This document shows, in pieces, positions 1 to 64,000 of a stretch of 64,000 nt of DNA. Position 1 is the stretch's first letter. Each line of letters opens with the position of its first letter. This DNA comes from Octopus sinensis (Eukaryota). The notes beneath the pieces were generated by a model. That model ran no database searches. It had not been told where the DNA came from and was given only the letters and a program-made list of their open reading frames with translations. The translations under genes were made by a program, and so were the position numbers. The stretch lies in the NCBI RefSeq assembly GCF_006345805.1, contig NW_021824846.1, positions 1 to 64,000 on the forward strand, in the 5' to 3' direction.

Positions 1-374
1 CCCTCAATCTCTCTCTTAGCTCTAATCCTCCTCTATCCCCGCTCAGATTCCTTAATCTGTCTTCCTCACTACTTTCTTCCTCTTCTTCACTGTCTCTCAC
101 ACACTGAACTGCTTACTTAAGGGGGCAGCCCTCCCAATGAACCCTAATTCACCCGAAGGGGTCGGGGAGTCTCCAAGCCAGCAAAGTAGGTCACCATCAA
201 CTGTCCCTAAGTTGAACTCACAACACTATATATATTTGTAAAAACGGTAAGATAGCAAAAGAAAGAAAGAGACCTCAATATTATGTAAATAGAGGAAATT
301 TATCTGTAAATTAATATGTGACAATTATTCAATAGCCAAGATAAAACTCTGAGTTTCGGATGCCGAAGTGGAAA

Positions 375-1172
375 TCCACAACACCATATCTGCGTAGCTG
401 AGGGCATGTCTGAGGGGGCCATTATGAACAACAGTGGTCCCAAAACAGTGCCTTGCGGAACACCGCTCACTATTTTCGTGTTATTGGAGGTGACCCCATT
501 GGCTACTACCACCTGGTTCTATCCTTCAAAGTCATGAGCCATTCTCCCAATTTTCCAACTAGCCGATCACGCAGCTTGTGACATATCATTCCATGATCGA
601 CTTTATCAAAAGCCTTTGCAAAGTCGAGATATATCACTTCCACATTTGAGTGGTTGAGCAGTTGTTTCAGCACCCAGTCATGGTGTAGGAGCTGAGTTAG
701 GCAGCTTCTTCCTGGTCGGAAACCATGTTGGGTGTCAGGCAGCAAGTCATTTCATTGAAGGAAGGCGATTAGTTTTCTTCTGACTATTCGTTCCATGACC
801 TTGCTGATGTGTGAGGTCAGAGAGATAGGTCTGTAGTTCTTGGCCTCCGCTCTGCTGGCTCCTTTATGAATAGGGAATATTTTACCCTACTTCAGTTTTC
901 TTGGAAGTTTGCCAGTTGCAAGGAAGCTCTGAAAGAAGAACTGCTGTGGTCTTGCCAGGACTCTCTTACATGCTTTTAGAAGGATTGCTGGGAATCCATC
1001 GGGGCCAGTAGCTGAGTTTGGGTTCATTTCATCTATAGCCTTTATTACATCGTCTTCCTTTATATTGATGTATTCAATCATCGTTGCCTCTGATTTTATA
1101 TCTGCAGTGGTAAAGAAGTCAGTTGGATTGCTGACTTGAAAGCGCACTAGGGGTGGAGTGAAAATACTTTCG
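375..1172 (-). mobile_element. Degraded non-LTR retrotransposon reverse transcriptase fragment (CR1/L2-type)
   Basis: Three consecutive frameshifted minus-strand ORFs (887-1147, 506-745, 300-512) carry RT motifs in order: SATGPDGFPA, QHGFRPGRSCLTQLL, YLDFAKAFDKVDH, SGVPQGTVLGPLLF. A YAD remnant (tacgcagat) lies near 390. Truncated on the left; bounded by (TA)n on the right. Confidence 0.92.
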
Positions 1173-1424
1173 AATTGCTCATATATATATATATATATAT
1201 ATCTATATATATATATATTATATATATTATATAATATATATATAGTAAAGTAAATGAGAGGGCTAGCAGCAGGCTGTTTCGCCTCTTCATTTACTTTACT
1301 ATATACTGAACCTTACAAAGTTCCTGACGATAAATTTGTCGTATTTACATACCGAAATTTACCGGTAAATAATTGTTGGTTACATGAAAAACCACAGAAA
1401 AATATTTACCATTTTTATTGTATA

Positions 1425-1465
1425 TATAATATGTATAGTGTATATATATATATACTATCTATATC

Positions 1466-1533
<68 letters not shown>

Positions 1534-1579
1534 TATGTATATATATATGTATAATATATATATATATGTATATGATATA

Positions 1580-1634
<55 letters not shown>

Positions 1635-1872
1635 TATATATATATATTTATATATATAATATATATATATATTTATATATATATAATATTTATATATATA
1701 TATATTTATAATATATAATCATATATATATATATATATTTATATGATATATTTATATATATTTATATATATATATATATATATTTATTAATATATATATT
1801 AATATATATATATATTTATATATATATATATTATATATATATAATCATATATATATAATATAATTATATATA

Positions 1873-1918
<46 letters not shown>

Positions 1919-2008
1919 CATATATTTATAATATATATATAATTATTATATATATATCATTATGCATATATTTATTTATATATATATATATATTATATAA
2001 TATAATAT
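1425..2008. repeat. Interrupted (TA)n microsatellite
   Basis: Direct reading. Similar tracts at 1173-1243, 4397-4895, 5620-5710, 6185-6358 and 12281-12340. Confidence 0.97.
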
Positions 2009-2150
2009 GGATGGTTGTATACTGTCATCTAACACGAACGTGACAGTAGGGGGTACACCACCGCTGTTTAGCCCTGATGGCTTTGACACATTTTTCCTGT
2101 GTCCTTATATACATTTACGAAGGGGAGACAAATACCCCCAGCCGCCCGGG

Positions 2151-2207
2151 CTGCATCTAGGGACACGTGTTTCAGGATGATTGTCCTTCGTCGGCCTAGA
2201 GTAGCAG
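2151..2207 (-). ncRNA. Type I hammerhead ribozyme motif, CCGACGA core variant
   Basis: Minus strand reads ctgctac-UCUAGG CCGACGA AGGA-caauca-UCCU GAAA CACGUG UC|CCUAGA-ugcag. Stem I is 6 bp plus a ctgc/gcag extension, stem II is 4 bp, and stem III is the palindrome ACACGUGU. Predicted cut between 2162 and 2161. Confidence 0.8.
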
Positions 2208-2405
2208 ACACCGTTCAGCTGACGATTAAATCTTTATTATAGGCCCGATGGCCCGAATTAAGAGGGGACATTACAAAACAGGACATGGGGTACATATAAT
2301 AAAAAAATCGAAAAATATGAAGTGAAAATGAATTATTTATAATGAATTAAATGGAATGGCTTACGAGCCCCCAAAACTCGGAGTTTCATTTAAAATACAA
2401 TTCTG

Positions 2406-3731
2406 CTATACTGGACGTTCATCTGTAATGTATTCTATTAACCTCTCCTGGTCTACGATCGCTGGCAAACTGTTGTAACGGATATATTGTATTTCGCAAA
2501 CTGTCGAAAACACACTTTTCAATTTCATCTACGACCGCCGACTTCACTTATTCATCAAATATTTTTGGGTTCAACCTAACCCTGATTAAACCTTTCTTAC
2601 CTGCCAGTCTCTTTTCGATTTCTTTGTCTTTCATATACAATATTACTGCTTTAAGATTTTTTCCTTCGGGTCTTCCTCCTTCCTTACATACTTTTAACTG
2701 TTCTTCCACTCTTCTTTCCCATTCTTGCTCTGCCGTTAAATTTGCCGGTTCTGTCGCTTTCGCTTTTGCATTCTTATCTTCGCACGTTCGATCTTCCATC
2801 TCGTCTGTAGACTTATTTTTCGCTTTTTTCTTTTTTTGAACTTTAGGTGGTGATTCCACCCTCGCTCTCTTTCTATCTTCTTTTCCTTCTGTTCTTTCCT
2901 TTTCTTTCTCCAAATCGTCACCACTTTCCACATTTTCTGTGTTCACACATTCTTCATCCGCCAATTGCAATATCGTCCGAGCATTTGCAAAATACTGTCC
3001 GAGCTTCCAATGTTCTCATCGGACACACATCTTTCATGTGGCCTCTAATTTTACATGTGTAGCACACTGGGGGTCTCCCCTCCACCACGACTCTGAGTCG
3101 TGTCTCGTCGGGGAACACCAACTCCTCGGGGATGTTATACAGGTCTGGCATGGTTATATGAACCAAAGCCTGCACCGCATAACCCCACCACTGTACATCT
3201 TTTGACTTTTCCACTTTCAATATTTCAACGCTTTCTTTGCAGTTGAATACCACTGCTGCTAAGATTCTTTCCATGTTCAGCTCCGGTGAAATCTTACTGA
3301 TTCGTATTCTTACTGCCCTTTTTCCACAATAACTTGGTAATAACATCCATTTTTCTGTTTAAAGTATTTGCGTGGCACTCTTCTTCGCTTCGTCTTCGTT
3401 TTTAAAATGAAAGAACCACTGTTGCGTATTCTCTACCTCTATTATAGAAGGTAGGTTCTCCTTCAATTCCATTCAGACAGCACTCAATTTCCTCTATCGG
3501 TGCCACTTCTATTTTGTTTGAAGCCACGTTCCACGTTCTGTATGTTATAATACGTTTTTCTGCTTCTTTCGTTTATTTTTCAGGTGGTGTGACCCTCACG
3601 CAGTCACCTTCCTTCTTCAAGCTGTCGAAATATTTCTTCAAAATCTCCTTCTCGACGATAATTTCTTCCAACTGCAATTCGCTCGCAGCCAAGCCCTTGC
3701 CTGCTGCTCCCGCATACGTTTGGGTTTGCAT
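2406..3731 (-). pseudogene. Decayed LINE-ORF1/gag-like nucleic-acid-binding protein with CX2CX4HX4C zinc knuckle
   Basis: Reconstructed from ATG at 3731 (MQTQTYAGAA) through ORFs 3573-3839, 2954-3346 and 2548-2970. Breaks are TAA at 3573-3575 and 3359-3361 and frameshifts near 3404, 2975 and 2550-2490. Contains EGRPPVCYTCKIRGHMKDVCP (knuckle at 3023-3064) after RRM-like segments, then a K/E-rich tail. Confidence 0.78.
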
Positions 3732-4131
3732 TTTCGAGAAAAATCTCAAAAAAATTTCCCACGCCGCAACCGCTTCCACCAACAAATTCGATCTCACAGC
3801 TGCGATACAACAATAACATAATAAAAATTTCCGACACAATAAAAAAAAAACCGGTGCGCTGACGATATCTGCCTCGACTCGTAATGTATATATCTAAATT
3901 TCAGTGAAGTCTATTCACTGATTATCAAAATAAGAAATACTAAATTCCTAAATCTCTCGTTGAGACTGTACGGTGGTGGGGCGATAGAATGGTTGTATAC
4001 TGTCAATCTAACAAGAACGTGACAGTAGGGGGTACACCACCGCTGTATAGCCCTAGCAAGGGTCGAACGCCTCCTGATGGCTTTGACACATTTTTCCTGT
4101 GTCCTTATATACATTTACGAAGGGGAGACAA

Positions 4132-4170
4132 AGGCCGACGAAGGACAATCATTCTGAAATACGTGTCCCT
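4132..4170 (+). ncRNA. Second copy of the CCGACGA hammerhead, with 5' stem I truncated
   Basis: AGG CCGACGA AGGA-caauca-UUCU GAAA UACGUG UC|CCU. It sits in the 64-nt loop of the 3933-4396 hairpin. Confidence 0.7.
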
Positions 4171-4429
4171 AGATGCAGCCCGAGCGGCTGGGGGTATTTG
4201 TCTCCCCTTTGTAAATGTATATAAGGACACAGGAATAATGTGTCAAAGCCATCAGGAGGCGTCGATGCTTCCTAAAGCTAAACAGCGGTGGTGTACCCCC
4301 TACTGTCACGTTCGTGTTAGATTGACAGTATACGACCATTCTATCGCCCCCACCACCGTACATGTCACTACGAGAGATTTAGAATTTAGTATTTCTGATA
4401 TATATATATGATTATATATATATTTATAG

Positions 4430-4461
<32 letters not shown>

Positions 4462-4471
4462 TATATATATA

Positions 4472-4556
<85 letters not shown>

Positions 4557-4559
4557 ATT

Positions 4560-4598
<39 letters not shown>

Positions 4599-4666
4599 AT
4601 AATTATATTATATATTATATATATATATTTTATATATATATCTATATATATATATATATATATTAT

Positions 4667-4700
<34 letters not shown>

Positions 4701-4713
4701 ATATATATATATT

Positions 4714-4744
<31 letters not shown>

Positions 4745-4830
4745 GTATATATATATAATTATATATATATATATAAAATTATGTATATATTTATATATAT
4801 ATGATTATATATATATTTATAGATATACAT

Positions 4831-4889
<59 letters not shown>

Positions 4890-4899
<10 letters not shown>

Positions 4900-5545
4900 T
4901 GAAATGCGTTGGATCGCTTTCAAGGATTGACTCCAAAATTTACAGGGCCATGTAAAATGAGGTGACGATGCCCGTGGGCTACGTTAGAAATCCTTATCTT
5001 AAAAGTTGTCGTTTCTAGTGCCAAAAACCCACTTTGACAAGTCCACTCCCATTCTTTTACGTATCCGTCTTCCTCACTCACGCTATTAGCTCCATTCCCC
5101 TCTAACTCCCCTTCACTTTCCCTTTATAAGTTCGTCAAACGGCGTTCTTTATCTCGCTGTCTGCATTCATAGAGAGAATTATCATCGCCACCAACAACAC
5201 ACAATCATGAGAACAAATATTATGAATCAGATATTTCTTGCGTTCATTTATATGTGTGTGTGTGTGTGTTCTATATATAAATATGTATATATAATGTATA
5301 TATACAAAGTGTATATATCTGTATTTATGTATATTAAACTTTTTAATACTTTTTGAGAGTTATATATATTTTTAAACAAATTATAAATATAATTTAATAA
5401 TTTTTATTTTAAATTTAAATCATTTAAATTTTTCAATTTTATATTTTATATATTTTCTATATTATATTTTTATTTTTATGTTTTTGTTTTTGGTCTTTCA
5501 CTGTTTGATTTGCCTATTAGTGGTTTTATCTCTAATTTAATTTAT
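4890..5545 (+). mobile_element. Non-autonomous Helitron-like family copy (5' part)
   Basis: ggattgactccaaaatttacaggg...ctttgacaagtc matches 9179-9300. 5183-5545 is a direct repeat of 6405-6720. Confidence 0.6.
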
Positions 5546-5588
5546 ACATATATATATATAATTTGTATACATTTGTATATATAATGCG

Positions 5589-6180
<592 letters not shown>

Positions 6181-6185
6181 TGGTA

Positions 6186-6234
<49 letters not shown>

Positions 6235-6264
6235 TATATATATATATATAATATATATATATTA

Positions 6265-6317
<53 letters not shown>

Positions 6318-6354
6318 TATATATATATATAATATATATATATATATATACATA

Positions 6355-6720
6355 TATTATAATTCTGAAATGCGAAAAGTTCGTTTGTTTGTTTGTCTGA
6401 GTTTGGCATCGCCACCACCACCACACAATCATGAGAACAAATATTATGAATCAGATATTTATTGGGTTAATTTATATATGTGTGTGTGTGTTCTATATAT
6501 AAATATGTATATTAAACTTTTTAATACTTTTTGATAGTTATATATACTTTTTTTTAAAATTATAAATATAAATTAATAATTTTAATTTTGAATTTAAATC
6601 ATTTAAATTTTTAAATTTTATATTTTATATATTTTGTATATTATATTTTTATTTTTATGCTTTTGTTTATGTTTTTCACTGATTTGCCTAATAGTGGTTT
6701 TATCTCTAATTTAATTTATA
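6355..6720 (+). mobile_element. Helitron-like 5' end with internal deletion
   Basis: Starts attataattctgaaatgcgaaaagtt as at 9101, then jumps to catcgccaccacc..cacaatcatgagaa, which is shared with 5183 and 9595. Confidence 0.55.
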
Positions 6721-6925
6721 TATATATAGATATATATATATATATATATATACATACAAAATTAGAAAATGGAGAAACATACTTAAATCAATCAAACATC
6801 AACCATCAGATAATACCCAATCAATACTTTATTACACCATTACATAACAGCAAAGACATTATACAAAATATATAGTAAATATAATTAGACAAGGAAAAAG
6901 AAATATAAAATACAAATACATCATA

Positions 6926-7036
6926 TCTGACAGCTGTTTCGGCCGTGAGGACAAGTATGCCTCATTTAACCTATAAGCCATATAAGGCAGGTATAAATGA
7001 GACATTAACAAGGATGTCCCACGGCCTCTTCAGAGA
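6926..7036 (-). ncRNA. Type I hammerhead ribozyme motif with very long stem II
   Basis: UCU CUGAAGA [GGCCGUGGGACA...UGUCCUCACGGCC, ~86-nt hairpin] GAAA CAGCUG UC|AGA. The core is canonical and stem III is palindromic, but stem I is only 3 bp. Confidence 0.75.
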
Positions 7037-7363
7037 ATTTAATTTAATATAAGTGTGAAAAAAATTTTACATATAAATATAAAAATATAAAAATGTGTGC
7101 ATAGACACTCATAATACTACACATATATATATACACATTAATACAATAATACAAAATAAACAAAATATATCAATATACATTAACAAACACAGTTATTTTA
7201 CATATTGGACCCCTAGTTCCATAACTAACATCAAGGAAAATATATGCACACTCACATTTAAATTTAAATCAGACATATATACATAAAAAAATAATAATAA
7301 TAAAACACACAGTTCAGTTCATAAAATTATAACCCTACAAAAGTCCATAAAAATTAATACTAA

Positions 7364-7489
<126 letters not shown>

Positions 7490-8017
7490 CAACCATGACT
7501 GTACCATGTACATCAAACAGACATCTACATATCAATAAGTCTAATTCCTCTGTCCGCTTGATATTGATTATTCTAGATTGATTCGATTGGCTTATAGTTT
7601 TAAATTTGAATCACAATAAATGCCTGCAAAAACCCATATACTCAACCAAAACAAACAAAATCCAATATAGACTCTCATTTATTACATATTAGTATTACAG
7701 TATCTAAAACCAGGTATCTAACTATGATACTCATACACACTCTGTAATTTTAGAAAACTCCAAGAATATCATATTACTGTGTATATACCAAAATGAATAT
7801 ATTCTTTCTTGCCGCAGTGTATTTCCCTTATAAACCAGGACAAAAAAACACAAACAAAAAACAATTAATACAGGACATATATATTTATATACATGTGTAG
7901 CTACAAAATTATATAAAATTATAAATTTATAAGTTGCATGTTTTAAAATTGTAGAAGACTACTAGTATAATAAGATACAGAAGGGAGTTAAAATATTACT
8001 AGTAGAAAAGCTAAGTT

Positions 8018-8431
8018 CTATTTAAATCTAGAGAAAGTGTACGGTAGTTTGTGAATGCAAAAATTTTTTTTTTCATTTATGTTATTAATAATAGGCCTAC
8101 CCGCTTTGATAATGAAAAAAATGTCATTAATACATAGAGAGCATTTTTTATTTTTTCCATTATACACAGGTGCAGAAGTTAGTATTTTCCAATTTAATTT
8201 AAAATCTAATTTCTTACTTTTGAGTTCCCAAATGTATGCACTTAACCCCGTAGAGTAGATCCTATTTTTATTTCTAAAAGTATATCTATGATAATTAAGT
8301 CTCTGTTTCATGCTATTCATAGTTGCTCCGATGTATACCCTACTACTAAATTGTGTATCCACAGTGCATTGATAAACTACCTCCTTCCTGAAGCATTGGT
8401 TACCAAACACACATTTATTTCTGTTTCTGCA
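8018..8431 (-). pseudogene. Cys-rich GIY-YIG endonuclease C-terminal domain of a Penelope-like element
   Basis: CRNRNKCVFGNQC..VVYQC..VYIGAT..KQRLNYH..STGLSAYIWELK..WKIL..CSLC..CIH. The frame is open for ~138 codons up to the inversion junction. Confidence 0.88.
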
Positions 8432-8466
8432 CTACCATACACTTTCTCTAGATTTAAATAGAACTT

Positions 8467-9095
8467 TGTCCCTTTTAAATGTTAGTGTTTTGCTTTCTGC
8501 CTTGAAGCAGACCTTTCCGCTTTCACTGTCTGATATTTATGATTGATCTTTCAAACTATTTTCTTTCTCAACTTACTCAAGATCTTTTGTTGTTTATAAA
8601 TGAGACAGAGATATATAGAGAAAGATAGAGAGTAAGAGAAATCGAAGGAGAGTCCGAGAGAAAGGAAGAGTAAGAGAGTGGGAAAGGGAGAGAGAAAGGA
8701 GAGAGAAACAAAGAGGGAGAATCATCATCATCATCGTTTAACGTCCGTTTTCCGTGCTAGCACGGTTTGGACGGTTTGACCGGGGTCTGGGAAGCCAGGA
8801 GGCTGCACCAGGCTCCAGTCTGATCTTGCAGTTTTTCCACAGCTGGATGCCCTTCCTAACGCCAACCACTCCGTGATTGTATTGGTTGCTTTTTTCGTGC
8901 CGCCGGCACAGGTGCCACGGGGGAGGGGCGCTGGCAGCGGCCAAGATCGGTTGGTGCTTTTTACGTGCCACCGGCACGTCAAGGCGGCATTGCCATCGGC
9001 CACTTTCGGATGGTGCTTTTTACGTGCCGAAAGGAAGCAACAGAAGGTAACAACCACACTCTTACTCGCACGTAGAGCGGGTCACCTGAAGCTAG
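8467..9095 (+). mobile_element. Helitron-like 3' terminal fragment
   Basis: A ~630-bp direct repeat of 10285-10911. It ends with the hairpin actcgc-acgtaga-gcgggt followed by cacctgaagCTAG|T. Confidence 0.7.
8721..9040 (-). mobile_element. SINE / LINE 3'-tail repeat ending in (TGA)n, carried inside the Helitron-like element
   Basis: The minus strand ends ...cggaaaacggacgttaaacgatgatgatg. A second copy lies at ~10539-10850. Recognised from memory as an abundant octopod repeat. Confidence 0.6.
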
Positions 9096-10911
9096 TATAT
9101 ATTATAATTCTGAAATGCGAAAAGTTTGTTTGTCTGGTTTTGGCATTGAGAACAGGTTAAAGGGCACTAGATCCCGTCGGATTGACTCCAAAATTTACAG
9201 GGGCATGTAAAATGAGGTGAGGACGCGAGTTGGCTAGGTTAGAAATCCCCATCTTAAAAGGTGTCGTTGCTAGGGCTAAAAATGCACTTTGACAAGTCTA
9301 CTCACAAGTCTATTCTTTTATGTATCTGTCCTCCTCCATCACTCACTCTCTTTCCTCCCTTCCATCACATTCTATCTATAACGTCGTTTCACAGCGTCTA
9401 TTATCTTTCCCTCGCCGCCATCGCATTCTATTGTCTGCCTGTCTTCCTCCATCTCACTCTCTCTCTCCTCCATTCCTTTCACTTTCTCTCTATAACGTCA
9501 TTTGATAGCGTCTACTATCTTTCCTTCGCCAGCGCTGTCACTCTCTCTCTCTCTCTCTCTCTCTACGTCTGTCTGCATTCATAAAGAGAATTATCATCGC
9601 CACCACCACCACCACCACACAATCATGAGAATCTTTCTCTTAAAACAAATCATTTTTAGGTTTCAAAATATTTCATTTTTCAGTCCTCTCTTTCATATAT
9701 CACCTTTTCTTCCTCGATCTCTCTTTTCCCCTTCTCTCCATTTTCTCTCTATATATAACGACGTTTGGCACCTCCACCGTCTCTCTTTCTTCTGCAGCGC
9801 GTCTCTCAATAACAGCCGCAAAAGTTTAACTATTCCTACCACAGGTCTTTCAGAAAGGTAACAGATATTATTTATTTTTGCGTGGATAAAAAGAATTTAT
9901 TTGTATGCTCAAGCCGACCGTCGTTAACAAAAATTTTTCTGTAAATTTGAAAAATTTTCCAGTTTTTTAATATTTAGGAATTCTCTGTTACATCAAGCTA
10001 AAAATTTGCGCCAGCCTTTCAAATCGTCAATGTGTTGCCGTCCATGATGAAGATGCTTTGAATGCTTGCCATGGTGAGTCTACTGTCGTGAGAAGAATCA
10101 CTTCAAAACTTGGTGTTTAGGAATTTTCGTTTACATCAAGTTCAAAATTTTACGCCAGCCATTAAACTGCAACTACGTTGCTGTCCGTCGTTAAGAAATG
10201 CTAGCCATGGTGACTCTACTATCTTCAGATTCCAATCCTTCAAACTTTAGCTTCCAATTTTTTTTTCAGCTTGCAAGTTCGTCTGTCCCTTTTAAATGTT
10301 AGTGTTTTGCTTTCTGCCTTGAAGCAGACCTTTCCGTTGTCACTGTCTGATATTTATGATTGATCTTCCAAACTACTTTCTTTCTCAAATTACTCAAGAT
10401 CTTTTGTTGTTTATAAATGGGACAGAGATAGATAGAGAAAGATAGAGAGTAAGAGAAAGCGAGGGAGAGTCCGAGAGAAAGGAAGAGTAAGAGAGTGTGG
10501 AAGAGAGAGAGAAAGGAGAGAGAAACAAAGAGGGAGAATCATCATCATCATCATCATCGTTTAACGTCCGTTTTCCGTACTAGCACGGTTTGGACGGTTT
10601 GACCGGGGTCTGGGAAGCCAGGAGGCTGCACCAGGCTCCAGTCTGATCTTGCAGTGTTTCTACAGCTGGATGCCCTTCCTAACGCCAACCACTCCGTGAT
10701 TGTAGTGGGTGCTTTTTTCGTGTCACGGGGGAGGGGCGCTGGCATCGGCCACGATCGGTTGGTGCGTGTTACGTGCCACTGGCACAGAAGCCAGTCAAGG
10801 CGGCGCTGCCATCGGCCACGTTCGGATGATGCTTATTACGTGCCGAAAGGATGCAACAGAAAATAACAACCACACTCTTACCTGCGGTTAGAGCGGGTCA
10901 CCTTAAGCTAG
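9096..10911 (+). mobile_element. Apparently complete ~1.8 kb non-autonomous Helitron-like element, head-to-tail with the preceding 3' end
   Basis: 5' tatattataattctgaaatgcgaaaagtttgtttgtc begins immediately after CTAG at 9095. The 3' end is the hairpin acctgc-ggttaga-gcgggt followed by caccttaagCTAG|T at 10911. No Rep/Hel ORF. Confidence 0.68.
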
Positions 10912-10924
10912 TATATATATATAT

Positions 10925-11757
10925 AAAATAAATATAAGAGAGTGGTCACTATATGGCTCACTCTAGCACCAGTTAATCCAAAAGGTTTCAACCACAAAAA
11001 TACATGTTTCCCATGAAAGTCAGTACGATTGTTAGCTCACACGGACAGGGCAAATAAAAAACAACAAAAATACAGATTATTTTGGGACAATTGTTTCGCT
11101 ATTAATGAATTAAATGTAATTTTACTTACAAAAAAATCCACTTGTAGCTCCTCAGCCAAAACTATCTGGATGAAATCCACTCAATCACACGCCAGATTTT
11201 ACCATAACGATAAATACGCGTGTGGTTCAATTGATTACATCCGACGTTATAATTCAAATGCCCCAACTAACAGCGCGCCAAACTTTCACGGAAAACAAAT
11301 ACAGCATTTAGAAATAAATGCAGCATAATTATAATTAATTAATAAGGGTGAGAGAATTAGATACTAATTTAATAGTATATCTATTCAACACCAAGTGGCC
11401 TAGTGCTCCGAGAACCTGGATTATTATAATATTTTATAATATATTATAATATTTTTACAAAATAAATATAAGAGAGTGGTCACTATATGGCTCACTCTAG
11501 CACCAGTTAATCCAAAAGGTTTCAACCACAAAAATACATGGGAAACATGTATTTTTGTGGTTGAAACCTTTTGGATTAACTGGTGCTAGAGTGAGCCATA
11601 TAGTGACCACTCTCTTATATTTATTTTGTAAAAATATTATAATATATTATAAAATATTATAATAATCCAGGTTTCTCGGAGCACTAGGCCACTTGGTGTT
11701 GAATAGATATACTATTAAATTAGTATCTAATTCTCTCACCCTTATTAATTAATTATA
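10925..11757 (-). mobile_element. Non-coding retrozyme-like element: 534-nt unit plus terminal fold-back
   Basis: 10925-11006 equals 11459-11540 (direct, offset 534). 11330-11540 and 11546-11757 are inverted. A hammerhead lies at 11079-11162. Confidence 0.8.
11079..11162 (-). ncRNA. Canonical type I hammerhead ribozyme motif
   Basis: GUUUUGG CUGAGGA GCUA-(~45 nt)-UAGC GAAA CAAUUG UC|CCAAAAU. All core nucleotides and all three stems are intact. Predicted cut between 11086 and 11085. Confidence 0.85.
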
Positions 11758-11782
11758 TATATATATATATATATAATTACAT

Positions 11783-12162
11783 TGCGTGGTAAGTAGCTTG
11801 CTTACCAACCACATTGTTCCGAGTTCAGTCCCACTGCGTGGCACCTTGGGCAAGTGTCTTCTACTATAGCCTCGGGCCGACCAAAGCCTTGTGAGTGGAT
11901 TTGGTAGACGGAAACTGAAAGAAGCCTGTTGTATATATGTATATATATATATATATATATATGTGCGTGTATTTTGTGTTTGTCCCCCTAGCATTGCTTG
12001 ACAACCGATGCTGTTGTGTTTATGTCCCCGTCACTTAGCGGTTCAGCAAAAGTGACCGATAGAATAAGTACTGGGCTTACAAAGAATAAGATTAAAGGCG
12101 GTGCTCCAGCGTGGCTGCTGTCAAATGACTGAGACATGTAAATGAGTAAAAGAGTAAAGAGT
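11783..12162 (+). mobile_element. tRNA-derived SINE
   Basis: A-box-like tggtaagtagcttg and B-box-like gagttcagtcc, then ggcaccttgggcaagtgtcttc, an internal (TA)n and an (agtaaag)-like tail. Confidence 0.8.
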
Positions 12163-12210
12163 ATATATATAATTACATATATATATATTTATATATATAT
12201 AATTACATAC

Positions 12211-12257
<47 letters not shown>

Positions 12258-12288
12258 ATTTTAAATTTACAATTTTAAATATATATAT

Positions 12289-12344
<56 letters not shown>

Positions 12345-12547
12345 AAATTTTAAATTTAAAATGTTCTCTAACCGGTAAATTGACTGCTGCTACTTATTAG
12401 CTGCAGGGTAGTTTTCCGATCTCAGCACGCCAAAGTGAAGGCACTTGAAAGATACACATAAATATAATCGGTTGGACTCTATGCATGCGAGACACCGGTC
12501 AAACGTTTTTGCATCTTGTCCTGCAAATTGTATTTCTATATGACAGA

Positions 12548-12614
12548 CTATGCTGACGAGATTGCAGGTATCCATGTGCGTGGATATTAACAATCGAAAC
12601 TGATCGGTACATAG
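12548..12614 (+). ncRNA. Canonical type I hammerhead ribozyme motif
   Basis: CUAUG CUGACGA GAUUG-(inner uauccau/guggaua hairpin)-CAAUC GAAA CUGAUCGG UA|CAUAG. Stem III is near-palindromic. Predicted cut after 12609. Confidence 0.82.
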
Positions 12615-12823
12615 GTAATCATTTTTATTTCGTATATTTTCATTTGTCTTGCTTATTTTTAATGCTTGTACTGAGTTTTCTTGAGAACATATTCTTTGTG
12701 GAAAATAGCAATTTGACTTCTAGCATGTTGATCGTCCACTTTTAGTGGTCAGTCCTCTAAATTTTATATATATATATATGAATGAATGAAAGAATGGAGT
12801 CGAACGAAGATGTTAACAAAATT

Positions 12824-12916
12824 CCTTTACTCTCGACATATGTTTCGAAGACAACATGGTTTCATTCCAAAGGAATAAAGGGTGCATTATGCAATCTTCT
12901 TATCAGGAAAGAAAGG
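12824..12916 (-). ncRNA. Type I hammerhead motif with a G8A core change
   Basis: CCUUUCUUUC CUGAUAA GAAGA-(~43 nt)-UCUUC GAAA CAUAUG UC|GAGAGUAAAGG. Stem I is 10 bp with one bulge and one G-U pair, stem II is 5 bp, and stem III is palindromic. Confidence 0.7.
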
Positions 12917-13019
12917 GAGCCTCTCTCGACAACAAGACAAACAAAAATTTCGATGACTGCCTACATGGTAAACAAAACGATAATGAGTGCTTTTTAAAAA
13001 AACCGTTAGAAGAATTGAC

Positions 13020-16000
13020 GTCATTTCCGCAATCTCCGGGTATTCCCGGCAATTTTCGGCAATCTCCGGCTATTTCCGCCTATTTCCGGCAGATTTCAAA
13101 TTTTCCCTAAGAATTTTTGAAAATTTTTCCGAAAATTAATTCAAAATTATCTCCCAAAATTTTTCTCAAAATATTTTGACAATTTTTTCCGACAAAATTT
13201 TCCTCAAAGATTTTCGAGAATTTTCCACCCAAATTTTTGAAGCTTTTTCCCAAGAATTTTCCTCAAAAATTTTTGGAAAATTTATGAAAATTTTCCTCAA
13301 ACCTCCTGTAAATTCCGGGTATCTCCGGCAAATTCCGGTATTTCCTAGAAATTCCGGTAATTTCCGGCAATTTCGGTAATCTCCGGAAATTTCCGGCAAT
13401 CTCCTTTAGAAAACCTTTTTGAAAATTTTTCCTAAAAATTTTTCTAAAAAATATTCCTCAAACATTTTTGAAAAGTTTATGAAAATTTTCCTCAAATCCC
13501 CTGTAAATTCCGGGTATCTCCGGCAAATTCCGGTAATTTCCTAGAATTTCCGGAAATTTCCGGTAATCTCCGGAAATATCCGGCAAACTTTTTTTGAAAG
13601 TTTTTCCTAAATTTTTTTCATAAAAATTTTTCAAAATTTTCCTTAAAAAGTTTTTGTAAATTTTTCCCAAAAATTCTTCAAAATTTTCATCAAGAATTTT
13701 TGAAAATTTTCCCGAAAAATTTTTTTTTAATTTATGAAAATTTCCCCCAAATCTTCTAAAAACTCCAGGTATCTCTGGCAAACTATGGATATCTCTGGTA
13801 ATTTCCGACATTTTCCTGCAATTTCCGGATATTTTCTGTAATCTCCGGCAATTTCCTAAAAACTTTACGCCAATTTCCGGTTATTTCCGGCAACTTTTGG
13901 CAATCTCCACATATTTCCGGCAGATTTCAAAATTTCCCCAAAAAATTTTTGAAACTTTTCTCCAGATATTTTTGAAAAACTTTTTGAAATTTTCCCCAAA
14001 ATTTTTGAAAAATTCTTTAAAAGATTTCCCCAAAAAGATTTGAAAAAGTTTTTGAGAATTTTGTAAAATTTTTAAAGAAACTTTTCAAAAAGTTTTTCAA
14101 AAATTTTTGGGGAAAATTTTGAAAAAATTTTCAGGAAAGTTTTCGAAAAATTTTTGAAAGAGTTTTGAGGAAAACTTTTTTTAATTTTGCAAACAATTCC
14201 AGGAAAATTTTCGAAATACTTTTCAAAATTTTCCCCCAAAATTTTTTTAAATTATTTCAAGATTTTCATGAAAAACTTTTGAAAATTTCTACCCCAAAAC
14301 TTTGAAAATTTTTGCCATAAATTTTTGAAAAATTTTCGAAAATTTTCGTCAAAAGTTTTTGATAATTTTCACAAAAATATTTGAACATTTTTCCTATATA
14401 TTTTTGTAAATTTTAAAAAAATTTTCCTCAAAAATTTTTGAAAATATTCCCCAAAAATTTTTGAAAATTTTATACAAATTTTCTGCCATTTCCAGTTATC
14501 CCCGGCAATTTCCGAGAATCTCAGGCAATTTCCGGATATCTCCGGTAACATCCGTCAACATCCGGCAATTTCCGATAATTTCCGGCAATCTCTGGCAGTT
14601 TTCCGTCAATTTTCGGAAATCTCCGACAATTTGCTGCAATTCCCGGTAATCTGCGGCAATTTTCGGTAAACTCCGGCGATTTCCGGATATTTCCGACAAT
14701 TTCTGGCAATTTCCGGTTATCTCTTGCAATCTCCGGTAACTCCCGGTATTTTCCGGTAATCTCCGGTAAATTCCACAATCTCCGGCAGTTTCCGCTAATC
14801 TTCGGGAATTTACGGCATATATGGCTTTTTCAGGTAATTTCCGGCCATTTTTGGCAATCTCCGACAATTTACGGTAGTTTCCTGCAATTTCTGGTAATTT
14901 CCGTTAATCTCTTGCAATCTCCGGTAACTTCCGGAATTTTCCGGTAATTTCTGGAAATTTCCGTTAATTCCGGTAATATCCGTCAATCTCCGTCGGTATC
15001 CGTCAATTTCCGGTAATCTCCGGTAAATTGGGTAATTTCCGGAAATCTCCATTAATTTCCGGTAATCTGGAATTTTCCGGCAATTCCCGGTAATCTTCGG
15101 TAAATTCCGGCAGTTTACGGCAATCTTCGATAGTTTCCGTCAATTTCTGGTAATCTCCGACGGTTTCCGGCAATCTCCGACAGATTCCGGCAATTTCCGG
15201 TAATCTTCGTTTATTTCCGGCAGTATCCGTCAGTTTCCGGCAATTTCCGGCAATCCCCGTCGAATTCCGACTATCTCCGACAATTTCCGGTAATCTCCGG
15301 CAATCCACGGCAATTTTCGACAATTTCCGGCAATTCATTAATGGAAATTTTTTTTTGAAAATTTTTCTCCAAAATTTAAAAGAATTTTCGCCAACAATTG
15401 TTGAAAACTTTTCCCAAATATAATTCAAAATTTTCTCCCAGAATTTTCCGTAAACATTTTTGACAATTTTTCTAAAATATTTTTGAAAATTTTTTTAAAA
15501 AACTTTTGAAAATTTTCCCCTAGAATTTAAGAAAAAATTATTCAAAATTTTCCTTCAAAATTTTGAAATCTTCCGGAAATTGGCGGAAATAGCCGAAGAT
15601 TGCCGGAAATTGACGGAAATTACCGCAGATTGCTTGAAATTGCCGGAGATTACCGAATAGACCCTTAAATATCCGGACATTACCGGAATTTCTGGAAATT
15701 GCTGGAGATATTCGCAGTTTGCCGGGGATACCCTGAGTTTGCCGGAGATGTGACAAAAACTTTCATAAATTTTTCAAAATTGTTAGGGAAAAATTTTGAA
15801 AAAGTTTTGGGAAAAATTTTCAAAATATTTGTGAAGAGAATTTTAGAAAAGTTTTCGTGGAAAATTTTGGGGCATAATTTTGAAAATGTTTTGGGAGAAA
15901 TTTTCAAACTTTTTGGAAATTTTTGAAATCTGCCGGAAATTCACGGAAATTGCCGGAGATTGCTGAATATTGTCGGAAAATACCGGAAAATGCCGGAAGT

Positions 16001-17685
16001 TACCGGATATTGCAAGACATTACCGGAAATTGCCTGAGATTGCAAGAAATTCCCGGAAATTACCGATAATTGCCAGAAATTAACGGTGGTTACCGGAAAT
16101 TGCCGGAAATATAGGGAAATGCCGGAGATTACCGGGAATTACAGGAAATTTCCGGAGCTGCCGAAAATTTCCGGAAAACGCCGGAGATTGTCGGAAATTT
16201 CCGGAGCTGCCGAAAATTTCCGGAAGTTGCCGGAGCTGCCGAAAATTTCCGGAAGTTGCCGGAGATTGCCGGAAATTGTCGGAAATATTCGGAGATTACC
16301 GGAGATTGCCGGAAATTACCGGCGATGTCCGGTGTTTACCTTAGATTTGGAAAAGTTTTTAAAATTTTACAAAAATTTCTGGGAAAAATATTCAAAAATT
16401 TTGGGTGAAAATTCTCTAACTTTTAAGGAAAATTTTTCAAAAATTTTTGGGAAATATTTTCAAAAATGTTTGAGGAAATTTCAAAAATTTTTGAGGCAAA
16501 TTTTCAAAAAATTTTTTAAAGGGTATTGACGAAAATTTTTTTTTCAAAAAATTTGAGGAAAATTTAAAAAAATTTTTCAAAATTTAAAGAAATTTTCTTT
16601 ATAAAATTTTTCAAAATCTTACTCAAAAATTTTTGAAAATTATTTGAAACTATTCCACAAAACTTTTGAAAATTTTCTTAAACAATTTTTTAAAGTTTCT
16701 ACCAAAAATTTTTGCAAATTTTCGTCAAAAATTTTTTCAAATTTTCCCCAACAATTTTTGGAATAATTATACCAAAAATTTTTTTTTTAATTTTTTGAAA
16801 ATTTTCCTAAAAGATTTTGAAAATTTTCCTCAAAGATTTTTGAAAATTCTTCCCAAAATTATTTGAAAAATTTTCCTTAAAACTTTTTGAGAATTTTCCA
16901 AAAAAACTTTTGAATATTTTTTCTCAAAATTTTTGTAAAATTTTTGAAAATTTTCCCCAAATATTTTTGAAAAATTTATGAAGATTTTCCTCAAATCTCC
17001 GGAAAACTCCGGGTAGCTCCGGTAATTTCCTTAAAAATTTCCGCTAATTTCCGGCAATCTTCGGCTATTTCCGGCAGATTTCAAAATTTTCCCCAGATAT
17101 TTTTGAAAAATTTTTTGAAAATTTTGAACAACTTTTGAGGAAAATTTTTTGAAAATTTTCAAAAAATGTTTCAGAAATTTTTTCAAAATTTTCATAAATT
17201 CCCCAAACATTTAAAAAAATTATTTCAACATTTTCCTCAAAAACTTTTGAAAATCTCGACAACAAATTTCTGAAAAGTTTTCCCCAAAATTTTTGAAAAC
17301 TTTCAAGAATTTTTGAAAACTTTCCTCAAAAATTTTTGAAAAATTTATGAAAATTTTCTTCAAATCTCCGGCAAACTCCGGGTATCTCCAGCAAACGAAT
17401 ATCTCCGGTAATTTCCGGCAATTTCCGGTAATTTCCCTAAAAATTTCCGGCAATCTCTGGCTATTTACGGCAGATTTTAAAATGTTCCCCAAAATTTCTT
17501 GAAAAATTTCTTTAAAATTTTATCCAAAATTTTTGAAAAATTTTTTGAATTTTTTCCCCAAAAAGATTTGGAGGATAGTTTTCAAAAATTTTTCAAAAAT
17601 TTTTGGTGAAAATTTTAACAATTTTTTGAAAGTTTTCCCCAAAAAGATTTGAAAAATATTTTGAGAATTTTCAAAAGTATTTCAA
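13020..17685. repeat. Bipartite 10-bp-periodic satellite: (CAATTTCCGG)n blocks alternating with (GAAAATTTTT)n-like blocks
   Basis: Exact 10-bp register is visible at 15241-15340. Junction motifs recur. The segment ~15575-16335 is in the opposite orientation. Confidence 0.9.
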
Positions 17686-18242
17686 TTTGTGTGTGTGTGC
17701 ACGCGCGCGCATTTATGCGTATGTGTAACCAACCATGAAGAACAAATCAACAATACAAAGAAATAAAATACCAATCTCTTTAAAACGGAAACCACTTTAA
17801 GAGCACGAGAATCACCATCCCACTACATTTACGCATTCAAAGCAGCTTGCCAACGGCCCTTCACCAACAACATACCCTGATAGGCTTTGTGACTACTACT
17901 AAATTAAGGCCACTACAGAGAGATAGAATGTTCTTGAAGCCGAGGATTTTAAATTTACAGAGACAATATTTACATATCACCTGAGGAAACACAACTAGAT
18001 CTCATAATGTAGGGAAATAGTTTCTTAATCAAGTACCTGCACATCTGAAGAACTACGTTGCGTCCAAACAATTGTAGTGATTAAAAAATAAATGTCCAAC
18101 CGTACTCTTCTTGTTGACTCCAATTTTTTCAATTATCTATTCACACACGACAGATGCCCAAACGCAAACCTGGAAATACATATATACTGTATTCTACTAT
18201 GTTCTTAACAGAATATACTATAATTATATATATACATATATA

Positions 18243-18371
18243 AGACGGGCTTCTTACGATTTACGTCAACCAGATATACTCACAAGTCTTTGGTCGGCCC
18301 GAGTCTATAGCAGAAGACACTTGCCCAAGGTGTCACGTAATAGTACTGAACCCAGAACCATGTGGTTGGGA

Positions 18372-18372
<1 letters not shown>
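18243..18372 (-). mobile_element. Partial tRNA-derived SINE of the same family as 11783
   Basis: ttggtcggcccgag..agaagacacttgcccaaggtg..actgaacccagaaccatgtggttgg is the reverse complement of 11805-11930. Confidence 0.8.
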
Positions 18373-18431
<59 letters not shown>

Positions 18432-18651
18432 TATATATCTGTATATATATATACGGCAAGATGTGTGTGTGTGTGCGTACGTGATTGTAGTTTATGCACA
18501 TCCACAAATTAGCACGCATGTCGCTCAAATTTTAGGAGGACATTCGTCAACATCCTATCTGGGTTTTGTCAGCTTATTTTTTTCCCGAGGCACTCGCGGA
18601 TAGCGGTAAAAATATATTTTCAGCCATAAGTTTTAGCGGTAAAAATTTATC

Positions 18652-18926
18652 TTCAGCCATAGCTTTTTGACAGCGTCTAACAAAAAAAAAACAAGATAAA
18701 GAAAAGTGCCTCTCTTCTTCGAGAGGTAGAAAGTTTCACGGGAAACATAAAGTGAGAGAGGGAGAGAGAGTAAGTGACAACGTTCATAAAAATCAATTTT
18801 CAGCCATAGCTTTCTGACGGCGTCTAACAAAAAAAAAACAAGATAAAAAAGTGGAAGAGAAGCAGAGTTTCACGGGAAAGACAAAGTGGGAGAGAGAGAG
18901 AGAGATTATGTGACGACGTTCATAAA
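18652..18926. repeat. Two diverged direct repeats, offset 147 bp
   Basis: ttcagccatagc..gcgtctaacaaaaaaaaaacaagata..gtttcacgggaaa..acgttcataaaa at 18652 and 18799. Confidence 0.8.
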
Positions 18927-18989
18927 ATATAAAATGTAAAATGTTTTTCATTTCTTAAACACGAGATGTGTTTACTGTACTTTTTACAC

Positions 18990-21525
18990 AAAAACTTTTC
19001 ATACTAATAACTTTTCAGTAAATATTAGTTAATTGATTAATAATAAGATTATATTTATCCAAGAGATCCCTAAAATATCAAAAGTTTTCAGAAAACAAAA
19101 TGTGTCAAAATATTGCAAATAAGGACTAAAAACCAAGAATTTTTCACTTTTTTATGCTTATTTGCAATATTTTCACATTGTTTTCTGAAAACTTTTGATA
19201 TTTTAGTGATCTCTTGGGTAAATATAATCTTATTATTAATACGTTAACTAATATTTACTCACAAGATATCAGTATAAAATGCTTTTCTAAGAAAAATATC
19301 GACGCATATGTGTACAAATTATTTTGTGAAACAAGAAATTTGAGTTTACAATACTCAATATGCTCATTTGTAATATTTCTGACATTTTCTGAAATCTTTT
19401 GTGATTTGAATGATCTCTGAAGTAAATATTATCTTATTAATTAATATTTACTAAAAAAAGTTACATAACATGTCACAGAAACATAACATGTCACACATAG
19501 GCTAAAAAACACTAAAAAACAACAATTTCTTTTTTGCAAATTTGTTTACATTTTCATGCTTATTTACAAAATTTTGTGACAGTATTCTATGAAGTTTTGA
19601 GACCACAAAGTTGCAAATTGAAATTTGTTGTTTTTTAGTGTACCTATTACACATATGCGTCATCACTTTTCTAAAACAACTTTTCATACTAATAACTTTT
19701 CAGTAAATATTAATAACTGACTTTTCATAAGTTTATATTTACCCAAGAGACCTTTGTAGTCACAGAACTTCATAGAAAACTAATGTCACAATATATTGCA
19801 AACATGCTATTTGCAAATAAAAAATCGTTTTTTAGATTACACATGTGACGTGTATTTTTGTTGAGAAAAACTTTTCATAGTAACTTAGTCCTTAGATGAG
19901 CAAAAGGTGTCAAGGTAGATGTAAGATCTCAGAAGGTCAAGCAAATGGAAGTCTCCTGGAGAGGATAAAATTCCTAATTTATTGTAGAATTCCTTCCCGG
20001 GAGCCATGAGATGCTAACCTAGTAGGATGCCTTTTTGGCTTGTTAATGGTTTAAAAGTGAAGAAACAAATGAACCAAAAACTATAGACTCATAACCTGCT
20101 TAAATATATAAAATATATAAAATATATAAAAACCTGTATAAAAAACCTGTATAAAAATCTATAGTTTTTTTAATAGATAGCAGCATATTCCCTAATGAAC
20201 AGAACGGATGTTGTAAAGATCAGCTACTCATCAATAAGATGATCTTAGATGATTGTCACAAATGACTTGATAGCCTACCAGTAGCTGGATTAAGAAATGT
20301 CTGGAAATGTATAAAATAGCGCCTACTCTGAAAACTTTTTGTCTGTAAGTATGAGATCACTAACTCTGAAAAGTGACGATGAATCTCAAAATGCTAGTGA
20401 TGTAAAAATTTCATGTGGCATTTTCCAGTGCGACTCACTATCACCACTCCTATTTTGTTTAGCCTTAATACGTCTCTACACTAATTGATAATAAGATCTT
20501 AGTTAGGGACCAAAAAAGCATCAAAACTTTTCAGTATACAAAATGTGTCAAAATATTGCAAATAAGTACTAAAAAACAACAAATTTGAATTTGCAATTTT
20601 ATTTACTTTTTATGCTTGTCTGCAATATTTTGACACATTTTGTTTTCTGAAAAGTATTGTGACTTCAGTGATCTCTTGGCTGCTCAATTAGCAATTTTGT
20701 TCACATTTTTATGCCTATTTGCAAATTTTGGCACATTTTGTTATCCCATGTATAAATATAATATTATTAGTCAGTTAACTTATAGTTACCACTGAGATTA
20801 CTGAAATCACAAAATTTTTCAGTGGATAAAATGTCTCATATTATTGCAAATAAGCATAAACATATTTACCAAAAAGATCACGGAAATCACAAATGTATTC
20901 GGAAAACAAACTTTGTCAAAATATTGCAAATGAGTAATAAAAAGCACCAAATTTGAATTAGCAATTTTATTCACTTTCTTACGGTTATTTGCAATATTTT
21001 GTCAAATTTTGTTATCAGAAAACTTCTGATAACGTAGTGATTTTTTGGATAAATATAATCTTATTATCAGTCAGTTTACTAATATTTAACAAAGATATCA
21101 CTGAGACCACAAAAGATTTTGGAGAACAAAATGTGTCAAAATATTGCAAAATATATAAAAAAGAGATCAAAAATTCTAATTCGCATTTGTTGTATTTTTT
21201 CAGAAAACAAAATATGTCAAAATATTGCAAATAAGCATAAAGAAGTGAATAAAATTGCTAATTTAAATTTCTTCTTTTTTAGTACTTGGTTGCAATGGAT
21301 AAAGATAATCAGTAAACCTATAATCACATTTGTGTTTTTTACTTTTTTATGCTTATTTGCAACTTTTATGATTTTAGTGATCCCTTTGGTAAATATAAGT
21401 TAACTAACTGATAATAAGATTATAGTTATCGAAGAGATCATTAAAATAACAAAAGTTTTCAGAAAAAAAAATGTGTCAAAATATTGCAAATAAGCATAAA
21501 AAATGAACAAATTGCTAATTCAAAA
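18990..21525. repeat. Transition zone of diverged satellite-related units in both orientations
   Basis: Motifs aaaagttttcag, gtcaaaatattgca and tatatttatccaagagatcactaa occur forward and reverse (e.g. 19015-19125 vs 19155-19260). Confidence 0.8.
19900..20480 (+). mobile_element. Degraded RT fragment of an RLE-type non-LTR retrotransposon (R4/Dong-like)
   Basis: Broken frames give WKSPGEDKIPN, EQNGC..CKDQLLINKMILDDC, WIKKCLEMYKIAPTLKTF and KISCGIFQCDSLSPLLFCLAL (GIFQGDSLSPLLF motif). Confidence 0.8.
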
Positions 21526-24500
21526 TGTCAAAATATTGCATATGTGTACTTGAAAAACAACGGAAAATTTAGTGATCTTTTAACTGATGGATAAAATGCT
21601 TATATTTATCCAAGAGAACACTAAAATCTCAAATGTTTTCAGGTTAGTAAATGTCAAAATACAGCATATGTGTACTTGAAAAAGAACAAAAAATTTAGTG
21701 ATCTCTTAGCTAAATATAAGTTTATTGATTGATAAAAAGTTTATATTTATCCAAGAGAACACTAAAATCTCAAAAGTTTTCAGGTTAGAAAATGTCAAAA
21801 TGTTGCATATGCGTACTTGAAAAACAACAAAAAATTTAGTGATCACTTAGCTAAATATAAGTTAACTGATTGATAAAAAGCTTATATTTATCCAAGAAAA
21901 CACTAAAATCTCAAAAGTTTTCAGGTTAGAAAATGTCAAAATATGTGTACTTGAAAAACAATAGAAAATTCAGTGATCTCTTAGCTAAATATAATTTAAC
22001 TGATTGATGAAAAGCTTATAGTTATCAAAGAGAACAGTAAAATCTCAAAAGTTTTCAGGTTAGAAAATGTGAAAATATTGCATATGCGTACTTGAAAAAC
22101 AACAAAAAATTTAATGATCTAAATATACGTGTACTTGAAAAACAACAAAAGATTTAGTGATCTATTAGCTAAATATAAGTTAACTGATTGACAAAAAGCT
22201 TATATTTATCGAAGAGATCACTAATATCTCAAAAGTTTTCAGGTTAGAAAAGTTAACTGATTGATAAAAAGCTTATAGTTATCCAAGAGAACAGTAAAAT
22301 CTCAAAAGTTTTCAGGTTAGAAAATGTGAAAATATTGCATATGCGTACTTGAAAAACAACAAAAAATTTAATGATCTAAATATACGTGTACTTGAAAAAC
22401 AACAAAAAATTTGGTGATCTCTTAGCTGAATATAAGTTAACTGATTGATAAAAAGCTTATATGTATCCAAGAGAACACTAAAATCTCAAAAGTTTTCATG
22501 TTAGAAAATGTCAAAATATTGCATTTGCGTACTTGAAAAACAACAAAAATTTTAGTGATCTCTTAGCTAAATATAATTTAACTGATTGATAAATGCTTAT
22601 ATTTATCCAAGAGAACACTAAACTCTCAAAAGTTTTCAGGTTAGAAAGTGTCAAAATATTGCATATGCGTACATGAAAAAAAACATGTGTACTTGAGAAA
22701 CAACAGAAAATTTAGTGATCTATTAGCTAACTATAAGTTAACTGATTGATAAAAAGCTTGTATTTATCCAAGAGAACACTAAAATCTTTTTAGTTAACTG
22801 ATTGATAAAAACTTTTTATCCATCAGAATACAAAATGTCAAAATATTGCATATGTGTACTTGAAAAACTACGGAAAATTTAGTGATCTTTTAAATGATGG
22901 ATAAAATGCTTATATTTATCCAAGAGACACTAAAATCTCATATGTTTTCAGGTTAGTAATGTCAAAATATTGCATTTGCGTACTAGCTAAATATATTGCT
23001 AAAAAGCTTATATTTATCCAAGAGAACACTAAAATCTCAAAAGTTTTCAGGTTAGAAAATGTCAAAATATTGCACATCTGTACTTGAAAAACAACGAATA
23101 ATTTAGTGATCACTTAGCTAAATATACGTTTATTGATTGATAAAAAGCTTATATTTATCCAAGAGAACACTAAAATCTCAAAAGTTTTCAGGTTAGTAAA
23201 TGTCAAAATACAGCATATGTGTACTTGAAAAGGAACAAAAAATTTAGTGATCTCTTAGCTAAATATACGTTTATTGATTGATAAAAAGCTTATATATATC
23301 CAAGAGAACACTAAAATCTCAAAAGTTTTCAGGTTAGAAAATGTCAAAATATTGCATATGCGTACTTGAAAAACAACGAATAATTTAGTGATCACTTAGC
23401 TAAATATAAGTTAACTGATTGATAAAAAGCTTATAGTTATCCAAGAGAACAGTAAAATCTCAAAAGTTTTCAGGTTAGAAAATGTCAAAATATAGCATAT
23501 GCGTACTTGAAAAACAACAAAAATTTAGTGATCACTTAGCTAAATATAAGTTAACTGATTGATAAAAAGCTTATATATATTCAAGAGAACACTAAAATCT
23601 CAAAAGTTTTCAGGTTACAAAATGTCAAAATATTACATATGCGTACTTGAAAAACAACAAAAAATTTAGTGATCTCTTAGCTATATATAAGTTAACTGAT
23701 TGATAAAAACAACAAAAATTTTAGTGATCTATTAGCTAAATGTAAGTTAACTGATTGCTAAAAAGCTTATATTCATCCAAGAGAACAAAAATCTCAAAAG
23801 TTTTCAGGTTAGAAAATGTCAAAATATGTGTACTTGAAAAACAATAGAAAATTCAGTGATCTCTTAGCTAAATATAATTTAACTGATTGATAAAAAGCTT
23901 ATAGTTATCCAAGAGAACAGTAAAATCTCAAAAGTTTTCAGGTTAGAAAATGTGAAAATATTGCATATGCGTACTTGAAAAACAACAAAAAATTTAATGA
24001 TCTAAAAATACGTGTACTTGAAAAACAACAAAAGATTTAGAAATCTATTAGCTAAATATAAGTTAACTGATTGATAAAAAGCTTATATTTATCCAAGAGA
24101 ACACTAAAATCTCTAAAGTTTTCAGGTTAGAAAATGTCAAAATATAGCATATGCGTACTTGAAAAACAACAAAAAATTTAGTGATCACTTAGCTAAATAT
24201 AAGTTACTGATTGATAAAAAGCTTATATTTATCCAAGAGAACACTAAAATCTCAAAAGTTTTCAGGTTAGAAAATATCAAAATATAGCATATGCGTACTT
24301 GAGAAACAACAAAAAATTTAGTGATCTCTTAGCTGAATATAAGTTAACTGATTGATAAAAAGCTTATATGTATCCAAGAGAACACTAAAATCTCAAAAGT
24401 TTTCATGTTAGAAAATGTCAAAATATTGCATTTGCGTACTTGAAAAACAACAAAAATTTTAGTGATCTATTAGCTAAATATAAGTTAACTAATTGCTAAA

Positions 24501-27500
24501 AAGCTTATATTTATCCAAGACAACACTAAAATCTCAAAAGTTTTCAGGTTAGAAAATGTCAAAATATTGCATATGTGTACTTGAGAAACAACAGAAAATT
24601 TAGTGATCTCTTAGATAAATATAAGTTAACTGATTGCTAAAAAGCTTATATTTATCCAAGAGAACACTAAAATCTCAAAAGTTTTCAGGTTAGTAAATGT
24701 CAAAATACAGCATATGTGTACTTGAAAAAGGAAAAAAAAATTTAGTGATCTAAATATACGTGTACTTGAAAAACAACAAAAGATTTAGTGATCTATTAGC
24801 TAAATATAAGTTAACTGATTGATAAAAAGCTTATAGTTATCCAAGAGAACAGTAAAATCTCAAAAGTTTTCAGGTTAGAAAATGTGAAAATATTGCATAT
24901 GCGTACTTGAAAAACAACAAAAAATTTAATGATCTAAATATACGTGTACTTGAAAAACAACAAAAGATTTAGTGATCTATTAGCTAAATATAAGTTAACT
25001 GATTGATAAAAAGCTTTCAGGTTACAAAAGTTTTCAGATTACAAAATCTCAAAATATGTGTACTTGAGAAACAACAGAAAATTTAGTGATCTCTTATCTA
25101 AAAATAATTTAGCTGATTGATAAAAAGCTTATATTTATCCTAGAGAACACTAAACTCTCAATAGTTTTCAGGTTAGAAATTGTCAAAATATTGCATTTGC
25201 GTACTTGAAAAACAAAAATTTTAGTGATCTCTTAGCTAAATATAATTTAACTGATTGATAAAAAGCTTATATTTATCCAAGAGAACACTAAAATCTCAAA
25301 AGTTTTCAGGTTAGAATATGTCAAAATATTGCATATGCGTACTTAAAAAACAACAAAAAATTTAGTGATCTCTTAGCTAAATATAAGTTTATTGATTTTT
25401 AAAAAGCTTATATTTATCCAAGAGAATACTAAAATCTCAAAAGTTTTAAGGTTAGAAAATGTCAAAATATGTGTACTTTAAAAACAACAGAAAATTTAGT
25501 GATCTCTTAGCTAAATATAAGTTAACTGATGGATAAAAAGCTTATATTTATCCAAGAGAACACTAAACTCTCAAAAGTTTTCAGGTTAGAAAATGTCAAA
25601 ATATTGCATTTGCGTACTTGAAAAACAACAAAAATTTTAGTGATCTATTAGCCAAATGTAAGTTAACTGATTGCTAAAAAGCTTATATTTATCCAAGAGA
25701 ACACTAAAATCTCAAAAGTTTTCAGGTTAGAAAATGTCAAAATTTATCCAAGAGAACACTAAAATCTCAAAAGTTTTCAGGTTAGAAAATGTCGAAATAT
25801 GTGTACTTGAAAAAGAATAGAAAATTCAGTGATCTCTTAGCTAAATATAATTTAACTGAACACTAAACTCTCAATAGTTTTCAGGTTAGAAATTGTCAAA
25901 ATATTGCATATGCGTACTTAAAAAACAACAAAAAATTTAGTGATCTCTTAGCTAAATATAATTTAACTGATTGATAAAAAGCTTATATTTATCCAAGAGA
26001 ACACTAAAATCTCAAAAGTTTTCAGGTTAGAATATGTCAAAATATTGCATATGCGTACTTAAAAAACAACAAAAATTTAGTGATCTCTTAGCTAAATATA
26101 ATTTAACTGATTGATAAAAAGCTTATATTTATCCAAGAGAACACTAAAATCTCAAAAGTTTTCAGGTTAGAATATGTCAAAATATTGCATATGCGTACTT
26201 AAAAAACAAAAAAAAATTTAGTGATCTCTTAGCTAAATATAAGTTTATTGATTTTTAAAAAGCTTATATTTATCCAAGAGAATACTAAAATCTCAAAAGT
26301 TTTCAGGTTAGAAAATGTCAAAATATGTGTACTTTAAAAACAACAGAAAATTTAGTGATCTCTTAACTGATGAATAAAAAGCTTATATTTATCCAAGAGA
26401 ACACTAAAATCTCAAAAGTTTTCAGGTTAGTAAATGTCAAAATACAGCATATGTGTACTTGAAAAAGAACAAAAAATTTAGTGATCTCTTAGCTGAATAT
26501 AAGTTAACTGATTGATAAAAAGCTTATATTTATCCAAGAGAACACTAAACTCTCAAAAGTTTTCAGGTTAGAAAATGTGAAAATATTGCATATGCGTACT
26601 TGAAAAACAACAAAAAATTTAATGATCTAAATATACGTGTACTTGAAAAACAACAAAAGATTTAGTGATCTGTTAGCTAAATATAAGTTAACTGATTGAT
26701 AAAAAGCTTATATTTATCCAAGAGAACACTAAAATCTCAAAAGTTTTCAGGTTAGAAAATGTCGAAATATGTATACTTGAAAAACAATAGAAAATTCAGT
26801 GATCTCTTAGCTAAATATAATTTAACTGATTGATAAAAAGCTTATAGTTATCCAAGAGAACAGTAAAATCTCAAAAGTTTTCAGGTTAGAAAATGTGAAA
26901 ATATTGCATATGCGTACTTGAAAAACAACAAAAAATTTAATGATCTAAATATACGTGTACTTGAAAAACAACAAAAGATTTAGTGATCTATTAGCTAAAT
27001 GTAAGTTAACTGATTGCTAAAAAGCTTATATTTATCCAAGAGAACACTAAAATCTCAAAAGTTTTCAGGTTAGTAAATGTCAAAATACAGCATATGTGTA
27101 CTTGAAAAAGGAAAAAAAAATTTAGTGACCTAAATATACGTGTACTTGAAAAACAACAAAAGATTTTGTGATCTATTAGCTAAATATAAGTTAACTGATT
27201 GATAAAAAGCTTATAGTTATCCAAGAGAACAGTAAAATCTCAAAAGTTTTCAGGTTAGAAAATGTGAAAATATTGCATATGCGTACTTGAAAAACAACAA
27301 AAAATTTAATGATCTAAATATACGTGTACTTGAAAAACAACAAAAGATTTAGTGATCTATTAGCTAAATATAAGTTAACTGATTGATAAAAAGCTTTCAG
27401 GTTACAAAAGTTTTCAGATTACAAAATCTCAAAATATGTGTACTTGAGAAACAACAGAAAATTTAGTGATCTCTTAGCTAAATATAATTTAACTGATTGA

Positions 27501-30500
27501 TAAAAAGCTTATATTTATCCAAGAGAACAGTAAAATCTCAAAAGTTTTCAGGTTAGAAAATGTGAAAATATGTGTACTTTAAAAACAACAGAAAATTTAG
27601 TGATCTCTTAGCTAAATATAAGTTAACTGATGGATAAAAAGCTTATATTTATCCAAGAGAACACTAAAATCTCAAAAGTTTTCAGGTTAGTAAATGTCAA
27701 AATACAGCATATGTGTACTTGAAAAAGAACAAAAAATTTAGTGATCTCTTAGCTGAATATAAGTTAACTGATTGATAAAAAGCTTATATTTATCCAAGAG
27801 AACACTAAAATCTCAAAAGTTTTCAGGTTAGAAAATGTCAAAATATTGCATATGCGGACATGAAAAACAACAAAATATTTACTGATCTAAATATATGTGT
27901 ACTCGAAAAACAACAAAAAATTTAGTGATCTAAGTTAACTGATTGATAAAAAGCTTATATTTATCCAAGAGAACACTAAACTCTCAAAAGTTTTCAGGTT
28001 AGAAAATGTCAAAATATTGCATTTGCGTACTTGAAAAACAACAAAAATTTTAGTGATCTATTAGCTAAATGTAAGTTAACTGATTGCTAAAAAGCTTATA
28101 TTTATCCAAGAGAACACTAAAATCTCAAAAGTTTTCAGGTTAGAAAATGTGAAAATATTGCATATGCGTACTTGAAAAACAACAAAAAATTTAATGATCT
28201 AAATATACGTGTACTTGAAAAACAACAAAAGATTTAGTGATCTATTAGCTAAATATAAGTTAACTGATTGATAAAAAGCTTATATTTATCCAAGAGAACA
28301 CTAAAATCTCAAAAGTTTTCAGGTTAGAAAATGTTAAAATATGTGTACTTGAAAAACAATAGAAAATTCAGTGATCTCTTAGCTAAATATAATTTAACTG
28401 ATTGATAAAAAGCTTATAGTTATCCAAGAGAACAGTAAACTCTCAAAAGTTTTCAGGTTAGAAAATGTGAAAATATTGCATATGCGTACTTGAAAAACAA
28501 CAAAAAATTTAATGATCTAAATATACGTGTACTTGAAAAACAACAAAAGATTTAGTGATCTATTAGCTAAATATAAGTTAACTGATTGATAAAAAGCTTA
28601 TATTTATCCAAGAGAACACTAAAATCTCAAAAGTTTTCAGGTTAGAAAGTGTCAAAATATGTGTACTTGAAAAACAATAGAAAATTCAGTGATCTCTTAG
28701 CTAAATATAATTTAACTGATTGATAAAAAGCTTATAGTTATCCAAGAGAACAATAAAATCTCAAAAGTTTTCAGGTTAGAAAATGTGAAAATATTGCATA
28801 TGCGTACTTGAAAAACAACAAAAAATTTAATGATCTAAATATACGTGTACTTGAAAAACAACAAAAGATTTAGTGATCTATTAGCTAAATATAAGTTAAC
28901 TGATTGACAAAAAGCTTATATTTATCGAATAGATCACTAATATCTCAAAAGTTTTCAGGTTAGAAAGTGTCAAAATATGTGTACTTGAAAAACAATAGAA
29001 AATTCAGTGATCTCTTAGCTAAATATAATTTAACTGATTGATAAAAAGCTTATAGTTATCCAAGAGAACAATAAAATCTCAAAGTTTTCAGGTTAGAAAA
29101 TGTGAAAATATTGCATATGCGTACTTGAAAAACAACAAAAATTTTAGTGATCTATTAGCTAAATATAAGTTACTGATTGATAAAAACAACAAAAGATTTA
29201 ATGATCTATTAGCTAAATATAAGTTAACTGATTGATAAAAAGCTTATATTTATCCAAGAGAACACTAAAATCTGAAAAGTTTTCAGGTTAGAAAATGTCG
29301 AAATATGTGTACTTGAAAAAGAATAGAAAATTCAGTGATCTCTTAGCTAAATATAATTTAACTGATTGATAAAAAGCTTATAGTTATCCAAGAGAACAGT
29401 AAAATCTCAAAAGTTTTCAGGTTAGAAAATGTGAAAATATTGCATATGCGTACTTGAAAAACAACAAAAAATTTAATGATCTAAATATACGTGTACTTGA
29501 AAAACAACAAAAGATTTAGTGATCTATTAGCTAAATATAAGTTAACTGATTGACAAAAAGCTTATATTATCGAATAGATCACTAATATCTCAAAAGTTTT
29601 CAGGTTAGAAAAGTTAACTGATTGATAAAAAGCTTATAGTTATCCAAGAGAACAGTAAAATCTCAAAATTTTCAGGTTAGAAAATGTGAAAATATTGCAT
29701 ATGCGTACTTGAAAAACAACAAAAAATTTAATGATCTAAATATACGTGTACTTGAAAAACAACAAAAAATTTGGTGATCTCTTAGCTGAATATAAGTTAA
29801 CTGATTGATAAAAAGCTTATATGTATCCAAGAGAACACTAAAATCTCAAAAGTTTTCATGTTAGAAAATGTCAAAATATGCATTTGCGTACTTGAAAAAC
29901 AACAAAAATTTTAGTGATCTCTTAGCTAAATATAATTTAACTGATTGATAAATGCTTATATTTATCCAAGAGAACACTAACTCTCAAAAGTTTTCAGGTT
30001 AGAAAGTGTCAAAATATTGCATATGCGTACATGAAAAAAAACATGTGTACTTGAGAAACAACAGAAAATTTAGTGATCTATTAGCTAACTATAAGTTAAC
30101 TGATTGATAAAAAGCTTGTATTTATCCAAGAGAACACTAAAATCTTTTTAGTTAACTGATTGATAAAAACTTTTTATCCATCAGAATACAAAATGTCAAA
30201 ATATTGCATATGTGTACTTGAAAAACAACGGAAAATTTAGTGATCTTTTAAATGATGGATAAAATGCTTATATTTATCCAAGAGAACACTAAAATCTCAT
30301 ATGTTTTCAGGTTAGTAAATGTCAAAATATTGCATTTGCGTACTAGCTAAATATATTGCTAAAAAGCTTATATTTATCCAAGAGAACAGTAAAATCTCAA
30401 AAGTTTTCAGGTTAGAAAATGTGAAAATATTGCATATGCGTACTTGAAAAACAACAAAAAATTTAATGATCTAAATATACGTGTACTTGAAAAACAACAA

Positions 30501-33500
30501 AAGATTTAGTGATCTATTAGCTAAATATAAGTTAACTGATTGACAAAAAGCTTATATTTATCGAATAGATCACTAATATCTCAAAAGTTTTCAGGTTAGA
30601 AAAGTTAACTGATTGATAAAAAGCTTATAGTTATCCAAGAGAACAGTAAAATCTCAAAAGTTTTCAGGTTAGAAAATGTGAAAATATTGCATATGCGTAC
30701 TTGAAAAACAACAAAAAATTTAATGATCTAAATATACGTGTACTTGAAAAACAACAAAAGATTTAGTGATCTATTAGCTAAATATAAGTTAACTGATTGA
30801 CAAAAAGCTTATATTTATCGAATAGATCACTAATATCTCAAAAGTTTTCAGGTTAGAAAAGTTAACTGATTGATAAAAAGCTTATAGTTATCCAAGAGAA
30901 CAGTAAAATCTCAAAAGTTTTCAGGTTAGAAAATGTGAAAATATGCATATGCGTACTTAAAAACAACAAAAAATTTAATGATCTAAATATACGTGTACTT
31001 GAAAAACAACAAAAATTTTAGTGATCTCTTAGCTAAATATAATTTAACTGATTGATAAAAAGCTTATATGTATCCAAGAGAACACTAAAATCTCAAAAGT
31101 TTTCATGTTAGAAAATGTCAAAATATTGCATTTGCGTACTTGAAAAACAACAAAAATTTTAGTGATCTCTTAGCTAAATATAATTTAACTGATTGATAAA
31201 TGCTTATATTTATCCAAGAGAACACTAAACTCTCAAAAGTTTTCAGTTAGAAAGTGTCAAAATATTGCATATGCGTACATGAAAAAAAACATGTGTACTG
31301 AGAAACAACAGAAAATTTAGTGATCTATTAGCTAACTATAAGTTAACTGATTGATAAAAGCTTGTATTTATCCAAGAGAACACTAAAATCTTTTTAGTTA
31401 ACTGATTGATAAAAACTTTTTATCCATCAGAATACAAAATGTCAAAATATTGCATATGTGTACTTGAAAAAACGGAAAATTTAGTGATCTTTTAAATGAT
31501 GGATAAATGCTTATATTTATCCAAGAGAACACTAAAATCTCATATGTTTTCAGGTTAGTAAATGTCAAAATATTGCATTTGCGTACTAGCTAAATATATT
31601 GCTAAAAAGCTTATATTTATCCAAGAGAACACTAAAATCTCAAAAGTTTTCAGGTTAGAAAATGTCAAAATATTGCACATCTGTACTTGAAAAACAACGA
31701 ATAATTTAGTGATCACTTAGCTAAATATACGTTTATTGATTGATAAAAAGCTTATATTTATCCAAGAGAACACTAAAATCTCAAAAGTTTTCAGTTAGTA
31801 AATGTCAAAATACAGCATATGTGTACTTGAAAAGGAACAAAATTTAGTGATCTCTTAGCTAAATATACGTTTATTGATTGATAAAAAGCTTATATTTATC
31901 CAAGAAACACTAAAATCTCAAAAGTTTTCAGGTTAGAAAATGTCAAAATATTGCATATGCGTACTTGAAAAACAACGAATAATTTAGTGATCACTTAGCT
32001 AAATATAAGTTAACTGATTGATAAAAAGCTTATAGTTATCCAAGAGAACAGTAAATCTCAAAAGTTTTCAGGTTAGAAAATGTCAAAATATAGCATATGC
32101 GTACTTGAAAAACAACAAAAATTTAGTGATCACTTAGCTAAATATAAGTTAACTGATTGATAAAAAGCTTATATATATTCAAGAGAACACTAAAATCTCA
32201 AAAGTTTCAGGTTACAAATGACAAATATTACATATGCGTACTTGAAAACAACAAAAAATTAGTGATCTCTTAGCTATATATAAGTTAACTGATTGATAAA
32301 ACACAAAAATTTTAGTGATCTATTAGCTAAATGTAAGTTAACTGATTGCTAAAAAGCTTATATTCATCCAAGAGACACTAAAATCTCAAAAGTTTTCAGG
32401 TTAGAAAATGTCAAAATATGTGTACTTGAAAAACAATAGAAAATTCAGTGATCTCTTAGCTAAATATAATTTAACTGATTGATAAAAAGCTTATAGTTAT
32501 CCAAGAGAACAGTAAAATCTCAAAAGTTTTGATAAAAAGCTTATATTTATCCAAGAGAACACTAAACTCTCAAAAGTTTTCAGGTTAGAAAATGTCAAAA
32601 TATTGCAGTTGCGTACTTGAAAAACAACAAAAATTTTAGTGATCTATTAGCTAAATGTAAGTTAACTGATTGCTAAAAGCTTATATTTATCCAGAGAACA
32701 CTAAAATCTCAAAAGTTTTCAGGTTAGAAAATGTCAAATATGTGTACTTGAAAAACAATAGAAAATTCAGTGATCTCTTAGCTAAATATAATTTAACTGA
32801 TTGATAAAAGCTTATAGTTATCCAAGAGAACATAAAATCTCAAAAGTTTTCAGGTTAGAAATGTGAAAATATTGCATATGCGTACTTGAAAAACAACAAA
32901 AAATTTAATGATCTTAAATACGTATACTTGAAAACAACAAAAGATTTAGAAATCTATTAGCTAAATATAAGTTAACTGATTGATAAAAAGCTTATATTTA
33001 TCCAAGAGAACACTAAATCTCAAAAGTTTTCAGGTTAGAAAATATCAAATATAGCATATGCGTACTTGAAAACACAAAAAATTTAGTGATCACTTAGCTG
33101 AATATAAGTTACTAATTGATAAAAAGCTTATATTATCCAAGAGAACACTAAAATCTCAAAAGTTTTCATGTTAGAAAATGTCAAATATTGCATTTGCGTA
33201 CTTGAAAACAACAAAAAATTTAGTGATCTATTAGCTAAATATAAGTTAACTAATTGCTAAAAGCTTATATTTATCCAAGAGAACACTAAAATCTCAAAAG
33301 TTTTCAGGTTAGAAAATGTCAAAATATTGCATATGTGTACTTGAGAAACAACAGAAATTTAGTGATCTCTTAGCTAAATATAAGTTAACTGATTGCTAAA
33401 AAGCTTATATTTATCCAAGAGAACACTAAATCTCAAAGTTTTCAGGTTAGTAAATGTCAAAATACAGCATATGTGTACTTGAAAAGGAAAAAAAAATTTA

Positions 33501-36500
33501 GTGATCTAAATATACGTGTACTTGAAAAACAACAAAAGATTTAGTGATCTATTAGCTAAATATAAGTTAACTGATTGATAAAAAGCTTTCAGGTTACAAA
33601 AGTTTTCAGATTACAATCTCAAAATTATGTGTACTTGAGAAACAACAGAAAATTTAGTGATCTCTTAGCTAAAATAATTTAGCTGATTGATAAAAAGCTT
33701 ATATTTATCCTAGAGAACACTAAACTCTCAATAGTTTTCAGGTTAGAAATTGTCAAATATTGCATTTGCGTACTTGAAACAAAAATTTAGTGATCTCTTA
33801 GCTAAATATAATTTAACTGATTGATAAAAAGCTTATATTTATCCAAGAGAACACTAAAATCTCAAAATTTTCAGTTAGAATATGTCAAAATATTGCATAT
33901 GCGTACTTAAAAAACAACAAAAATTTAGTGATCTCTTAGCTAAATATAAGTTTATTGATTTTTAAAAGCTTATATTTATCCAAGAGAATACTAAAATCTC
34001 AAAAGTTTTAAGGTTAGAAATGTCAAAATATGTGTACTTTAAAAACAACAGAAAATTTAGTGATCTCTTAGCTAAATATAAGTTAACTGATGGATAAAAA
34101 GCTTATATTTATCCAAGAGAACACTAAACACTCAAAAGTTTTCAGGTTAGAAAATGTCAAAATATTGCATTTGCGTACTTGAAAAACAACAAAAATTTTA
34201 GTGATCTATTAGCCAAATGTAAGTAACTGATTGCTAAAAGCTTATATTTATCCAAGAGAACACTAAAATCTCAAAGTTTTCAGGTTAGAAAATGTCAAAA
34301 TTTATCCAAGAAACATTAAATCTCAAAAGTTTTCAGGTTAGAAAAGTCAAAATATTGCATATGCGTACTTGAAAAACCAAAAATTTAGTGATCTCTTAGC
34401 TAATATAATTAACTGATTGATAAAAAGCTTATATTTATCCTAGAGAACACTAACTCTCAATAGTTTTCAGGTTAGAAATTGTCAAAATATTGCATATGCG
34501 TACTTAAAAAACAACAAAAAATTTAGTGATCTCTTAGCTAAATATAATTTAACTGATTGCTAAAAAGCTTATATTTATCCAAGAGAACACTAAAATCTCA
34601 AAAGTTTTCAGGTTAGTAAATGTCAAAATACAGCATATGTGTACTTGAAAAAGGAAAAAAAAATTTAGTGACCTAAATATACGTGTACTTGAAAAACAAC
34701 AAAAGATTTTGTGATCTATTAGCTAAATATAAGTTAACTGATTGATAAAAAGCTTATAGTTATCCAAGAGAACAGTAAAATCTCAAAAGTTTTCAGGTTA
34801 GAAAATGTGAAATATTGCATATGCGTACTTGAAAACAACAAAAAATTTAATGATCTAAATATACGTGTACTTGAAAAACAACAAAGATTTAGTGATCTAT
34901 TAGCTAAATAAAGTTAACTGATTGATAAAAAGCTTTCAGGTTACAAAAGTTTTCAGATTACAAAATCTCAAAATATGTGTACTTGAGAAACAACAGAAAA
35001 TTTAGTGATCTCTTAGCTAAATATAAGTTAACTGATTGCTAAAAAGCTTATATTTATCCAAGAGAACACTAAAATCTCAAAAGTTTTCAGGTTAGTAAAT
35101 GTCAAAATACAGCATATGTGTACTTGAAAAAGGAAAAAAAAATTTAGTGATCTAAATATACGTGTACTTGAAAAACAACAAAAGATTTAGTGATCTATTA
35201 GCTAAATATAAGTTAACTGATTGATTAAAAAGCTTATAGTTATCCAAGAGAACAGTAAAATCTCAAAAGTTTTCAGGTTAGTAAATGTCGAAATATGTGT
35301 ACTTGAAAAACAATAGAAAATTCTGTGATCTCTTAGCTAAAAATAATTTAGCTGATTGATAAAAAGCTTATATTTATCCTAGAGAACACTAAACTCTCAA
35401 TAGTTTTCAGGTTAGAAATTGTCAAAATATTGCATTTGCGTACTTGAAAAACAAAAATTTTAGTGATCTCTTAGCTAAATATAATTTAACTGATTGATAA
35501 AAAGCTTATATTTATCCAAGAGAACACTAAAATCTCAAAAGTTTTCAGGTTAGAAAATGTCGAAATATGTGTACTTGAAAAACAATAGAAAATTCAGTGA
35601 TCTCTTAGCTAAATATAATTTAACTGATTGATAAAAAGCTTATAGTTATCCAAGAGAACAGTAAAATCTCAAAAGTTTTCAGTTAGAAAATGTGAAAATA
35701 TTGCATATGCGTACTTGAAAAACAACAAAAAATTTAATGATCTAAATATACGTGTACTTAAAAACAACAAAAGATTTTGTGATCTATTAGCTAAATGTAA
35801 GTTAACTGATTGCTAAAAAGCTTATATTTATCCAAGAGAACACTAAATCTCAAAAGTTTTCAGGTTAGTAAATGTCAAAATACAGCATATGTGTACTTGA
35901 AAAAGGAAAAAAAATTTAGTGATCTAAATGTACGTGTACTTGAAAAACAACAAGATTTAGTGATCTCTTAGCTAAATATAATTTAACTGATTGATAAAAA
36001 GCTATAGTTATCCAAGAGAACAGTAAAATCTCAAAAGTTTTCAGGTTAGAAAATGTGAAAATATTGCATATGCGTACTTGAAAAACAACAAAAAATTTAA
36101 TGATCTAAATATACGTGTACTTGAAAAACAACAAAAGATTTAGTGATCTATTAGCTAAATATAAGTTAACTGATTGATAAAAAGCTTTCAGGTTACAAAA
36201 GTTTTCAGATTACAAAATCTCAAAATATGTGTACTTGAGAAACAACAGAAAATTTAGTGATCTCTTAGCTAAATATAATTTAACTGATTGATAAAAAGCT
36301 TATATTTATCCAAGAGAACATTTAAATCTCAAAAGTTTTCAGGTTAGAAAATGTCAAAATATTGCATATGCGTACTTGAAAAACAACAAAAAATTTAGTG
36401 ATCTCTTAGCTAAATATAATTTTACTGATTGATAAAAAGCTTATATTTATCCTAGAGAACACTAAACTCTCAATAGTTTTCAGGTTAGAAATTGTCAAAA

Positions 36501-39500
36501 TATTGCATATGCGTACCTAAAAAACAACAAACAATTTAGTGATCTCTTAGCTAAATATAATTTAACTGATTGATAAAAAGCTTATATTTATCCAAGAGAA
36601 CACTAAAATCTCAAAAGTTTTCAGGTTAGAAAATGTGAAATATTTGCATATGCGTACTTGAAAAACACAAAAAATATAATGATCTAAATATACGTGTACT
36701 TGAAAAACAACAAAAGATTTAGTGATCTATTAGCTAAATGTAAGTTAACTGATTGCTAAAAAGCTTATATTTATCCAAGAGAACACTAAAATCTCAAAAG
36801 TTTTCAGGTTAGTAAATGTCAAAATACAGCATATGTGTACTTGAAAAAGAAAAAAAAAAATTAGTGATCTAAATATACGTGTACTTGAAAAACAACAAAA
36901 GATTTAGTGATCTATTAGCTAAATATAAGTTAACTGATTGATAAAAAGCTTATAGTTATCCAAGAGAACAGTAAAATCTCAAAAGTTTTCAGGTTAGAAA
37001 TGTGAAAATATTGCATATGCGTACTTGAAAAACACAAAAAATTTAATGATCTAAATATACGTGTACTTGAAATACAACAAAAGATTTAGTGATCTATTAG
37101 CTAAATATAGTTAACTGATTGATAAAAAGCTTCAGGTTACAAAAGTTTTCAGATTACAAAATCTCAAATATGTGTACTTGAGAAACAACAAAATTTAGTG
37201 ATCTCTTAGCTAAATATAATTTAACTGATTGATAAAAAGCTTATATTTATCCAAGAGAACACTTAAATCTCAAAAGTTTTCAGGTTAGAAAATGTCAAAA
37301 TATTGCATATGCGTACTTGAAAAACAACAAAAAATTTAGTGATCTCTTAGCTAAATATAATTTAACTGATTGATAAAAAGCTTATATTTATCCTAGAGAA
37401 CACTAAACTCTCAATAGTTTTCAGGTTAGAAATTGTCAAAATATTGCATTTGCGTACTTGAAAAACAACAAAAATTTTAGTGATCTCTTAGCTAAATATA
37501 AGTTTATTGATTTTTAAAAAGCTTATATTTATCCAAGAGAATACTAAAATCTCAAAGGTTTTCAGGTTAGAAAATGTCAAAATATGTGTACTTTAAAAAC
37601 AACAGAAAATTTAGTGATCTCTTAGCTAAATATAAGTTAACTGATGGATAAAAAGCTTATATTTATGCCAAGAGAACACTAAAATCTCAAAAGTTTTCAG
37701 GTTAGTAAATGTCAAAATACAGCATATGTGTACTTGAAAAAGAACAAAAAATTTAGTGACCTCTTAGCTGAATATAAGTTAACTGATTGATAAAACTTAT
37801 ATTTATCCAAGAGAACACTAAAATCTCAAAAGTTTTCAGGTTAGAAAATGTCAAAATATTGCATATGCGGACATGAAAACAACAAAATATTTATGATCTA
37901 CTAAATATACGTGTACTTGAAAAACAAAAGATTTAGTGATCTATTAGCTAAATATAAGTTAACTGATTGATAAAAGGCTTATATTTATCCAAGAGAACAC
38001 TAAAATCTCAAAGTTTTCAGGTTAGAAAATGTCGAAATATGTGTACTTGAAAAACAATAGAAAATTCAGTGATCTCTTAGCTAAATATAATTTAACTGAT
38101 TGATAAAAAGCTTATAGTTATCCAAGAGACAGTAAAATCTCAAAAGTTTTCAGTTAGAAAATGTGAAATATTGCAATGTGTACTTGAAAAACAACAAAAA
38201 ATTTAATGATCTAAATATACGTGTACTTGAAAACAACAAAAGATTTAGTGATCTATTAGCTAAATGTAAGTTAACTGATTGCTAAAAAGCTTATATTTAT
38301 CGAAGAGAACACTAAAATCTCAAAAGTTTTCAGGTTAGTAAATGTCAAAATACAGCATATGTGTACTTGAAAAAGGAAAAAAAAATTTAGTAGTGATCAA
38401 ATATACTGTACTTGAAAAACAACAAATTTAGTGATATATTAGCTAAATATAAGTTAACTGATTGATAAAAACTTATAGTTATCCAAGAGAACACTAAAAT
38501 CTCAAAAGTTTTCAGGTTAGAAAATGTGAAAATATTGCATATGCGTACTTGAAAAACAACAAAAATTTAATGATCTAAATATACGTGTACTTGAAAACAA
38601 CAAAAATTTAGTGATCTATTAGCTAAATATAAGTTAACTGATTGATAAAAGCTTATATTTATCCAAGAGAACACTTAAATCTCAAAAGTTTTCAGATTTA
38701 AATGTCAAAATATTGCATATGCGTACTTGAAAAACAACAAAAATTTAGTGATCTCTTAGCTAAATATAATTTAACTGATTGATAAAAGCTTATATTTATC
38801 CTAGAGAACACTAAACTCTCAATAGTTTTCAGGTTAGAAATTGTCAAAATATTGCATTTGCGTACTTGAAAAACAACAAAATTTTAGTGATGTCTTAGCT
38901 AAATATAATTTAACTGATTGATAAAAGCTTATATTTATCCAAGAGAACACTAAAATCTCAAAAGTTTTCAGGTTAGAATATGTCAAAATATTGCATATGC
39001 GTACTTAAAAAACAACAAAAAATTTAGTGATCTCTTAGCTAAATATAATTTAACTGATTGATAAAAAGCTTATATTTATCCTAGAAACACTAAACTCTCA
39101 ATAGTTTTCAGGTTAGAAATTGTCAAAATATTGCATTTGCGTACTTGAAAAACAACAAAAATTTTAGTGATCTCTTAGCTAAATATAATTAACTGATTGA
39201 TAAAAAGCTTATATTTATCCAAGAGAACACTAAAATCTCAAAAGTTTTCAGGTTAGAATATGTCAAAATATTGCATATGCGTACTTAAAAACAACAAAAA
39301 ATTTAGTGATCTCTTAGCTAAATATAGTTTATTGATTTTTAAAAGCTTATATTTTATCCAAGAGAATACTAAAATCTCAAAGTTTTCAGGTTAGAAAATG
39401 TCAAAAATGTGTACTTTTAAAACAACAGAAAATTTAGTGATCTCTTAGCTAAATATAAGTTAACTGATGGCTAAAAAGCTTATATTTATCCAAGAGAACA

Positions 39501-42500
39501 CTAAAATCTCAAAAGTTTTCAGGTTAGTAAATGTCAAAATACAGCATATGTGTACTTGAAAAAGAACAAAAATTTAGTGATCTCTTAGCTGAATATAAGT
39601 TAACTGATTCATAAAAGCTTATATTTATCCAAGAGAACACTAAAATCTCAAAAGTTTTCAGGTTAGAAAATGTCAAAATATTGCATATGCGGACATGAAA
39701 AACAACAAAATTTTAATGATCTAATATATGTGTACTCGAAAAACAACAAAAAATTAGTGATCTATTAGCTAAATATAAGTTAACTGATTGATAAAAAGCT
39801 TATATTTATCCAAGAGAACACTAAACTCTCAAAAGTTTTCAGGTTAGAAAATGTCAAAATATTGCATTTGCGTACGTGAAAAACAACAAAAATATTAGTG
39901 ATCTATTAGCTAAATGTAAGTTAATTGATTGCTAAAAAGCTTATATTTATCCAAGAGAACACTAAAATCTCAAAGTTTTCAGGTTAGAAAATGTCAAAAT
40001 ATGTGTACTTGAAAACAATAGAAAATTCAGTGATCTCTTAGCTAAATATAATTTAACTGATTGATAAATGCTTATAGTTATCCAAGAGAACAGTAAAATC
40101 TCAAAAGTTTTCAGGTTAGAAAATGTGAAAATATTGCATATGCGTACTTGAAAAACAACAAAAAATTTAATGATCTAAATATACGTGTACTTGAAAACAC
40201 AAAAGATTTAGTGATCTATTAGCTAATGTAAGTTAACTGATTGCTAAAAAGCTTATATTTATCCAAGAGAACACTAAAATCTCAAAAGTTTTCAGGTTAG
40301 TAAATGTCAAAATACAGCATATGTGTACTTGAAAAAGGAAAAAAAAATTAGTGATCTAAATATACGTGTACTTGAAAACATCTATTAGCTAAATATAAGT
40401 TAACTGATTGATAAAAGCTTATAGTTATCCAAGAGAACAGTAAAATCTCAAAAGTTTTCAGGTTAGAAAATGTGAAAATATTGCATATGCGTACTTGAAA
40501 AACAACAAAAATTTAATGATCTAAATATACGTGTACTTGAAAAACAACAAAAGATTTAGTGATCTATTAGCTAAATATAAGTTAACTGATTGATAAAAAG
40601 CTTTCAGGTTACAAAAGTTTTCAGATTACAAAATCTCAAAATATGTGTACTTGAGAAACAACAGAAAATTTAGTGATCTCTTAGCTAAATATAATTTAAC
40701 TGATTGATAAAAAGCTTATATTTATCCAAGAGAACAGTAAAATCTCAAAAGTTTTCAGGTTAGAAAATGTGAAAATATTGCATATGCGTACTTGAAAAAC
40801 AACAAAAAATTTAATGATCTAAATATACGTGTACTTGAAAAACAACAAAAGATTTAATGATCTATTAGCTAAATATAAGTTAACTGATTGATAAAAAGCT
40901 TATATTTATCGAATAGAACACTAAAATCTCAAAAGTTTTCAGGTTAGAAAATGTCAAAATATTGCATATGTGTACTTGAAAAACAACGAATAATTTAGTG
41001 ATCACTTAGCTAAATATAAGTTAACTGATTGATAAAAAGCTTATATTTATCCAAGAGAACAGTAAAATCTCAAAAGTTTTCAGGTTAGAAAATGTCAAAA
41101 TTGTGTACTTGAAAAACAACAGAAAATTTAGTGATCTCTTAGCTAAATATAAGTTAACTGATTGACAAAAAGCTTATATTTATCCAAGAGATCACTAATA
41201 TCTTAAAAGTTTTCAGGTTAGTAAATGTCAAATACAGCATATGTGTACTTGAAAAAGAACAAAAATTTAATGATCTAAATATATGTGTACTTGAAAAACA
41301 ACGAATAATTTAGTGATCACTTAGCTAAATATAATTTACTGATTGATAAAAAGCTTATATTAATCCAAGAGAACACTAAAATCTCAAATTTTTCAGGTTA
41401 GAAAATGTTAAAATATGTGTACTTGAAAAACAATAGAAAATTCTGTGATCTCTTAGCTAAATATAATTTAACTGATTGATAAAAAGCTTATAGTTATCCA
41501 AGAGAACAGTAAAATCTGAAAAGTTTTCAGGTTAGAAAATGTGAAAATATTGCATATGCGTATTTGAAAAACAACAAAAAATTTAATGATCTAAAATACG
41601 TGTACTTGAAAAACAACAAAAGATTTAGTGATCTATTAGCTATTAAGTTAACTGATTGATAAAAAGCTTATGTTTATCCAAGAGAACACTAAAATCTCAA
41701 AAGTTTTCAGGTTAGAAAATGTCAAAATACAGCATATGCGTACTTGAAAACACAAAAAATTTAGTGATCACTTAGCTAAATATAAGTTAACTGATTGATA
41801 AAAAGCTTATATTTATCCAAGAGAACACTAAAATCTCATAAGTTTTCAGGTTAGAAAATATCAAAATATAGCATATGCATACTTGAAAAACAACAAAAAT
41901 TTGGTGATCTCTTAGCTGAAATATAAGTTAACTGATTGATAAAAAGCTTATATGTATCCAAGAGAACACTAAAATCTCAAAAGTTTTCAGGTTAAAAATG
42001 TCAAAATATGTGTACTTTAAAAACAACAGAAAATTTAGTGATCTCTTAGCTAAATATAAGTTAACTGATGGATAAAAAGCTTATATTTATCCAGAGAACA
42101 CTAAAATCTCAAAAGTTTTCAGGTTAGTAAATGTCAAAATACAGCATATGTGTACTTGAAAAAGGAAAAAAAAATTTAGTGATCTCTTAGCTGAATATAA
42201 GTTAACTGATTGATAAAAAGCTTATATGTATCCAAGAGAACACTAAAATCTCAAAAGTTTTCAGGTAGTAATGTCAAATATTGCATATGCGGACATGAAA
42301 AACAACAAAATTTAATGATCTAATTATATGTGTACTCGAAAAAACACAAAAAATTTAGTGATCTATTAGCTAAATATAATTTAACTGATTGATAAAAAGC
42401 TTATAGTTTATCCAAGAGAACAGTAAAATCTCAAAAGTTTTCAGGTTAGAAAATGTGAAAATATTGCATATGCGTACTTGAAAAACAACAAAAAATTAAT

Positions 42501-43777
42501 GATCTAAATATACGTGTACTTGAAAAACAACAAAAGATTTAGTGATCTATTAGCTAAATATGAGTTAACTGATTGATAAAAAGCTTTCAGGTTACAAAAG
42601 TTTTCAGGTTACAAAATGTCAAAATATGTGTACTTGAAACAACAGAAAATTTAGTGATCTCTTAGCTAAATATAATTTAACTGATTGATAAAAAGCTTAT
42701 ATTTATCCAAGAGAACACTTAAATCTCAAAAGTTTTCAGGTTAGAAAATGTCAAAATATTGCATATGCGTACTTGAAAACAACAAAAAATTTAGTGATCT
42801 CTTAGCTGAATGTAAGTTAACTGATTGATAAAAAGCTTATATAAATCCAAGAGAACACTAAAATCTCAAAAGTTTTCAGGTTAGAAAATGTCAAAATATT
42901 GAATTCGCGTACTTGAAAACAACAAAAAATTTAGTGATCTCTTAGCTAAATATAAGTTAACTGATTGACAAAAAGCTTATATTTATCCAAGAGATCACTA
43001 ATATCTTAAAAGTTTTCAGGTTAGTAAATGTCAAAATACAGCATATGTGTACTTGAAAAAGAACAAAAAATTTATGATCTAAATATATGTGTACTTGAAA
43101 AACAACGAATAATTTAGTGATCACTTAGCTAAATATAAGTTTACTGATTGATAAAAAGCTTATATTAATCCAAGAGAACACTAAAATCTCAAAAGTTTTC
43201 AGGTTAGAAATGTTAAAATATGTGTACTTGAAAAACAATAGAAAATTCAGTGATCTCTTAGCTAAATATAATTTAACTGATTGATAAAAGCTTATAGTTA
43301 TCCAAGAGAACAGTAAAATCTGAAAAGTTTTCAGGTTAGAAATGTGAAAATATTGCATATGCGTATTTGAAAACCAAAAAATTTAATGATCTAAAAATAC
43401 GTGTACTTGAAAACAACAAAAGATTTAGTGATCTATTAGCTAAATATAAGTTAACTGATTGATAAAAAGCTTATGTTTATCCAAGAGAACACTAAAATCT
43501 CAAAAGTTTTCAGGTTAGAAATGTCAAAATACAGCATATGCGTACTTGAAAAACAACAAAAAATTAGTGATCACTTAGCTAAATATAAGTTAACTGATTG
43601 ATAAAAAGCTTATATTTATCCAAGAGAACACTAAAATCTCATAAGTTTTCAGGTTAGAAAATATCAAAATATAGCATATGCATACTTGAAAAACAACAAA
43701 AATTTGGTGATCTCTTAGCTGAATATAGTTAACTGATTGATAAAAAGCTTATATGTATCCAAGAGAACACTAAAATC

Positions 43778-44050
43778 GGGCACGTTTGGGCGGCGGAGCA
43801 AAGGGCGAACGCGCTAGCCGCAGTTTGCCATCTTTCGGGTTTTTACGGGACGGACCGCGTCGCCGTATCGACGGCGTGCATCTCGTGAACGCCCTTCCGA
43901 CATCGGTGGCGGCTACGTCCACGCGTCCGTGGGCCGTACCGCGAGCGTGGGTTCGTTCTTTCGGTTTTCGGTACGGTAGCGCGGGCGGAGGAACGGGCGA
44001 CAGGCGCGGGCCTGCCGCCAACGGCCCCGCGGCTCGCGGACGAACGGGAG
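43778..44050. other. 273-bp GC-rich (~69%) foreign insert in the satellite, origin unidentified
   Basis: Abrupt composition change. It replaces ~28 bp of a monomer and has no target-site duplication. Confidence 0.9.
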
Positions 44051-47000
44051 AAATATGTGTACTTTAAAACAACAGAAAATTTAGTGATCTCTTAGCTAAA
44101 TATAAGTTAACTGATGGAAAGAAAGCTTATATTTATCCAAGAGAACACTAAAATCTCAAAAGTTTTCAGGTTAGTAAATGTCAAAATACAGCATATGTGT
44201 ACTTGAAAAAGGAAAAAAAATTTAGTGATCTCTTAGCTGAATATAAGTTAACTGATTGATAAAAAGCTTATATGTATCCAAGAGAACACTAAATCTCAAA
44301 AGTTTTCAGGTTAGTAAATGTCAAAATATTGCATATGCGGACATGAAAAACAACAAAATATTTAATGATCTAATATATGTGTACTCGAAAAACAACAAAA
44401 AATTTAGTGATCTATTAGCTAAATATAATTTAACTGATTGATAAAAGCTTATAGTTATCCAAGAACAGTAAATCTCAAAAGTTTTCAGGTTAGAAAAGTG
44501 AAAATATTGCATATGCGTACTTGAAAAACAACAAAAATTTAATGATCTAAATATACGTGTACTTGAAAAACAACAAAAGATTTAGTGATCTATTAGCTAA
44601 ATATAAGTTAACTGATTGATAAAAAGCTTTCAGGTTACAAAAGTTTTCAGGTTACAAAATGTCAAAATATGTGTACTTGAGAAACAACAAAAAATTTAGT
44701 GATCTCTTAGCTAAATATAATTTAACTGATTGATAAAAAGCTTATATTTATCCAAGAGAACACTTAAATCTCAAAAGTTTTCAGGTTAGAAAATGTCAAA
44801 ATATTGCATATGCGTACTTGAAAAACAACAAAAAATTTAGTGATCTCTTAGCTGAATGTAAGTTAACTGATTGATAAAAAGCTTATATAAATCCAAGAGA
44901 ACACTAAAATCTCAAAAGTTTTCAGGTTAGAAAATGTCAAAATATTGAATTCGCGTACTTGAAAAACAACAAAAAATTTAGTGATCTATTAGCTAAATGT
45001 AAGTTAACTGATTGCTAAAAAGCTTATATTTATCCAAGAGAACACTAAAATCTCAAAAGTTTTCAGGTTAGAAAATGTCAAAATATTGCATTTGCGTACT
45101 TGAAAAACAACAAAAAATTTAGTGATCTCTTAGCTAAATATAATTTAACTGATTGATAAAAAGCTTATATTTATCCTAGAGAACACTAAACTCTCAATAG
45201 TTTTCAGGTTAGAAAATGTCAAAATATTGCATATGCGTATTTGAAAAACAACAAAAAATTTAGTGATCTCTTAGCTAAAGATAAGTTAACGGATGGATAA
45301 AAAGCTTATAGTTATCCAAGAGAACAGCAAAATCTCAAAAGTTTTCAGGTTAGAAAATGTGAAAATATTGCATATGCGTACTAAATATAAGTTAACTAAT
45401 TGCTAAGAAGCTTATATTTATCCAAGAGAACACTAAAATCTCAAAGTTTTCAGGTTAGAAAATGTTAAAATATTGCATATGTGTACTTGAAAACAACGAA
45501 TAATTTAGTGATCACTTAGCTAAATATAAGTTACTGATTGATAAAAGCTTATATTTATCCAAGAGAACACTAAAATCTCAAAAGTTTTCAGGTTAGAAAA
45601 TGTCAAAATATAGCATATGTACTTGAAAAACAACAAAAAATTTAGTGATCACTTAGCTAAATATAAGTTAACTGATTGATAAAAAGCTCATATTTATCCA
45701 AGAGAACACTAAAATCTCAAAAGTTTTCAGGTTAGAAATATCAAATATAGCATATGCGTACTTGAAAAACAACAAAAAATTTAGTGATCTCTTAGCTGAA
45801 TATAAGTTAACTGATTGATAAAAAGCTTATATATCCAAGAGACACAAAATCTCAAAAGTTTTCAGGTTAGAAAATGTCAAATATGTGTACTTGAAAAACA
45901 ATAGAATTCAGTGATCTCTTAGCTAAATATAAGTTAACTGATTGATAAAAGCTTATATTTATCCAAGAGAACACTAAACTCTCAAAAGTTTTCAGGTTAG
46001 AAAATGTCAAATATTGCATTTGCGTACTTGAAAAACCAAAATTTTAGTGATCTATTAGCTAAATGTAAGTTAACTGATTACTAAAAAGCTTATATTTATC
46101 CAAGAGAACACTAAAATCTCAAAAGTTTTCAGGTTAGAAAATGTCAAAATATGTGTACTTGAAAACAATAGAAAATTCAGTGATCTCTTAGCTAAATATA
46201 ATTTAACTGATTGATAAAAGCTTATAGTTATCCAAGAGAAAGTAAAATCTCAAAAGTTTTCAGGTTAGAAAATGTGAAAATATTGCATATGCGTACTTGA
46301 AAAACAACAAAAACTTTAATGATCTAAATATACGTGTACTTGAAAAACAACAAAGATCTAATGATCTATTAGCTAATATAAGTTAACTGATTGATAAAAA
46401 GCTTATATTTATCGAATAGAACACTAAAATCTCAAAAGTTTTCAGGTTAGAAAATGTCAAAATATGCATATGTGTACTTGAAAAACAACGAATAATTTAG
46501 TGATCACTTAGCTAAATATAAGTTAACTGATTGATAAAAAGCTTATATTTATCCAAGAGAACAGTAAAATCTCAAAAGTTTTCAGGTTAGAAAATGTCAA
46601 AATATGTGTACTTGAAAAACAACAGAAAATTTAGTGATCTCTTAGCTAAATATAAGTTAAACTGATTGACAAAAGCTTATATTTATCCAAGAGATCACTA
46701 ATATCTCAAAAGTTTTCAGGTTAGAAAATGTCAAAATATTGCATATGCTACTTGAAAAACAAAAAATTTAGTCATCTCTTAGCTAAATATAATTTAACTG
46801 ATTGATAAAAAGCTTATATTTATCCAAGAGAACACTAAAATCTCAAAAGTTTTCAGGTTAGTAAATGTTAAAATACAGCATATGTGTACTTGAAAAAGAA
46901 CAAAAAATTTAATGATCTAAATATATGTGTACTTGAAAAACAACGAATAATTTAGTGATCACTTAGCTAAATATAAGTTACTGATTGATAAAAAGCTTAT

Positions 47001-50000
47001 ATTTATCCAAGAGAACACTAAAATCTCAAAAGTTTTCAGGTTAGAAAATGTTAAAATATGTATACTTGAAAAACAATAGAAAATTTAGTGATCTCTTAGC
47101 TAAATATAATTAACTGATTGATAAAAAGCTTATAGTTATCCAAGAGAACAGTAAAATCTCAAAAGTTTTCAGGTTAGAAATGTGAAAATATTGCATATGC
47201 GTATTTGAAAAAACAACAAAAAATTAATGATCTAAATATACGTGTACTTGAAAAACAACAAAAGATTTAGTGATCTATTAGCTAAATATAAGTCCTGATT
47301 GATAAAAAGCTTATATTTATCCAAGAGAACACTAAATCTCAAAGGTTTTCAGGTTAGAAAATATCAAAAATATAGCATATGCATACTGAAAAACAACAAA
47401 ATTTAGTGATCTCTTAGCTGAATATAAGTTAACTGATTGATAAAAAGCTTATATGTTCCAAGAGAACACTAAAATCTCAAAAGTTTTCAGGTTAGAAAAT
47501 GTCAAAATACAGCATTGCGTACTTGAAAAACAACAAAAATTTAGTGATCACTTAGCTAAATATAAGTTAACTGATTGATAAAAAGCTTATATTTATCCAA
47601 GAGAACACTAAAATCTCAAGGTTTTCAGGTTAGAAAATATCAAAATATAGCATATGCATACTTGAAAAACAACAAAAATTTGGTGATCTCTTAGCTTATA
47701 AGTTAACTGATTGATAAAAAGCTTATATGTATCCAAGAGAACACTAAAATCTCAAAGTTTTCATGTTAGAAAATGTCAAAATATTGCATTTGCGTACTTG
47801 AAAAACAACAAAAATTTTAGTGATCTCTTAGCTAAATATAAGTTAACTAATTGCTAAAAAGCTTATATTATCCAAGAGAACACTAAAATCTCAAAAGTTT
47901 TCAGGTTAGAAAATGTTAAAATATTGCATATGTGTACTTGAAAAACAACGAATAATTTTAGTGATCACTTAGCTAAATATAAGTTAACTGATTGATAAAA
48001 GCTTATATTTATCCAAGAGAACACTAAAATCTCAAAAGTTTTCAGGTTAGAAAATGTCAAAATATAGCATATGCGTACTTGAAAAACAACAAAAAATTTA
48101 GTGATCACTTAGCTAAATATAAGTTAACTGATTGATAAAAAGCTTATATTTATCCAAGAGAACACTAAAATCTCAAAAGTTTCAGGTTAGAAAATCAAAA
48201 TATAGCATATGCGTACTTGAAAAACACAAAAAATTTTAGTGATCTCTTAGCTGAATATAAGTTAACTGATTGATAAAAGCTTATATATATCCAAGAGAAC
48301 ACTAAAATCTCAAAAGTTTTCAGTTAGAAAATGTCAAATATGTGTACTTGAAAAACAATAGAAAATTCAGTGATCTCTTAGCTAAATATAAGTTAACTGA
48401 TTGATAAAAGCTTATATTTATCCAAGAGAACACTAAACTCTCAAAGTTTTCAGGTTAGAAAATGTCAAAATATTGCATGTGTACTTGAAAAACAACGAAT
48501 AATTTAGTGATCACTTAGCTAAATATAAGTTAACTGATTGATAAAAAGCTTATATTTCCCAAGAGAACACTAAATGTCAAAAGTTTTCAGGTTAGAATAT
48601 GTCAAATATTGCATATGCGTACTTAAAAAACAACAAGAAATTTAGTGATCTCTTAGCTAAATATAAGTTTATTGATTTTAAAAAAGCTTACTAAATACTA
48701 AAATACTAAAATCTCAAAATTTTCAGGTTAGAAAATGTCAAAATATTGCATATGCGGACATGAAAAACAACAAAATATTTAATGATCTAAATATATGTGT
48801 ACTCGAAAAACAACAAAAAATTTAGTGATCTATTAGCTAAATATAAGTTAACTGATTGATAAAAAGCTTATATTTATCCAAGAGAACACTAAAATCTCAA
48901 AAGTTTTCAGGTTAGTAAATGTCAAAAGTTTTCAGGTTAGAAAATGTCAAAATATGTGTACTTGAAAAACAACAGAAAATTTAGTGATCTCTTAGCTAAA
49001 TATAAGTTTACTGATTGATAAAAAGCTTATATTTATCCAAGAGAACACTAAAATCTCAAAGTTTTCAGGTTAGTAAATGTCAAAAACAGTATACATGTTA
49101 CTTGAAAAAGAATAAAAATTTAGTGATCTCTTAGCTAAATATACGTTTATTGATTGATAAAAAGCTTATATTTATACGATAAAAAGCTTATATTTATATG
49201 TGTACTTGAAAAACAAAATATTTATGATCTAAATATATGTGTACTCGAAAACAACAAAAAATGAGTGATCTCTTCGCTAAATATAAGTTTATTAATTGAT
49301 AAAAAGCTTATATTTATCCAAGAGGACACTAAATCTCAAAATTTTCAGGTTGGAAAATGTCAAATATGTGTACTTGAAAAACAACAGAAATTTAGTGATC
49401 TCTTAGCTATATAAGTTAACTGATTGATAAAAAGCTTATATTTATCCAAGAGAAAAACTAAAATCTCAAAAGTTTTCAGGTTAGAAAATGTCAAAATATG
49501 CATATGCGTACTTGAAAAACAACAAAAATTTAGTGATCCCTTAGAAAAATATAAGTTAACTGATTGATAAAAAGCTTATATTTATCCAAGAGAACACTAA
49601 ACTCTCAAAAGTTTTCAGGTTAGAAAATGTCAAAATATTGCATATGCGTTCTTGAAAACAACAAAAATTTAGTGATCTCTGAGCTAAATATATATTAACT
49701 GATTGATAAAAGCTTATATATATTCAAGAGAACACTAAAATCTCAAAAGTTTTCAGGTTACAAAATGTCAAATATGTGTACTTTAGAAACAACAGAAAAT
49801 TTAGTGATCTCTTAGCTAATATATTTAACTGATTGATAAAAAGCTTATATTTATGCAAGAGAACACTTAAATCTCAAAAGTTTTCAGGTTAGAAAATGTC
49901 AAAATATTGCATATGCGTACTTGAAAAACAACAAAATTTAGTGATCTCTTAGCTAAATATAAGTTTATTGATTTTTAAAAAGCTTATATTATCCAAGAGA

Positions 50001-53000
50001 ACACTAAAATCTCAAAAGTTTTCAGGTTAGAAAATGTCAAAATATGTGTCCTTGAAAACAACAGAAAATTTAGTGATCTCTTAGCTAGATATAAGTTAAC
50101 TGATGGATAAAATGCTTATATTTATCCAAGAGAACACTAAAATCTCAAAAGTTTTCAGGTTAGAAAATGTGAAAATATGTGTACTTGAAAAACAACACAA
50201 AATTAGTGATCTCTTAGCTAAATATAAGTTAACTGATTGATAAAAAGCTTATATTTATCCAAGAGATCACTAATATCTCAAAAGTTTTCAGAATACAAAA
50301 TGTCAAATATTGTATATGTGCAATTGAAAAACAACAAAAATTTGTGAGCTCCTAGCAAAATATAAGTTAACTGATTGATAAAAAGCTTATATCCAAGAGA
50401 ACACTAAAATCTCAAAGGTTTTCAGGTTAGAAATGTCAAATATTGCATATGCGTACCTGAAAACAACAAAAAATTTAGTGATCGCTTAGCTAAATATAAG
50501 TTAACTGATTGATAAGAAGCTTATATATATTCAAGAGAACACTAAAATCTTGAAAGTTTTCAGGTTACAAAATGTCAAAATATGTGTACTTGAGAAACAA
50601 CAGAAATTTAGTGATCTATTAGCTAAATATAAGTTAACTGATTGATAAAAAGCTTATATTTATCCAAGAGAACACTAAAATCTCAAAAGTTTTCAGGTTA
50701 GTAAAGGTCAAAATACAGCATATGTGTACTTGAAAAAGAACAAAAAATTTAGTGATCTCTTAGCTGAATATAAGTTAACTGATGGATAAAAAGCTTATCC
50801 AAGAGAACACTAAAATCTCAAAAGTTTTCAGGTTAGAAAATGTCAAATACAGCATATGTGTACTTGAAAAAGACAAAAAATTTAGTGATCTCTTAGCTGA
50901 ATATAAGTTAACTGATTGATAAACTTATATTTATCCAAGAGAACACTAAAATCTCAAAAGTTTTCAGGTTAGAAAATGTCAAATATTGCATATGCGGACA
51001 TGAAAAACAACAAATATTTAATGATAAATATATGTGTACTCGAAAAACAAAAAATTTAGTGATCTATTAGCTAAATATAATTTAACTGATTGATAAAAAG
51101 CTTATAGTTATCCAAGAGAACAGTAAAATCTCAAAAGTTTTCAGGTTAGAAAATGTGAAAATATTGCATATGTGTACTTGAAAAACACAAAAAAATTTAA
51201 TGATCTAAATATACGTGTACTTGAAAAACAACAAAAGATTTAGTGATCTATTAGCTAAATGTAAGTTAACTGATTGCTAAAAAGCTTATATTTATCCAAG
51301 AGAACACTAAAATCTCAAATTTTCAGGTTAGTAAATGTCAAAATACAGCATATGTGTACTTGAAAAAGGAAAAAAAAATTTAGTGATCTAAATATACGTG
51401 TACTTGAAAAACAACAAAAGATTTAGTGATATATTAGCTAAATATAAGTTAACTGATTGATAAAAAGCTTATAGTTATCCAAGAGAACACTAAAATCTCA
51501 AAAGTTTTCAGGTTAGAAAATGTGAAAATATTGCATATGCGTACTTGAAAAACAACAAAAAATTTAATGATCTAAATATACGTGTACTTGAAAAACAACA
51601 AAAGATTTAGTGATCTATTAGCTAAATATAAGTTAACTGATTGATAAAAAGCTTATATTTATCCAAGAGAACACTTAAATCTCAAAAGTTTTCAGATTTA
51701 AATGTCAAAATATTGCATATGCGTACTTGAAAAACAACAAAAAATTTAGTGATCTCTTAGCTAAATATAATTTAACTGATTGATAAAAAGCTTATATTTA
51801 TCCTAGAGAACACTAAACTCTCAATAGTTTTCAGGTTAGAAATTGTCAAAATATTGCATTTGCGTACTTGAAAAACAACAAAATTTTAGTGATGTCTTAG
51901 CTAAATATAATTTAACTGATTGATAAAAGCTTATATTTATCCAAGAGAACACTAAAATCTCAAAAGTTTTCAGGTTAGAATATGTCAAAATATTGCATAT
52001 GCGTACTTAAAACAACAAAAAATTTAGTGATCTCTTAGCTAAATATATTTAACTGATTGATAAAAAGCTTATATTTATCCTAGAGAACACTAAACTCTCA
52101 ATAGTTTTCAGGTTAGAAATTGTCAAAATATTGCATTTGCGTACTTGAAAAACAACAAAAATTTTAGTGATCTCTTAGCTAAATATAATTTAACTGATTG
52201 ATAAAAAGCTTATATTTATCCAAGAGAACACTAAAATCTCAAAAGTTTTCAGGTTAGAATATGTCAAAATATTGCATATGCGTACTTAAAAAACAACAAA
52301 AAATTTAGTGATCTCTTAGCTAAATATAAGTTTATTGATTTTTAAAAAGCTTATATTTATCCAAGAGAATACTAAAATCTCAAAAGTTTTCAGGTTAGAA
52401 AATGTCAAAATATGTGTACTTTAAAAACAACAGAAAATTTAGTGATCTCTTAGCTAAATATAAGTTAACTGATGGCTAAAAAGCTTATATTTATCCAAGA
52501 GAACACTAAAATCTCAAAAGTTTTCAGGTTAGTAATGTCAAAATACAGCATATGTGTACTTGAAAAAGAACAAAAATTTAGTGATCTCTTAGCTGAATAT
52601 AAGTTAACTGATTCATAAAAAGCTTATATTTATCCAAGAGAACACTAAAATCTCAAAAGTTTTCAGGTTAGAAAATGTCAAAATATTGCATATGCGGACA
52701 TGAAAACAACAAAATATTTAATGATCTAAATATATGTGTACTCGAAAAACAACAAAAATTTAGTGATCTATTAGCTAAATATAAGTTAACTGATTGATAA
52801 AAAGCTTTATTTATCCAAGAGAACACTAAACTCTCAAAAGTTTTCAGGTTAGAAAATGTCAAAATATTGCATTTGCGTACGTGAAAAACAACAAAAATAT
52901 TAGTGATCTATTAGCTAAATGTAAGTTAATTGATTGCTAAAAAGCTTATATTTATCCAAGAGAACACTAAAATCTCAAAAGTTTTCAGGTTAGAAAATGT

Positions 53001-56000
53001 CAAAATATGTGTACTTGAAAAACAATAGAAAATTCAGTGATCTCTTAGCTAAATATAATTTAACTGATTGATAAAATGCTTATAGTTATCCAAGAGAACA
53101 GTAAAATCTCAAAAGTTTTCAGGTTAGAAAATGTGAAAATATTGCATATGCGTACTTGAAAAACAACAAAAAATTTAATGATCTAAATATACGTGTACTT
53201 GAAAAACAACAAAAGATTTAGTGATCTATTAGCTAAATGTAAGTTAACTGATTGCTAAAAAGCTTATATTTATCCAAGAGAACACTAAAATCTCAAAGTT
53301 TTCAGGTTAGTAAATGTCAAAATACAGCATATGTGTACTTGAAAAAGGAAAAAAAAATTTAGTGATCTAAATATACGTGTACTTGAAAAACATCTATTAG
53401 CTAAATAAAGTTAACTGATTGATAAAAGCTTATAGTTATCCAAGAGAACAGTAAAATCTCAAAAGTTTTCAGGTTAGAAAATGTGAAAATATTGCATATG
53501 CGTACTTGAAAAACAACAAAAAATTAATGATCTAAATATACGTGTACTTGAAAAACAACAAAAGATTTAGTGATCTATTAGCTAAAATAAGTTAACTGAT
53601 TGATAAAAGCTTTCAGGTTACAAAAGTTTTCAGATTACAAAATCTCAAATATGTGTACTTGAGAAACAACAGAAATTTAGTGATCTCTTAGCTAAATATA
53701 ATTTAACTGATTGATAAAAAGCTTATATTTATCCAAGAGAACAGTAAAATCTCAAAAGTTTTCAGGTTAGAAAATGTGAAAATATTGCATATGCGTACTT
53801 GAAAAACAACAAAAAATTTAATGATCTAAATATACGTGTACTTGAAAAACAACAAAAGATTTAATGATCTATTAGCTAAATATAAGTTAACTGATTGATA
53901 AAAAGCTTATATTTATCGAATAGAACACTAAAATCTCAAAAGTTTTCAGGTTAGAAAATGTCAAAATATTGCATATGTGTACTTGAAAAACAACGAATAA
54001 TTTAGTGATCACTTAGCTAAATATAAGTTAACTGATTGATAAAAAGCTTATATTTATCCAAGAGAACAGTAAAATCTCAAAAGTTTTCAGGTTAGAAAAT
54101 GTCAAAATATGTGTACTTGAAAAACAACAGAAAATTTAGTGATCTCTTAGCTAAATATAAGTTAACTGATTGACAAAAGCTTATATTTATCCAAGAGATC
54201 ACTAATATCTTAAAAGTTTTCAGGTTAGTAAATGTCAAAATACAGCATATGTGTACTTGAAAAAGAACAAAAAATTTAATGATCTAAATATATGTGTACT
54301 TGAAAAACAACGAATAATTTAGTGATCACTTAGCTAAATATAAGTTTACTGATTGATAAAAAGCTTATATTAATCCAAGAGAACACTAAATCTCAAAAGT
54401 TTTCAGGTTAGAAAATGTTAAAATATGTGTACTTGAAAACAATAGAAAATTCAGTGATCTCTTAGCTAAATAATTTTAACTGATTGATAAAAGCTTATAG
54501 TTATCCAAGAGAACAGTAAAATCTGAAAAGTTTTCAGGTTAGAAAATGTGAAAATATTGCATATGCGTATTTGAAAACAACAAAAATTTAATGATCTAAA
54601 AATACGTGTACTTGAAAAACAACAAAAGATTTAGTGATCTATTAGCTAAATATAAGTTAACTGATTGATAAAAAGCTTATGTTTATCCAAGAGAACACTA
54701 AAATCTCAAAAGTTTTCAGGTTAGAAAATGTCAAAATACAGCATATGCGTACTTGAAAAACAACAAAAATTTAGTGATCACTTAGCTAAATATAAGTTAA
54801 CTGATTGATAAAAAGCTTATATTTATCCAAGAGAACACTAAAATCTCATAAGTTTTCAGGTTAGAAAATATCAAAATAAGCATATGCATACTTGAAAAAC
54901 AACAAAAAATTGGTGATCTCTTAGCTGAATATAAGTTAACTGATTGATAAAAAGCTTATATGTATCCAAGAGACACTAAAATCTCAAAAGTTTTCAGGTT
55001 AGAAAATGTCAAAATATGTGTACTTTAAAACAACAGAAAATTTAGTGATCTCTTAGCTAAATATAAGTTAACTGATGGATAAAAAGCTTATATTTATATC
55101 CAAGAGACACTAAAATCTCAAAGTTTTCAGGTTAGTAAATGTCAAAATACAGCATATGTGTACTTGAAAAAGGAAAAAAAAATTTAGTGATCTCTTAGCT
55201 GAATATAAGTTAACTGATTGATAAAAAGCTTATATGTATCCAAGAGAACACTAAAATCTCAAAAGTTTTCAGGTTAGTAAATGTCAAAATATTGCATATG
55301 CGGACATGAAAAACAACAAAATATTAATGATCTAATTATATGTGTACTCGAAAAACAACAAAAAATTTAGTGATCTATTAGCTAATATAATTTAACTGAT
55401 TGATAAAAAGCTTATAGTTATCCAAGAGAACAGTAAATCTCAAAAGTTTTCAGGTTAGAAAATGTGAAAATATTGCATATGCGTACTTGAAAAACAACAA
55501 AAAATTTAATGATCTAAATATACGTGTACTTGAAAAACAACAAAATTTAGTGATCTATTAGCTAAATAGTTAACTGATTCATAAAAGCTTTCAGGTTACA
55601 AAAGTTTTCAGGTTACAAAATGTCAAAATATGTGTACTTGAGAAACAACAGAAAATTTAGTGATCTCTTAGCTAAATATAATTTAACTGATTGATAAAAA
55701 GCTTATATTTATCCAAGAGAACACTTAAATCTCAAAAGTTTTCAGGTTAGAAAATGTCAAAATATTGCATATGCGTACTTGAAAAACAACAAAAAATTTA
55801 GTGATCTCTTAGCTGAATGTAAGTTAACTGATTGATAAAAAGCTTATATAAATCCAAGAGAACTAAAATCTCAAAAGTTTTCAGGTTAGAAAATGTCAAA
55901 ATATTGAATTCGCGTACTTGAAAAACAACAAAAAATTAGTGATCTCTTAGCTAAATATAAGTTAACTGATTGACAAAAGCTTATATTTATCCAAGAGATC

Positions 56001-56788
56001 ACTAATATCTTAAAAGTTTTCAGGTTAGTAAATGTCAAAATACAGCATATGTGTACTTGAAAAGAACAAAAAATTTAATGATCTAAATATATGTGTACTT
56101 GAAAAACAACGAATAATTTAGTGATCACTTAGCTAAATATAAGTTTACTGATTGATAAAAGCTTATATTAATCCAAGAGAACACTAAAATCTCAAAGTTT
56201 TCAGGTTAGAAAATGTTAAAATATGTGTACTTGAAAAACAATAGAAAATTCAGTGATCTCTTAGCTAAATATAATTTAACTGATTGATAAAAAGCTTATA
56301 GTTATCCAAGAGAACAGTAAAATCTGAAAGTTTTCAGGTTAGAAAATGTGAAAATATTGCATATGCGTATTTGAAAAACAACAAAAAATTTAATGATCTA
56401 AAAATACGTGTACTTGAAAAACAACAAAAGATTTAGTGATCTATTAGCTAAATATAAGTTAACTGATTGATAAAAAGCTTATGTTTATCCAAGAGAACAC
56501 TAAAATCTCAAAAGTTTTCAGGTTAGAAAATGTCAAAATACAGCATATGCGTACTTGAAAAACAACAAAAAATTAGTGATCACTTAGCTAAATATAAGTT
56601 AACTGATTGATAAAAAGCTTATATTTATCCAAGAGAACACTAAAATCTCATAAGTTTTCAGGTTAGAAAATATCAAAATATAGCATATGCATACTTGAAA
56701 AACAACAAAAAATTTGGTGATCTCTTAGCTGAATATAAGTTAACTGATTGATAAAAAGCTTATATGTATCCAAGAGAACACTAAAATC

Positions 56789-57060
56789 GGGCACGTTTGG
56801 GCGGCGGAGCAAAGGGCGAACGCGCTAGCCGCAGTTTGCCATCTTTCGGGTTTTTACGGGACGGACCGCGTCGCCGTATCGACGGCGTGCATCTCGTGAA
56901 CGCCCTTCCGACATCGGTGGCGGCTACGTCCACGCGTCCGTGGGCCGTACCGCGAGCGTGGGTTCGTTCTTTCGGTTTCGGGTACGGTAGCGCGGCGGAG
57001 GAACGGGCGACAGGCGCGGGCCTGCCGCCAACGGCCCCGCGGCTCGCGGACGAACGGGAG
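56789..57060. other. Second copy of the GC-rich insert
   Basis: Near-identical to 43778-44050 with the same junctions; offset 13011 bp. Confidence 0.9.
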
Positions 57061-60000
57061 AAATATGTGTACTTTAAAAACAACAGAAAATTTAGTGATC
57101 TCTTAGCTAAATATAAGTTAACTGATGGAAAGAAGCTTATATTTATCCAAGAGAACACTAAAATCTCAAAAGTTTTCAGGTTAGTAAATGTCAAAATACA
57201 GCATATGTGTACTTGAAAAGGAAAAAAAATTTAGTGATCTCTTAGCTGAATATAAGTTAACTGATTGATAAAAAGCTTATATGTATCCAGAGAACACTAA
57301 AATCTCAAAATCTCAAATTTTCAGGTTAGTAAATGTCAAATATTGCATATGCGGACATGAAAAACAACAAATATTTAATGTCTAATTATATGTGTACTCG
57401 AAAAACAACAAAAAATTTAGTGATCTATTAGCTAAATATAATTTAACTGATTGATAAAAGCTTATAGTTATCCAGAGAACAGTAAAATCTCAAAAGTTTT
57501 CAGGTTAGAAAATGTGAAAATATTGCATATGCGTACTTGAAAAACAACAAAAATTTTATGATCTAAATATACGTGTACTTGAAAAACAACAAAGATTTAG
57601 TGATCTATTAGCTAAATATAAGTTAACTGATTGATAAAAGCTTTCAGGTTACAAAAGTTTTCAGGTTACAAAAGTCAAAATATGTGTACTTGAGAAACAA
57701 CAGAAAATTTAGTGATCTCTTAGCTAAATATAATTTAACTGATTGATAAAAGCTTATATAAATCCAAGAGAACACTAAAATCTCAAAAGTTTTCAGGTTA
57801 GAAAATGTCAAATATTGAATTCGCGTACTTGAAAAACAACAAAAAAAATAGTGATCTATTAGCTAAATGTAAGTTAACTGATTGCTAAAAAGCTTATATT
57901 TATCCAAGAGAACACTAAAATCTCAAAAGTTTTCAGGTTAGAAAATGTCAAAATATTGCATTTGCGTACTTGAAAAAACAAAATTTAGTGATCTCTTAGC
58001 TAAATATAATTTAACTGATTGATAAAAAGCTTATATTTATCCTAGAGAACACTAAACTCTCAATAGTTTTCAGGTTAGAAAATGTCAAAATATTGCATAT
58101 GCGTATTTGAAAAACAACAAAAAATTTAGTGATCTCTTAGCTAAAGATAAGTTAACGGATGGATAAAAAGCTTATAGTTATCCAAGAGAACAGCAAAATC
58201 TCAAAAGTTTTCAGGTTAGAAAATGTGAAAATATTGTATATGCGTACTTGAAAAACAACAAAAAATTTAATGATGTAAATATACGTGTACTTGAAAAACA
58301 AAAAAATTTATGATCTATTAGCTAAATATAAGTTAACTGATTGATAAAAAGCTCATATTTATCGAAGAGAACACTAAAATCTCAAAAGTTTTCAGGTTAG
58401 AAAATGTCAAAATATTGCATATGTGTACTTGAAAAACAACGAATAATTTAGTGATCACTTAGCTAAATATAAGTTTACTGATTGATAAAAAGCTTATATT
58501 TATCCAAGAGAACACTAAAATCTCAAAAGTTTTCAGGTTAGTAAATGTCAAAAAACAGTATATATGTGTACTTGAAAAAGAATAAAAAATTTAGTGACCT
58601 CTTAGCTAAAGATACGTTTATTGATTGATAAAAAGCTTATATTTATACGATAAAAAGCTTATATTTATATGTGTACTTGAAAAACAACAAAAAATTTAGT
58701 GATCTGTTAGCTAAATATAAGTTAACTGATTGATAAAAAGCTTATATTTATCCAAGAGAACACTAAAATCTCAAAAGTTTTCAGGTTAGAAAATGTCAAA
58801 ATATTGCATTTGCGTACTTGAAAAACAACAAAAAATTTAGTGATCTATTAGCTAAATGTAAGTTAACTGATTGCTAAAAAGCTTTTATTTATCCAAGAGA
58901 ACACTAAAATCTCAAAAGTTTTCAGGTTACAAAATGTCAAAGTATGTGTACTTGAAACACAACAGAATATTTAGTGATCTCTTAGCAAAATATAATTTAA
59001 CTGATTGATAAAAAGCTCATATATATCCAAGAGAACACTAAAATCTCAAAGGTTTTCAGGTTAGAAAATGTCAAAATATTGCATATGCGTACTTGAAAAC
59101 AACAAAAAATTAGTGATCGCTTAGCTAAATATAAGTTTATTGATTGATAAAAAGCTTATATTTATCCCAGAGGACACTAAAATCTCAAAAATTTTCTGGT
59201 TAGAAAATGTCAAAATATGTGTACTTGAAAAACAACAGAAAATTTAGTGACCTCTTAGCTAAAGATACGTTTATTGATTGATAAAAAGCTTATATTTATA
59301 CGATAAAAAGCTTATATTTATATGCGTACTTGAAAAACAACAAAAAATTTAGTGATCCCTTAGCAAAATATAAGTTAAGTGATTGATAAAAAGTTTATAT
59401 TTATCCAAGAGAACACTAAACTCTCAAAAGTTTTCAGGTTAGAAAATGTCAAAATATTGCATTTGCGTACTTGAAAAAAACAAAAATTTTAGTGATCTAT
59501 TAGCTAAATGTAAGTTAATGAATTACTAAAAAGCATATTTTATCCAAGAGAACACTAAAATCTCAAAAGTTTTCAGGTTAGAAAATGTCAAAATATGTGT
59601 ACTTGAAAAACAATAGAAAATTCAGTGATCTCTTAGCTAAATATAATTTAACTGATTGATAAAAAGCTTATAGTTATCCAAGAGAACAGTAAAATCTCAA
59701 AAGTTTTCAGGTTAGAAAATGTGAAAATATTGCATATGCGTACTTGAAAACAACAAAACTTTAATGATCTAAATATACGTGTACTTGAAAAACAACAAAG
59801 ATCTAATGATCTATTAGCTAAATATAAGTTAACTGATTGATAAAAGCTTATATTTATCGAATAGAACACTAAAATCTCAAAAGTTTTCAGGTTAGAAAAT
59901 GTCAAAATATTGCATATGTGTACTTGAAAAACAACGAATAATTTAGTGATCACTTAGCTAAATATAAGTTAACTGATTGATAAAAGCTTATATTTATCCA

Positions 60001-63000
60001 AGAGAACAGTAAAATCTCAAAAGTTTTCAGGTTTAAAATGTCAAAATATGTGTACTTGAAAAACAACAGAAAATTTAGTGATCTCTTAGCTAAATAAAGT
60101 TAACTGATTGACAAAAAGCTTATATTTATCCAAGAGATCACTAATATCTCAAAAGTTTTCAGGTTAGAAAATGTCAAAATGTTGCATATGCGTACTTGAA
60201 AAACAAAAAATTTAGTCATCTCTTAGCTGAATATAAGTTAACTGATTGATAAAAGCTTATATTTATCCAAGAGAACACTAAAATCTTAAAGTTTTCAGGT
60301 TAGTAAATGTCAAAATACAGCATATGTGTACTTGAAAAAACAAAAAATTTAAGATCTAAATATATGTGTACTTGAAAAACAACGAATAATTTAGTGATCA
60401 CTTAGCTAAATATAAGTTTACTGATTGATAAAAAGCTTATATTAATCCAAGAAACACTAAAATCTCAAAAGTTTTCAGGTTAGAAAATGTTAAAATATGT
60501 ATACTTGAAAAACAATAGAAAATCAGTGATCTCTTAGCTAAATATAATTTAACTGATTGATAAAAAGCTTATAGTTATCCAAGAACAGTAAATCTCAAAA
60601 GTTTTCAGGTTAGAAAATGTGAAAATATTGCATATGCGTACTTGAAAAACAACAAAAATTTAATGATCTAAATATACGGTACTTGAAAACCAACAAAAGA
60701 TTTAGTGATCTATTAGCTAAATATAAGTTAACTGATTGAAAAAGCTTATGTTTATCCAGAGAACACTAAAATCTCAAAGGTTTTCAGGTTAAAAATGTCA
60801 AAATATAGCATATGCTACTTGAAAACACAAAAAATTTAGTGATCTCTTAGCTAAATATAAGTTAACTGATTGATAAAAGCTTATATTTCCAAGAGAACAC
60901 TAAAATCTCAAAAGTTTTCAGGTTAGAAAATGTCAAAATATTGCATATGCGTACTTGAAAAACAACAAAAATTTAGTGATCTCTTAGCTAAATATAAGTT
61001 AACTGATTGATAAAAGCTTATATTTATCCAAGAGAACACTAAAATCTCAAAGTTTTCAGGTTAGAAATGTCAAAATATTGCATATGTGTACTTGAAAAAC
61101 AACGAAAATTTAGTGATCACTTAGCTAAATATAAGTTAACTGATTGATAAAAAGCTTATATTTATCCAAGAACACTAAAATCTCAAAAGTTTTCAGGTTA
61201 GAAAATGTCAAATATATCATATGTGTACTTGAAAACAACAAAAATTTAGTGATCACTTAGCTAAATATAAGTTAACTGATTGATAAAAGCTTATATTTAT
61301 CCAAGAGAACACTAAATCTCAAAAGTTTTCAGGTTAGAAATGTCAATATAGCATATGCGTACTTGAAAAACAACAAAAATTTAGTGATCTCTTAGCTAAA
61401 TATAAGTTAACTGATTGATAAAAAGCTTATATTTATCCAAGAGAACACTAAAATCTCAAAAGTTTTCAGGTTAGAAAATGTCAAATATGTGTACTTGAAA
61501 ACAACAAAAATTTAGTGATCTCTTAGCTAAATATAAGTTAACTGATTGATAAAAAGCTTATATTTATCCAAGAGAACACTAAAATCTCAAAAGTTTTCAG
61601 GTTAGAAAATGTCAAAATTTGCATGTGTACTTGAAAAACAACGAAAATTTAGTGATCTCTTAGCTAATATAAGTTAACTGATTGATAAAAAGCTTATATT
61701 TATCCAAGAGAACACTAAATGTCAAAAGTTTTCAGGTTAGAATATGTCAAAATATTGCATATGCGTACTTAAAAACAACAAAAAATTTAGTGATCTCTTA
61801 GCTAAATATAAGTTAATTGATTTTAAAAAAGCTTACTAAATACTAAAAACTAAAATCTCAAAATTTTCAGGTTAGAAATGTCAAAATTTGCATATGCGGA
61901 CATGAAAAACAACAAAATATTTAATGATCTAATATATGTGTACTCGAAAAACAACAAAAAATTAGTGATCTATTAGCTAAATATAAGTTAACTGATTGAT
62001 AAAAGCTTATATTTTATCCAAGAGAACACTAAATCTCAAAAGTTTTCAGGTTAGAAAAGTCAAAAGTTTTTCAGGTTAGAAAATGTCAAAAGTTTTCAGG
62101 TTAGAAAATGTCAAATATGTGTACTTGAAAAACAACAGAAAATTAGTGATCTCTTAGCTAAATATAAGTTTACTGATTGATAAAAAGCTTATATTTATCC
62201 AAGAGAACACTAAATCTCAAAAGTTTTCAGGTTATAAATGTCAAAACAGTATACATTTGTACTTGAAAAAGAATAAAAATTTAGTGATCTCTTAGCTAAA
62301 TATAACGTTTATTGATTGATAAAAAGCTTATATTTATACGATAAAAAGCTTATATTAATATGTGTACTTGAAACAAAATATTTAATGATCTAAATATATG
62401 TGTACTCGAAAAACAACAAAAAATTGAGTGATCTCTTCTCTGCTAATATAAGTTTTGATTGATAAAAAGCTTATATTTATCCAAGAGGACACTAAAATCT
62501 CAAAATTTTCAGGTTGGAAAATGTCAATATATGTGTACTTGAAAAACAACAGAAAATTTAGTGATCTCTTAGCTATATATAAGTTAACTGATTGATAAAA
62601 AGCTTATATTTATCCAAGAGAAAAACTAAAATCTCAAAGTTTTCAGGTTAGAAAATGTCAAATATTGCATATGCGTACTTGAAAACAACAAAAATTTAGT
62701 GATCCCTTAGAAAAAATATAGTTACCGATTGATAAAAAGCTTATATTTATCCAAGAGAACACTAAACTCTCAAAAGTTTTCAGGTTAGAAAATGTCAAAT
62801 ATTGCATATGCGTTCTTGAAAACAACAAAAAATTAGTGATCTCTGAGCTAAATATATATAACTGATTGATAAAAAGCTTATATATTTCAAGAGAACACTA
62901 AATCTCAAAAGTTTTCAGGTTACAAAATGTCAAAATATGTGTACTTGAGAAACAACAGAATTTAGTGATCTCTTAGCTAAATATAATTAACTGATTGATA

Positions 63001-64000
63001 AAAGCTTATATTTATGCAAGAACACTTAAATCTCAAAAGTTTTCAGGTTAGAAAATGTCAAAATATGCATATGCGTACTTGAAAAACAACAAAAAATTTA
63101 GTGATCTCTTAGCTAATATAAGTTTATTGATTTTTAAAAAAGCTTATATTTATCCAAGAGAACACTAAAATCTCAAAGTTTTCAGGTTAGAAAATGTCAA
63201 AATATGTGTCCTTGAAAAACAACAGAAAATTTAGTGATCTCTTAGCTAGATATAAGTTAACTGATGGATAAAATGCTTATATTTATCCAAGAGAACACTA
63301 AAATCTCAAAAGTTTTCAGGTTAGAAAATGTGAAAATATGTGTACTTGAAAAACAACAGAAAATTTAGTGATCTCTTAGCTAAATATAAGTTAACTGATT
63401 GATAAAAAGCTTATATTTATCCAAGAGATCACTAATATCTCAAAAGTTTTCAGAATACAAAATGTCAAAATATTGTATATGTGCACTTGAAAAACAACAA
63501 AAAATTTTGTGAGCTCCTAGCAAAATATAAGTTAACTGATTGATAAAAAGCTTATATCCAAGAGAACACTAAAATCTCAAAGGTTTCAGGTTAGAAATGT
63601 CAAAATATGCATATGCGTACTGAAAACAACAAAAAATTTAGTGATCGCTTAGCTAAATATAAGTTAACTGATTGATAAGAAGCTTATATATATTCAAGAG
63701 AACACTAAAATCTTGAAAGTTTTCAGGTTACAAAATGTCAAAATATGTGTACTTGAGAAACAACAGAAAATTTAGTGATCTATTAGCTAAATATAAGTTA
63801 ACTGATTGATAAAAGCTTATATTTATCCAAGAGAACACTAAATCTCAAAAGTTTTCAGGTTAGTAAAGGTCAAAATACAGCATATGTGTACTTGAAAAAG
63901 AACAAAAATTTAGTGATCTCTTAGCTGAATATAAGTTAACTGATGATAAAAAGCTTATCCAAGAGAACACTAAAATCTCAAAAGTTTTCAGGTTAGAAAA

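What the first reader, a model, noticed from the sequence alone, without database searches (positions are those of the whole stretch)
2009..4396. Ribozyme-bounded ~2 kb unit whose only cargo is a LINE-ORF1/gag-like zinc-knuckle gene
Seen: in minus sense the order is repeat, ~440-codon decayed ORF (RRM-like segments, CYTCKIRGHMKDVC knuckle, K/E-rich tail), AATAAA at 2233-2238, hammerhead, repeat; the unit length is 1978 nt. No RT or endonuclease follows. Established: Penelope elements normally encode RT plus GIY-YIG and no CCHC ORF1; retrozymes are non-coding; bdelloid Terminons carry accessory ORFs between hammerhead repeats. Inference: a protein-coding retrozyme or stand-alone Terminon-like module that could yield a ~2 kb linear or circular RNA encoding its own RNA chaperone and be mobilised in trans. 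I know of no such description in cephalopods.
Basis: partly seen in the sequence, partly recalled or inferred. Interest (0 to 1): 0.88.

Follow-up and report, generated by a model that had tools for sequence, protein, structure and literature searches.

The report
ORF1-only LINE nested in hammerhead retrozyme
The ~2 kb unit is two octopus jumping genes nested together: a decayed LINE derivative that keeps only its RNA-binding ORF1 gene has inserted, with its own 16-bp target duplication, into a small hammerhead-ribozyme repeat (a retrozyme); this is an unusual pairing of known element types, not a new kind of coding ribozyme element.

Summary
The title overstates them: only one hammerhead-like motif lies on the ORF's strand, at 2201-2162. 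The second is on the opposite strand, in an inverted partial copy at 4133-4396.

The repeats belong to a ~0.4-0.5 kb non-coding hammerhead element inserted in (TA)n. It shows the partial-tandem plus inverted-copy architecture typical of Penelope-like elements.

The ORF segment (3850-2227) is a separate insertion. A 16-bp duplication flanks it, and ORF-less "empty" units exist elsewhere in the genome.

The segment belongs to a large family:
- Protein search gave 14,028 first-look candidates.
- Many copies carry intact 440-455-codon ORFs, with median dN/dS 0.145.
- The predicted protein is tandem RRM plus a CCHC knuckle.
- Homologues are ORF1 of full LINEs (APE-RT-zfRVT) in Argonauta and in a marine metagenome contig.
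- An octopus LINE of the same family shares the 3' tail motif ending AATAAAGAT and occupies the same retrozyme site.

The closest concept is HAL1 or HeT-A: a non-autonomous LINE that keeps only ORF1.

Module lineages and retrozyme classes are mixed in the tree, which implies repeated insertion about 10 nt upstream of the ribozyme. Some composites were then copied as units.

Verdict: new variant of known kinds, moderately interesting.

The parts
1440..2008 (.). (TA)n-rich microsatellite. Left half of the target into which the retrozyme composite is inserted.
   Evidence: Read directly. Most other class-A composites are also flanked by (TA)n. (TA)n is the preferred target reported for several Penelope-like clades (PMC8557442).
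2009..2161 (-). 3' part of the class-A retrozyme unit, downstream of the predicted cleavage site. Contains direct repeat A (2009-2132).
   Evidence: the repeat finder D3/D4 and I1. It is 87-95% identical to many other genomic copies.
2162..2201 (-). Minimal type-I hammerhead-like motif: CUCUAGG / CCGACGA / AGGA-CAAUCA-UCCU / GAAAC-ACGU-GUC. Predicted cleavage between 2162 and 2161. The helix I 3' strand CCUAG lies at 2161-2157.
   Evidence: Motif scan. Covariation on alignment A3. The helix III sequence is palindromic, as in dimer-acting Penelope-type hammerheads. There is no Rfam match, and the core has C at position 4.
2211..2226 (-). 3' copy of the target-site duplication of the ORF1-only module (ATCGTCAGCTGAACGG).
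   Evidence: Compared with the 5' copy and with empty units that carry one copy.
2227..3850 (-). ORF1-only LINE derivative ('module'). It has a 5' T-run and UTR at 3850-3732, a decayed ORF at 3731-2406, and a 3' UTR at 2405-2227 ending AATAAAGATTTA (AATAAA at 2238-2233).
   Evidence: Boundaries come from filled/empty comparison and from class-B copies that match only this stretch. The family has 14,028 first-look candidates.
2406..3731 (-). Decayed ~441-codon ORF1-type gene: two RRM-like domains, a CCHC knuckle (3064-3023), a K/E-rich linker and a C-terminal domain. It has at least 3 stops and at least 3 frameshifts.
   Evidence: Three-frame translation. tblastn of an intact paralogue falls into three frames. 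Intact paralogues are L011, L012 and L035-L044.
3851..3866 (-). 5' copy of the target-site duplication (ATCGTCAGCGCACCGG).
   Evidence: It matches the 3' copy at 13 of 16 positions.
3867..3986 (-). Retrozyme 'leader'. Contains a TATA-like GATATATAC about 33 nt upstream of the module's first base.
   Evidence: Contiguous with the hammerhead part in empty units (L012, L020, L021, L023).
3987..4132 (-). Partial (5'-truncated) direct copy of the retrozyme, forming the pseudo-LTR. It starts 30 nt after the cleavage site, so it has no ribozyme. It carries a 21-nt insertion.
   Evidence: the repeat finder D3/D4 and sequence reading.
4133..4396 (+). Inverted 5'-truncated retrozyme copy. It begins exactly at the hammerhead (4133-4178, read on the + strand, with helix I cut to 3 bp).
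   Evidence: Inverted repeats I1-I3, 91-97% complementary. The spurious MIR856 hit reflects this long hairpin. The same architecture occurs in L007, L010 and L011.
4397..4880 (.). (TA)n-rich microsatellite. Right half of the target.
   Evidence: Read directly.

Best explanation
This is a nested composite of two non-autonomous retroelements.

(1) A small (~0.4-0.5 kb) non-coding hammerhead-bearing repeat, a non-LTR retrozyme or Penelope-like pseudo-LTR derivative, was inserted into a (TA)n microsatellite. It has the Penelope-type signature: a partial tandem copy plus an inverted 5'-truncated copy.

(2) Inside that unit, about 10 nt upstream of the ribozyme, sits an ORF1-only derivative of an octopod L1/Tx1-like LINE. 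This is the HAL1/HeT-A type of element. It was inserted by target-primed reverse transcription using the ORF2 protein (APE-RT) of autonomous relatives in trans, which left a 16-bp target-site duplication.

This LINE family uses the site repeatedly, in its ORF1-only and full-length forms and in three diverged retrozyme classes. Some composites were later copied as units.

The ORF1 protein (tandem RRM plus a CCHC knuckle) is presumably the RNA-binding and chaperone component that coats its own RNA in cis. That would explain the purifying selection on it.

The window copy is dead.

Shown: anatomy, TSDs, empty sites, homology to LINE ORF1, purifying selection, and the mixing of module lineages with flank classes.

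Inferred: mobilisation in trans, site preference of the endonuclease, and copying of composites by Penelope-type machinery.
For: **The module is an insertion.**
- Filled versus empty comparison: the window has ATCGTCAGCGCACCGG | module | ATCGTCAGCTGAACGG. ORF-less units in L012, L020, L021, L023 and L007 carry one copy of this sequence, contiguous with the hammerhead.
- TSD pairs of 14-18 bp flank the module in L002, L003 (16/16), L010 (15/15), L012, L015, L016, L027, L006, L013, L026, L034 and L041.
- The 3' junction is constant while the 5' junction varies through 5' truncation (L028 at q616, L031 at q592, L005/8/9 at q580).

**The module derives from a LINE.**
- phmmer against 1.8e9 proteins gave 386 hits. 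The best are octopod proteins.
- P0019 (29% identity, E 7e-27) is ORF1 of a complete Argonauta LINE. That LINE has an APE-RT-zfRVT ORF2, a 16-bp TSD, a 5' T-run and a 3' end reading ...AATAAAGAAATG.
- P0061/P0151 is followed 11 nt later by an APE-RT ORF2.
- The octopus LINE in L031 has an RT 65% identical to the Argonauta one. It ends with the same tail blocks as the module (GTCC...TG[C/T]AATGTCCCCT...ATAATAAAGAT). It also sits at the same site of a class-B2 retrozyme.
- The LINE is abundant and includes intact ORF2 (11,973 first-look candidates, open frames up to 1181 aa).

**The ORF is functional in the family.**
- Fifteen intact ORFs give a median dN/dS of 0.145, and 0.07 over the RRM+CCHC region.
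- The fold is tandem RRM. The only PDB or Pfam sequence match is the CCHC knuckle.

**The site is used repeatedly.**
- The module tree interleaves flank classes A, B1 and B2.
- L042's module is only 70% identical to the window's, yet sits in a near-identical class-A flank.

**The repeats are retrozyme/Penelope-type.**
- Class-A composites lie at different sites, flanked by (TA)n or by 7-10-bp TSDs.
- This architecture matches that described for Penelope-like elements (PMC8557442). Animal retrozymes have been proposed to derive from Penelope-like pLTRs (10.64898/2026.07.22.740005).

**Composites are copied as units.**
- L005, L008 and L009 share one idiosyncratic truncated junction at three loci.
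- Within class A, flank variants track module clades.
Against: - The ORF1-to-ORF2 linkage is therefore shown only in Argonauta and in a metagenome contig.
- The LINE in L031 is not necessarily the module's closest autonomous partner. Its 3' UTR aligns only over the last ~55 nt.
- Site preference could be mimicked by an ancient composite followed by recombination or template switching between co-expressed RNAs.
- The window's TSD copies differ at 3 of 16 positions, while the retrozyme's internal repeats differ by only 3-9%. This hints that the module was already in the retrozyme when the composite landed here, so the order of events at this locus is uncertain.
- No expression data were available.
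Confidence: 0.7

Rival explanations
1. This is the first reader's model: a unitary protein-coding retrozyme. The ORF is an integral, selected cargo of the hammerhead element. The element is transcribed from tandem copies, self-cleaved to a ~2 kb RNA that may circularise, and mobilised by Penelope-like RT in trans.
For: - Composites occur at 14 or more independent sites with Penelope-type architecture and (TA)n targets.
- Some class-A composites keep intact ORFs (L011, L012).
- Within class A, flank variants co-vary with module clades.
- An identical idiosyncratic junction occurs at three B1 loci.
- Units with an ORF bounded by two same-sense hammerheads exist: L008 at 1833 nt and L034 at 1988 nt.
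Against: - The module has its own TSD and LINE-type termini.
- It also occurs without any hammerhead, in 1708-nt head-to-tail arrays and at ordinary sites.
- Module lineages are shuffled among retrozyme classes.
- The nearest relatives of the window's retrozyme are mostly short loci, 0.5-0.8 kb where measured, that are not among the ORF-module hits.
- The window locus has a single sense ribozyme.
Confidence: 0.2
2. This is a host gene family: a domesticated ORF1-derived RNA-binding gene amplified in tandem clusters. The retrozyme association would then be incidental.
For: - Purifying selection is strong.
- There are many intact copies.
- Some arrays sit behind a conserved 290-nt flank with CCAAT and TATAAAA boxes about 25 nt upstream of the first unit.
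- Annotators have called genes on some copies.
Against: - There are thousands of dispersed copies, with TSDs, 5' truncations and many decayed members.
- Arrays are built from units of different age, with the youngest at the 5' end. Their members are closer to units at other loci than to their neighbours. This fits successive insertion, not local duplication.
- The 3' tail motif is shared with an autonomous LINE.
Confidence: 0.05
3. This is an ordinary LINE fragment: the 5' part (5' UTR plus ORF1) of a normal LINE that landed once between repeats, or an assembly or alignment artefact of decayed repeats.
For: The ORF is LINE ORF1-like. The window copy is decayed.
Against: - LINE insertions are 5'-truncated, not 3'-truncated.
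- The module carries the LINE-type 3' tail directly after ORF1 and has the same ends in dozens of copies.
- Intact, selected ORFs are common.
Confidence: 0.03

Closest known systems
HAL1 ('half-L1'), the non-autonomous ORF1-only derivative of mammalian L1 (PMC5753468, citing Smit 1999 and Bao & Jurka 2010)
   Same: It keeps only ORF1 plus LINE termini and lacks ORF2. It is multi-copy. It is presumed to be mobilised by the ORF2 protein of autonomous relatives.
   Different: - The ORF1 is type I (RRM+RRM+CCHC), not Transposase_22.
- There is no poly(A) tail.
- The octopus family forms head-to-tail arrays.
- It recurs at one site of hammerhead repeats.
- Purifying selection is shown here across deep subfamilies.
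Drosophila HeT-A (from my own knowledge, not checked in the library)
   Same: It is a gag/ORF1-only non-LTR element with zinc knuckles that lacks RT and depends on another element's RT. It builds head-to-tail arrays by repeated addition at one end.
   Different: HeT-A is telomere-specific and belongs to the Jockey clade. The octopus arrays are interstitial as far as the contig coordinates show. No telomere link was tested.
Animal non-LTR retrozymes and Penelope-like pseudo-LTRs (PMC7229834; PMC8557442; bioRxiv 10.64898/2026.07.22.740005)
   Same: - The flanking repeats are short (358 nt for B1, ~0.4-0.5 kb for class A), non-coding and tandem-prone.
- They carry a type-I minimal hammerhead with a palindromic helix III.
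- They show a partial tandem plus an inverted 5'-truncated copy, and (TA)n targets.
   Different: Described retrozymes are non-coding and yield RNAs of ~170-400 nt. Here a 1.6-kb coding LINE derivative is nested in the unit, and the composite is itself multi-copy. The class-A core has C4. No PLE RT with matching pLTRs was identified.
Sequence-specific LINEs (R1, R2; Tx1-group elements that target repeats). PMC1919474 for R1; the Tx1 group is from memory (Kojima & Fujiwara 2004).
   Same: The 3' junction is precise, the 5' truncation is variable, the same short target is used repeatedly, and arrays are separated by target copies. ORF2 has APE+RT+zf-RVT and ORF1 has RRM+CCHC, as in the L1/Tx1 group (PMC5203782).
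   Different: Specificity is a preference, not absolute: L039 and the Argonauta copy sit at ordinary sites. A retrozyme site next to a hammerhead has not, to my knowledge, been reported as a LINE target. Clade assignment was not tested by phylogeny.
Chlamys-2_cBra, a Penelope-like element with an upstream gag-like zf-CCHC ORF and a 3' hammerhead (PMC8557442)
   Same: A CCHC ORF and a hammerhead occur in one Penelope-type unit.
   Different: That element is autonomous (it encodes RT) and comes from a charophyte alga. Here there is no RT, and the ORF is demonstrably a LINE-derived insertion.

Membership tests
LINE ORF1p, type I (RRM + CCHC; Khazina & Weichenrieder classes as summarised in PMC5203782) | At least one RRM followed by a CCHC zinc knuckle | tested here: met
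   The AF2 model built with an MSA has pLDDT 80-91 over residues 20-240. Top Foldseek hits are tandem-RRM proteins (IMP3 RRM12, E 2e-4). CX2CX4HX4C is invariant in alignment A1. Pfam zf-CCHC scores just below cutoff. Profile hits to retroviral NC knuckles reach E 4e-6.
LINE ORF1p, type I | Encoded immediately upstream of an APE-RT ORF2 in autonomous members | tested here: met
   In L046 (Argonauta) the ORF1 at 7998-9584 overlaps an ORF2 from 9578 that has Exo_endo_phos, RVT_1 and zf-RVT. In L045 the ORF2 starts 11 nt after the homologue. This was not shown for an Octopus copy.
HAL1-like ORF1-only non-autonomous LINE | Only ORF1 is present; ORF2 is absent in all copies | tested here: met
   The module ends at AATAAAGAT about 180-300 nt after the ORF1 stop in all of the ~40 copies examined. 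The only RT next to a copy (L024/25) is a 5'-truncated foreign LINE inserted into the ORF.
HAL1-like ORF1-only non-autonomous LINE | Shares termini with an autonomous LINE and shows TPRT hallmarks (TSD, 5' truncation) | tested here: met
   The 3' tail motif is shared with the L031 LINE over ~55 nt. TSDs are 14-18 bp, like the 16-bp TSD of the Argonauta LINE. 5'-truncated copies occur. The 5' end of an Octopus LINE could not be fetched.
HAL1-like ORF1-only non-autonomous LINE | Mobilised in trans by ORF2p | not testable with these tools
   This needs a retrotransposition assay.
Animal non-LTR retrozyme (applies to the flanking repeats) | Type-I hammerhead within short (150-450 bp), non-coding, tandem-prone repeats | tested here: met
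   The B1 unit is a 358-nt tandem (L008). Empty class-A units occur. There are ORF-less class-A loci of 0.5-0.8 kb and 2134 first-look candidates. Fold covariation is strong. No Rfam hammerhead model matches.
Animal non-LTR retrozyme | Catalytically competent hammerhead core (CUGANGA...GAAA...UH) | tested here: inconclusive
   Class A reads CCGA[C/U]GA (C at position 4). B1 reads UUGAUAA (U3/A8, which would replace the C3-G8 pair). B2 reads UUGACGA (U3.G8).
Animal non-LTR retrozyme | Expressed as self-cleaved linear or circular RNA | not testable with these tools
   No RNA data were available.
Animal non-LTR retrozyme (applied to the whole 2-kb unit) | Non-coding monomer bounded by same-sense ribozymes | tested here: not met
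   The window unit has one sense ribozyme and contains a 1.6-kb coding-derived insertion.
Penelope-like element | Encodes PLE-type RT, with or without GIY-YIG EN | tested here: not met
   There is no RT or EN in the unit or in composites.
Penelope-like element | Insertion architecture: partial tandem (pLTR), inverted 5'-truncated copy, microsatellite target | tested here: met
   compared with the description in PMC8557442.
Terminon (bdelloid giant Athena-based element) | Giant, telomere-associated, Athena RT with accessory ORFs and telomeric repeat stretches | tested here: not met
   The unit is 2.4 kb and has no RT. No telomeric repeats were seen. The flanks are (TA)n.

The most novel reading that the evidence does not exclude
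The association may be a three-way parasitic arrangement, not an accident. In this reading, the octopod LINE family and its ORF1-only derivative target the spot just downstream of the retrozyme's TATA-like box and about 10 nt upstream of its hammerhead. The insert would then borrow a promoter and a ribozyme-defined 3' end. The resulting composites would be co-propagated by Penelope-type machinery. Tandem composites such as L008 (1833 nt) and L034 (1988 nt) would yield ~1.8-2.0 kb self-cleaved, possibly circular, protein-coding retrozyme RNAs.
Probability: 0.2. Interest if true: 0.75.

Novelty: new variant of a known kind. Interest (0 to 1): 0.5.

Why it matters
Each ingredient is known: ORF1-only LINE derivatives, site-preferring LINEs, and hammerhead retrozymes derived from Penelope-like elements.

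I found no description of three things. The first is a LINE family that repeatedly lands beside a retrozyme's ribozyme. The second is a retrozyme that propagates with a 1.6-kb coding insert. The third is either of these in cephalopods (literature searches, and the two papers read, mention neither octopus retrozymes nor coding retrozymes).

The ORF1-only family is very large and under strong purifying selection. That makes it a natural system for asking what a LINE ORF1 protein does for an RNA that lacks ORF2.

It also matters for annotation. Octopus gene sets already contain models built on these copies, which can be mistaken for host genes.

Tried and rejected
- **Rfam.** Gathering threshold on the whole window, and E<=10 on 1900-4500, gave no hammerhead. 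The MIR856 hit is the long inverted repeat. E<=1 on six paralogous loci gave nothing relevant.
- **Tandem Repeats Finder.** On the L035 array it found nothing, because the period limit is 500. The array was shown by BLAST instead.
- **The search for homologous proteins.** The whole ORF gave no hit. The K/E-rich words probably swamped the candidate list. The exhaustive phmmer search succeeded.
- **Single-sequence AF2.** The model was useless (pLDDT 38).
- **PDB sequence search.** It found only the knuckle.
- **L024/L025.** These looked like ORF1-RT linkage but are a 5'-truncated foreign LINE inserted into the ORF, duplicated as an inverted segmental pair.
- **Ribozyme-defined 3' end.** I considered that the hammerhead cleavage site defines the module's 3' end, because the L031 junction falls at GUC. 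I rejected this as a general rule, because TSDs place the 3' junction at AATAAAGAT(TTA).
- **Twin priming.** I considered twin priming by the LINE as the source of the inverted copy. ORF-less retrozyme loci also combine copies of the unit on both strands, so the inversion belongs to the retrozyme.
Full report
**Setting.** The window is contig C1317 of a 2.72-Gb, 13,516-contig genome.

**Checking the observation.** Read in minus sense, the region 4396-2009 contains the following, in order:
- an inverted copy of a repeat (4396-4133)
- a partial direct copy (4132-3987)
- a 120-nt leader
- a decayed ORF (3731-2406)
- AATAAA (2238-2233)
- a hammerhead-like motif (2201-2162)
- the repeat again (2132-2009)

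Direct-repeat spacing is 1979 or 2000 nt. The inverted arms are 91-97% complementary.

The ORF falls into three frames, with at least three stops and three frameshifts. It carries CYTCKIRGHMKDVC. Nothing in the unit resembles RT or an endonuclease.

Rfam finds no hammerhead even at E<=10. The motif nevertheless has the full type-I layout: helix I CUAGG/CCUAG, core CCGACGA, helix II AGGA/UCCU, then GAAAC-ACGU-GUC.

The same fold recurs in two other, strongly diverged repeat classes found next to paralogues: B1 with core UUGAUAA and B2 with core UUGACGA. On an alignment of 16 distinct instances, 98.1% of pair cells are paired, 10 of 14 pairs show changes on both sides, and slid controls reach at most 49%.

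One caveat applies. My motif scan required some pairing, so the numbers lean towards the structure. However, the three classes were first met simply as the flanks of paralogues.

Helix III is short and palindromic, as in the dimer-acting minimal hammerheads of Penelope-like elements (PMC7229834). The class-A core has C at position 4 where canonical hammerheads have U, so activity is open.

One point in the title fails. The upstream direct repeat lacks the ribozyme, and the second ribozyme copy (4133-4178) is on the other strand. The unit is therefore not ribozyme-bounded, and a 1978-nt monomer cannot be excised at this locus.

**The ORF belongs to a very large family.**
- A DNA search of the genome returned dozens of copies at 70-92% identity.
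- A protein search returned 148 scored hits, all at E<=1e-81, out of 14,028 first-look candidates. Many have open frames of 440-515 codons.
- Fifteen intact ORFs from the fetched loci give pairwise dN/dS with a median of 0.145. The value is 0.07 over the RRM-knuckle region, 0.23 in the K/E-rich linker and 0.28 in the C-terminal domain.

The window copy is therefore a dead member of a family whose protein has been under selection.

**The ORF segment is a discrete insertion.** Many paralogues match only query positions ~550-2170, which correspond to window ~3850-2227.

In the window, this segment is flanked by ATCGTCAGCGCACCGG (3866-3851) and ATCGTCAGCTGAACGG (2226-2211). ORF-less units in L012, L020, L021, L023 and L007 have one copy of that sequence, joined directly to the hammerhead.

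Matching 14-18-bp duplications flank the segment in twelve other loci, including perfect 16/16 (L003) and 15/15 (L010) pairs.

The segment starts with a T-run and ends ...CCTATAATAAAGAT(TTA). The 3' junction is constant. The 5' junction varies through truncation and target deletion: L028 at q616, L031 at q592 and L005/8/9 at q580. These are the marks of target-primed reverse transcription.

**The protein is a LINE ORF1p.**
- Pfam sees only a borderline zf-CCHC, and PDB sequence searches see only the knuckle.
- An exhaustive phmmer search found 386 relatives.
- One of them, from Argonauta (P0019; 29% identity over 235 residues, E 7e-27), is ORF1 of a complete LINE. Its ORF2 overlaps the ORF1 stop and has Exo_endo_phos, RVT_1 and zf-RVT. 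That element has a 16-bp TSD, a 5' T-run and a 3' end ...GCGAATAAAGAAATG.
- A more distant relative on a marine metagenome contig is followed 11 nt later by an APE-RT ORF.
- With a 26-sequence alignment, AlphaFold models residues 20-240 confidently. Foldseek then returns tandem-RRM proteins (IMP3 RRM12, U2AF65, raver1, Prp24).

RRM plus CCHC is the 'type I' ORF1p of L1/Tx1-group LINEs (PMC5203782).

**An autonomous relative in the same genome.** Locus L031 holds the APE-RT-zfRVT ORF2 of an octopus LINE. Three observations link it to the module:
- Its RT is 65% identical to the Argonauta element's.
- Its 3' end (…GTCCTGCAATGTCCCCTTCT…ATAATAAAGAT) shares the terminal blocks of the ORF1-only segment.
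- It is followed by the class-B2 flank, at the same junction as B2-associated modules.

This LINE has 11,973 first-look candidates, open ORF2 frames up to 1181 aa, and its own tandem arrays.

The segment is therefore best described as an ORF1-only, non-autonomous derivative of this LINE family. The concept matches HAL1 in mammals (PMC5753468) and, from memory, HeT-A in Drosophila.

**The repeats are retrozymes of Penelope type.**
- The B1 flank is a 358-nt tandem unit with one hammerhead per unit (L008).
- The class-A unit alone has 2134 first-look candidates. Of the 40 best places (91-95% identical to the window's copy), all but two are at loci that do not appear among the ORF-module hits. 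Those with several pieces span only 0.5-0.8 kb.
- Class-A composites sit at different sites, usually in (TA)n or with their own 7-10-bp duplications. They repeat the layout of an inverted 5'-truncated copy plus a partial tandem.

Craig et al. describe exactly this layout and target for Penelope-like elements (PMC8557442). A 2026 preprint argues that animal retrozymes derive from Penelope-like pLTRs (10.64898/2026.07.22.740005).

**One capture or many insertions?** A tree of module sequences interleaves flank classes. The window (class A) groups with B1 copies at about 90% identity, but is only 78-80% identical to most class-A modules. L012 (A) groups with B2 copies. L042's module is 70% identical to the window's, yet lies in a nearly identical class-A flank.

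Together with the variable 5' junctions and the full-length LINE at the same site, this indicates repeated insertion at the homologous spot, about 10 nt upstream of helix I, in three retrozyme classes.

Composites were also copied as units. L005, L008 and L009 share one idiosyncratic truncated junction at three loci. Within class A, flank variants track module clades.

At the window locus the order of events is uncertain. The module's TSD copies differ at 3 of 16 positions, while the retrozyme's internal repeats differ by 3-9%.

**Related arrangements.** A diverged subfamily forms head-to-tail arrays with a 1708-nt period and no hammerhead (L035-L040). Units within an array differ by up to 20%, with the youngest always at the 5' end. 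They are closer to units at other loci than to their neighbours. This points to successive insertion at the 5' end of resident copies.

One such array is flanked by a single TSD (L039). Four others lie behind a conserved 290-nt flank with CCAAT and TATAAAA boxes about 25 nt upstream of the first unit.

TATA-like boxes also lie about 30-35 nt upstream of the module in class-A and B1 units. This suggests, but does not show, that inserts exploit a resident promoter.

Units carrying an ORF between two same-sense hammerheads do exist: L008 at 1833 nt and L034 at 1988 nt.

**Verdict.** The 'protein-coding retrozyme / Terminon-like module' reading does not hold as stated. The gene is a nested ORF1-only LINE derivative with its own TSD, and the window unit has a single sense ribozyme and a dead ORF.

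I rate it a new variant of known kinds, because the recurrent LINE-retrozyme association appears undescribed. Interest is moderate.

Noticed in passing
L035 2705-9229, L036, L037, L038, L039, L040 (G000 C5:62.29 Mb, C7:80.33 Mb, C17:52.74 Mb, C3:74.09 Mb, C30:4.27 Mb, C20:0.96 Mb): These loci hold head-to-tail arrays of 3-4 ORF1-only units (period 1708 nt) without any hammerhead. Units differ in age, with the youngest always at the 5' end. L035 has three intact, near-identical 439-440-aa ORFs.
   Followed up: partly
L035, L037, L038, L040: the 290 nt upstream and about 800 nt downstream of the arrays: Four arrays on different chromosomes share a conserved 5' flank with CCAAT and TATAAAA boxes about 25 nt before the first unit. 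They also share a conserved 3' flank that begins with the same ~20 nt as the unit (CGTCTTAGGCTTTTAGT...). The nature of this ~1.1-kb host sequence is unknown.
   Followed up: partly
L023 + strand 295 and 1249; - strand 4400: This is a different hammerhead with a canonical core (GUCCAC CUGAAGA UUGUCGAUCAAGACAA GAAAC AAUUG UA GUGG). It sits next to a class-A composite and probably belongs to another retrozyme family.
   Followed up: no
G000 C9:70942463-71054235, C2:157229989-157241439, C2:49403424-49414767: The autonomous LINE also occurs in regularly spaced tandem arrays, with APE hits every ~4.27 kb or ~5.3 kb. Many ORF2 frames of 1130-1181 aa are open, which suggests recent activity.
   Followed up: no
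L024/L025/L031 (G000 C20:32.61 Mb and 32.83 Mb): This is an inverted segmental duplication about 216 kb apart. It carries a LINE, an ORF1-only module, and a 5'-truncated unrelated LINE inserted into the module's ORF at q1696.
   Followed up: partly
Proteins P0036, P0050, P0134: These are database gene models in which a piece of this ORF1 is fused to WD40 repeats, an RGS domain, or an astacin-ShK protease. They are probably annotation chimeras with repeat copies, though exaptation is not excluded.
   Followed up: no
window 593-913 (- strand): This is a decayed RT fragment of some other LINE (28% identity to the L031 RT, E 7e-8). It lies in the stretch 400-1140, just left of the microsatellite.
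   Followed up: no
window 4066-4263: Rfam MIR856 (a plant miRNA family) matches at E 6e-12 but far below its gathering score. This is an artefact of the long perfect hairpin made by the inverted retrozyme copies.
   Followed up: yes
window 1150-2008, 4397-4880, 5560-5710: These are very long (TA)n-rich microsatellites. The only ORF of 170 codons or more in the whole 64-kb window (4383-4955) is an artefact of them.
   Followed up: yes
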